Source of the DNA: Eledone cirrhosa
Taxonomy: Eukaryota
Length of the DNA: 64,000 nucleotides
Direction of reading: 5' to 3'
Assembly (NCBI GenBank): GCA_964016885.1
Contig: OZ024761.1
Span: 25,854,001 to 25,918,000 of the forward strand
Shown here: piece after piece, positions 1 to 64,000 of the stretch
How the letters are laid out: the number at the start of each line of letters is the position of its first letter
Numbering within the stretch: position 1 is the first letter of the stretch
The notes under the pieces: model-generated
Told to the model about the DNA's origin: nothing
The model's database searches: none
The model's input: the letters and a program-made list of their open reading frames with translations, nothing else
Translations under genes and position numbers: made by a program

Positions 1-27
1 ATATATATATAGATTATTATAGATTAT

Positions 28-74
<47 letters not shown>

Positions 75-159
75 TTATTATAGATTATTATTATTACTCT
101 TTTTCCATTTCTAATTACCTCATGTACTTTCTCCTCCGCTATATATATATATATATATA

Positions 160-507
160 TTGTATGCCCTTTGTGTTTGTGTAGCCTCTGCACACCCTCT
201 GCACCATACTATCGACGCCACCCCATCTATGGTTCAGCTAACCACTCGACTCCCGGGAATGAATATGACCGCAGCTAGTAAACAAGGACCCATACCCCAC
301 CCTCCCGCACCAAAATTAGACTTATCGTCCCCTACTTTTGCTCTTTACTCTCTTTACTATTTGTTCTTGAATGTTTGGTTGGTAGTGTCCATAACACCAA
401 TCAAACCCCTTTTATAGCTCTGACGAATCCTACGGTTACGTAAGGAAGAAACATTGTAAGCCAATAAAAAGCTTTCGATGTTGTAGACGCTCTTGTGTTC
501 TTTATCA
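160..507 (+). mobile_element. Penelope-like element 3' fragment inserted in (TA)n
   Basis: TA repeats on both sides. Reading frame ...QLTTRLPGMN resembles the L.T..P.GLN end of PLE GIY-YIG domains. HHR motif at 417-461, then AATAAA at 463-468. Confidence 0.6.
417..461 (+). ncRNA. Minimal type I hammerhead ribozyme
   Basis: gct-CTGACGA-a-tcctacg(gtta)cgtaagga-a-GAAAC-att-GTA-agc: canonical core, stem II with one bulge, 2-bp stem III, 3-bp stem I. Confidence 0.75.
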
Positions 508-594
508 TATACATATATATATATATCCATGTTGACACATATACAAAATGCATGCCTGACTGATTTCTATCGGGTAGTTATGTAGATAGGTGGT

Positions 595-1190
595 TGTCAA
601 ACTGGTGACCTTTGTAAATGTATGTTATATTTTGGTTTTGTATGGCCACGTGCCTGTGTAAGTAATATTTTCAAACAGGATCTGACACCTACCACAAAGG
701 GGCACGTACAGAGAGAGAGAGAGGGGGTGAGAAAGAGAGAAAGAACGACAGAGAGAGATAGAGTTTGTACACCATTTTCGAGAACGTGCGTTTCACCTAT
801 CGAATTTTCAACCCGAGTGAGGTTGTTCTGAGACCGGAAGTGTATATTGGCATATGATAGTACACGAGTTTATATAATATATTGACCTCTAAAATATTCA
901 GTTACTGCTGTCAGTAAGTGTATTGAATGTAATGTATAGTTTTACTATTGTATCCTTGTCTTGTCTTGTCTTGTCTTGTCTTACACCTGAACATCTCTTA
1001 AAAGTGTGATTAAGTATCGTTGTTCTAGTTCGTTTTCCTTTTATTTATATGCTATACTATTCTGAGTTGTCTAATCGTGTTTCAGAGTATTTATGGTGTC
1101 GAGCCGAAATTGTTTACTATCAAAACACAGCTTATTTTCTAGAGAAAAATAATATGTTGGCCGCTGTCAGTAAACACAGTTTTATTGACA
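595..1190. mobile_element. Possible solo LTR or TIR element
   Basis: Ends tgtcaa(actg)...(cagtttta)ttgaca, i.e. TG..CA inverted termini; no clean TSD seen. Confidence 0.3.
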
Positions 1191-1194
1191 CATG

Positions 1195-2065
1195 GCAAAA
1201 GTCTACCACGCTCTCACTATCTAACCCACTTCATCGAGACCAGAAACAACATTGCCCCTCTCGTTAGAAAGTCCGTGCAATTGGCACGCGAGATAGAAGT
1301 CTGTCGTGCTCTCGGCATCCGGCCCAATTTATCGAGCCAAGGAGCAAGCGTGCCTCTCTCAGTACACAGCCCTTGATATTGGCACGAGACTGTTATGCGT
1401 CGCTCTAAGCATCCAGCCCACTTTATGGAGACCAGGAAGAAGCGTGCCTCGGTCGGTACAGATGTGCAGTTTACTGAGAAAAGCATGCGACAAATATGTG
1501 TCGCCTTCTGCACGCACCCCAATTTATCGACACTAGATAGGTGTGTGGAGCTCTCACATCCACCCCATTATATCAAGAAAAGCCACAAGTGTACCTCTCT
1601 CAGCAATCAGGCCTTGATTTCAGGTCTGCCACAGAAATATGCCACTCTGAGCACACATCCCACTTTATGGACATCAGACAGAATTGTGCCGCTCTTAGCC
1701 TCAACCCCACTATATCAAGATGCAGCACAACTCTGCCGCTCTCAGTTTTATCAACGCGAGTACAAAAGTGTGCGGCTCTCCACACACAGCTCATTTTATT
1801 GAGACAGAAGTGGCTCTCTATCAGAAGACAGCCCACTTTAGCGAAACAAGGCACAATTGTGCCGCTCTCAGTACACAACGCGAGAAATAATGTGTGCCTT
1901 TCTCATCACACAACACACCTTATGGAAACAAAGTCCAGGAGTGCCAACCTTATTTTAAAGCCAAATATATTGAGGCGAGGAAAAAGTGTGCCTCCTTCTG
2001 TACAGACACCGCTTTCATAGAGCCGATACGTAAGAGACTTTCTTTCAGTACACAACCAGCTGTAA
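1195..2065. repeat. Degenerate ~45-47 bp minisatellite
   Basis: Recurring gccgctctcagtacaca...cccactttatcgagac...aagtgt units; explains the overlapping ORFs here. Confidence 0.75.
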
Positions 2066-3404
2066 TGATGTAAGTTTAACTGAACTATGAATGTAAACGC
2101 ACGAGACCAAGTGGTTAGATTGGTAGAATAGTGGTCATAAAATCGTTGTGTTGGTTTCTAGAGAGGGTAGCAAATTAGTTGGTCGGGAAAAATATTCATC
2201 TAACGTGCTGTATCTCCCTCTGCCAAGAGTTGCTTCCAGCATATAATGGAAACAATGGAATGATTAACAGATACAACGTTTCTTTCTTCCGATATGAAAA
2301 TCGGCTAATTTCTTTCCCTTGTCATCGAAAACCTGCAAGGCCTATATGTTTAGTATCTCTATTTAGAGTGCGGCCATTATGAAAAGAGTATTTTGAAATA
2401 TATTATGTATAGCGACAGTAATTACCTCCTCCTGAATATCTGTGAGAATTACATCAATGATACACGTGTCTCTGAAACACTCAGTGACATATAGTTTAAG
2501 GTAACATGTAGGCCGATGCTTTGACCGGGCAACAGAAACGTTCTTCGCCGAAACTTACTAAGGACCGTTTATCTCCGATTCCTAGTAATTAAATCGCAGC
2601 CATGTTGCCTACGGCGTCTGGAGATTTACTCGAGCATATATATCTAAAACTATCGGTCTTTTACTATATTGTACATATATATATATACTTACAGTGAGTG
2701 TGTGTGTGCGTGTGTATCGACATACCACTTTTTCCCTGCATAGATATAGTTATCAAATTGCAAAGTGTAGAAAATAACCTAGGTAGACGTGGGCTGGATT
2801 TTAATCAGAATCAGAGAATATAGAAAGTAGCGTGAGAAAAACTAAATAATGTAATAATGTACACTCTTTAGTCTACGATTCTAAACCTTTTTTCCTCCCC
2901 CCCAATTCTGAAACTATTCATGGATATAAAATGAAAAATATAAATGAAAAAAAATAACGAAAAAAAATAATAGGAAAAATATATCGAATATTAAAAATAT
3001 TGTATTAGGAAATTTCTAGAGAATTTGATAACAAGAATCTATAATGAGAACGGAAATCAAAAATTTATCAACGCAATAGTAGAAATAAAGTATTGACAAG
3101 ATATAAGATATAGAAAAAAAAAAGGATAAGATAGGGTGGAGAGAGAAAGAAAGGACAAGTATATGATTATCAATTCTCGGTTCAAATTGTAGTAAGTTAC
3201 TATAGGAAAACGAAATCCGTAGGGGTTTTTCTTTTATCAAAAGTTATTGATCTACGATTGAAAGGATTCAAGCGATCACAATATAACGTTGTCCGTGGGG
3301 AAAATTGGTCAATTCGCTTATATTTCGAGATGCTGAGATTCTCGAACGTTGCACGCACTTAGACAAATACATTATAGACTTGGACACATACACGAGAGTG
3401 ATAT

Positions 3405-3454
3405 ACACATACACACACACTGTCACGAATATATATATATACACACGCACACAA

Positions 3455-3485
<31 letters not shown>

Positions 3486-3824
3486 GATAGATATACATAC
3501 ATATATAGACACACACGCATATATATATATACACACACATATACACATATATACACACATATACACACACACACACTCATACACACATAAATATATATAT
3601 ATATATATATATATACATATTACGTATGTTTGTATGTGTGACAATGGGTGTATATAGGAATTTATGATCGCGTGCAAATTTATATGCACAAGTAAATGCG
3701 TGAATCAATTATATACAGATGCTGATAATCTATACATATACAATTATAAAAGTATATATATATATATATACATTCCTTATCTCACTCACACACATATATA
3801 TATATGTACATACATATATATATA

Positions 3825-3872
<48 letters not shown>

Positions 3873-4281
3873 TGCAACTGAGTATGAATATGTGTGAATA
3901 TGTTTACGTGCACATATAAAATTGCCTATAGACCAATCTCCTCTATTTAGGTATGGTGTACTCTCAGTATATATATGTGTGTGATTTATATATAAATATA
4001 TACATGTGTGTATATATGTATATATATATATATATATATATAATGTATATATATATACACGTGTGTATATATGTACGTATATATATATATATATAATGTA
4101 TATATATATACACGTGTGTATATATGTACGTATATATATATATATATAATGTATATATATATACATGTGTGTATATATGTACGTATATATATATATAAAT
4201 ATATATATATACATGTGTGTATATATGTACGTATATATATAAATATATATATATATATATACATGTGTGTATATATGTACG

Positions 4282-4313
<32 letters not shown>

Positions 4314-4316
4314 AAT

Positions 4317-4351
<35 letters not shown>

Positions 4352-4480
4352 CATACATGTGTGTATGTATATATATATATATACATATATGTATATATGT
4401 ATGTATATAGATATATATGTATATAGATATATATGTATATAGATATATACATGTATGCATACATATTAGATTTATATAAC
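3405..4480. repeat. (TA)n/(CA)n-derived microsatellites with ~45-bp higher-order units
   Basis: Repeated acatgtgtgtatatatgtacgtatata. Confidence 0.9.
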
Positions 4481-5044
4481 ACGTGAGTGCCTCTGTGTGT
4501 GCGTGTGTCTTGTCATGTGTGCGTGTGTCTTGTCAGGTGTGTGTAGTCTTGTCAGGTGTGTGTGTTTATGTCGGTCCATTGTGAGTTCATGTGTCAATCA
4601 TCACGTTTACTAAGCTGTAGTCAAATTTCAGATTTCTCTTTCTCTCCAATCATTCCTTCAACTTTCCTTTCTTACTCCCAGCTTCTCTCTTCTACTCACT
4701 CTCAGTCTCTCACCTCTATCTCTCTTTTTCCCTCTCTATATCTCCTTTCCATCTCTCTTTCTCCCTCTCTATCTCTCCTCTCCATCTCTCTTTCTCCCTC
4801 TCTATCTATACACTGTCTCTTCAGCCTCCTCTCTCTGTTGCTCTCCTCCCATTAATAGCTTTCTTCTTATTGACTATGGAAGTGGGAAAAGCAAATGACG
4901 TATTGTATAAAATGAATACAACGATAATTCGATACGACAGTGTGACACTGTGTTAGCATTTATCTGACCAACACGTAATTGATAATGCTTGTGACCTTCA
5001 GATAACCTTTAATGTACAACGACCTTCAAATATTTGAGCGAATC

Positions 5045-5084
<40 letters not shown>

Positions 5085-5246
5085 TACTACTACTATTACA
5101 GAGGTCCGACAAGCATTTTGATTCTTGAGTCCGGCCAGATCGATACAGATCGAACCTTGAGCTGATCAGTAGCCAAACCCGCGTCACCAACCAATAAACG
5201 TAATGAAGTAGTAACCATTCGTCCTTGTATTATAATTATATATAAG

Positions 5247-5437
5247 GGCGATTAATTGGTATTGTCGGTGGCGAGTCGGACGCCACGCTTTCCAGCATAG
5301 TTACGCCCCTTTACGGTCTGAGTTCAAACCCTGTCAAGTTTAATTTGCCTTTCATTATTACGGGATTGATAAAATAAAGTACCTGTAATGCACTGGATAA
5401 TTGCTGGCCTTGTGCCAAAACTAGAAACAATTATTAT
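5247..5437 (+). mobile_element. SINE family A (tRNA head, Deu/Nin-like body)
   Basis: Homologous to 23043-23231; gagttcaaaccc B-box; ataaaataaagtacc body; att tail. Confidence 0.8.
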
Positions 5438-5519
5438 TATATATATATATAACAAATTACAAAATATGAGTAAATAATAGGCATATATTTGCCTATTATT
5501 TACCTATAATTTCTTCAAA

Positions 5520-5612
5520 GTCCCGACTTCAGTTTCGCTGATCCGTGTGCAACGGTTTATACATTATAAAAATGCATCATTGGAGCGAGCTTGATACAGC
5601 TTATCAAGAGAC
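5520..5612 (-). ncRNA. Type I hammerhead ribozyme, U3-A8 variant
   Basis: Minus strand: gtctc-TTGATAA-gctg...cagc-GAAAC-tgaa-GTC-gggac; 5-bp stem I, long loop 2; inside a TA-flanked element at ~5451-5735. Confidence 0.65.
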
Positions 5613-5734
5613 CCCTCTCAGAAAACTGGACTATCTATTGACGCGTTCGTAGCAAGTGAGAATATCTCGAGAGGCGGGGGGAATGAATTAACACGTGATA
5701 CAGTGGTCAAAAATAGGTCTTTCGTGCGCAGTAA

Positions 5735-5772
<38 letters not shown>

Positions 5773-6406
5773 CTAAATAAGTAAATAGAAATATATATAT
5801 ATCATTAAATAGGTAAATGTAAAATCAGTGCAAGGTTTCCTAAATGTTCTACATATTAAAGTGAGACAGACAGACAAAGAAAAAAAAGAAAATATGAGTG
5901 TGTGTGTGTGCGTGTGTATGCGCTGAGAATATCAATGTAAATACATTTACATGTGCGTACATAACAGGTAAAGCAGATTGTAAATTAATATGATATATAC
6001 ATACATGTGGGTCCGTGCGTGTATGCTGATGTAATCAATGCAAATGAAACGGGGAAAGATTAGATAGGAATCCCACATTGTATCTGAAAATGAAGTCAAC
6101 TCAACATAAAGCGTTGTTCAATCATCTGAGATTAACTTGAATCTGTAATGTATGTATGTATATATATATGTATGTATATAATTATGTATGTATGTATGAA
6201 TGTAAGTATGTATACACGGGTGTGTGTGTGTGTATGTATGAATGGATGTATTTATGTATGTGTATGTATAAATGTATTTATGTGGATTATATATGTTTGT
6301 ATATGTTTATATGTATTGTATGTAAATATACATTCATACATATAGATAAATATGCATTTATACATGGATAAACGAAAGTATGTGTGTACTTATGTGTGTG
6401 TGGATG

Positions 6407-6468
<62 letters not shown>

Positions 6469-6684
6469 GTATAATAAACCATACAATATAATTACCTCAT
6501 TACCAGAGGTTTCCCGAATAAGACGAATACGAAAAACGTCCTCATTCGTTCATCGGACAAGGCAATTTAAAACATATTGAAATATTTTAAATTGCCTTGT
6601 CCGATGAACGAATGAGGACGTTTTTCGTATTCGTCTTATTCGGGAAACCTCTGGTAATGAGGTATATTGTATTGTTTATTATAC
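6469..6684. mobile_element. Palindromic PLE-like fragment with mirrored HHR copies
   Basis: ~100-bp inverted arms (6469-6572 / 6585-6684), TA-flanked. Confidence 0.75.
6595..6662 (+). ncRNA. Type I hammerhead-like motif (U4C variant)
   Basis: ccttgt-CCGATGA-long stem II-GAAACC-tct-GGTA-atgagg; 6-bp stem I including G-U pairs. Mirror copy on minus strand at 6495-6562. Confidence 0.6.
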
Positions 6685-6788
6685 TTTAAATTTAGCTCTG
6701 GTACTTACATAAAGCACTCTTCACTCCTATGACTTTTTCAATGGAAACATCAATACATATATATATATATATATATATATGGAAGGAA

Positions 6789-6997
6789 CGATCGACATTC
6801 GTCAAATCGGACCGAGGGAACAATGTTTCCGTTGGTCTTTCCAATTACTAATACTACCTATCGGTCGCAACTCCGGGTAGAAGGAGCAACGTGAAATAAA
6901 GTGTCTTCCTCAACGACATAACGCATCGCCTGGTCCATGAATTGAACTCACAACCTTACGATTGCGAATCCAATTCTCTAACCACTCGGCCACACGG
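6789..6997 (-). mobile_element. SINE family B (tRNA-derived, CORE-like)
   Basis: Six homologous copies in the window; minus strand has gagtggttagag A-box and gagttcaattc B-box, and the family carries gtccttgggcaagacactt, resembling the CORE domain. Confidence 0.85.
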
Positions 6998-7006
6998 CTT
7001 GACTTC

Positions 7007-7053
<47 letters not shown>

Positions 7054-7441
7054 CGTGAGCAGTATCTATGAATACAGAGATATAAGTGAAGGGAAATACC
7101 CAGTGAGTGAGTGAGTGAGTGGGAGAGCGAGAGAGATAGAGAGATAGAGAGTGAGAGAGTGAGTAAGAGTGAGTGAGAGTTTAAATGGTGAACATGTATA
7201 TTGAATACTAATTTAACCACTAAGCCATCAATTTGATAAGGGTTGGATTGTTTCAATTATTTTGACATAAGTATTTGAATACTGATTCATTTTATTGACC
7301 CACCAAAATCTAAAAAAAGCAATGATGACCTGTGGGGTTTGAACTCATAAAGAAATGTAAATAAACTACTTTATCTAACACAAGCAATTCTCCTAAACAT
7401 TGAACACATACAGTATTGAAGTGAACAGATCCTGAACACCA

Positions 7442-7755
7442 GTGTGGTGTGGTGTGGTGTGGTGTGGTGTGGTGTGGTGTGGTGTGGTGTGGTGTGGTGT
7501 GGTGTGGTGTGGTGTGGTGTGGTGTGGTGTGGTGTGGTGGGGTGTGGTGGGGTGTGGTGGGGTGTGGTGGGGTGTGGTGTGGTGGGGTGCGGTGGGGTGG
7601 GTGGGGTGGGGTGGGGTGGGGTCGGGTGGGGTGGGGTGTGGTGCGGTGCGGTGCGGTGCGGTGCGGTGCGGTGCGGTGCGGTGCGGTGCGGTGCGGTGCG
7701 GTGCGGTGCGGTGTGGTGTGGTGTGGTGTGTGTGTGGTGTGTGTGGTGTGTGTGT

Positions 7756-7830
<75 letters not shown>
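7442..7830. repeat. (GTGTG)n/(GGTGC)n/(GT)n simple repeat
   Basis: Direct reading. Confidence 0.95.
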
Positions 7831-7834
<4 letters not shown>

Positions 7835-7914
7835 ACAGAAACGAAAACCAACCAAACAATGAGCGTGTTCTGTTATTATTTCTGGCAATATTATTACAAC
7901 AATATATATATAAC

Positions 7915-8128
7915 AGTTGATCAACTTTCGTTAAATCGGACCGAGGAAACAATGTTCCCGTTGGTCTTTTCAATTGCTAATACTTTCTATCGGTCACAAC
8001 TCCAGGTAGAAGCAGCAACATGAAATAAAGTGTCTTGCCGAAGGAAACACATTGCCCAGCCCAGCAATCGAACTAACATCACAACCTCATCGTTGACAGT
8101 CCACTTCTATAACCATTCAGCCTCGCCT
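7915..8128 (-). mobile_element. SINE family B copy
   Basis: aaatcggaccgaggaaacaatgtt...tcggtcacaactccaggtagaag homology. Confidence 0.85.
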
Positions 8129-8214
8129 TCACGTACATACCCACATATATATATGTATGTACGTGTGCGCGTTTGTGCATAGAACAGTAGTCAGACGTGG
8201 GTATTTAGTTCATT

Positions 8215-8249
<35 letters not shown>

Positions 8250-8404
8250 CACACACATATATACACTTACATACATATTTGCCGAAACTATTTCAACATG
8301 GATGCTAATACATAAGCTCAAATAAATAAAACGTACATAAAAATAAAGAAAAGATGAAGCAAAAAGAAGAAAGACAATTTTCAGGCTTCATCAACGAAAC
8401 TACG

Positions 8405-9600
8405 ATTGGTCATTGTTTACTGTTTGTTATCGACAACGGCAGCCATTTTGTTATTGGTTAATACTGTAGTTATTTTTGTTATAGATGTTATTGTTGGTGA
8501 TGTCGGACGGGATATTGTTGTTGTTGCTGCTGCTGCTGATATTATAGCTGTTATGGTTGTTACTGTTGTTGATGTTGATCTCATTACCGTTGTTGTTGTT
8601 GTTACCGTTGTTGTTGATGTTGGTTGTGAAGTTATTTTTTTTTTTTTGTTATGTTTGTTGGTGTATGTGGTGATGCGGTACAGATTATTGTTATTGTTGT
8701 TGTCGATGATGATGCTACTGATGATGTAGCTGTTATGGTTGTTACCGTTGTGGAAGATGATCCTGTTACTGTCGTAGATGTTGGTGGTGGTGGTGGTGGT
8801 GAAGTTATGTTTGTTATTGTTGTATTAGTTGTTGGTGATGTGGTACATGATATTGCTGCTGTTGTTGTAGATGTTTATCTAGTTACAGTTGATGTAGTTG
8901 TTATTGTTGCTACAGTTGTAGATGTTAGCGCTGTTGTAGTTGCTGTTGGTGGTGAAATTATTTTTGTTATTTGTGTTGTAGTTGTTGGTGCGGATGTTGT
9001 ATGTGATATTGTTGTTTGTGTTGTTGTTGTTGTTGTTGTTGTGAATGATCTTTTTGCTGATGGTGTAGTAGTTATGGTTGTTACCGTTGTTGATGTAGTT
9101 GATATTGTTGCTACAGTTGTAAATGTTGTTAGCGCTGTTGTAGTTGTTGTTGGTGGTGAAATTATTGTTGTTATCGTTGTTGTAGTTTTTGTAGATGTTA
9201 TATTTGTTGTTATGGTTGTTGTATTTGAAGTAGATGTTGTTGGTGGTGGGGATGATCATGTAGTTGTTAATTTTGTTACTTTTTTTCTGATTATTAAAGA
9301 TTTGTTGGTGTTGATGTAGTTGCTATTTTTGTTGTTATCGTCGTTGTTATTGCTGTTATTGTTGTTATCGTCGTTATTATTGTCGTTGTTATTCTTTTAT
9401 TCTTCTGTTGTTATTGTTGCTATTCTTGTTCTTGTTATCTTGTTATTCTTCTTGTTTTTCTTGTCATTATTGTTGTTTTTATTATTGTTGTTATTCTTGT
9501 TATCCTTGTTGCTGTTACTGTTGTTGTTATTATCGTTGTGGTAGTTGCAGTTTTTAGTGTTGTGGTAACTGTTATTGTATTTGTGATTGTGTTATTATTA
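8405..9600. repeat. Degenerate (GTT)n trinucleotide tract
   Basis: Produces poly-Val/Leu/Asn pseudo-ORFs. Confidence 0.9.
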
Positions 9601-9912
9601 TTTCTGTTTCAAATCGATTGTCCTCATCGTTATACAGTACGCTCTGATCGAGATAAATTTGTCGTTTTTTTCTTTTATTTCAATCAATCAATATTTCTTA
9701 TGACAATATATCGATTAGACAATTGATTCACAGTTCTTTTTCTCTGTTTCAAAATATTTCCCTTCACAAAGAAAAAATAATATACAATCCATCTGCAATA
9801 GATTTCAATTTTTGGTTTGGTCTGTGTATTTGTTTACAAATTTTATACATACATACACACATACAAATATAATTATGTATATATCTGTGTGTATGTGTAT
9901 ACATATATGTGC

Positions 9913-9953
<41 letters not shown>

Positions 9954-10179
9954 GTATATATATAATTATATCATATATATACATATATCTATACACATAC
10001 AGACACACACACACACACAAATATGAGTGAGTGTAAACATATATATATGTGTGTATATATATATATATATATAATATGCATATATAAATATATATACATA
10101 TACATATGTATATATATGTATATATATATATATATATACACATATACATATGTATATATATATATATATACACATATAC

Positions 10180-10220
<41 letters not shown>

Positions 10221-10393
10221 TATACACATATATATACACACATATATATACATATGTATATTATATACATATATGTCATATATATATATATATATATATA
10301 TATCATATATATATTTATGCATATTTTTTTTAATTCCGCTATCTATTTTCTTATACATTTAGTTTCGCTATACACACACACACGCACACACAC

Positions 10394-10428
<35 letters not shown>

Positions 10429-11056
10429 CATATGCCTGTGTGGATGTGTGTTCATGGTGTGCGTGTGTGTATACATATATATTTTTATAAACCTTACATT
10501 CATCAATTTGAAATGCCAACGTTATATTTATTTTAAATTCATATTTTGCCGTCCAATTTTTGTTTTAGGAATGGGTTTTCTGAAATTTCTATAATTTTAT
10601 GGTTTATGTATATTCCATTCTTTGTATTCATGTCGTTTGTAGAAAACAACCATATAATTATTACACACTGATAAAAGGATGGTAGGACGTCTGGTGCATT
10701 ATTTGAAATGAATATGTGTATGTGTGTGTGTGTATGTATATATATATATATATATATATGTGTGCGTGTGTGTGCGTGTGTTTGTCTGTATGTTCGTATA
10801 TTTGTACATATATATTCGAGAGAGAGAGAGAGAGAGAGAGAGAGATGTTTCTTATAGGTAGATAGATATAAACATAACGCATCTATATACAGACATATAT
10901 TCACATACACGGGCACCCACCGGTTGATATATATATATTAATATATATAAATATATATACCAAGATACTAAATTCAAGATAATAATATCCAGCGAATTTT
11001 CGGACCGTTAAGGTGTGATTTCCATGGGTATGTCATTATTTTTAAAACAAATTTTG

Positions 11057-11243
11057 TATTTTATCTGATGAAAGCGCACCAAGATTTGCTTGGTCGCCCT
11101 TGGAATATATATAATTGTTTCTAATTTAGGCACAAGGCCAGCAATTATCCAGTGCATTACTGGTACTTTATTTTATCGACCCTGTAAGGATGAAAGGCAA
11201 AGTCAACCTCGGCGGGATTTGAACTCATATATATAATAAAATA
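11057..11243 (+). ncRNA. Hammerhead-like motif interrupted by a SINE
   Basis: After removing the SINE and one TSD: tattttat-CTGATGA-stem II (accaag/cttggt)-GGAA-TATAT-ATA-ataaaata; 8-bp stem I. Paralog at 32041-32110 has GAAA. Confidence 0.6.
11116..11226 (-). mobile_element. 5'-truncated SINE family A with 11-bp TSD
   Basis: TSD atatatataat at 11105-11115 and 11227-11237. Confidence 0.85.
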
Positions 11244-11406
11244 AATATGGTTTTATAAATATAGTTTCCATTTATTGTTATCTTGGAATATTTACTCCAG
11301 TAAATTGTTGAGTGCTCTATAACAGTTATAAACATTTATGTTTGTCGGAATTCCAACAAATTAAATACAACTCCTACATTATATATATATATATATATAT
11401 ATATAT

Positions 11407-11604
11407 CTAAGGCGGGTAAAATTCCCGAGATCCATGGACGAGTTCTCTCCAGCGGTCTCTGTCCCTCATTATCGCTGCCATATCCTGCATCTCCAACAGA
11501 CCAGTGTCTGTCCTTAGGGCATCAACATATGTTAACCTTGGTCTTCCTCTTCTAGTGTGTCCATGTAGGGGCTCCCAAAGGAGCACTGAGTGCAATGTCA
11601 ACAC
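11407..11604 (-). mobile_element. RTE-clade LINE 3' end fragment
   Basis: Translation LLWEPLHGHTRRGRPRLTYVDAL...[11 protein letters not shown] is a typical RTE C-terminus; stop codon abuts (TA)n. Confidence 0.85.
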
Positions 11605-12361
11605 TAACTGTTTAAATTATGTTCTGCTCAGAACGCCATATCATTCCTTTTATCTTTACCTTTATATTCTGATGTCCATCTAGATTCAGCCATATTGGTA
11701 TTTCATATATCCCCACCAACACCACAGCACCACCATCGCTCAAAGCGTTATACAATAAAAACAACAAAAATATTGGTGCTGATTCAAATTGTAACTATTA
11801 CGCCTCCTTAAATATTATGGCGAAATGTGTGGATTCGAGCCAACATAACGGTATACATATATACATACCTCTACCCTCGTAGGTTTAAAGTTTAAACGAC
11901 ACCTCTTTCTCTGATCTGCCCTTCACATCTCATCAACTACTGCCACTCATCTACGCGACCTCAGTGAAATATTCACACACATACATCCAAATAACTCTAA
12001 CACACTTATTAATAAACAAAGACATACATACTTCAGCACATAGAGGTTTTGTGTGTTGGTTACCTTGGAAACTGTAACTGAGTTTCTTTCATTTCAAAAT
12101 TACATAGTCCACCCTGAAGTTACATGTCGTTCTAACGAAATCTTTTATCACCAGTTCCCCTTTTATATCAGTTACGTACACTGTAAATCACAATCATATA
12201 AAATGCTTTATGGTCCCGCACATTCTAATGGACTCGCAGAGGTGCCGTATTGTTCCTGGCGGTGCCCATTCTTCTCCAGGTTTGACTACAACATAGTTCA
12301 TCCAGACAAGCATTAAAGAGTGAAAGACAGAGAAAGAGAGAAGTAGATATAGAAGAAAATC

Positions 12362-12512
12362 CGGTCCAGTACTACACGTTTAGTCTTTTATCGACCTCCA
12401 ATGAATAAAAGGCAAAATTGAGCTCGGCGGCATTTGAACAGAGTCAACGACCCGAAACCAAATGACGCAAAACATTCTATCTGACGTTCTAACGTCTCTG
12501 CCAATTCTCCTC
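12362..12512 (-). mobile_element. Diverged SINE family A-related copy
   Basis: tttatcgac...aaaggcaaa...ctcggcggcatttgaac; similar to 36122-36275. Confidence 0.65.
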
Positions 12513-13489
12513 CTGAAATATGTATAGAACACCCATATATACGATACACAGTTGTACTCTGAATCGTACATTACTTCGGGAGGCAGCAGTCGGTCGTTTA
12601 AGGAAAAGCCGCCTGGCACAGATTCAGTTACATATATATACAATACTATATAATATATATATCAAAATATATGGAAATTACTCGGCAAGAAAACAAGAAA
12701 TGCAGAAAGAAAATTATATTGCGATTGATGAAATAAATATTAAATTTATCTTTCCAAAAATATATATAATTTCATAAGAAAAAATGAAAGATATAAGATA
12801 CAATTTTCGAAACTTTCAGGTCTTCCTTCCGACACAAAAATCAATTTTCGTGTCAACATTAAAAGGAAAGCGAGCGAACAGCGTTTAAAAGTCGCCTGTA
12901 ACTCTTCACGGATATTGCTTCAAAATGGCGGACTCAAATTTAGACACGGAGCCAGATTTTTTTTTTTTTTTTTTTCATAAGAGATTCCTAAGATGTTTTG
13001 CCTTTGATTCTTCCAATAGGATTGGCGTACTATCTTTATGGGTTTCTTTTTTATTGTTTTACAATTTCTTCATTCTGTAAAGAGGAGAATGCTTAAAAAC
13101 AAAACTTTTTCGACAATGAAGCGTTGACACAAAAGATGTTAATATTTATATTATTTTTCTGCACAAAACGTTTTACTTTCCTGAAAGTCGTGTCTTTACA
13201 ACTATGGATTTATATCGACATTCATATTTGAAGTATCCAGCTTTTTCCCCACATTCACCTTCCGACAACTCTCTTTGGATTTTTTTTATTTCTTGCCTAG
13301 TTTCTCTCTTTCTTTCTATCTTTCTTTTGCTCGTTCTTTCAAACTTTCCCTGTATTACCTTTCTTCCATTGAATCTTTCTGTTTTTCTTACGCTCGTTTT
13401 TTTTTTTGTCCTTTCTTACGCTCATTCTTTTGCTCTTTCTTTCTGTCATACTTCGCCTGCATTAAACTTATTCATTGCAATGTTTCTTC

Positions 13490-13900
13490 CTTAAATTTCA
13501 TCCTTTCAATTTTTTCTTTCCCTCTTTCATAATTTCCCTATATTAAGTTTGTTCCTTTCAGTGTTTATATTTTTCTTTTTTCCTTCCTTCATACTTAAGG
13601 TTCTTCCTTTCAATTTTTCTTTCTTTCCTTCTTTCATAATTCCCCTATATTAAGTTTCTGCCTTTCACTATTTGTCTTTTCCTTCTTTCCCCTTTTCATA
13701 CTTCCTCTATATTGAGATTCTTTCTTTCCTTCTTCCATAATTTCCCTATATTAAGTTTCTTCCTTTTAATTTTTCTTCCTTTCCTTCTTTCGTACTTTCC
13801 TTACATTAAGTTTGTTCCTTTCAAAGTTTTTCTTTTTCTTTTTTCCTTCCTTCATAATTCCTCTATATTAAGGTCCTTCATTTAAATTTGTTCTCTCTTT
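13490..13900. repeat. Degenerate ~55-60 bp pyrimidine-rich tandem repeat
   Basis: Recurring ttcataatttccctatattaagttt.ttccttt. Confidence 0.75.
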
Positions 13901-14296
13901 CCTACCGTTTTTCTATATATATTTCTTTATTTATTCCATACTTTTCTATATTCTTTCTTTAACGTTTCATTATTTCCAGTCCTTTATTTATATTATACTG
14001 TTATTTCATTCCACCATTTTATTCTCATTCGGAACTCACCCCATTCGTTCATTTTTATTCAGTTTTATGCTATTCCCACACTATCGGTCTCACCACTTTC
14101 AATTTATCTGTCAATCTATCGACCTATCTATCTGTCTTTCTGCTTCCTATATAACTATCCAATCATATATCACACTATCTATCTATCACGCCATTCTTCC
14201 ATCCGTACATCTATCTATCGCTATCTATCTATCGTTATCTCTCTCTCTTTCTCTCGCCATATATATATATATATATAACTCTATCCATCCATCTAT

Positions 14297-14388
<92 letters not shown>

Positions 14389-14484
14389 CTATCCATCCAT
14401 CTATTTATCTCTCTTTCTCTCTCTCTATATATATATACCTATCTTCATTAGTAACTCTATCTGTCTGTGTCTAAATATATATCA

Positions 14485-14521
<37 letters not shown>

Positions 14522-14524
<3 letters not shown>

Positions 14525-14680
14525 ATATATAAGATCAAAAGATGGTTAAATGAGTTCCATGGAACTCTTTTAACCATCTTTTTATCTTATATATTATTTA
14601 TACTCCAGTCCTACAAACTGTAGAGTGCTTCTTATCCGATATCTGCATTGCTTTATTGTACTACAATAAAACACACCTCC

Positions 14681-14683
<3 letters not shown>
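14522..14683. mobile_element. TA-embedded short element with fold-back end (family F)
   Basis: Inverted repeat 14522-14597; reverse-orientation homolog at 28907-29054. Confidence 0.75.
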
Positions 14684-14721
<38 letters not shown>

Positions 14722-14724
<3 letters not shown>

Positions 14725-15087
14725 GAGAGAGAGAGAGAGACTGAGTGAGAGAGAGAGGGAGGGAGGGAGAGTGAGTGAGTGAGAGGGAGGGAGAGTGAGT
14801 GAGTGAGAGGGAGGGAGAGTGAGTGAGTGAGAGAGAGGGAGGGAGAGTGAGTGAGAGAGAGGGAGGGAGAGTGAGTGAGTGAGAGAGAGAGGGAGAGGGA
14901 GTGAGAGAGGGAGTGAGAGAGAGAGGGAGAGGGAGTGAGAGAGAGAGAGGGAGTGAGAGAGAGAGAGAGGGAGTGAGAGAGAGAGAGGGAGTGAGAGAGA
15001 GAGAGAGGGAGTGAGAGAGAGAGAGAGAGAGGGAGTGAGAGAGAGAGAGAGGGAGTGAGAGAAAGAGAGAGAGGAGGGGGCAGAGAG
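14722..15087. repeat. GA-rich simple repeat
   Basis: (gagagagggagt)n. Confidence 0.95.
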
Positions 15088-15249
15088 ATTATATGTTCAT
15101 TGTTATGTCACGCTATTTAACGTATATTTATTACTCTAAGATGTGAGTTATTGATTTATAGATACATATTTATTGAGTGCTTCGTGCACGCACCGAATTG
15201 TTTTTTCGCAGATGTTGGCCGACTGTCACAACGATCTTACTAACCTTCA

Positions 15250-15284
<35 letters not shown>

Positions 15285-15634
15285 ATTTCCTAGGAAGGGT
15301 AAAGGAAAGGAGAGTGCTCTATATATGCTACAGAGCTATTTAATTATCTAATAAACAAATTAAGACATTTATACCATTTACCAAATGTTTTACGAAGATA
15401 ATCTTCGTGAAACCTTTGGTCACTCGAATAATTGTCTTATGTTCTTTATTACATAATTATATATATATATATATATAATTTTTTTTTAGTATATGTTGGT
15501 TGTTTACCGATACCTCAGTATGCTGATTGGAGCAATCGACGAAGTACGTAGGTTCGTTTGGTTACTCCGGAGTAATGTAAAATAAAGTAATTAAGTCAAA
15601 TTTTTCAAAATTTGGCTTCCTTTATTAAAGATGT

Positions 15635-15689
15635 ACTGCTATATATATTTCGGTGACAGCCATCATTGGCTGTGACTTCTTCAGGCAGT
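15635..15689 (-). ncRNA. Minimal type I hammerhead ribozyme
   Basis: Minus strand: actgc-CTGAAGA-agtcacagcca(atga)tggctgtcacc-GAAA-TATAT-ATA-gcagt, then AATAAA; palindromic stem III; in a TA-flanked element at ~15480-16000. Confidence 0.85.
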
Positions 15690-16000
15690 CCGAATTGGTG
15701 TGGTAGAGACAGGTACAGATGTTTTTTTTTTTATTCCAGTTACTCAGAAAAATAACAACCCAACCAGGAGCTGGACATATCGGAGTATTGGCGGGGCAAA
15801 ACACTTTAACAACATGTGTACCTGTTACACCAGTCAATCCTCCTGTTATTTTTATTTATAATCAACTCCGTATTCGCACCACCAACTACACAAACGAAGA
15901 CGGGTGAACTGCACTACGTGGAAATTCTCCACAATATTACACCAAGATTGACCATACGGAATAACCAGTTCTATCCAGTGGTGAACCAACAAAGCTAAAG

Positions 16001-16296
16001 AAATATATATATATATACGTCTACATACATATATATACATCTACATATATATATACATCTACATATATATATATATATATATATATATACGTCTACATAT
16101 ATATATATACATTTATATATATATATATATACGTCTATATATATATATATATATACGTCTACATATATATATATATATATACACATCTATATATATATAT
16201 ACATCTATATATATATACATCTACATATGTATATATAGATATATATAGATATATATATATACATCTATATATATATACATCTACATATGTATATAT

Positions 16297-16333
<37 letters not shown>

Positions 16334-16846
16334 TATATATATACGTCTACATATATATATACATCTATATATATACGTCTACATATATATATACAGATCT
16401 ATATATATACGTCTACATATATATATACAGATCTATATATATACGTCTACATATATATATACACATCTATATATATATACATATATATATATATACACAC
16501 ATCTATATATACACATCTACATATATATATACACATCTACATATATATACATATATATATATATATACACACCTATATATATATACATATATATATATAT
16601 ACACACATCTATATATACACACATCTCTATATATATACACACATCTATATATACACACATCTATATATACACACATCTATATATATATACATATATATAT
16701 ATATATACACATCTATATATATATACACATCTATATATATACACACATCTATATATATATACACATCTATATATATATACACATCTATATATATATACAC
16801 ATCTATATATATATACATCTATATATATATACATCTACATACATCT

Positions 16847-16886
<40 letters not shown>

Positions 16887-16900
16887 TTATATATATTCAT
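16001..16900. repeat. TA-derived (atatatatacacatct)n microsatellite
   Basis: Direct reading. Confidence 0.95.
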
Positions 16901-17125
16901 GTATGAGTAATACTTTATTGCATCTATATATGTGAGACACCGTGTGTAAAGGAATCGGATGGAAGAAGGAAGAAAAGGTAAAGAAAGCAGGCGATATAGA
17001 AAAAATGAGAACAAAGAGAAATTGATCGGCCGATGCCTCGAAGCTCAATATCTTTCGGTTGGCTAGGAGTAATTTATACGCATGGCTCAGTGGTTACTGC
17101 GTTGCACTTGCAAACGTGCGGTTTT

Positions 17126-18290
17126 AGATAGATAAATAGATATATAGATAGATAAATAGATAGATAGACGGGTAGGTAGAGAAACATGTAGGTAGATGGA
17201 TAGACAGGTAGGTAGAGAAACATGTAGGTAGATGGATAGACAGGTAGGTAGATAAATAGACAGGGAGGTAGATAAATAGACAGGGAGGTAGATAAATAGA
17301 CTGGTAGGTAGATAAATAGACAGGGAGGTAGATAAATAGACTGGGAGGTAGATAAATAGACTGGGAGGTAGATAAATAGACTGGGAGGTAGATAAATAGA
17401 CAGGGAGGTAGATAAATAGACAGGGAGGTAGATAAATAGACAGGGAGGTAGATAAATAGACAGGTAGGTAGATAAATAGACTGGTAGGTAGATAAATAGA
17501 CAGCTAGTTAGACAGGGAGGTAGATAGATAAATAGACATGTAGATAGATAGGTAGGTAGATAAATAGACAGGTAGGTAGATAGACAGGGAGGTAGATAAA
17601 TAGACTGGGAGGTAGATAAATAGACTGGGACGTAGATAAATAGACAGGTAGGTAGATAAATAGACAGGTAGGTAGATAAATAGACAGGTAGGTAGATAAA
17701 TAGACTGGGACGTAGATAAATAGACAGGTAGGTAGATAAATAGACAGGGAGGTAGATAAATAGACTGGTAGGTAGATAAATAGACTGGTAGGTAGATAAA
17801 TAGACAGGGAGGTAGATAAATAGACTGGTAGGTAGATAAATAGACTGGTAGGTAGATAAATAGACAGGGAGGTAGATAAATAGACTGGTAGGTAGATAAA
17901 TAGACAGGTAGGTAGATAAATAGACTGGGAGGTAGATAAATAGACTGGGAGGTAGATAAATAGACAGGTAGGTAGATAGATAGACAGGTAGGTAGATAAA
18001 TAGACAGCTAGTTAGACAGGTAGGTAGATAGATAAATAGGCATGTAGATAGATAGGTAGGTAGATACATAGACAGGTAGGTAGGTAAATAGACAGGTAGG
18101 TACATAGATAGGTAGGTAGATAGACAGGTAGCTAGATAAATAGACAGGTAGGTAGATAAATAGACAGGTAGGTAGATAGATAAACAGGTAGGTAGATAGA
18201 TAAACAGGTAGGTAGATAGACAGGTAGGTAGATAGACAGGTAGATAGATAGATAGACAGGTAGGTAGATAAATAGAGAGGTAGGTAGATA
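17126..18290. repeat. 20-bp (GATA-derived) minisatellite
   Basis: Unit ggtagataaatagac(a/t)gg(g/t)a repeated dozens of times. Confidence 0.95.
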
Positions 18291-18860
18291 TATTTCTTTA
18301 TTTGCCACAAGGGTACACAGGAAAAGGGGACAATACAAAGACACATGCCGGGGGTTTTACATACAGTCGTGCCAAAAAAAAAAAAGTTTTAACATGAAAA
18401 TATAACAATCGAAATGCCCAATAGGGGGGAGGCGTTACAAATGGGTTGTTTTATACGCCGTAGATATAACAACCCTCAACTGCAGGAGCATGTTGTGCAA
18501 GTGCTCCTTTCTTCCTTTCGCTCTCTTTTTCAACCTACAGGTTTATATACAGAGAAGGCCCAATAACTCGGCCATTCTCGCCACATTCACCCACCTTTCA
18601 GTAAATTTACTGGGGTGCAGTGCCTCTCTCTCCACTCTGATTCTCCTTCTAAAGTGGCACCTAAAGAAGGGAATGAGTTTGTTGTCCGGAGAGACAGGCA
18701 TCTGTCCTCACTCCTCTCAACCTTGTCCACCATATAACCTCTTTCACCATAGCCGCTATACAGAAGAAAACCGCCTCTCATTCGTTTTTAAATGAAGGTA
18801 GAAAGATGTAATGACATAGGCGGTTAAATTCAAACACCTTGAAAATCGCGCCAGCTAGAT
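18291..18860 (-). mobile_element. Tx1/L1-like LINE 3' end
   Basis: Frameshifted translation AMVKEVIWWTRLRG...FFRCHFRRRIRVEREALHPSKFTERW; 3' UTR ends aataaagaaatat at the (CTAT)-type repeat. Confidence 0.65.
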
Positions 18861-19680
18861 GGGTAGACAGATATATGGGTATGTGCGTGTATCTATGTAT
18901 GTTTTCGAATACGAAACGAGGAAAAGAACGCAAACAATACAGTACGGTGGGGAAATATATTAATTTGACGCTTCATATAGTAGGAAAACAGTCATAACGT
19001 TTTGGACACTAGCAGTTCATCAGAATGTAGAATTAGAAAGAAGAGGAATGAGAAAGATAGACAGTGAGGAGAAACTGAAAACAAAATTTAAGGATAAAAT
19101 GCAGATACATTCTCAGTCCGCCATTTTATATACGTGTGCCTGTGTGCATGTGTATAGCTGTATGTCCTGTTGAAGACACACAGTTAAGTTTCTGTTTTCT
19201 AATGAGGCTTAGAACGGAATAATGAAGATCCTAGCTCTGTAATTATTGCAATGTTTCTAGGCTCTCACACCCTCATCTTCAGGAGTGTTAATGGTTTGGT
19301 TTATTTTAATAGCATTTAGAAGAGTGCTATATGTATTAAGTGCATTGTTGCCCACTTTTATTATAAACTTTTCCTACAGGAAGGATGTAATAACAGAAGT
19401 AATAAATATAATAAGGAGCTGCTTCTCATGCATGCATACATACATACATATATGCATACATATATAAATACACACACACACACATATATATATATATAAA
19501 TACAAACACACACAAATACGCACACACACATAAATAGACAGACACAAAGACACACACATACACAAACACATACACACACACATATATATATATGCATGTA
19601 TACCTGCATCCCTTTGTATTTTATAATTCATCGTTAGAAATATATAGGATATCCATATGATTAAATATTTATGTGCAGGA

Positions 19681-19733
<53 letters not shown>

Positions 19734-20233
19734 GGGTTGAACGTGGGCGGTGTACGCATGCGTATATGTGTGTCTGTATGTGAACATCTGTGTGCGAGTG
19801 TGTATGAGTCTTGTTCAGTTCATATGTGTTTGAGACTGTTTGTGTGTTCGCATCTTTGTGTAACTGATATGGAATGAATTTGTATAAAGTTCGTTCCGAC
19901 GAATACAAAATAATAATAGTGAAAACAAAAATAATAATCAAAGGGTGCGCTTGAGAATACTAATCGATATATCGATTGATAAGAGAGTGCAATGCTTGGA
20001 ATCAATGGAACTTTATAAATCTAACCATTTCGAAACTGACTTTGGCAATTCCACTACATCTGCTACCATACTGCATATTCCAGCATACATTTTACCTGCA
20101 TATATTTCATTTTTGCACTCAGATTTCCTCAGAAAATCATTTTCTCTACAGAAACCTATTTCTGCAAACTTAAATAATATGCTTTTTCTGTACACATACA
20201 TATGAATGCTCTCATAAATATACATACACATAT

Positions 20234-20278
<45 letters not shown>

Positions 20279-20316
20279 TATATGTATGTGTATATACACA
20301 CACATATATGTATGTG

Positions 20317-20350
<34 letters not shown>

Positions 20351-20394
20351 TATACGCGCGTGCGTGCGTGCGTGCTTGTGGTGTGTGCGTGTGT

Positions 20395-20820
20395 GAGAGG
20401 AGAGGGAGATGGAGAGAGGGAGAGATGATAGGGAGAGAGGGAGAGATGAGAGGGAGAGATGAGAGAGAGAGGGAGGGAGAGAGAGGGAGAGAGAGAGAAG
20501 GAGGGAGAGAGAGGGAGGGAGAGAGAGGGAGGGAGAGAGAGGGAGGGAGAGAGAGGGAGTGAGAGAGAGGGAGGGAGAGAGAGGGAGGGAGAGAGAGGGG
20601 GGGAGAGAGAGGGAGAGATAGGGGGTGACGTGGTGTAGTGTAGTGTGGGGAGGGAGAGATGGGGGAGAGGGGGATACGAGAGGGGGAGATAGAGAGGGGG
20701 GAGACAGAGGGAGAAAGGGAGAGAGAAGGAGAAAGGGAGAGAGAAGGAGAAAGGGAGAGAGAAGGAGAAAGGGAGAGAGAAGGAGAAAGGGAGAGAGATG
20801 AGAGAGGAGATGAGAGAGGG
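20395..20820. repeat. GA-rich simple repeat
   Basis: Direct reading. Confidence 0.9.
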
Positions 20821-22850
20821 TGTGTGTGGCGTGGTGTAGTGTAGTGTAGTGTAGTGTGGTGTAGTGTGGTGTAGTGTAGTGTAGTGTAGTGTGGTGTAGT
20901 GTGGTGTGGTGTGACGCAGTGTCGCGTGGTGTGGAGCGGTGTGGTGTGATGTGGCGTGGTGTTGTGCAGTGTGGTGTGGCGTGGTGTTGTGTGGCGTGGT
21001 GTGGGGCAGTGTGGTGTGGCGCAGTGTGGTGTGGCGCAGTGTGGTGTGGCGCAGTGTGGTGTGGCGTGGTGTGGCGCAGTGTGGTGTGGCGTGGTGTGCC
21101 GCAGTGTGGTGTGGTGTGGCGTGGCGTGGCGCAGCGTGGTGTGGTGTGGCACAGTGTGGTGTGGTGTGGTGCAGTGTGGTGTGGCGTGGAGCAGTGTGGT
21201 GTGGCGTGGAGCAGTGTGGGGTGGCGTGGTGTGGGGCAGTGTTGTGGCGTGGGGCAGTGTGGTGTGGCGCAGTGTGGTGTGGAGTGGTGTGGGGCAGTGT
21301 GGTGTGGCGTGGTGTGGTACAGTGTGGTGTGGCGTGGCGCAGTGTGGTGTGGTGTGGTGTGGTGTGGTGTGGTGTGGGGCAGTGTGGTGTGGTGCGGTGT
21401 GGGGTAGTGTGGTGTGGCGTGGTGTGGTGCAGTGTGGTGTGGCGTGGCGCAGTGTGGTGTGGTGTGGTGTGGTGTGGTGTGGCGCAGTGTGGTGTGGTGC
21501 GGTGTGGGGTAGTGTGGTGTGGCGTGGTGTGGTGCAGTGTGGTGTGGCGCAGTGTGGTGTGGCGCAGTGTGGTGTGGAGTGGTGTGGCGCAGTGTGGTGT
21601 GGCGCAGTGTGGTATGGAGTGGTGTGGGGCAGTGTGGTGTGGCGTGGTGTGGTGCAGTGTGGTGTGGCGCAGTGTGGTGTGGCGCAGTGTGGTGTGGAGT
21701 GGTGTGGCGCAGTGTGGTGTGGCGCAGTGTGGTATGGAGTGGTGTGGGGCAGTGTGGTGTGGCGTGGTGTGGGGCAGTGTGGTGTGGCGTGGTGTGGGGC
21801 AGTGTGGTGTGGCGTGGTGTGGTACAGTGTGGTGTGGTGTGGTGCAGTGTGGTGTGGCGTGGCGTGGGGCAGTGTGGTGTGGTGCGGTGTGGCGTGGTGT
21901 GGTGCAGTGTGGTGTGGCGTGGTGTGGTACAGTGTGGTGTGGCGTGGCGCAGTGTGGTGTGGTGTGGTGTGGTGTGGGGCAGTGTGGTGTGGTGCGGTGT
22001 GGGGTAGTGTGGTGTGGCGTGGTGTGGTGCAGTGTGGTGTGGCGTGGCGTGGCGCAGTGTGGTGTGGTGTGGTGTGGTGTGGCGCAGTGTGGTGTGGTGC
22101 GGTGTGGGGCAGTGTGGTGTGGCGTGGTGTGGTGCAGTGTGGTGTGGCGCAGTGTGGTGTGGCGCAGTGTGGTGTGGAGTGGTGTGGCGCAGTGTGGTGC
22201 GGCGCAGTGTGGTGTGGAGTGGTGTGGGGCAGTGTGGTGTGGCGTGGTGTGGGGCAGTGTGGTGTGGCGTGGTGTGGGGCAGTGTGGTGTGGCGTGGTGT
22301 GGTACAGTGTGGTGTGGTGTGGCGTGGTGTGGCGCAGTGTGGTGTGGCGCAGTGTGGTGTGGCGTGGCGTGGCGCAGTGTGGTGTGGCGCAGTGTAGTGT
22401 AGTGTAGTGTGGGTGGTGTGGTGTGGTGTGATGTGGCGTGGCGCAGTGTGGTGTGGCGCAGTGTAGTGTAGTGTAGTGTGGGTGGTGTGGTGTGGTGTGG
22501 CGTGGCGTGGCGCAGTGTGGTGTGGCGCAGTGTAGTGTAGTGTAGTGTGGGTGGTGTGGTGTGGTGTGGCGTGGCGTGGCGCAGTGTGGTGTGGCGCAGT
22601 GTAGTGTAGTGTAGTGTGGGTGGTGTGGTGTGGTGTGGCGTGGCGTGGCGCAGTGTGGTGTGGCGCAGTGTAGTGTAGTGTAGTGTGGGTGGTGTGGTGT
22701 GGTGTGGCGTGGCGTGGCGCAGTGTGGTGTGGCGCAGTGTAGTGTAGTGTAGTGTGGGTGGTGTGGTGTGGCGTGGCGTGGATGGCGTGGCGTGGTGTAG
22801 TGTAGTGTAGTGTAGTGTGGTGTAGTGTGGTGTAGTGTAGTATTGTGTGT
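20821..22850. repeat. Pentamer satellite (GTGTG/GCGTG/GCGCA/GTGTA) with higher-order units
   Basis: 69-bp unit repeated about 6 times at ~22370-22770. Confidence 0.95.
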
Positions 22851-23042
22851 AGTCTTGTACGGTGTGTTTGCCTGTCTGCCTGTCTTGTCCCTAAAATATA
22901 TACTATATATATTCTCTTCTAGTTTGCCAACATATTCCAAGCAGGGTCACGTGGTGGTTAACTCGTCAAACTTGCCTTCCAGCCGGTCCTGCCTGAAACA
23001 TTATATTTATAATATAATATATATTATATATATTATATATAT

Positions 23043-23231
23043 GGCGGTGGATTGGCAGTATCGGTAGAGCGTCGGACGCCATGCTTTCTAGCATAGTTAT
23101 GTCCCTTTACGATCTGAGTTCAAATCCCGCCGGGGTTGACTTTGCCTTTCATCCTTACGGGGTCGATAAAATAAAGTACCAGTAATGTACTGGGTAATTG
23201 CTGGCCTTGTGCCTAAAGTAGAAACAATTAT
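23043..23231 (+). mobile_element. Full-length SINE family A
   Basis: tggcagtatcggtagagcg A-box, gagttcaaatccc B-box, gcctttcatccttacggggtcgataaaataaagtaccag body. Confidence 0.9.
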
Positions 23232-24016
23232 ATATATTATATATATTATAAATATTATTTAAATATATATTGTATATTATAATAAATATTACATACACAA
23301 TATACATTATATATAATGTATAATAAACACTAAATATTCTATTATATTGTAATATATGGTATGTATATTATATAGAATATATTATATATACTGGCAAATA
23401 TGAAAGTCTCTAAGAGGTGACAGTTGAGAGAAGGAAACCGCCAGAAACTGGTCTCTGGTGTCACGTGGTAATGTTTCTATAGCAACAGTGGTTCTCTTGG
23501 ACTTACCAAAGTAAGTGGAGAGGGGAAGGTAATATTTCTGTAACGCCAACCACTTCTCTCTCTCTATCTTCCTCTCTCTCTCTCTATAGAAATACAACGG
23601 GGAAGGGGAGGGTGATTTTTCTATGACACGATTACTCTCTCTCTCTCTCTCTTCTCCCCCTCCCTCTCCCTCACCGAAGATATAGAAGTGGAAAGGGGAA
23701 TGTAATGTTACTACAACGCCTGTGATACTAGGTGGCGATTCGACCGCAAGTTCTGCCAGTTTTAGCTTCTTACTTAGCTGAGCACCAGCCAGTTAGTTGA
23801 ACCACGTAACAGAGCACACATACATTTCTCTCTCTCTCACTGTGTGTGTGTGTGTACACACATGTATGTGTGTGTATATATATATACATATATATATATA
23901 CACACACACACACACATGTATGTGTCTGTATATATATACATATACATACACTCACACACACATGTATATGTGTGTATATATTTTCATACATATATAGTTA
24001 GATAGATAGATAGATA

Positions 24017-24216
24017 GTCGATCGTCAAATAGGACCGAGGAAGCAATGTTTCCATTTCTCTTTCCAATTGCTAATACTTTCTATCGGTCGCAACTCCAGG
24101 TAGAATGAGCAAAGTGAAATAAAGTGTCTTGCCCAAGGACATAACGCATCGTCCGCTCCGGGAATCGACATCACGATTAAGAGTCTAATTCTCTAACTAC
24201 TCAGCTACGCGCCTTC
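24017..24216 (-). mobile_element. SINE family B copy
   Basis: Homology to the other copies. Confidence 0.85.
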
Positions 24217-24225
24217 ACACGCACC

Positions 24226-24260
<35 letters not shown>

Positions 24261-24263
<3 letters not shown>

Positions 24264-24468
24264 AACGAGTAGGACACCGACGGCTGAGCTCAAGCCGTTT
24301 CGACCGCTAGTTCTGGACTAAAAAAAAAAAAAATGTTTTTTGTAGTCCAGAATTAGCCGTCAAAACGGCTTGAGCTCAGCCGTCGGTGTCCTACTCGTTC
24401 CTACTACCCTAAGTATTGAGTACTTTGGTGCGTTATGGTCCATCTGGTTCCTTACCCCATTTCCTTCG

Positions 24469-24470
<2 letters not shown>
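24261..24470 (+). mobile_element. Fold-back element family E
   Basis: Inverted arms around ctggact...agtccag; ends ttccttcgtt(at)n; five copies in the window. Confidence 0.8.
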
Positions 24471-24516
<46 letters not shown>

Positions 24517-25869
24517 GGAAAAAATAAGATTCCATTTCTCACTTAGTACGGCTGATATTTAAATATAAGTATGTATACGTACATATATATATGTATACAG
24601 ACGTACGGTAGTATGTATATACATACATACATGCACACACATATATATATATATATATATATGCACGTATGGGTTTACCGAACATTTATTATAACACAGA
24701 TATATATATATATCTGTGTTTGTGTGACCGCATCTTTCTATCTATGGTTGTTGAAAGATTAACCGCATTTACTCAATTCCATTGAAAATTTAAACACATT
24801 TTGGTCAGCCTAAAAACATTTTCAGTCAACGCTTGTGTGTATGAATGTCTGTGTATGTGTTTGTGAGTGTGTATGTTTAAGTTATAAAAACTATTTTCCT
24901 ATCAGGAAAAGGTTAATTGTAAGGTAGAACATCTTTATTAGAATATTCACACTCGACCTTCATAAAGCAATTTGTACTAATTTGAATGATGAAATTATTC
25001 ATTACAAAGAACTTCCTACCTCTCTCAAGCTTTCCCTCTCTCTTGTAAAGAATGATGTAATAAACTGAAAATATCTACATGATACCGTCTCTTTTTGTTT
25101 ATATGGGCACAGCGATTGAGTCGACTTCTAGGGAGTCGACTTCTTGATAAACCAACAAGAATTGCTTCCAATTATACACATACGCACTCACATTTATATA
25201 CCAATTATTTATTATATATATATATATATATATATTTATATACACACATATATATATTCTCATATATACATACATATATACTCATATATACATACATATA
25301 TACTCTCATATATATATTCATATATATATATACATATATACATATATATGAGGAATAATAGTTTAGTTAGGTAAACGCAGATATCCAGCAGAAATATTTT
25401 AAGACAATAGAAAATCATCGACACTATACGAAATTACGTAACACGTGGCTCCTAAAAGACATTCTTTAATGTAAAAGAATTGATTTCGGGCTTTAAGGAA
25501 TTCATCAAAAGGAGACCATATTGAATTGACAATGAAGAAGAAAATAAGATATAAGGAATATACTAACAATAAATCATCAATAATTGCATTGCTCTTGGAA
25601 ATCAGTTCGATATGATAAAAGAAAATGTACGACTATGTGTATGTGTATATATATGGATGGGTGTGTGTATGTGTATATAAGTGTATATATATGCATACAT
25701 CTGTAAATGTACACATACATACATATATATATATATATACATATGTATAAATATATTTGTATATATACATGCATTCATACGCACACAATTATATATATAT
25801 ATATACATATACATATGTATAAATATATTTGTATATATACATGCATTCATACGCACACAATTATATACA

Positions 25870-25901
<32 letters not shown>

Positions 25902-26355
25902 CATACACACATGTACCACACATCTATACCTCTCTCTCTCTCTCTCTTCCTATATATATATATATATAAGACCAACGTTGTTTTCCAATCAATAATTACG
26001 TTCGATGTATTGTACACTGCGAAATAAATCTTATAAAGCGCCACCTATATTCTGCAAAACATTACGAGGTTAAAGTAAAGGCAAAACATAACAGTAACAA
26101 TAAAAAAAGCAAAAAATAAAACAATATATATATATATATAAAACGAAAATTAAAAACAATATGGAAGACATATAAAAATAGGGGAATACGTTAAGAATCA
26201 TTATAAGATACAATAAACAATAAAATAATTTGTTTCCCATTTCCTTGATACATTCGTCCCTTAAACAAGTTCTTTTACTGATTCTCTTATTTTTTTATAT
26301 TACTCTCTCTCTCTCTGTCTGTGTCTCTTTGTCCCTCTCTGTCTCTCACTCTGTG

Positions 26356-26414
<59 letters not shown>

Positions 26415-26689
26415 GCAACCGCCTCTAGTATTCGGTGGTCTGACCTGATTCGATAATAGAATTACAGAATAAACTATAATTTAATTCCAGACTCATTAGT
26501 TGAACAGAATTGATCGAATTCCAATCTATTTATTTATTTATTTATCTTTTTAACTATTTATTTATTTATTCATTTATTCGAGCGCTCTTGTCTTTAAATA
26601 TTATCTTGTGTCTTTGTATGTCTATATATGCATATTGTCTTCATTCTATCAAATGTATATATACATATATACACATACTCACACACACA

Positions 26690-27286
<597 letters not shown>

Positions 27287-27581
27287 GTACATAAATACAT
27301 ACACATATATATATATATTTATGAATATACATTTGTGTGGCGTCCATTGTTGTTGCTCTTTTTCCGATCATCATTACGATTATCATTAATATTATCATCG
27401 TAATCATCAGCGCCATCATTACATTCGTCATAGTCTTTAATATTCTTAATCTTATTGTCATTACTATTATTATAATCATAAATATCACCATAGTGATTGT
27501 TATGCTTATTAATATCATTCTTAATATTGATATCACCAATCACGATATTGGTGATATCAATATTATTATTATTATTATTAT

Positions 27582-28052
27582 ACTTTGAGTCTCAGTCATT
27601 GATGTTATTTAACTGGAAAGTTTGTTCAAATGAACATCAAGCCACTACCTGCAGCCTCAGATATTCAGGACGTATCGGAGATGTCTTGCTGTTCCCAGCA
27701 AGCATGCCTTTTGAAGCGTTCCAAAAAAGGGGGCTGGACTAATCTTCTTTAACCATCCTTGAAAACTCTTTGAGATAGTACCTAGTTCACCTATGACAAT
27801 CGGAACAACCATACTCTTATGACAGTCCCAAATCCGTTTTAACTCCCACTTTCAATCCTGGTATCGGTTAATTTTCTCCTTCTTCGTTTCTTGCACTCGC
27901 GTATCAAAGGGCTACATCTACAATTAGGTACGATATGTTTACCTTGTCAAAGGCCACCCGTTCAGGCCTATTAAGTTCTTATTTCTTCTCCGTCTGTATC
28001 CTGAAATCCCAGAGCACTTTCACTTTGGCTTCTGATCATACCACTTCTCAGA
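27582..28052 (-). mobile_element. R4/Dong-clade LINE 3' fragment (restriction-like endonuclease region), decayed
   Basis: Translation KVLWDFRIQT...NRPE...LIVDVA...EKINRYQD*KWELKRIW...VVPIVIGELGT...QKACLLGTARHLR; flanked by (TAA)n-type repeats. Confidence 0.85.
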
Positions 28053-28403
28053 ATTTATTATTATTATTATAATTATCATCATTTTTTATTATTATTATCA
28101 CCAGCACTATCATCGTCATCATCATTGTAATCGTAGTTTTCTTTATCATCATCATCATCTATTCATTTCTTTTAAACTTTCCCCACTAACGAAAATAACT
28201 TCAGATTCGGGAAAACTTTTGGAAATATGAGAAATAAATAAATTAAAATATATCAAATAAAAAATAAAAACAAAAAGGAACGAAAAATATAAAAAAATTA
28301 TGGCTGATTTTATTTATTTTTTATTTTTTCTTCAATCAGCAAGAAGCTATTCTTATCTCCATAACGTGGATATATATGTTTAAATAATTCGTTGCAGACA
28401 GTG

Positions 28404-28439
<36 letters not shown>

Positions 28440-28441
28440 CA

Positions 28442-28474
<33 letters not shown>

Positions 28475-28875
28475 ATGTGATATATATATAAATATATATA
28501 CATGCCTGTGTGTGAATGTTTGTGTGTATATGTAAGAATATATATATATATATATATATAATAGTAAAATTAGGAAGTTTCGTTTACATATGAAAAATAT
28601 TTATTGCGTATCGACCTGTTGCGGGCGTTTCGAAAAAGGACTCCAGTATCGATATATTCCTCAGACTCGTGATGCGACACTATATATATATAATATATAT
28701 GATAAAAACGCTCGAAGATTACATTGGTTGGTATACATCTATTACGCATTTTACACTTGATGAGGTCACAGAGTCCTTACACACCATGGACATATTAGAT
28801 GGTGTTTAACAATATATAATCAATTGAAAACTTAAGAGGAACTAATGCGATACCTCGCATTGCTGTCTATATATC

Positions 28876-28906
<31 letters not shown>

Positions 28907-28908
<2 letters not shown>

Positions 28909-29048
28909 AGGAGGTGAGTTTTATTTTAGTACAATAAAGCAATGCAGATATCGGATAAGAAGCACTCTACAGTTTGTAGGACTGGAGTATACATAATATA
29001 TAAGAACAAAAAATGGTTAAAATAACTCTTTTAACCATCTTTTCTTCT

Positions 29049-29054
<6 letters not shown>
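28907..29054. mobile_element. Family F copy with fold-back end
   Basis: Reverse-complement homolog of 14522-14683. Confidence 0.75.
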
Positions 29055-29079
<25 letters not shown>

Positions 29080-29542
29080 GGGTGTGTTTATGTATGTTTG
29101 TACGTCCATAAATCAGTTTCAATTTGTACAAATATTAGATATAATTATTTCAGCAGTAATAATACACCTTGACACTAGACACATTCCCAGAATTCACAGT
29201 TACATTAGTGAGATATTTAGTTGCACAACATCTAGGGATTCGTTTGTAAATTCGAGGGGTGTCCGTTTTCTTACCAGTCAGATAAAATTTGCTTATTCAC
29301 AGTCAATACACAACATATGATCTTCGGGTTTGTATCATCACATAGTTCCGTGTTCAAGCATTTTTGCTGAGTGAAGCAATTTAACAGACTTTCCTTCCAC
29401 CAGTAACCTTGTTTTATTGTCTAATGTATAGAATATGAATTATTGTTTATCACTTCACTACATATATATCTTTTTTTTTTATATGCAGTATATAAATCCC
29501 TTTTTGTACAGCCGACCATGTTATTCTTCACTCTTTCGCTAC

Positions 29543-29580
<38 letters not shown>

Positions 29581-29846
29581 GCGATCCATCTAGGGCGGGA
29601 AAAATTCCCGAGATTGTTTTTTTTTTTTAATGGCTGGTAATACCTTACCGGTGCCACTCGAATAAGGTAATTATTTAACCCATAAATAGGGGCCTTAACA
29701 GGTACTACTACTACTACGGGTCAGAGCAGACCTGGGAGTGATAACAGTTAAGAGGTAACACCACATGCCCCTCATCTCCTGCACTGGAGCCTTGCCACTG
29801 GATGTAGTTTAATGTCATACCCAGGAATATATATATATATATATAT

Positions 29847-30054
29847 AACGAAGGAAATGTGGTAAGGAACCAGGTGGACCAAAACGCACCAAAGTACTCA
29901 ATACTTGAGGTAGTAGAGTGGGTAATAGGAACCAGTAAGACCCCGACAGCTGAGCTCAAACCGTTTCAACGGCTAATTCTGGACTCAGAATTAGCCGTCC
30001 AGAATTAGCCGTCGAAACGGCTTGAGCTCAGCTGTCGGGGTCTTACTGGTTCCT
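29847..30054 (-). mobile_element. Fold-back element family E
   Basis: Same body; inverted arms with a 14-bp duplication cagaattagccgtc at the centre. Confidence 0.8.
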
Positions 30055-30215
30055 ATATATATATATATATATATAAACCAACATAAGAACTAGAAAGAGG
30101 CTCTTTGCATGATAGCAAATGAATCGAATGTTATTAGTATTTGAAAAACTCATTACATTTATTGTAGTCAGCCATATAGAGCGAAAAACTATTATATATA
30201 TATATATTTATATAT

Positions 30216-30367
30216 AAGTGTGGTAAATAACCAGGTGGACAATAAAGAACCAGAGTACTCGATAATTAGGTTAGTAGAGTGCGTAATAGAAGAAGAATCA
30301 GGACCCCGACGGCTGATCTCCGGCCGTTTCGATAGCTAGATCCGGAGCTCAGCCGTCGGCGTCCTGG

Positions 30368-30368
<1 letters not shown>
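30216..30368 (-). mobile_element. Diverged family E copy
   Basis: accaggtggac...gagtactc...ggaccccgacggctga / tcagccgtcgg. Confidence 0.65.
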
Positions 30369-30436
<68 letters not shown>

Positions 30437-30590
30437 ATTGTTTTATATGTATGGCCATTGTATTCGGTTGGTTTTCTTATAACTCGTGTGTTTAATCTAG
30501 ACCTAATGGTTTTAGCTTCCCGCCATTGCACGCTTTGTGATTGCCTCAAACAAATCGAAGAGTATTTGCTGTACAACACCTAAAACTTCG

Positions 30591-30645
<55 letters not shown>

Positions 30646-30834
30646 AGTGAGAGAGAAGAGAGAAGAGGGAGAGAGGAGAGAGAGGGGTAAGGGAGAGAGG
30701 TAGAAGAGAGAAGAGAGAACACAGCGACCCCAAGTGGTTTGAGGTTGTGTTCATTGTTCATTTTTGTTCAGCTTTTCTTCTGTTTATATAGAGTATAATT
30801 AAAATTCCATACCCTAAACATATATGCGCATGTG

Positions 30835-30874
<40 letters not shown>

Positions 30875-30945
30875 AAGATATTAAAGGGAGATAGAGTGAA
30901 AACGTGAGAGGTGATATCAAAATATATACATATGTGTGTATATGA

Positions 30946-30976
<31 letters not shown>

Positions 30977-31305
30977 AAGTTTAAATATTTAATACGCATA
31001 CATATAAACCAACATACACACATATATGCATACATATATATACGCACCCACAGACCGAGCGCGTGACATAAATTGATTTGATTTGACATTTTCGTGGGCA
31101 ATTTACAGTAAACATGTTGACGGCTGAGGGCTTTTGTCAGTGGAAACAAATGGAAATCGATGTAAAATGCAAACATACTGTTGAAAACTGCTCTCAACAT
31201 AACACACAGCACTACACTGAACATGGTTGACACTAGGACTGTTGATATATATTTTTGAACAACTACACCTACACACACACACACGCGCGCGCGCGGGGTC
31301 GAGGA

Positions 31306-31514
31306 GCATGCTTGTGTGGTTAGAGAGTTAGATTAGCAATTGTAAGGTAGTGAGTTCTATTCCCTGAGCGGGCGATACGTTATGTCCTTGGGTAAAACAA
31401 TTTATTTCGCTTTGCTCATTCTACCTGGAGTTGCGACCGATAGAGAGTATTTACAATTGGAAAGACCAATGGAAACACTGTTTCCTCGGTCCGATTTGAC
31501 AAAAATCGATCGAC
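31306..31514 (+). mobile_element. SINE family B copy
   Basis: gtggttagagag...gagttctattcc...tgtccttgggtaaaaca. Confidence 0.85.
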
Positions 31515-31517
31515 TAT

Positions 31518-31553
<36 letters not shown>

Positions 31554-31810
31554 CATTTGCCTCCATCATGGATCAACGAAGCACTCTTGCCATAATAACA
31601 CATTTTGAACTGCTTATCTTCAATAACGATGCATGTAAATATATTTGTTCTTTCCCATTACCTTATCATGTTCCACATTACCCCCCCCCCACACCTTTTT
31701 TTCTTTTTACTTCAAAAACCTTGTTTGTAAATAACATTTATTCATTCTTCCACCATTTTCTTAACATGTTCAACATCACCAACATTTTACACCAATACAA
31801 ATTTCCCCCT

Positions 31811-31840
31811 TTGATAATGCATAAAATGCTGAAACCGGTA
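31811..31840 (+). ncRNA. Hammerhead core, U3-A8 variant, stem I not evident
   Basis: TTGATAA-t-gcat(aaa)atgc-t-GAAAC-cg-GTA with palindromic ACCGGT stem III. Confidence 0.5.
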
Positions 31841-31883
31841 ATAGACAATTATTCAATATATAAATAAATAAATAGATGCTATT

Positions 31884-32036
31884 GTTAATTAATAAATAAA
31901 TTATCTAATACCTTAACACTTCACTCAAAGTAAAATATTTTGTTTTAAACATTTTCTGAGTTAGAAAATGTTTAAAACAAAATATTTTACTTTGTGTGAA
32001 GTGTTAAGTTATTAGATAATTTATTTATTAATTAAC
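31884..32036. repeat. AT-rich palindrome, ~74-bp arms, 5-bp spacer
   Basis: gttaattaataaataaattatctaata...attttct gagtt agaaaat...tattagataatttatttattaattaac. Confidence 0.9.
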
Positions 32037-32129
32037 CATAATTTGCCTTGGTTGCCCTAGAAATATGTATAATAAAATAAATATGGCTTTATAAATATAT
32101 TTTCCATTTATTAATATGGTGTGTGTGTG

Positions 32130-32178
<49 letters not shown>

Positions 32179-32736
32179 TATATATGTAGTAATAAACACA
32201 GTAAATCGTGTGTCTAATATTACGAGGGTTGAAGAAGCAGATTTGTTTGAAATATTTAACTATGAAGCAGACAGAATGATAAAAATAACATTAAATTATA
32301 CAGACCTCCTCAATAACAATTACAATTCTCGGATAGATTAAGGATTAATCTACTTCGCACTGAGTGTGTTTGTAACAGATAATTCACTGGCATCATCAGC
32401 GAGAGAATCTGATTAAATGCGACAATCACCTAATATTAACGTTCACACAGAAAAATGAATTTTTCACCTTGTGTGCTGTAAGTCAAAAGTGGTGTGAGGG
32501 CATTGGTCAGAAATAACTGTCCAACACACCCAACCTTATAGGCTCACCTAGGGAGAGAGCCGAATGTATGTTTCAGTATGAGTTATTAACTCTACCTTTC
32601 ATTTATATATATATGCACGCACAAACATTTCTCAAAGGTGGTAAGCCAAACGGCCAAAAACTGACCCTGTTGATCGCCTTCGAGACAAACATGGATTGTG
32701 TTTACCATTATACTTTTATCATAACTATTATGCAAT

Positions 32737-32798
32737 AAACACCTGATGACGTCCCCAGGATCTTACGGCTTCTGGCAACTGAAATTTACATAGTGTTT
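32737..32798 (+). ncRNA. Minimal type I hammerhead ribozyme
   Basis: aaacac-CTGATGA-stem II (ccagga/ttctgg)-GAAAT-ttac-ATA-gtgttt; perfect 6-bp stem I. Confidence 0.8.
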
Positions 32799-33559
32799 GC
32801 TGTAATGAATCTTTGAAGGAATTTCACCAGACCGGCCTCCTGTCATGTTACTCAATAACCCCCCCCCCCCCCACACACACACACACACATATATATTACT
32901 CTTTTACCTGTTCCAGCGTAGGCTGAGATCATGGTGTTTCAAAGCCGATTGGTTGACTACGTTGAAGCTACGTGAATTCTTCCATCGGGCAATAGGTTAT
33001 AAATAGTACTTTCCTAAACTTCGAGTACCTTACTGAATACGACCTTACTAGTACAATTAGTAAATCCATATACATATATGTGTATATGTGTCTGTGTGGT
33101 CGTGTGTATTTGAATCTATTTATCTATTCATATAAATGTGTGGTGTGGTGGTGTGGTGTGTGTGTGTGTGTGTGATTCATTGAGGGAGACGGAGTATGTG
33201 TGTGTATGTATAAATGTATGTAGATAGATGTGTATATATATATATATGTATGTGGGTGTATGTATATTCATTGATTTAATTGTGAAAAACTATTATAAAT
33301 CTCTCTTTCAGTAAAAAGAATTGCATTTTTTTAATCAAACAAATGAGTTTTTTTGAATCGTCTACCGTATTTTCTCATCTCAACCTACAGACATATCTTC
33401 TGTGCGTTTTATTGATTGTGATGTGTGTGTGTGGGGGGGGGGGTTGCGTGTGTGTGTGTGTATACGTATATAAATATATATACATATATACACACATATA
33501 TATATATGTATTTACATATATAATTTTATATATATATATGTATACACACAATTATATTG

Positions 33560-33593
<34 letters not shown>

Positions 33594-33693
33594 ACGTATA
33601 CAAATATAAATGTATATACATATAGAGAAATATATATACATAAATAAAAATGTATATACATACATGTGTGTGTGTGTCTGTGTGTGTGTGTGT

Positions 33694-33735
<42 letters not shown>

Positions 33736-33769
33736 CTGAATATCCTTACACAACAATCCACTTTGTCAG

Positions 33770-34060
33770 CCAGCAGCGTTATTAACACACATCGTTGATT
33801 TATCTTTCAAAGTCAGAACTATCATCGACCGGAAATGGTTTCGGAAAATGTTGCCATTCTTGTGGAAATTAACAGGGACTGTATTGAATTGGCTGAATTG
33901 ATTCCAATCCACCTTTGTGTTAACAAAGAACGCCTCAGAGCTTTGTCTCTGCCAATGAAGCTCTTTATCTAGCGCAGTGATCCTCAAATATTGTAAGCCA
34001 TCTGCCACTCTGTGAGATCCTTGCTATCCTCTTCATCATCCATGGGGCTTTGATGAAGAA
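33770..34060 (-). mobile_element. Decayed LINE RT fragment (R4-like)
   Basis: GLQYLRITALDKELH resembles the YKYLGI region; related segment at 34935-35045. Confidence 0.45.
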
Positions 34061-34494
34061 AGGGTCTTATTTTTTTAACGTGACTAACGCAAGAGTTTTT
34101 AGCAAAATCACCCGGACCATGAGCTTGCCTCTTTGAGGCTTACATCTGGGCAATGTTATTTTGGGAAAACGGGACACCTCCCTTGTCAAGAATTCTTTCT
34201 TCTACAGCTCGCACTCGCATCTCGCACTCGCATCCCAATTTTGTCTGAGAGATAAATAAAGATAGCATTAGTAACGTCGCAACATTTTTGTTTTCAGCTG
34301 ACCAGACTGGAGCAACGTGAAATGAAGTATTTTGTATAAGGACATAACACGTCAGCCATCCGATTATCCAACCCCTGATCTTAGGATGTTGGCTCAGCAC
34401 TCTATAGGCGTGCCTTCCCTGATCTCCTAAAAACTATATTCAAATAGTAATTACAATATAAATTGTAAAGACTAATCAATTATATATAATATGC

Positions 34495-34612
34495 AGCATA
34501 GTTACGCCCCTTTACGGTCTGAGTTCAAATCCCGCCGAGGTTAACTTTAATAAAGTACCAGTAATGCACTGGGTCACTGCTGGCATTGTGCCAAATGAAG
34601 ACACAATTATAT
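34495..34612 (+). mobile_element. Partial SINE family A
   Basis: agcatagttacgcccctttacggtctgagttcaaatcccgccgagg. Confidence 0.8.
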
Positions 34613-34934
34613 ATAATATGAATCGAATACCTACAGAAGAGAGTTGTATTTTAGTGTTATATTTTAAATATTTTTTATTTCCCATGTAAAGCTTAGATTT
34701 CAATCTCTAAAATTAATCAAGTTTTTGAGTCATTGCATTGGCACTCAGGTTTGTAACTTTAACACCCTTGCTGTCCACGCGACCATTGTGGGTCGATATC
34801 TAATACTGTAGGATCTCTTGAGGCGTGTTACCAATGGAATTGCTAAGAATCAGTATATTTTGAATGTCGTATCACGTAAATCCCATTTTTCAGCTACTCT
34901 CGTGTGTTAATCTATGCCTGGGAGACATGTCTCG

Positions 34935-35045
34935 GTCGATGAAGCTCTTTATCTAGTTCAGTGATTCTGAAATATTGGAAGAAATCAGCCCCTTCGTGAG
35001 ATCCTTGATACTCTCTCTATCGTCCATTAGGCATTCAGAAAGGAA
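34935..35045 (-). mobile_element. Decayed LINE fragment paralogous to 33955-34060
   Basis: gaagctctttatctag...gtgagatccttg shared between the two. Confidence 0.5.
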
Positions 35046-35357
35046 AGGGCTGTGTTGGATCGTGACTAGCCTTGTTAATAACCTTGTATGTGTTTTGAAG
35101 AGCATCTAGATACATCAGTCACATCTCATTCAAATAACACACTATAACTACAAAGAAAGCATTACATATGGCTTTGACACATTTACATTTAGGAGAAAAA
35201 AACGTTACATTGAAATATAATATTAGATGTGATGTACGCGTTTGCACATAGTTGAGAGAGTGCAGTCCTACATAATTCAGTGTGTCAAACAGAAAACAAA
35301 TTAATTAATAAACATATCTCCTATGAGATCTTCAAAGTAATGAAATAGTGCAATGTT

Positions 35358-35424
35358 GGGCTGATGAGATTTAATTAGATTGAAACTTGTATCCTGATGA
35401 GATTTAATTAGAATGAAACTTGTC
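35358..35424 (+). ncRNA. Two tandem minimal hammerhead cores (33-nt period)
   Basis: ggg-CTGATGA-gatttaattagatt-GAAAC-tt-GTA-tc-CTGATGA-gatttaattagaat-GAAAC-tt-GTC. Confidence 0.7.
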
Positions 35425-36121
35425 AGAGTTTTCTACGATCCTTGAAAAAATTTGAATGAAATTAATATTGCTCTTCGACTTAATATGTTTATCACCCTGG
35501 TCTAGCCGTAATTATAATTCTAAGTAATTAAATTTCAAAGATGTCTTCCCTTCAGCAATGAGGAAATTTGATTAAGATCAAGCTTTGAAACATTGTTTTC
35601 CGAATGCTCAAATTTAAGTTAGTTTTAATTAACTGAAGTTGCTGCTTTTTCTCAGTACACCAAGGATATTGGTAGTCTCATAATCAAATAAGTACTAAGT
35701 AGTTCATATGTTAAAACTTTTCACCTTAATTTGTCTTAGCACTGCCAAAATAGATAAGTGCACATTGTATTTATGTATTACTGTCCCGTAACTCCTGATA
35801 GAGTCATAGGTGCGCAGTATTGACATACGGCGTTTCTAGGGCGGTATTCAAGTCCTGAATACAGTAGATATCTTCCAGAGAAGGATAAAGAGAGTGATAA
35901 ATTTCTGTATTAATTACAGCCGACATGCCTTTTTGTATTAGTTGATGTCTTTGATGGAAAGGGTCTCATTCTAAAAACCGCATCTCTTGTGAAGTAACTG
36001 CCTGGCGGTTGATTTCCTTAGGGCTACAACTTCGACTCTTAACTATTATTGGGCTTGAACTTCCAGTGAAGGTTAGGAAGTGAGCGAGAGCAAGTCAGAA
36101 AGAGATATAAAGGAGAAATTG

Positions 36122-36820
36122 ACCCCAGTACATGAGTCACACTTTTTTATCGACCATGAATATATGAAAGGCAAAGGTGAACTCGGCAGGATTTGAACTG
36201 AGAGTGCAAAGAGCTGAAACCAATACTACAAAGCATTCTATCCGACGTTCTGACAACTCTGTAAATTCGTCGCTTTTTTTAGTGTACATTATGATAGAAT
36301 AAAAGGGCAGTGGATTGACAATTTCCGTAGAGGGACAGACCCAATGATTTGCAGCAATGAATTGCGGCCCTTTATCATCTGAGTTCAAATACCACAGAGG
36401 TTAACTTTGCCTTTCATCCTTACGGGGTCGATAAATTAAAGTACAAGTAATGTACTGGGATAATTGCTTGCTTCAGCGTTAGTATAAGTATAACGTTTAG
36501 CAATAATTATAATTATTTCTATATTTGGCACAAGGCGAGCAAATTGAATGGAAGGGGAAAGTAGATTGACCCATGCTTTACTGGTACATTATTTTACCAA
36601 CTACCTAAGGATGAAAGCAAAGCTGCTAATAATAATTGTTTCTACGTTAGGCACAAGGCCAGAAATTACCCAGTGTATTACTGGTATTTATTTTATCGAC
36701 CCCGTAAGGATGAAAGACAAAGTTAACCTCGGCGGAATTTGAACTCAGAATGGCAACGGCCGTAACTCTATGCGTAAAGTACCAGTAATACACTGGCCTT
36801 GTGCCAGAAGTAGAAATAAT
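36122..36820. mobile_element. Cluster of 4-5 SINE family A copies and fragments in both orientations
   Basis: Repeated tcgaccccgtaaggatgaaag / ggcacaaggc motifs. Confidence 0.8.
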
Positions 36821-37471
36821 TATATATTATAATTATATATAACATATATATATATTTTATATATATATATATATATTATATATTTATATTATATATATAT
36901 TATATATTTATATATTAAATATATAAAAAAATATATATAATATATATATAATATATATGTAATATATATATATATATACACATATATATATATATATGAA
37001 TATAAACATATACATGTGTGTGTGTATGCATATATAGATGTGTATATATATACATATATATATATATATGTATATATATATGCAATATTATATATCTACT
37101 TTAATTAAATTCTACATTAGAAACGGAAGATAATATTAAAACTAAAACTACACACAAGAAGAAAAGCAGGTGACATCAAATGAGATTTCTTTTTTCCGCT
37201 GATATTTTTGTATATTTGTCAGTAGTTAGTTTTCATATAGATTGGAGCAAAAAATATGTGTTGAGCGCTTCTAAAAAAAAAGTTAACCTCCTAAAATAAA
37301 AGCAAAATGAAAGAGTTGCAAGTCAGCCATAAATTAAACGATTAATGGCGCATAATGCAACATAAAACGTAAAATATAACACCAATATATAAATGTATTT
37401 TAATCTTTATTCATATATGTATGGATGGATGCATGTATGAACATATATATATATATATTTATATATTTATA

Positions 37472-37571
<100 letters not shown>

Positions 37572-37580
37572 TTATATATT

Positions 37581-37613
<33 letters not shown>

Positions 37614-37618
37614 TTATA

Positions 37619-37699
<81 letters not shown>

Positions 37700-37726
37700 A
37701 TATATATTTATATATTTATATATATA

Positions 37727-37872
<146 letters not shown>

Positions 37873-37896
37873 TATATATATATATTTATATATATA

Positions 37897-38243
<347 letters not shown>

Positions 38244-38260
38244 ATTTATATATATATATT

Positions 38261-38293
<33 letters not shown>

Positions 38294-38370
38294 ATTTATA
38301 TATATATATATTTATATATATATATTTATATATATATATATATATATTTATATATTTATATATATATATT

Positions 38371-38457
<87 letters not shown>

Positions 38458-38472
38458 ATTTATATATATATA

Positions 38473-38637
<165 letters not shown>

Positions 38638-38640
38638 ATT

Positions 38641-38700
<60 letters not shown>

Positions 38701-38750
38701 TATATATATATTTATATATATATTTATATATATATATTTATATATATATT

Positions 38751-38789
<39 letters not shown>

Positions 38790-38803
38790 ATATATATATA
38801 TTT

Positions 38804-38838
<35 letters not shown>

Positions 38839-38841
38839 ATT

Positions 38842-39006
<165 letters not shown>

Positions 39007-39009
39007 ATT

Positions 39010-39046
<37 letters not shown>

Positions 39047-39070
39047 ATATATATTTATATTATATATATA

Positions 39071-39117
<47 letters not shown>

Positions 39118-39136
39118 ATTTATATATATATATATT

Positions 39137-39175
<39 letters not shown>

Positions 39176-39194
39176 ATTTATATATATATATATT

Positions 39195-39251
<57 letters not shown>

Positions 39252-39254
39252 ATT

Positions 39255-39399
<145 letters not shown>

Positions 39400-39512
39400 A
39401 TTTATATATATATTTATATATATATATTTATATATATATATATTTATATATATTTATATATATATATATTTATATATATATATTATTATATATATTTATA
39501 TATATATATATT

Positions 39513-39573
<61 letters not shown>

Positions 39574-39593
39574 ATATTTATAATATATATATA

Positions 39594-39666
<73 letters not shown>

Positions 39667-39669
39667 ATT

Positions 39670-39702
<33 letters not shown>

Positions 39703-39717
39703 TTATATATATATATT

Positions 39718-39878
<161 letters not shown>

Positions 39879-39880
39879 TA

Positions 39881-40035
<155 letters not shown>

Positions 40036-40036
40036 T

Positions 40037-40189
<153 letters not shown>

Positions 40190-40290
40190 TTATATATATA
40201 TATTTATATATATATATTTATATATATATATATATATTTATATATATTTATATATATATATTTATATATATATATTTATATATATATATT

Positions 40291-40322
<32 letters not shown>

Positions 40323-40383
40323 CATATATATATATATATTTATATATATATACATATATATATTTATATATATAATTATATAT

Positions 40384-40436
<53 letters not shown>

Positions 40437-40443
40437 ATTATAT

Positions 40444-40479
<36 letters not shown>

Positions 40480-40664
40480 AATAATTATATATATATATAT
40501 AATATTATATATATATATATATATATATAAATATATATATAAATATATATAATATATATATATAAATATATATATATAAATATATATAATATATATATAA
40601 TATATATATATAAATATATATATATAAATATATATAATATATATATATATAAATAAATATATAT

Positions 40665-40827
<163 letters not shown>

Positions 40828-40831
40828 ATAT

Positions 40832-41115
<284 letters not shown>

Positions 41116-41117
41116 AT

Positions 41118-41396
<279 letters not shown>

Positions 41397-41404
41397 TATA
41401 TAAT

Positions 41405-41443
<39 letters not shown>

Positions 41444-41444
41444 A

Positions 41445-41519
<75 letters not shown>

Positions 41520-41529
41520 ATATATATAT

Positions 41530-41560
<31 letters not shown>

Positions 41561-41570
41561 ATATATATAT

Positions 41571-41616
<46 letters not shown>

Positions 41617-41634
41617 TATATATATATAATATAT

Positions 41635-41700
<66 letters not shown>

Positions 41701-41711
41701 ATAATATATAT

Positions 41712-41764
<53 letters not shown>

Positions 41765-41781
41765 ATATATATATAATATAT

Positions 41782-41956
<175 letters not shown>

Positions 41957-41966
41957 TATAATATAT

Positions 41967-42062
<96 letters not shown>

Positions 42063-42106
42063 TATATATAATATATATATATATAATATATATATATATA
42101 TATAAT

Positions 42107-42161
<55 letters not shown>

Positions 42162-42169
42162 TATATATA

Positions 42170-42369
42170 NNNNNNNNNNNNNNNNNNNNNNNNNNNNNNN
42201 NNNNNNNNNNNNNNNNNNNNNNNNNNNNNNNNNNNNNNNNNNNNNNNNNNNNNNNNNNNNNNNNNNNNNNNNNNNNNNNNNNNNNNNNNNNNNNNNNNNN
42301 NNNNNNNNNNNNNNNNNNNNNNNNNNNNNNNNNNNNNNNNNNNNNNNNNNNNNNNNNNNNNNNNNNNNN
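42170..42369. other. Assembly gap (200 N)
   Basis: Run of N. Confidence 1.
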
Positions 42370-42373
42370 AGTA

Positions 42374-43066
<693 letters not shown>

Positions 43067-43067
43067 T

Positions 43068-43098
<31 letters not shown>

Positions 43099-43105
43099 AT
43101 ATATT

Positions 43106-43409
<304 letters not shown>

Positions 43410-43429
43410 TATATATATTTATATATATA

Positions 43430-43630
<201 letters not shown>

Positions 43631-43631
43631 A

Positions 43632-43690
<59 letters not shown>

Positions 43691-43693
43691 AAT

Positions 43694-43744
<51 letters not shown>

Positions 43745-43745
43745 T

Positions 43746-43890
<145 letters not shown>

Positions 43891-43911
43891 ATATTTATAT
43901 ATATATAAATT

Positions 43912-43984
<73 letters not shown>

Positions 43985-44016
43985 ATATATTTATATATAA
44001 TATATATATATATATT

Positions 44017-44079
<63 letters not shown>

Positions 44080-44094
44080 ATATATATATATTTG

Positions 44095-44128
<34 letters not shown>

Positions 44129-44130
44129 TG

Positions 44131-44164
<34 letters not shown>

Positions 44165-44170
44165 TATTTT

Positions 44171-44202
<32 letters not shown>

Positions 44203-44216
44203 TATTTATATATATT

Positions 44217-44376
<160 letters not shown>

Positions 44377-44386
44377 TATATATATA

Positions 44387-44427
<41 letters not shown>

Positions 44428-44444
44428 TTATATATATATTTATT

Positions 44445-44495
<51 letters not shown>

Positions 44496-44512
44496 TTATA
44501 TATATATTTATT

Positions 44513-44564
<52 letters not shown>

Positions 44565-44568
44565 TATT

Positions 44569-44600
<32 letters not shown>

Positions 44601-44737
44601 TATTTATATATATATTATATATATATTATATATTTATATATATATATATATATTTATTTATATATATATATTATATATATATATATTATATATATATTAT
44701 ATATTTATATATATATATATTTATATATATATATTTT

Positions 44738-44804
<67 letters not shown>

Positions 44805-45171
44805 ATATTTTTATATATATATATATATACAGGTATATACTTTCATATATATATTTATATGCATATGTATATATATTTATATGCATATGTATATATACGT
44901 ACACGTACGTATATACATACATATTCTTTAATACATACATATACCTACATATATATATATATAATATATATACATACATAAATATATATATATATATATA
45001 CATACATAAATATATATATATATATATATACATAGATATATACATATACATAAATATATACAAAAATACATATATATATATACATAAATATATACAAAAA
45101 TACATATATATATATACATAAATATATACAAAAATACATATATATATATACATAAATATATACAAAAATAC

Positions 45172-45202
<31 letters not shown>

Positions 45203-45321
45203 CAAAAATACATATATATATATATATACATATATATCTACAAAAATACATATATATATATATCTACATAAATACATATATATATATATGTATATAAATA
45301 CATATATATATATACATAAAT

Positions 45322-45352
<31 letters not shown>

Positions 45353-45413
45353 CATATATATTTATAAATATATATATACATATATACATAAATACATATA
45401 TTTATATAAATAC

Positions 45414-45450
<37 letters not shown>

Positions 45451-45889
45451 CATAAATACATATATATATATATATTTATAAATATATATATACATAAATA
45501 CATATATATATATATTTATAAATATATATATACATAAATACATATATATATATATTTATAATTATATATATACATAAATACATATATATATATTTATAAA
45601 TATATATATACATAAATACATATATATATATTTATAAATATATATATACATAAATACATATATATATATTTATAAATATATATATACATAAATACATATA
45701 TATATATATAAATATATTTATACATAAATAAATATATATATACATAAATAAATATATATATACATAAATAAATATATATATATATATAAATATATATATA
45801 CATAAATAAATATATATATACATAAATAAATATATATATACATAAATACATATATACATATACATAAATACATATACATAAATACATAT

Positions 45890-45922
<33 letters not shown>

Positions 45923-46430
45923 AATATATATATATATAAATATATATATACATAAATACATATATATATAAATATATATATACATAAATACATATATTAT
46001 ATAAATATATATATACATAAATACATATATATATATAAATATATATATACATAAATACATATATATATATATATATATAAATATATATATACATAAATAC
46101 ATATATATATATATTTATATATAAATATATATATACATAAATACATATATATATATATATATATAAATATATATATACATAAATACATATATATATATAT
46201 TTATATATAAATATATATATACATAAATACATATATATATATATATATTTATATATAAATATATATATACATAAATACATATATATATATATATTTATAA
46301 ATATATATATACATAAATACATACATGTATATATAAATACATATATATATATTATATGCATATATATATATATATATATATAATAAATGCATATATATAT
46401 AAATAAATGCATATATATATACACAAATAC

Positions 46431-46461
<31 letters not shown>

Positions 46462-46470
46462 TAAATACAC

Positions 46471-46501
<31 letters not shown>

Positions 46502-46583
46502 AATACACATATATATATATATATACACATAAATACATATATATATATATATATATATACACATAAATACATATATCTATCTA

Positions 46584-46684
46584 TCTAAGCGGGTAAAATT
46601 CCCGAGATCCATGGACGAGTTCTCTCCAGCGGTCTCTGTCCCTCATTATCGCTGCCATATCCTGCATCTCCAACAGACCAGTGT
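46584..46684 (-). mobile_element. RTE LINE extreme 3' fragment
   Basis: Near-identical to 11407-11507. Confidence 0.85.
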
Positions 46685-46728
46685 ATATATACACATAAAT
46701 ACATATATATATATATACACACACATAA

Positions 46729-46773
<45 letters not shown>

Positions 46774-47819
46774 CATATATACATATATATATATACATAA
46801 ATACATATATATGAATATACACACATATATATATATATATAATACAAATATATAAATATATACTTATATACATACACATAAATATATACATAAATACATA
46901 CATATATGTATATATATATATACACATATATACATAGATACATCTGCATATATACATATGCATACATTTATGTATATATATAAATACATACATAGATGTA
47001 TATACATACATATATACATTCATATATATATATATACATGCATACATAAATATATCTATACATGCATACATATATATACATTCATACATATATAAGTATA
47101 TATTTGAGGGGACGGGTATGTATATATGCATATATATATGTATATATATATAAATATGCATATATAAATACATATATATATATATATGTAGAAATAAAAT
47201 ATAGAGTTAACTCATATATATATATATATGTACACACGCACACATACACTATATATATATATATATATACAAGCACACACACACTCTATATATATATATA
47301 TGTATATATATGTGTGTGTGTGTATACATATATACATTATACTGTATTTTCTCTCTACTCTCTCTCCTCTTTATTTAAACTAACTATCGTTGAACGTATT
47401 TGGTTTAAAGTTATAAAAATGTCCTTCCTTTTAATGCTTTAATCACCGACTATTTAACGACCTTTTTTAAAACGTTATATTTACATAAAACAGAGTTTAA
47501 ATCATTTCAAACATGGTCGCATTGAAAAAAAAAACTAAAGCATTTTTTAAATAAAATAAAATAAAAAATTACGTAAAAAGTTTTTTTTTTATTAAAATAA
47601 ATCAAAAATCTAAAATCAAATCAAATACTGAATAAAACACAACTACATTCACAAAGAGATATTGATCGTTTGTTTAATCAGCCAACCAATCAATCAGTCT
47701 ACAACATAGTATGATAAAGCAAAAATCAAATCTAAACAACATATGTGCAAATGGCAATATATATTTGTGGGTGACTTGTATTTTAAAAATATCAAAACTT
47801 ATTATTATATTTGTTTTTC

Positions 47820-50905
<3,086 letters not shown>

Positions 50906-53496
50906 GAGTGTAATGTTTTCGATTTATATCGGTGCGTATTTTAGTGAATAAAATATTATTTAGAAAAGGGCCAAATGATGTAAGAGAGGTGTTTCTGCTG
51001 TAATCACTTAAGATGTTTATCGCCTGTGGGTGACAGGTGTAGGGTTAAGTAATATTGTAATGTTTGATAAACGGAAGCGCTGGGAGCGGATGTGTTCATA
51101 TCGTATTTGGTCGACTTGCTTTAAGCGTCTGATTGGCAGAGAGTATAACAGATAAACGAGTTAATTGATTTCACTGTTGATACCAACACGCCCCAAACCT
51201 CTTGTTTGATTTACAGTTCTCACCTCTTTCTGTTTAAGCTGCTCTTCTGCAAGACTGCAACTCATAGAAGATTTATTGAGTTTTATAATGATGGAAAGAT
51301 AGGGTCCCAAGGCCTCTAATGAAAATCAACGGGTAATGAAGTATCTTGCTCAAGAATAAAATGCACCGTTCCAACCGGGAATTGAACATACAAATCTATG
51401 TGGGAGAGATCAACAAACTAAAAGCTGCTGAAGTATACTTAGCATATCATAATACGAAAATGTAATAAAAAAGAAATATAAATGATCTAATCTAATTTGG
51501 CCGAGTTTACACTCGCAAATAAAAGGAACTAGGACCACCCTTTCGTGCATTGGGTTTGGTGTACTCCATATTTGTTTCAGTTGCTGAATACAATCGGAGG
51601 TCGCTGCCTCTCCTGAAGGTCAATATATGTCTTCTAACTCGAGCGGGAGCACCTTTCCATTGTCAATTTGCATTGATCATCAGCAAAGCCGCATTATTCC
51701 AAGTCCACTACACCAGTCTTTCGGCCTTTCGATTCGTGCAGCAGGAACTACTGCCACCCATTGATTTGGCAAGGTTTTTTTTTTTAATAAAAGGATTGAT
51801 AAAAGAAAGAAAAATAAACACGAAAAAATGAAGGATTAAATGGAGAAGGGGGACAACTCTAATTTCCTAGGCACTCTATTTCAGTTGTGCTGCGCGGAGA
51901 AGTTAGAAAAAGCATTGCTGCAGTAAACAGTCAGTTTTAGACTCATTAGACGTAGGGTATAATGTCTGAAATGGAACACTGATGGTGAAAAGGTGGCATA
52001 GTGTTGTCTTCTTGTACTATGCATATGTACTATGCATATGTTCTATGGTCACAGAGGCAGATCGAGGCTGGTGAGCCAGACTAAGGTCATACCTGTATTA
52101 ATGTGGATGACCTTTCACCTCGGTTGCCGAGAAAATTATTTGAGGGTTCAAACCCGAATATCACGCCGCACTAACTAGCCAGGGTCCCCACAGACACATG
52201 CTGGGCTGACCTTAATTTTTCTTCGTCGGAGATGAGAAACAGTGCTAAACAAATTAAGGGACAACAGTTGCTTTATAAGGTCAAACCTGGCTAGTTTAGA
52301 TGTGGGGACCTGACCGAGGTCTTTGTTGCCAAATATGTACCCAGTGCATGATCCTCGCCACCCTTTCTTCAGATCAAAGCTCTAGTGATATTAAGATATG
52401 TATCTATCTGTTATTTTTCTTAGATCAAAGCCTCGTATACCTTCGCATTATATTACTTCCACGGTCGATAATATATATAAAAAAACAATTCTTATTATAT
52501 ACATAAAAGACTTGATACAATCAAATGTAAGACAAACTTATATTGTTCAGCTTGGTATCTTAGTTAGATGTTAATAAATATCATACAAATACAAAGGCAC
52601 ACAGTATATACACAGTTTTATGTTTATGTACATAAATATATTGGTTTATGCATGTTTGTGTACATACGTATATGCATATATATATATGCATGTATGTGCA
52701 TATATAGATGTGACGTTCTGTGTATATATGTCTCTAGGTGTATTTCTATATATGCATAGATATGCCTATATATATATAGTGTGTGTGTGTGTGTGTGTGT
52801 TTGCGTGTGTAGCAAAAGAGAAAGACATATACTGATAAAAAACGACAAACGAATAAGCATACTACTACTATTACTACTACTAATAATAATAATAAATGCA
52901 ACACCATTAACTACATGAAAGAAAATAACTATTGAAAAAAATGGTAAGCGATATGAGATAGCGCACATCGATTCGTCATCGATCATTGGTCGATTCTGTA
53001 CGTGGAGGTATTGGAAAAAGATTTAGCCAAGGCAAGTCTGTCTTCTTGCAAAATCAACTTTATTGAAAAGATAAAAGGGAAAAGAAAAAAAAAACAGCAG
53101 CAGCAATAACAAAAATACAATATAAAAATGGAGAGAAAAATCTGAAGAAATAAAAGGGACGGACATTAAATATGGCGGAAATATATTCAGCAAGCAGTTG
53201 GGTGGTGGACAGACGAGAACGGCAAAATATAATAGAAATATATAATATTGTAAAAAAATACATAATATCATTGTTACTACTTTTCTCACAACGTCAGCAA
53301 TTTGAAGGGAAAGGTGAAATTCGAGAAAATGGAACCATTTCGTTGTTGTTACATGTTTATATCGAACCATTAAAGATGAAAGGGAAAAGGATTGCGAACC
53401 TAGCCGGAATTTGAACTCAAAACGTAAAGGGTCGTATTTATCTGCCGAAATCCATATTGCCCATGGCTATATCGAGACTGAAAAATCTACTGCGCT

Positions 53497-53702
53497 AATA
53501 TGGTTTCTGATTTAGGACACAAGGTCAACAATTTGAGGGGTGGGGGAAAGTCAATTGAATCGACTCCAGTGCATTACTGGTGCTTTATTTCATCGACCCC
53601 GTAACAAAGAAAAACAAAGCTACAATCGGTGGGATTTGAACTCAGACTGTAAAGGGTCATAGCATGGTGTCCGACGCTCTAGCAATTATACCAATCCATC
53701 GC
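53497..53702 (-). mobile_element. SINE family A copy
   Basis: Homology to 54678-54900. Confidence 0.8.
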
Positions 53703-54102
53703 ATATTCTGCTTCAGTAATAAAGTCTGAAGAAAAGCAAAAAGTGTTCGAGATTCGTTTATATGTAATTGTTTCTACTTATGGCACAGGGCCAGCAATTA
53801 CCCAGTGCCAACAAACCAAAATGCGCAATGTGTTTTCTATGTTTAAAGTCTTGTACTATGAAGATAGTACATAGCATTAGGAATTTAAATGTATTGCACG
53901 GTTAAACATTCGTACAAGATCTTGACAGATATACATGCTATAAATACTGCAAATATAAAAGCGAGGTGACATACACACCACGAGGTGACTATACATTACA
54001 CCCAAGTTAAGTTAGTCTTAGTATACGTTCCGAAACAGCTGAACAGCCATGTCATCAGGAGTTTTAGGATATAATTGTGTTAATTAGTAGACTATACATC
54101 TA

Positions 54103-54424
54103 CGAAGGTCGGCTGAAAGGTTCATATGTTGTCTATGAAAGAGTAAGGCTAAGGCTGTGAAATCGTGGATGAATTACCGTATTCCCCGGCGTCGAAGACG
54201 CTTCAACCTCGAGGACGCGCCTTATATTGGGCCTCCAGGACGCATGGTAGATTTTTAAGACGTATTTTAAGGAAAATGTGGGGTCTTCGACGCCGGGAAA
54301 TACTGTTATTTGAGTTATTAATAACTGTATTGCATATTTCCCGGGACTATGTTAACAAAAAACCTCATTTGGTCATTCCATGAGAGTATCTTGGTTAGCC
54401 TATGACATTTTCAGCCGACTCTCT
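54103..54424. mobile_element. Tc1/mariner-type MITE (outer element)
   Basis: TIR cgaaggtcggctgaaaggttcata / tatgacattttcagccgactctct with TA flanks; uninterrupted relative at 63661-63842. Confidence 0.7.
54177..54305. mobile_element. Pogo-like MITE nested in the outer MITE
   Basis: TIR ccgtattccccggcgtcgaagac / gtcttcgacgccgggaaatactg. Confidence 0.75.
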
Positions 54425-54677
54425 TATGTCATATTCATTTCAAAGCGTATGCTTGTGTGGGTTTATTTTGGCAGTTTATTGCAATACACAATTGCTTAGG
54501 GCTGAAATCTCATTGAAATTCCAAGACTTCTTAAAGGGGTTGGGAATAGAATGCAAAATTGGTGAATTGCTAGGCCCTGAGCATATGTTAAGGAACATAT
54601 TAACTGCCTCAGATCCTTGATGGGAATTGACAGATGACTAAATACTCTGATGCATTTTTACATCTTTACTGCGTTAC

Positions 54678-54900
54678 TAATAATGGTTTCTGATTTAGGC
54701 ACAAGGCCAGCAATTTTGGGGGAGGGGAAAGTCGATTAAATCGATCCCAGTGCGTGACTGGTATTTTATTTTATCGACCCCGTAAGGATGAAACGCAAAG
54801 TTAACCTCGGCGGGATTTGAACGCAGATCATAGAGGGCCGTAACTCTTTCCTGCAAAGCATGGCATCCAACCCTCTACCGATACTGCCAATCCACAGCCC
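54678..54900 (-). mobile_element. Full-length SINE family A (long variant)
   Basis: Head tggattggcagtatcggtagag; extra cgactttcccctcccc segment. Confidence 0.9.
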
Positions 54901-54987
54901 TCTACTGCTGCATGACTAATAATGATACTATAAAGATCTGACAAAATGGAGCATTTTAAAGCCTGTACTATACCAGTCGGTGGACGT

Positions 54988-55181
54988 CAGACCTGCCAAA
55001 CTCTAAAACCTAAAAGGGGAGTAGCATGCAAAATAGTGCCCTGAAACAGGTAGTAATGAAGTAAAATGGTGAGATTTTACATATTGAAAATTATACCCAT
55101 TTTCATAAGAGAAGACATTTCTTACCCACCCAAAAGTGGGTGGATGATCTCCGTGTCGGACGGAGAATTTTGACAGGTCTG
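54988..55181. mobile_element. Putative hAT-like MITE
   Basis: TIR cagacctgccaaa / tttgacaggtctg; TSD not seen. Confidence 0.5.
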
Positions 55182-55499
55182 GCACTTGGAATGATAAGAA
55201 TTAGAACTGAAAATACCTGGGGAACCATCTCTAAAAAATCTAGAGAACATATTACTGATTGGCAGACCATGTCCTGAGAAGTGGGACATTATTTATTTAA
55301 AAACCGTACAAAGACATTTACTGGTGCTTATACCCTTAAAGCATCATTTGTATAACAATTGATTGTCAAATATATATATTATCAAATTCTACCTGGTGTG
55401 TCAGGTTGACACTTGGCAAGATATTGGAAAGCAACATAATCCAAAGGAAGTTTCAAATAATATTAATAAGGTTAATGAAGTTATTATTAACTTCGAATA

Positions 55500-55735
55500 G
55501 TCTATTTTGCCGGTCCCGGTAAAATAGACAGCTAGGCTATTTTGCCAGTAAATATAAATAGTGTTAGGTTTACGGCTACATTTTAAATTATCTTAACAAT
55601 TGGTGCTGAAGATAAAAAAACATCTGTGTTAAATCCGTGTTGTTATTTTTAATATTACCTCCTTTGATAATAATAAAAATATTTACCGGCAAATTAGCAT
55701 GGGGGTCTATTTTACAGTGACCGGCAAAGTAGCCT
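55500..55735. mobile_element. MITE with ~55-bp imperfect TIRs built from ctattttgccgg subrepeats
   Basis: gtctattttgccggtc...gtaaatat versus atatttaccggcaaa...gaccggcaaagtagcc. Confidence 0.6.
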
Positions 55736-55859
55736 CTTCCTTTATATTTTGAAAATTCTGGTATAATTTGATTCATCCTAAGACTTAAATTTCTTATAAA
55801 CAAATATCTAAGTATATATACTGAAAATAATTTCGTTGAACTAAATATTAATTTGCCTG

Positions 55860-56125
55860 CAAAATAAAATATTAAAGTGTGTTCTAGGTTATCTCTCTTG
55901 GTTTATCTTCAGGCCAACTCCTAAATATTTACATCTATGTTATGTTTATTACCATAAAATATAAACTTTTGTTGTATATTATCTCTCTCGGTATTTCGGT
56001 AGAAACATTCTAGTTATTTACCTCTAAATGTTTATTACCATAAAATATAAACGTTTCTTTTAATTTATCTCTCTGTTTTTCTTCAGGACAACTCGTAGAT
56101 ATTTATCTATATGTTACGTTTAATT
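55860..56125. repeat. Degenerate ~85-bp tandem repeat, about 3 copies
   Basis: ttatctctct...tgtttattaccataaaatataaac recurs. Confidence 0.65.
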
Positions 56126-56832
56126 CAATTCAAAGTTTAGACGCTTAACATGAATTATCAATTGTTAATACTGAGAACGGCAAGTGGAATGAGAAAAATA
56201 GTGAAATTTATTGGCCTACCTTGGCGTAATTCCATAAACGTCTTTTTGCAAGTAATCCATAAGAGGTAATTGTTAAATAAAAAGTCAATCCAAACAATTA
56301 AAGTCGAGTATCCATAAGAGGTAAACATCAGGTAAAATCCATTGTAATTAATCCAGAGCAGGTAATTAAAATCATATACGTGAACATTTGAAGAGGAATT
56401 TGTATAACAGGTATGTAACTGTCAGGTTAAACAAATTGTAATTAACTTAGAACAGGTAAATCAAGTTCGTAGAAATTGGAGTAGATTATGTATAAGTTGT
56501 GTAATCTTCATGTACAGGTCTGTAGTAAGTAATTAATAATCAATTCTGTAAAATTAAATCAAGTATGTATACAGGTAACCTTTTCAAAGGTGTCGGTTAT
56601 ATGAAATGAAATGAAATAAAATTGTGACTGAAAAATTGGGGAGGCGGCTTAGTCTCCGTTATATATCGTCACGTGATGGTTATCATCCCGTGCTAAATTT
56701 CGTCACCTGCTAGCTGAGCTGTTACTCTGCGAACGCTACTGTTTTCATTAGGTGACAAGTTCAAATCAAACCGAAATCGAATCTGAAAGATAACAAAACA
56801 TTTTATATAGTAATACATGCATATATACAAAC

Positions 56833-56872
<40 letters not shown>

Positions 56873-56874
56873 GT

Positions 56875-56953
56875 GATGTGTTGGTGTAAATGGTAGCACA
56901 GTGGTCCGGATAACCAAAGATGTGGGTTCGGCTCCCATGTACGTCAATACTCA
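56875..56953 (+). mobile_element. tRNA-like SINE head (family C)
   Basis: ggtgtaaatggtagcac...gggttcggctccc; second copy on minus strand at 59688-59760. Confidence 0.55.
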
Positions 56954-57421
56954 TCAATTTTAAATAGAACTTTTGCATATATATATGTATATATACATAT
57001 ATATATACATATATATATATATACATAATAATCCTTATCGATTCCTCTTCGGATCGGATTTCTACTGACACATGGATCGACATTCATCACAAGGGCCGAC
57101 ATATAGGGTACAATATAGTAGACGAGGTCAGTGGAAGTTTTATACAGAAATCGAGTAAAAATATAAAAATAACAATAAACCAGAAAAATACAAACACAAT
57201 ATTTATCTATCTATCTATATATATATATATATCTATATATATATATTAAAATATATATACACATATATATATATATCTATATATATATATTAAAATATAT
57301 ATACACATATATATATATATCTATATATATATATTAAAATAACAGATTAAAGTTTAGGCAACATTTGCTTTAAATTTAATCTGTTATTTTATTATATATT
57401 TGCTCTAGAGTTCTTATATAT

Positions 57422-57461
<40 letters not shown>

Positions 57462-57572
57462 CGTTAATCCAGGGCTCAGCAGTCGGGGCAAGGTACTAAA
57501 TACATAGCAGAGTATAAATATTTAATATAAAATACCTCTTACAGGATTAGGTCTGTTACATTCGGGAGAAAT

Positions 57573-57658
<86 letters not shown>

Positions 57659-58261
57659 GTGGGTATGTATGTGTATAAAAAATGTAATATATAATAACAA
57701 TATAGTAAAAAATATAATAAATATATGAAATATACAATATTAGTTTAATATTAATATAATATAAAATATATAATATAATATAATATAATGTAATATAATG
57801 TAATGTAATATAATGTAATATAGTGTAATATAATGTAAAGAAAATTGAGAGCAATATGCTTTTAAACAAATAAATCATCTGGAACCAGAAAAAGAAAATG
57901 AAAGACTTTGTATTAATAAAAGAAAACATTATAAATACAGAGACTAATATAAAAATAATAAAAATGATGAACTACAAAGACTTCTGAGAAGACGAAATGG
58001 TCAAATATCGACTCAGATATTGAATGAGGGGGAGAGACGGAAAAAAAATGAGAATAAGATAAAAATATAAAGAAATATGAATTGAAAGCAGGAAGAAAAT
58101 ATGAAAAGAAGAGAAAAGAAAAGAGTTAAGTGAGAGAAAGAAACAAAACAAAGAATAAAGAACACCAAAGCAAAGTTAGTGTCTCCTATCAAATATATAT
58201 CCATTCTGTGTGTAATAACACTTGATCAAATAACTGTCTATACACACACACACATACGTGC

Positions 58262-58451
<190 letters not shown>

Positions 58452-59013
58452 TATGTATATATATATATATATATATATGTATAAATATATATATATTTAT
58501 AGATATATACAAACACATATGTATATATATGTATATGTATATTTATATGTATATGTATATATATATATCTACAAATATATGTATAGATGCATACTTATGT
58601 AAATCTCTCTCTCTTTCTCTCTCTCTATATATATATATGCTTATATATATATGTATATGCACGTAAACTTACTTACTTACTAAGGCACAGACATATATAC
58701 ACACACATAGACAGACGCACGCAACCCGCATGTTCACACACGCACTCTAACGCATACACACACACACAGATGCTCTAATTTGTAAGGTGTTTGTTTGAGA
58801 CGAGATGTAACTGTGTTTGAGTTTATATATAGGGAGATATAAATATGCAAAGACATGGATACATAGGCAATGAAATGTGTGTGTATATATATGTATATAT
58901 ATTTATATATATATATTTAATATAGAAAAGATTTTCTATATTAAATACTTATACTCTGCTTTGTATTGAGTTCCTTAGATATTGTGGTTACCCCCGATTG
59001 AACCTGGGATAAA

Positions 59014-59056
<43 letters not shown>

Positions 59057-59058
<2 letters not shown>

Positions 59059-59228
59059 CGAAGGAGTTGTGGGGTAAGGAACCAGATGGACCATAACGCA
59101 CCAGAGTACTCAATATTTAGGGTAGTAGGAGAATATATGACCCCAACGGCAGAGCTCAAGCTGTTTCGACGGCTATTTCTGAGTCCAGAAATAGCTGTCG
59201 AAACGGCTTCAGTTCTGCCGTCGGAGGC
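59057..59228 (-). mobile_element. Fold-back element family E
   Basis: Same body, hairpin centre ttctgagtccagaa. Confidence 0.8.
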
Positions 59229-59239
59229 ATATATTTTCA

Positions 59240-59281
<42 letters not shown>

Positions 59282-59283
59282 CA

Positions 59284-59488
59284 ATCGATCGACTTTCGTC
59301 AAATCGGACCGAGGAAACAATGTTTCCGTTTGTCTTTCCAATTGCTAATACTATCTATCGGTCGCAACTCCAGGTAGAAGGAACAACGAGAAATAAAGTG
59401 TCTTGCCCAAAGATATCACGCATCGCCGGGTCAGGGATTCGAACTTACAATATCATGATTGCGAATCCAATTGTATAACGACTCAACC
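59284..59488 (-). mobile_element. SINE family B copy
   Basis: Homology to the other copies. Confidence 0.85.
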
Positions 59489-59912
59489 ATACATATATAT
59501 ACACATAGGGATGCCCTTCAAGGATGGCCTTACTGGAGAATACGCAGCTTCTTGAAACAACAGTATGTTGAGTTACAATTCCAGAATTTTATATAGCTAC
59601 TACCATTTGCTTACGCTGTATTTGACTAAATGAAATTAGTCTGTTAGTTGAGATTTTTAAAAAAAGCCCTCTTATTGGAAGAAAGCATGAGCGTTGACGT
59701 ACATGGGATACGAACCCACATCTTTGTTTTGCCGTACCAATATTTTAACTAATAGACTCATTTTATTAGACATAAGAAAATGTTACTTGGTATTTTTTTC
59801 AAATCTTCGCTGTTTATAAACAAAATATGCTTTGTATCTCTCTCTCCCCCTCTCTCTTTTATATATATATATACAAACACACACATATGTATATACAAAT
59901 GCACAGGCATGC

Positions 59913-59951
<39 letters not shown>

Positions 59952-60359
59952 TGCATGTTTGTGAATATATCTGTGTTTATGTCATTGTGACTTTACACGC
60001 ACCATATCTGTATCCTTTATCCTTCTACCCTTCTATATTTTCTCTCACTATAACAGCTTATATGTGACACATTGTTATCTGGTTTCGTTATAACTATATT
60101 ACCAGAGAAAAACAAGACGCAACATAACGAGACATCAACTACAGCAACAAAGAAAATCAAAACCAAAAAGCAAACATTCATTCCATCACTAAATGTCATG
60201 AAAATGTCAAACGAGCGATTACATTAATTATGCACGTATAAACAAGAGACTTTGTGAAATATTAAGGTAGGGTGTTGGATTAAACTGCAGTAAATAGGAG
60301 AAAACGATTAAACGATTGTAGAACAGTTTAAGTATTTTGATTTATTTGTACATGTATAT

Positions 60360-60390
<31 letters not shown>

Positions 60391-60391
<1 letters not shown>

Positions 60392-60628
60392 GGCCTTTTG
60401 ATTAATAAAAGGCCTCGGGCGCACCCGTACTACACCGATGTCCTGTAATTCAGCGCCGAAACATCGATTCGGGATATTTTACAGCTGACGATGGAAACAC
60501 CTTTCTTCCTTTCTCCTCCTGTTCCGTCCTAACCACCATCCTAAACCTTCTTTTTAGTAACCACACAGCTCCTTTCGTTTCGTAACTTTATATATATATA
60601 TATATACATACACACTTATATGTAGAAG

Positions 60629-60668
<40 letters not shown>

Positions 60669-60861
60669 TACGAAACGAAAGGAGCTGTGTGGTTACTAAA
60701 AAGAAGGTTTAGGATGGTGGTTAGGACGGAACAGGAGGAGAAAGGAAGAAAGGTGTTTCCATCGTCAGCTGTAAAATATCCCGAACCGATGTTTCGGCGC
60801 TGAATTACAGGACATCGGTGTAGTTCGGGTGCGCCCGAGGCCTTTTATTAATCAAAAGGCC

Positions 60862-60862
<1 letters not shown>
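60391..60862. mobile_element. Inverted duplication of a ~200-bp element around a TA spacer
   Basis: Arms 60391-60590 and 60663-60862 differ at 2 positions by eye; contain HHR parts. Confidence 0.85.
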
Positions 60863-60935
<73 letters not shown>

Positions 60936-61432
60936 TAATAATAATAATACAAGTACAATTTGTTAAGCCTTTATCACTTTTATTGATTGGTGACGCGCGT
61001 TTCGCTAAAGGTTCGAGCAGTAACGATATTAGCCGAGTCTGGAATCAAAAGCACATGGGACCTCTGCTGTTTAGCGGTACAGCTCGCCAATGACTTGAAC
61101 CTACACTCGAGTGCTCACCTGGATGAACCTATCTATCGGTCGCAAATCCTGGAAGGTGGAATCTAAATCGCAACCTCACAATTACGAATCCAGTTCTCTA
61201 ACCATTCACCCACACATCATGTATATAAATAGCCATCCAACCACTTAAAATGTTTCTAATATTCTGACATTTCACACCTCTTACTTTGCATGTTACATAC
61301 ACCACTCTTACTTCCATATACATCATTATCACTGACGTACATCTGAATTGTAAATGTTAAAAAATTAAATAAAATTCGGTCGTATAACCCCGTCGTAACT
61401 ACTTTAAAATGTATATATATATATATATATAT

Positions 61433-61641
61433 AACGAAGGAAATGTGGTAAGGAACCAGGTGGACCATAACGCACCAAAGTACTCAATACTTAGGGTAGT
61501 AGAGTAGGTAATAGGAACGAGTAGGACCCCGACGGCTGAGCTCAAGCCGTTTCGACGGCTAATTCTGGACTAAAAACATTTTTTAGTCAAGAATTAGCCG
61601 TCGAAACGGCTTGAGCTCAGCCATCGGGCTCCTACTCGTTG

Positions 61642-61642
<1 letters not shown>
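61433..61642 (-). mobile_element. Fold-back element family E
   Basis: Same body, spacer aaaaacattttt. Confidence 0.8.
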
Positions 61643-61705
<63 letters not shown>

Positions 61706-62070
61706 GTAGAACAGTGGAGGGTTATATCTGTAGTAGTAGCGCAATGAGTCGATGGGACGAGTTTGGTAGAAGTAGTTCCACAACAGTTAGTTTACCATAC
61801 GGGAACAAATGTTTCCCCTTACGCGGATACCTAGCTGAGAATCCGCGCATAATCGCTCCACATAATGATGTATTGTCTTCGCTTTTTTCCGTTTATTGCC
61901 AGGGAACGTCTTCATGAAGCAAAGTATCGTCTTCCTGTTTTCCTTCGGTTGCAACGTTTTTCGAAATATTTACTTCTGCGTTCGCAGATTGATTTTCTTT
62001 TAGCTTCAGAAGATCCTGTTAAGGGTGAAAGCAGCGATTCTTTGCTTATATTAATAAATGTATATATAGG

Positions 62071-62278
62071 AACGATCGACTTTCATCAAATCGGACCGAG
62101 GAAACGATGTTTCCATTGGTCTTTCCAATTGTAATACTATCTATCGGTCGCAACTCCAGGTAGAAGGAGCAACATGAAATAAAGTGTCTTGCTCAAGGAT
62201 ATAATGTATCGCCCTCTCTGGGAATCGAACTCACAACCTCACGATTGTGAATCCAATTATCTAACCACTCAGCCACAC
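62071..62278 (-). mobile_element. SINE family B copy
   Basis: Homology to the other copies. Confidence 0.85.
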
Positions 62279-63660
62279 AGAGAGTATGTGTGTGTGTGTC
62301 TTTGTGTCTATCTGTATGTGGTATATGTACGTGTATGTCTTTGGAGTTGTCTGTCTACATGTGTGTTTGCGTATGTATTTTATTGAGCTCCATACCAAAC
62401 CAGAATAGTATTTCCTTCTACCACAACCACGAAGACAGCGGCGGTGGCGACTCCGGGCGGGAGAGCAAAAATTGAGATAACTGCATTACTTAAAAAACCC
62501 AAAATATGGAACCTCTTTAACGAAACGACGCCAGTAAATTTTGTCCAGACTCTTTATCGATTCTAAGAACTTATCCTGTGAAAATCCGTTAACAGTATAG
62601 TCAAATTGAAGAAAACTAAGCGTGATGTAATTTTGCCTAGTGTTGCAGTTTATCCCCTACGGTGAAATACCGTTACAATAGCAGTAAATTTCAATGCAAG
62701 TGTTATGTAATCCCAGTCTTGTATTAAGCACATTTTAAACATTGGACAGTTATGTTTCATTAATTTAAAATTAAATCTGTCAACTGTAGAGTAAATTGTT
62801 AAATTACCTTTAAAGTACAAGAGAACTAACGCGCATAAATACGGATGGCCAATATATTATATCCAACTCAATTTAGTTATTCCAATCTCTCTCTTTTTCT
62901 AGTACTCGCACACACACACGCTCTCTCTTTCTATCTATCTATCTATCTCTCTCACACTACTTTTTTCTCTCTTTTCATCTTCCCCGCTTTATCTCATTCT
63001 CTTTTCTCTTTCGTTCTTTCTCTCTCTATATATATATATGGGGTGGGGTGAATATATATTTATATATATATGAATCTATTGTTGTTTGAGATTCTTTTTC
63101 TCCGTTTGGAATTCGTACATTTTCTATAAAGATTTTCTAAGTATCCTGCGCTTCGATAGGCATTTATATAAATACATACATACATACATACATACATACA
63201 TACGTGTGTGGGGGGGGGGTATGTGTGTGTGTGTGTGTGTGTTTGGTGTGTGAGGGAGGGGTTTGTTTGTACTCACAAATCACATGATATAAAAATAATA
63301 CAAAATATAACATATACGTGGAGATTAATATGAATGTTTTTCGTAGCAACTGAAGCACTGAAGCGTTGGTTGGAGAAAATCCAGAGGCAGAACAGCAGAA
63401 TAATCCACAAGCATGGCTACATGGATCATGCATCTGCACACACTACTGAGCAAAGAACCTCCTCTCCCTGAAAAAACAAGGATTTCTAGGCATGCTGTGT
63501 TCTCTAATTGCGGTCTTCTTATAGTGAACACACGAAATCTCTTTACACACAGACAAATACAAATATAAGTATATATGTTTACACATATACACATATAGAC
63601 ATATACACACATACATACGCAAGGGTTTAAACAATCTCTCTCTCTCTATCTATGATTCTA

Positions 63661-63910
63661 AGAGGATGGGCTGGAATATTCATAGGTTGGCTATGAATGA
63701 GTGATGCTGGAGCTGTGAAATCTTGCATGCAATAATTTCAACTATTTTTTATTAAGAACTGCATCATTTTTTTCCAGGGACTATGTTGAAAAATAAACCT
63801 CATTTGGTTATTCCATGAGAATATCTTGGTCAATCTATGAAGGAATAACGCTAGGGCTATGAAATCTTGCATGCATTAATTTTCACCTAATTTTATTAAG
63901 AACTCCATAG
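63661..63910. mobile_element. Mariner-type MITE relative of 54103-54424 with partial internal duplication
   Basis: Shares gctgtgaaatc...gggactatgtt...aaacctcatttggt.attccatgaga. Confidence 0.7.
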
Positions 63911-64000
63911 GGTTTTCTTTATAAGTGGTCTTCATGAGTTTACATTAAGCAAGTCATAGTTTGATTTCCACAAAAGAAAATTAATGAATACAACAATAAA

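Follow-up and report, generated by a model that had tools for sequence, protein, structure and literature searches.

Five copies of a short repeat, family E, lie in a stretch of 64,000 nt of Eledone cirrhosa contig OZ024761.1 (25,854,001 to 25,918,000, forward strand; hereafter the window) and look like tail-end insertions of a Penelope-like retrotransposon (PLE) in (TA)n microsatellites (Table 1). They are found where the original prediction had placed them, the 61433 copy matching the bodies of the other four by BLAST with 75–88% identity (E 8e-74 to 9e-29). A sensitive nhmmer search of the window recovers exactly 10 arms, five long and five short, with the next matches at E>3, and reveals no solo or non-inverted copy. 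The long arms share 76–97% pairwise identity. Inverted-repeat scores of the five copies amount to 112, 104, 42, 66 and 107, compared to maxima of only 17–20 in shuffled controls (eight per segment).

Table 1. Family E copies, their characteristic elements and insertions of the same layout, in window positions.
Feature	Position	Strand	Parts and remarks
Family E copy 1 ("24261")	24262–24469	+	(TA)n on both sides; short arm 24262–24319, junction 24320–24343, long arm 24344–24401, tail 24402–24469
Family E copy 2 ("29847")	29848–30053	-	Tail 29848–29927, long arm 29928–29985, duplicated junction 29986–29996, short arm 29997–30053
Family E copy 3 ("30216")	30217–30388	-	Most diverged copy; tail 30217–30287, long arm 30288–30346, short arm 30342–30366 via TCCGG microhomology, then (CT)n
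Family E copy 4 ("59057")	59058–59241	-	Tail 59058–59128, long arm 59129–59181, flipped 4-nt loop 59182–59185 (part of the short arm), short arm to 59241
Family E copy 5 ("61433")	61434–61642	-	Long arm equals the family consensus; tail 61434–61513, long arm 61514–61576, loop 61577–61579, short arm 61580–61642
3' half of type I hammerhead	61531–61554	-	C11.1, GAAA, 6-bp stem III, GUC site
Tail hairpin	61479–61505	-	RCTC-stem-loop-stem-NN-GAGY-ACT; likeness to Hydra-clade PLE 3' ends by eye
Unrelated family, same layout	15281–15457	-	57-nt arms, 62-nt tail with the same hairpin
Unrelated family, same layout	6469–6756	+	103-nt arms, GAAA-stem III-UA, 72-nt tail
Unrelated two-copy family, copy a	14520–14681	+	37-nt arms, turn at a CCATGG palindrome, same tail hairpin
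Unrelated two-copy family, copy b	28909–29048	-	20-nt arms; short arm 5 nt further inward

Layout of family E and its surroundings

On the strand that runs into the tail, a family E copy begins with (TA)n and an antisense short arm, followed past the junction by the sense long arm, the tail and a second (TA)n tract. All five copies comprise an inverted 5'-truncated copy joined head-to-head, a tail of 68–82 nt on one arm only and (TA)n on both flanks, within which a target-site duplication is indiscernible. The end ttccttcgtt(at)n, attributed earlier to four copies or a close variant of it, is exact in three and slightly varied in 59057, while 30216 stops about 10 nt short of it. The differing arm lengths that had been reported are confirmed at the inner end only, as the outer ends are fixed. 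The short arm reaches (TA)n 17 nt past the GUC triplet in three of five copies, at +19 in one and at +31 in another one after a (CT)n expansion; the same native TA ends every short arm, with 8–11 TA dinucleotides past GUC per long arm. Four of the five long arms share one end site, and both outer ends keep the register of the TA repeat.

The layout is shared by other families in the window. Tested against their own shuffles, 12 of the 67 inter-(TA)n segments contain a significant inverted repeat, and in 11 of these 12 one arm lies at most 9 nt from the tract with an unpaired extension on the opposite side. The extension measures 62–106 nt in nine of the 11, i.e., the five family E copies and the insertions at 6469, 14520, 28909 and 15281. 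Further anchored fold-backs occur at 5461–5735 and 57335–57425, with extensions of 223 nt and 34 nt, respectively.

The window DNA is AT-rich and eukaryote-like, and 45% of it is masked as tandem repeats; its density of (TA)n and its SINE-like repeats would be reminiscent of an octopus genome. About 6 kb (38001–44000) are nearly pure A/T with a GC fraction of 0.001, including a 200-N gap at 42170–42369. Among 192 ORFs of at least 45 aa with little simple repeat, Pfam gives no match at the cut-off and no RT or GIY-YIG remnant; two weak matches lie below the cut-off, neither of them an RT or an endonuclease. A Claudin match was rejected as a translated microsatellite. An exact scan of prokaryotic genomes for family E yields 0 matches, as expected, as does the translated long arm used as a protein query aimed at a longer copy. 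An Rfam tRNA match at 56875–56946 (plus strand, 37 bits) passes the gathering score, is partly repeated at 59687–59739 and is either a tRNA pseudogene or a SINE head. A SINE-like family is present in six copies (6784–6981, 7901–8045, 24022–24208, 31308–31514, 59281–59493 and 62057–62279). Two of these adjoin family E copies across (TA)n, and as the relative orientations differ, this points to nesting in shared targets and not to a composite element.

Several other repeats were observed. Two 197-nt copies, 99% identical, lie tail-to-tail around (TA)n at 60392–60861, which is either a recent duplication or an assembly artefact; each starts with a 9-bp mini-hairpin and has a pyrimidine-rich tail like the end of family E. 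An AT-rich palindrome of 161 nt (31880–32040) is 94% symmetric, and the sequence downstream of it resembles the start of a TA-flanked element at 11230–11379 (plus strand) that has the tail hairpin and a short, non-significant fold-back and adjoins a SINE-like repeat. Finally, an element of about 245 nt at 55495–55739 has imperfect terminal inverted repeats of about 60 nt, a MITE-like contrast to family E.

Hammerhead half, tail hairpin and turn

The turn was originally predicted just 5' of GAAAC, as in a hammerhead stem II, and this GAAAC indeed belongs to a type I hammerhead 3' half, carried by both arms, that occurs at the same place in all five loci. Each locus has C-GAAA, a stem III of 5–6 bp, a palindromic loop (TGAGCTC at 61531–61554), GUC and a conserved GGGGTC-like segment. 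In arm shuffles, a stem of at least 6 bp follows GAAA in 166 of 20000 cases (0.8%). C11.1-GAAA, stem III, NUH and a palindromic loop 3 are among the published features of PLE hammerheads (PMC4209133), and all are present in family E. The 5' half is replaced by the inverted arm. A CTGANGA motif, proposed earlier as a target to look for 5' of the turn, is absent from all five copies and from the 300 nt on either side of them. Because the window contains no CTGANGA-bearing master of family E, we infer from position that the turn falls at stem II. Rfam returns no hammerhead at the gathering score in the window, none among the best 150 of its 624 matches and none at E<=10 on copy 5. Together with the absence of CUGANGA, this suggests that family E carries dead hammerhead halves, with the turn at the place expected for stem II/loop II.

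Some observations weigh against a PLE reading. The window contains no master, no CUGANGA in family E, and no RT or GIY-YIG remnant; isolated long arms fold into competing structures and not into stem III; and the family at 6469 turns far 5' of GAAA, at a distance of about 60 nt. The inner arms, taken as a native stem II, would amount to 14–23 bp, which is longer than the 10 bp in the hammerhead at 15684 and than published stem II lengths of 3–9 bp (PMC4209133, PMC8557442). In the insertion at 15281–15457 the turn lies 8 nt 5' of GAAAC in a Hydra-style hammerhead half (GAAACC-TTT-GGTC), and the pair at 14520 and 28909 has no clear hammerhead half; a turn at stem II is thus seen in two of the four families and not in all. 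A full hammerhead core in the 6469 family was rejected, as its CCGATGA lacks a matching stem I and fails the descriptor.

The window contains three CUGANGA-bearing matches outside family E, compared to 0.02 expected, which shows that hammerhead-type motifs occur in the Eledone cirrhosa genome. One of them (15637–15689, minus strand; match at 15684) is a complete minimal type I hammerhead that is not inverted, with a 5-bp stem I, CTGAAGAA, a 10-bp stem II and a palindromic stem III. The other two (417–460 with the match at 420, and 35358–35432 with the match at 35361, both plus strand) have a Hydra-style short stem III, and the latter has a 33-nt tandem duplication of its core. A diverged tandem repeat at 55864–56115 (minus strand), whose two CTGAAGA motifs are separated by about 175 nt, fails the full hammerhead descriptor and is possibly a decayed retrozyme-like tandem.

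The tail contains a hairpin whose descriptor, built partly post hoc, has six matches in the window versus 0.03 expected, two of them at loci outside its design: 15336, in a clear fold-back, and 11294, in a segment below the repeat test. The strict descriptor fits two of five family E copies and its 3' side all five. Hydra-2_Amil, Hydra-2_Ajap and Hydra-1_Crog have a bulged tail hairpin like that of family E, it is loosely present in Hydra-1_Amil, and Hydra-1_Obim and Hydra-1_Ajap have none, all judged by eye from the six consensi in File S7 of PMC8557442. It is present in three of these six published Hydra consensi, where it follows the hammerhead (PMC8557442). Compared by eye, and being our own and not a published criterion, the tail hairpin is a lead to the Hydra clade and not a test of it.

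The turn lies near ctggact, as had been claimed, in four of five copies; in 30216 the short arm begins within the loop of stem III, where the arms join through TCCGG, a microhomology of 5 nt that could equally reflect a later deletion of the palindrome centre. The claim that all spacers differ does not hold. The five junctions fall into three types: an A-run/TG/T-run junction is common to 24261 and 61433, and a CTG-[4 nt]-CAG junction to 29847 and 59057, where 29847 additionally has a 14-nt tandem duplication. In the latter pair the loop is oriented oppositely relative to the tail, reading AGTC in 29847 and GACT in 59057. As AGTCCAG is the sense sequence of family E, it is the tail-less arm that carries the loop in 59057. 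The short arm extends further inward in 59057 and 28909, and the long arm in 29847 and 30216. Independence of each turn, also claimed, is unproven because two pairs share junctions that they may have inherited; the arms are locus-specific, yet the turns may be templated or inherited.

Pairing of the arms and origin of the inverted copy

Ten arms from the five loci were compared over 59 gap-free columns; the arm limits were chosen by eye, and 30216 and 59057 were trimmed at their outer ends. This comparison yields 13 mirrored derived alleles and 19 unmirrored differences; two derived alleles are common to more than one locus and no site is fixed by side. Mirrored alleles are distributed over 59057 (seven), 29847 (three), 30216 (two), 24261 (one) and 61433 (zero), and the two mirrored variants quoted originally, at 24.3 and 29.9 kb, are both present. 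The true pairing of long and short arms ranks first among 120 permutations. The tree joins the arms of the same locus with bootstrap values of 96 (29847), 98 (59057), 84 (30216) and 55 (24261), while those of 61433, without mirrored allele, are not resolved as a pair. Forcing long against short arms costs a dlnL of 33 (AU p=0.00016). Arms thus pair by locus and not by side, as anticipated, and the data support that both arms of one locus derive from the same template.

Clustering by side combined with fixed termini had been named as the pattern that would indicate a MITE. The termini are fixed; the side clustering is rejected, and the termini are not terminal inverted repeats. A DNA transposon derivative, which could be a MITE or else a non-autonomous element of the Helitron/Helentron type whose inverted repeats are asymmetric, would account for the fixed termini, the TA/AT insertion, the small size and the hairpin near one end. 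Nonetheless, it is very improbable: the two termini are not mutual inverted repeats and one of them is a tail, side-fixed sites are absent, and the copies carry half a hammerhead as well as a Hydra-like tail. Helitrons have 5'-TC and CTRR-3' termini, and such ends are absent from family E on either strand. That family E is not a MITE is supported.

The distribution of variants was examined further using 18 of the 19 unmirrored sites; position -17 of 30216 was left out because it lies within the junction microhomology. The 15 core and stem III positions hold 1/13 mirrored and 6/18 unmirrored variants (one-sided p=0.10, weak), the sole mirrored one being a G-U-compatible change. CpG transitions make up 2/13 mirrored and 6/18 unmirrored variants (p=0.24, not significant), and unmirrored changes are split 12:6 over short and long arms (p=0.24, not significant). 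Discordance of tail variants with junction types was dismissed as an argument, since the five tails, compared by eye, give conflicting splits.

Long palindromes are known to undergo gene conversion and replication template switching, by which a loop can also be flipped. An ancestral fixed palindrome with arms homogenised in place in this way would fit the shared junctions and the flipped loop, and no mirrored allele in the sample is common to several loci. On the contrary, 19 unmirrored differences persist (up to seven of 50 sites in 59057), the same layout recurs in several unrelated families, and the mirrored changes are less often CpG transitions, albeit not significantly. In-place conversion alone is less likely, and we consider it improbable; the arms were probably copied at integration.

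The original prediction proposed a programmed self-priming (snap-back) route or recurrent arm conversion. In a snap-back, one tail-primed cDNA would fold at stem II and copy itself, and would then be resolved, e.g., by an endonuclease nick, at a constant position 17 nt beyond GUC. Its premises of same-template arms and a turn 5' of GAAAC stand, and it needs no further assumption to account for mirrored variants and for a single tail in every copy. In 29847 and 30216 the loop comes from the long arm, and 30216 has a 5-bp fold-back microhomology. Palindromes at PLE inverted junctions have been reported (PMC3846280), and endonuclease resolution has been proposed for the tail (PMC8557442). The route fits less well in 59057 and 28909, where inner sequence missing from the long arm is found in the tail-less short arm, and a single snap-back cannot directly give the flipped 59057 loop. 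Moreover, both tail ends act as RT start sites in vitro, with both strands extended (PMC11167929). Snap-back is a close rival of twin priming, although as a full account it remains the less probable of the two and somewhat unlikely in itself.

Twin priming would fit best the in vitro PLE steps, the two fixed ends in TA register and the mirrored variants. Here, a PLE protein would nick (TA)n on both strands. Of the resulting 3'-TA ends, one would prime at the tail end to yield the long arm and the other 17 nt past the GUC site to yield the short arm, using either a single RNA or two sister RNAs as template. The two cDNAs would stall in the stem II/loop II region, the self-complementarity of which would join them head-to-head. 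Such a join implies that donor variants appear in both arms, that CUGANGA is lost and that either arm may supply the loop. Twin priming allows either arm to extend further inward, as do the long arm in two cases and the short arm in two, across two families. Its weak point is that flips are few (two cases) and could be produced by later rearrangement of the palindrome centre. It also needs an extra assumption, an asymmetric complex, to explain the constant single tail, because the start site is the same between strands in vitro (PMC11167929). We lean towards twin priming over snap-back, and give about an even chance to the full reading of family E as the 3' end of a (TA)n-targeting, hammerhead-bearing PLE, forming head-to-head pairs via twin priming. 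The parent element would probably be Hydra-like.

What serves as the donor is a separate question. The palindromic unit of about 200 nt may itself be the donor, as a mini-PLE that is non-autonomous, keeps half a ribozyme in a dead state and inherits its junction, while every insertion copies both arms anew from the long one; such a donor would be compatible with twin priming. All five copies are inverted and stop in a zone of about 25 nt without a longer copy, two pairs have a common junction, the implied 14–23 bp stem exceeds published stem II lengths, and hammerhead cleavage is unneeded for insertion in vitro (PMC11167929). However, the sample is five, and the hammerhead core tends to be free of mirrored variants (p=0.10), as would be expected of donors with a functional ribozyme. 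Shared junctions and the long stem hence favour palindromes, while the core sparing favours full elements; we regard a palindromic donor as rather unlikely. Slightly more doubtful still is the stronger form, in which family E is a self-perpetuating palindromic parasite of PLEs of about 200 nt with two-start-site priming and a flip/flop loop. Opposite-strand primers would use two fixed internal start sites on an RNA that is reverse-transcribed twice, each insertion would rebuild both arms from one template with the loop inherited either way round, the dead hammerhead half would suffice, and several unrelated families in the genome would have converged on this form.

The origin of the inverted copies and tail of PLEs is stated as open in PMC3846280, PMC8557442 and PMC11167929. 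The window contains nine fold-back-plus-tail insertions from four families. If such density is typical, the genome is a very large natural sample, in which snap-back and twin priming are separable by counting loop orientation, the inner reach of the arms and the linkage of mirrored variants. Localising the turn, testing the pairing of arms and observing the flip thus make an open mechanism countable. The family E hairpins of 55–65 bp would, if transcribed, be double-stranded RNA, and hairpins of this type are likely prone to mis-annotation as MITEs or miRNA precursors. Over copy 5, Rfam gives sub-threshold, structure-only miRNA hairpin matches.

Relation to known elements

Judged by layout, target and ribozyme half, a PLE origin of family E is highly probable, and the family is a probable new one of the PLE inverted-insertion kind. 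EN+ PLEs are defined by an ORF with a telomerase-like RT and GIY-YIG, whereas family E is known here from 3' ends alone, with only the last 130–140 nt or so of the element present. For PLEs, the literature already describes an inverted truncated copy, a tail, targeting of (TA)n and palindromes at the junction, and it includes a hypothesis of self-priming. The inverted 5'-truncated copy and the tail are typical of them, the latter being attributed to endonuclease resolution (PMC8557442). The self-priming hypothesis for head-to-head junctions dates from 2013 (Arkhipova et al., PMC3846280), which the original idea of snap-back repeats. In the literature surveyed, largely that outside subscription papers and Repbase, we found neither a tie of the turn to hammerhead stem II nor a proposal of twin priming for PLEs.

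Like family E, Hydra-clade EN+ PLEs target (TA)n and have an optional tail; they have a 3'-terminal type I hammerhead, of which family E shows the 3' half, and in Penelope-13_HM an inverted 5'-truncated copy lies at the 5' end (Craig et al. 2021, PMC8557442). Differences are the tail (68–82 nt versus 30–40 nt quoted for PLEs) and stem III (6 bp with a 7-nt loop versus about 3–4 bp in the Hydra clade; PMC8557442). The 3' end of octopus Hydra-1_Obim, as given in PMC8557442, has no sequence match to family E, and a motif search of the supplement of that paper found none, its lines being broken at 70 letters, which limits sensitivity. The clade is defined by RT/EN motifs (RWK, DKT, CxCX5C, no CCHH), and the window has no such ORF. 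A (TA)n preference also occurs in Naiad and Neptune and is not diagnostic of the Hydra clade. Recently active PLE families are reported in octopus (PMC13282606).

The pLTRs of Adineta vaga Penelope elements show similar head-to-head repeats, junction palindromes and a one-sided tail, but flank long inserts and have target duplications of 8–10 bp; the available text of PMC3846280 contains neither a tie of these junctions to hammerhead stem II nor a locus-pairing test of the arms. PLE hammerhead pairs on opposite strands, 100–700 bp apart, are also described (PMC4209133). Metazoan non-LTR retrozymes resemble family E in being short, non-coding, PLE-related and in having a type I hammerhead (PMC7229834; bioRxiv 10.64898/2026.07.22.740005). 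They are head-to-tail tandems with complete ribozymes, an arrangement not seen in family E, which is dispersed, head-to-head and without CUGANGA. PAc (Poseidon, Anolis), from a different clade than the putatively Hydra-like family E, nicks and extends both target strands in AT-rich DNA in vitro (Frangieh et al. 2024, PMC11167929). Its reverse transcription starts from two adjacent internal sites, the same on either strand, both of which lie 3' of the hammerhead and enclose the 'tail', and hammerhead cleavage is dispensable for insertion; how inverted copies form is not addressed in that paper (PMC11167929). In family E, the two arms would be copies of one and the same segment, each begun at a fixed start site. 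This differs from L1 twin priming, where an inversion arises from two primers on two target strands and the inverted segments do not overlap.

What the first reader, a model, noticed from the sequence alone, without database searches (positions are those of the whole stretch)
60391..60862. Candidate hammerhead with its parts in a non-canonical order, in a young inverted duplication
Each arm reads accgatGTC-ctgtaa-ttcagcgcc-GAAACatcggt-tcgggatatt-ttacag-CTGACGA-tgg. accgatGT/ACatcggt forms an 8-bp stem III (perfect in the right arm, extendable by cccga/tcggg) with GUC, and ctgtaa/ttacag forms a 6-bp stem I adjoining CUGACGA. However GAAA precedes CUGANGA, an order fitting none of types I-III and requiring a pseudoknot or trans/dimer assembly. 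Stem II is weak, so this is speculative. The arms differ at only 2 sites.
Basis: partly seen in the sequence, partly recalled or inferred. Interest (0 to 1): 0.8.

Follow-up and report, generated by a model that had tools for sequence, protein, structure and literature searches.

The report
Rewired hammerhead ribozyme in animal retroelements
The two mirror-image copies are the tail of a very common jumping repeat that carries a predicted self-cutting hammerhead RNA with its strands wired in an order I could not find described, and the same fold can be read at the ends of Naiad retrotransposons, which were reported to lack a normal hammerhead; cutting itself is untested.

Summary
In detail: two inverted 199-nt arms, two differences, stems I and III as described. 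Each arm is the 5'-truncated tail of a non-coding, roughly 800-nt tandem repeat that inserts into (TA)n, as Penelope-like elements do. The strand order is the published type SGC (Eckert 2023), known only from metatranscriptomes. The 'weak stem II' has another solution: its 5' strand lies upstream of the motif (GGCGC pairs with GCGCC before GAAA), not after CUGACGA. A fourth helix (P0) ties stems I and II to stem III. Diverged families in this genome (one pattern: 21,391 matches, control 346) keep all four helices with compensatory changes; most have a kink-turn-like loop between P0 and stem III. By eye, 9 of 54 published Naiad consensus sequences (ctenophore to octopus) end in the same fold and 5 more in type CSG. 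Verdict: a new variant of the hammerhead, most likely self-cleaving at GUC 60442/60811 (about 0.7). Not shown: cleavage, expression, monomer or dimer, and which autonomous element moves this family. This locus itself is probably an inert pair of fragments.

The parts
60391..60589 (+). Left arm: 5'-truncated 3' end of the repeat element (family A)
   Evidence: 95-97% identical to the best genome copies, fixed 3' end
60664..60862 (-). Right arm: same fragment, same truncation point, inverted
60418..60491 (+). Predicted split type-SGC hammerhead, left arm (one mismatch shortens stem III to 6 bp)
60762..60835 (-). Predicted split type-SGC hammerhead, right arm (all four helices intact)
60418..60422 (+). 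Stem II 5' strand, upstream of the motif; pairs with 60453-60457 (right arm: 60835-60831 with 60800-60796)
60424..60428 (+). P0 5' strand; pairs with 60469-60473; followed by a 5-nt bulge at 60429-60433
60434..60441 (+). Stem III 5' strand; pairs with 60461-60468
60442..60442 (+). C17, predicted cleavage site (cut 3' of it); 60811 on the minus strand
   Evidence: hammerhead analogy; H17 varies among A, C and U in relatives; untested
60443..60448 (+). Stem I 5' strand; pairs with 60479-60484
60458..60461 (+). GAAA core strand (60795-60792 on minus)
   Evidence: invariant in alignments A2 and A3; also imposed by the search patterns
60485..60491 (+). CUGACGA core strand (60768-60762 on minus)
   Evidence: invariant in A2 and A3; also imposed by the search patterns
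60391..60413 (+). Short palindromic hairpin ahead of the motif, present in family A and close relatives; role unknown
   Evidence: sequence
60492..60589 (+). Pyrimidine-rich tail up to the fixed 3' end; the last 30 nt resemble those of several sister families
60590..60663 (.). (TA)n-rich centre between the two 3' ends
60355..60390 (+). Microsatellite flank copied identically at 60863-60898, so the duplication reaches beyond the element

Best explanation
Each arm is the tail of a non-coding tandem repeat and holds a hammerhead core whose four helices are kept by compensatory changes across sister families; it is predicted to cut itself after the GUC and likely belongs to a non-autonomous partner of Naiad-type Penelope-like retrotransposons. 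The 5'-to-3' order is: stem II 5' strand, P0 5', stem III 5', C17, stem I 5', short linker, stem II 3', GAAA, stem III 3', P0 3', stem I 3', CUGANGA. This is Eckert's type SGC opened between A9 and stem II, so stem II is completed by an upstream strand (shown by comparison). P0 holds the far ends of stems I and II together, like the loop-loop contact of ordinary hammerheads (inferred). In most sister families P0 joins stem III through a loop with the sequence signature of a kink-turn; in this family, through a 5-nt bulge. The likely role is to cut head-to-tail transcripts into unit-length RNA for ligation and reverse transcription by the helper element (inferred from retrozymes). Whether one copy folds alone (about 55%) or two tandem copies swap strands (about 45%) is open. 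This locus is probably an inert pair of fragments.
For: Order enriched genome-wide: 41 vs 3 control, 22 vs 1, 21,391 vs 346, 27 vs 1. Structure counts: 82.5% of cells paired and 18 of 23 pairs changed on both sides in 21 sequences; 90.1% and 17 of 23 in 18 sequences; 0 of 500 shuffles reach the paired share; slid controls 32-49%. Tree-aware count on 31 rows: compensatory double changes 2.5 in stem III, 9.0 in stem I, 5.2 in P0 and 2.5 in upstream stem II, against null means of 0.1-0.5 (0, 0, 0 and 2 of 300); 0 for a stem II after CUGANGA. Of 75 descriptor hits, 56 have a 5-bp upstream stem II (shuffled mean 14, max 25) and 4 have a 4-bp stem II after the core. 0 of 120 chance core matches pass the descriptor, against 13 of 23 genome loci. 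Out of sample, read by eye after the model was fixed: the same fold with unrelated stems at the 3' end of 9 of 54 Naiad consensus sequences in PMC8557442 File S5. Type-SGC RNAs cleave in vitro and need all four helices (PMC10085705). A base between A9 and 10.1 is common in Penelope hammerheads (PMC4209133). Element anatomy: fixed 3' end, (TA)n after it in 27 of 29 loci, variable 5' ends, tandem units of 526-862 nt.
Against: No cleavage assay and no RNA data. The first pattern search showed no enrichment (27 vs 22). A per-pair tree-aware test on 56 unaligned rows gave no proposed pair below E 0.05 (best 0.67). The passing test left out 18 of 49 rows, family A among them, and the helices were derived from the same sequences. 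Upstream stem II is the least regular helix (77-81% paired; its middle three pairs barely vary). The lowest-energy nested fold of this copy is inactive: GUC pairs with the core strand and GAAA sits in a hairpin; z-scores are only -0.7 to -2.1. The 5' ends of copies do not pile up at the cut site beyond AT microhomology. No Naiad ORF was found next to any fetched motif, so the helper link rests on the shared fold and the (TA)n target. All helices at once in one molecule look strained (recalled geometry, not modelled).
Confidence: 0.72

Rival explanations
1. Plain type-SGC hammerhead with a 1-2-bp stem II made by the bases right after CUGANGA. The upstream helix would be an off-switch or folding aid that must open for cleavage.
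For: In 31 aligned rows, base 11.1 can pair with the base after A9 in 25 and with the upstream strand in 15 (either: 29). In some families the upstream strand can also pair into G12-A13. Penelope hammerheads keep a G10.1-C11.1 pair (PMC4209133).
Against: No compensatory change after the core, 47-48% paired. A 4-bp stem after the core in only 4 of 75 hits. In the window copy the base after A9 is U opposite C. In the coral Naiad ends the bases after the core do not pair at all (by eye). The upstream helix ends at 11.1 or 11.2, where stem II belongs. A mixed form (first pair from the core strand, the rest from upstream) fits the best explanation.
Confidence: 0.13
2. The fold descends from a hammerhead but is kept as a binding or priming signal for the helper's reverse transcriptase and cuts poorly or only with protein.
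For: It sits about 150 nt from the fixed 3' end. In an anole Penelope element the hammerhead needed protein, was dispensable for insertion in vitro, and no RNA ends mapped to its site (PMC11167929). No clear pile-up of 5' ends at the site here.
Against: The full catalytic signature is kept: U at 16.1 in 30 of 31 rows and non-G at 17 in 30 of 31, in rows only partly selected for it. Three anecdotal junctions fall on the predicted cut.
Confidence: 0.1
3. Chance pairing in a repeat, made to look conserved by shared descent and by my search patterns.
For: The patterns imposed the core words; two searches were negative; copies are not independent.
Against: Stems were not in the patterns, yet change on both sides along the tree. 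0 of 120 chance loci pass. The fold recurs with unrelated letters in published Naiad ends from five phyla.
Confidence: 0.02

Closest known systems
Type-SGC hammerhead ribozymes (HRIMA-1 and variants; Eckert et al. 2023, PMC10085705)
   Same: Order cleavage site, GAAA, CUGANGA; short linker from stem I to stem II; a fourth helix joining the other sides of stems I and II; the same distance puzzle between that helix and stem III.
   Different: There the stem II 5' strand follows CUGANGA directly ('block C', assumed unbreakable). Here it lies upstream of the motif and P0 is joined to stem III on both strands, mostly through a kink-turn-like loop. Published examples come from metatranscriptomes; these are chromosomal repeats in an animal. 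Their supplementary alignment figures were not visible to me.
Type-CSG hammerheads (same paper)
   Same: Same circle of strands opened at another point; by eye, 5 Naiad consensus ends near the nematode records have this form.
   Different: Block C is intact; only two natural examples were reported, from metagenomes.
Minimal type-I hammerheads of Penelope-like elements and non-LTR retrozymes (PMC4209133; bioRxiv 10.64898/2026.07.22.740005)
   Same: Hammerhead near the end of a Penelope-type repeat, tandem non-coding units of a few hundred bases, tolerance of a base after A9, possible two-copy action.
   Different: Those are type I with a hairpin stem II and little stem III. This one has a long stem III, three crossing helices and no hairpin stem.
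Naiad Penelope-like retrotransposons (Craig et al. 2021, PMC8557442)
   Same: (TA)n target, 5' truncation, tandem and inverted copies; the same RNA fold read at the 3' end of 9 of 54 consensus sequences.
   Different: Naiads are 3.4-4.4 kb and encode endonuclease plus reverse transcriptase; this family is non-coding. The authors reported no canonical hammerhead, only 'core' and 'half core' motifs.

Membership tests
Hammerhead ribozyme | Core CUGANGA, GAAA and NUH triplet | tested here: met
   Both arms; 27 of 28 family A copies keep the core
Hammerhead ribozyme | Stems I and III flank the core and covary | tested here: met
   per-pair test on unaligned rows negative
Hammerhead ribozyme | Stem II stacked next to GAAA | tested here: met
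   5 bp with an upstream strand; not by the usual strand
Hammerhead ribozyme | Site-specific self-cleavage that needs G5 | not testable with these tools
   No assay; genomic 5'-end test inconclusive
Hammerhead types I, II, III | Cyclic order site, CUGANGA, GAAA with no pseudoknot in the core | tested here: not met
   GAAA precedes CUGACGA; no Rfam hammerhead match
Type-SGC hammerhead | Block order S, G, C | tested here: met
Type-SGC hammerhead | Helix joining the outer sides of stems I and II; short stem I-II linker | tested here: met
   P0 82-95% paired, 5 of 6 pairs changed on both sides; 4-nt linker
Type-SGC hammerhead | Block C unbroken: stem II strand directly after CUGANGA | tested here: not met
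   0 compensatory changes, 47-48% paired; 4 of 75 hits; at most the first pair comes from there
Non-LTR retrozyme | Non-coding head-to-tail units of a few hundred bases, one ribozyme per unit | tested here: met
   Family A spacing 778-862 nt, sisters 526-690 nt; longest stop-free frame 104 codons
Non-LTR retrozyme | Type I hammerhead | tested here: not met
   Order is S, G, C
Non-LTR retrozyme | Transcribed and circularised | not testable with these tools
   No RNA holder listed
Naiad Penelope-like element | ORF with N-terminal GIY-YIG and C-terminal RT | tested here: not met
   Unit is non-coding; no such ORF beside fetched motifs (weak test)
Naiad Penelope-like element | (TA)n target, fixed 3' end, 5' truncation, tandem or inverted copies | tested here: met
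   27 of 29 loci end in (TA)n; shared with other Penelope clades, so not diagnostic
Naiad Penelope-like element | Sequence homology to a Naiad 3' end | tested here: inconclusive
   Same fold read by eye; no alignment to the published sequences was run; a short-motif search found relatives without an ORF
Kink-turn (consensus recalled) | 3-nt bulge followed by tandem G-A pairs between two helices | tested here: inconclusive
   Sister families: GA after a 3-nt bulge in 29 of 31, opposite GA in 11 and UA in 20. The window copy has a 5-nt bulge instead. Sequence only

The most novel reading that the evidence does not exclude
Naiad retrotransposons across animals, and their non-coding passengers, carry their own class of hammerhead: one circle of strands opened at different points, including inside the block thought unbreakable, bent by a built-in kink-turn, and active only when two tandem copies swap strands, so that multimeric transcripts are cut and monomers are spared.
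Probability: 0.3. Interest if true: 0.9.

Novelty: new variant of a known kind. Interest (0 to 1): 0.8.

Why it matters
It would put non-circularly permuted hammerheads, so far known from environmental RNA of unknown hosts, into animal chromosomes at tens of thousands of copies. It would add a wiring outside the six orders proposed in 2023, because the core strand and stem II are separated. It would also answer why Naiads, among the most abundant invertebrate retroelements, seemed to lack the hammerhead that other Penelope clades carry. The many natural variants make both structure and cleavage directly testable with 80-nt transcripts.

Tried and rejected
Rfam: no hammerhead match; the microRNA matches below threshold reflect the long hairpin. 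First variant pattern: 27 vs 22 control, no enrichment, though it revealed families C and D. Per-pair covariation on 56 gapless rows: nothing below E 0.05; rows were out of register and included chance matches. 5'-end test for cleavage in vivo: 11 of 15 (TA)n-joined copies start at +2 to +8, none at +1; controls gave 11 loci in -30 to -1 and 18 in +13 to +42, about half at another AT-rich patch; a scan of flanking copies was swamped by microsatellites and showed none at 0 or +1. Inconclusive. Sequencing runs: no RNA holder listed; read ends at 60447-60450 in a RAD run look like a restriction site; no contig spans the duplication. Helper search: one pattern had the wrong spacing and found nothing; the corrected one found 27 sites; 10 regions of 5 kb showed no Naiad ORF upstream; 134 of 206 candidate frames plus one extra were scanned with Pfam and gave no GIY-YIG, but a 659-aa frame that looks Penelope-like also had no Pfam hit, so the test is weak. 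A prokaryote-virus scan served only as a negative control. Rejected as chance matches: the L131/L132-type family (an ordinary type I motif follows) and the L053 satellite. A notebook remark on the inactive fold (entry 3) was wrong; one search gives the right pairing.

Full report
1. Observation. The window is repeat-rich and shows no coding context. It lies in a 3.0-Gb genome whose repeat landscape looks octopus-like to me (recalled; not tested). The arms 60391-60589 (+) and 60664-60862 (-) are reverse complements with 2 differences. They point their 3' ends at a (TA)n-rich centre, start at the same base and share 36 bases of flank. This fits a duplication during or after one insertion better than two insertions (inference). 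No contig spans it. Rfam has no hammerhead match.

2. The element. A search of the own genome gave 1,291 first-look candidates, 40 scored, 95-97% identical. In 29 loci the 3' end is fixed and is followed by (TA)n in 27, while the 5' ends vary. Tandem copies are spaced 778-862 nt; sister families 526-690 nt. The longest stop-free frame in the unit is 104 codons. These are traits of Penelope-like elements (PMC8557442, passages) and of non-LTR retrozymes (bioRxiv 10.64898/2026.07.22.740005, parts 1-2 of 5). The predicted cut lies about 150 nt before the fixed end.

3. The order is published. Eckert et al. 2023 (PMC10085705; parts 2-6 of 8 read; supplement searched by term only, figures not seen) divide the hammerhead into blocks S, G and C. 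They show that natural type-SGC RNAs cleave, need four helices, and come from metatranscriptomes, none from known genomes. They assume that the stem II strand always follows CUGANGA directly.

4. Relatives in the genome. Patterns that excluded the window's family found others. One search gave 27 vs 22 control (no enrichment, but families C and D appeared; 1,624 and 1,093 candidates). One search gave 41 vs 3, 22 vs 1, 27 vs 1, and 21,391 vs 346 (overlapping matches count more than once). Clustering showed that the strand just 5' of the motif pairs with the strand just before GAAA, with different letters in different families. The outer 'stem III extension' is a separate helix, P0, lying between that strand and stem I. 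So the order is II5', P0, III5', C17, I5', linker, II3', GAAA, III3', P0, I3', CUGANGA: the SGC circle opened after A9.

5. Tests of that structure. I picked 21 and 18 representatives by hand from the clusters (medoids plus some single copies; clusters L131, L215, L076, L109 and L174 left out as chance, truncated, redundant or out of register). They gave 82.5% and 90.1% of cells paired, with 18 of 23 and 17 of 23 pairs changed on both sides. 0 of 500 shuffles reached the paired share and slid partners gave 32-49%; shuffles ignore kinship. A per-pair tree-aware test on 56 unaligned rows failed (best proposed pair E 0.67). After alignment I kept 31 of 49 rows in one register, dropping family A and others with indels. 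Compensatory double changes on the tree were 2.5 (III), 9.0 (I), 5.2 (P0) and 2.5 (upstream II), against null means of 0.12-0.45, reached by 0, 0, 0 and 2 of 300 simulations; a stem II after the core gave 0. Base 11.1 can pair with the upstream strand in 15 rows, with the base after A9 in 25, with either in 29 of 31, so the first pair of stem II may come from either side. A descriptor found 75 distinct hits with stems I and III; 56 have a 5-bp upstream stem II (shuffled mean 14.2, max 25) and 4 have a 4-bp stem after the core; reversed loci gave 0 (copies are not independent). 0 of 120 viral loci with chance core words pass, against 13 of 23 loci. Among 28 family A copies, 27 keep the core and 16 keep the core and all four helices.

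6. The hinge. Between stem III and P0, 29 of 31 rows have GA after a 3-nt bulge, facing GA (11) or UA (20). That is the signature of a kink-turn (consensus recalled; sequence only). The window family and family D have a 5-nt bulge on the other strand instead. From recalled geometry, closing stems I, III and P0 in one molecule is tight, while two copies swapping strands would close easily. I did not model this. Eckert et al. note the same puzzle for RNAs that do cleave, and Penelope hammerheads are thought to work as dimers (PMC4209133, parts 1-2 of 4).

7. Naiads. Craig et al. report that Naiads lack canonical hammerheads, and that eight have the second core half 35-50 nt away on either side. 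I read File S5 passages by eye only (three core spellings searched, line breaks can hide matches). After the model was fixed, I found the full split fold with unrelated stems near the 3' end of 9 of 54 consensus sequences: Bfor (stem I only 2 bp), Amil, Aacu, Anas (near-identical), 2_Movir, Plae, one crustacean record near part 19, Obim and Ovul; Esco fits in part. The octopus pair also has the kink-turn signature, and 2_Movir has the 5-nt bulge like the window copy. Five records among the nematode entries (Hcon, 2_Nbra, 3_Nbra, two unnamed) end in a plain type-CSG fold with P0. I saw none among the bivalve records in these passages. In the own genome I found no ORF beside the motif (weak tests), so the helper is inferred.

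8. Is it active? Not shown. The lowest-energy nested fold of both arms is inactive (-25.1 and -21.9 kcal/mol), while the four proposed helices sum to -48 and -40 kcal/mol of stacking before loop costs. The 5'-end test was inconclusive. Three anecdotes fit a cut at the predicted base: 2 of 3 junction records (one contig each, seen again) land on 60442/60811, and a head-to-head pair at L250 joins exactly at +1. They were noticed after the fact. Against a simple role, an anole Penelope hammerhead needed protein and was dispensable for insertion in vitro (PMC11167929, passages). At this locus a transcript through both arms would form a long hairpin that masks the motifs, though the first arm could fold before the second is made (inference).

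9. Novelty. Nine paper searches found no description of an SGC or split hammerhead in an animal genome, of a Naiad ribozyme, or of a natural hammerhead with a kink-turn; subscription journals are mostly missing. It works like a type-SGC hammerhead but fails one defining feature (unbroken block C), so I file it as a new variant. Eight earlier AI reports on this genome, seen only after my analysis, say much the same; they are not independent evidence.

10. Verdict. Observation confirmed; interpretation partly supported. Split type-SGC hammerhead that self-cleaves, 0.72; plain SGC with a regulatory upstream helix, 0.13; non-cleaving signal, 0.10; chance, 0.02. Interest 0.8.

Noticed in passing
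window 59070-59230 and 61440-61650: Another (TA)n-associated repeat that occurs as palindromic pairs, holds a GAAAC in a short hairpin and has a 3' end resembling this element's; I saw no CUGANGA in it.
   Followed up: no
L008, L014, L052, L112, L131, L132, L173: Ordinary type-I-like Penelope hammerheads (CUGANGA, one extra A, hairpin stem II, GAAAC) also occur in this genome; L131 has a Penelope-like RT fragment upstream.
   Followed up: partly
PMC8557442 File S5, near parts 16-19 (spider and crustacean Naiads): Several 3' ends have four Cs before CUGANGA and an upstream run of Gs; in one, stem II seems to be a closed hairpin between stem I and GAAA, which would be a further wiring. Read by eye only.
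   Followed up: no
PMC8557442 File S5, nematode Naiads: Type-CSG hammerheads with a long I-II tie helix, a form published from only two metagenome sequences.
   Followed up: partly
L250 (G000:C1:29084900-29085450): Two inverted copies joined exactly at the base after the predicted cut.
   Followed up: partly
L248:3013-4989 (+): A 659-codon open frame that looks Penelope-like by eye but has no Pfam match.
   Followed up: partly
window 56874-56947 (+): tRNA-like sequence (Rfam 37.3 bits; ARAGORN calls Ser-GGA), probably the head of a SINE.
   Followed up: no
window 59260-59493, 61129-61216, 62047-62279: Three copies of another dispersed repeat with a tRNA-like box, probably a SINE.
   Followed up: no
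window 37400-46000: About 8 kb of almost pure (TA)n with a run of N, an assembly gap.
   Followed up: no
L053: A short tandem satellite in which GAAAC and CUGAUGA recur in every unit; treated as chance.
   Followed up: no
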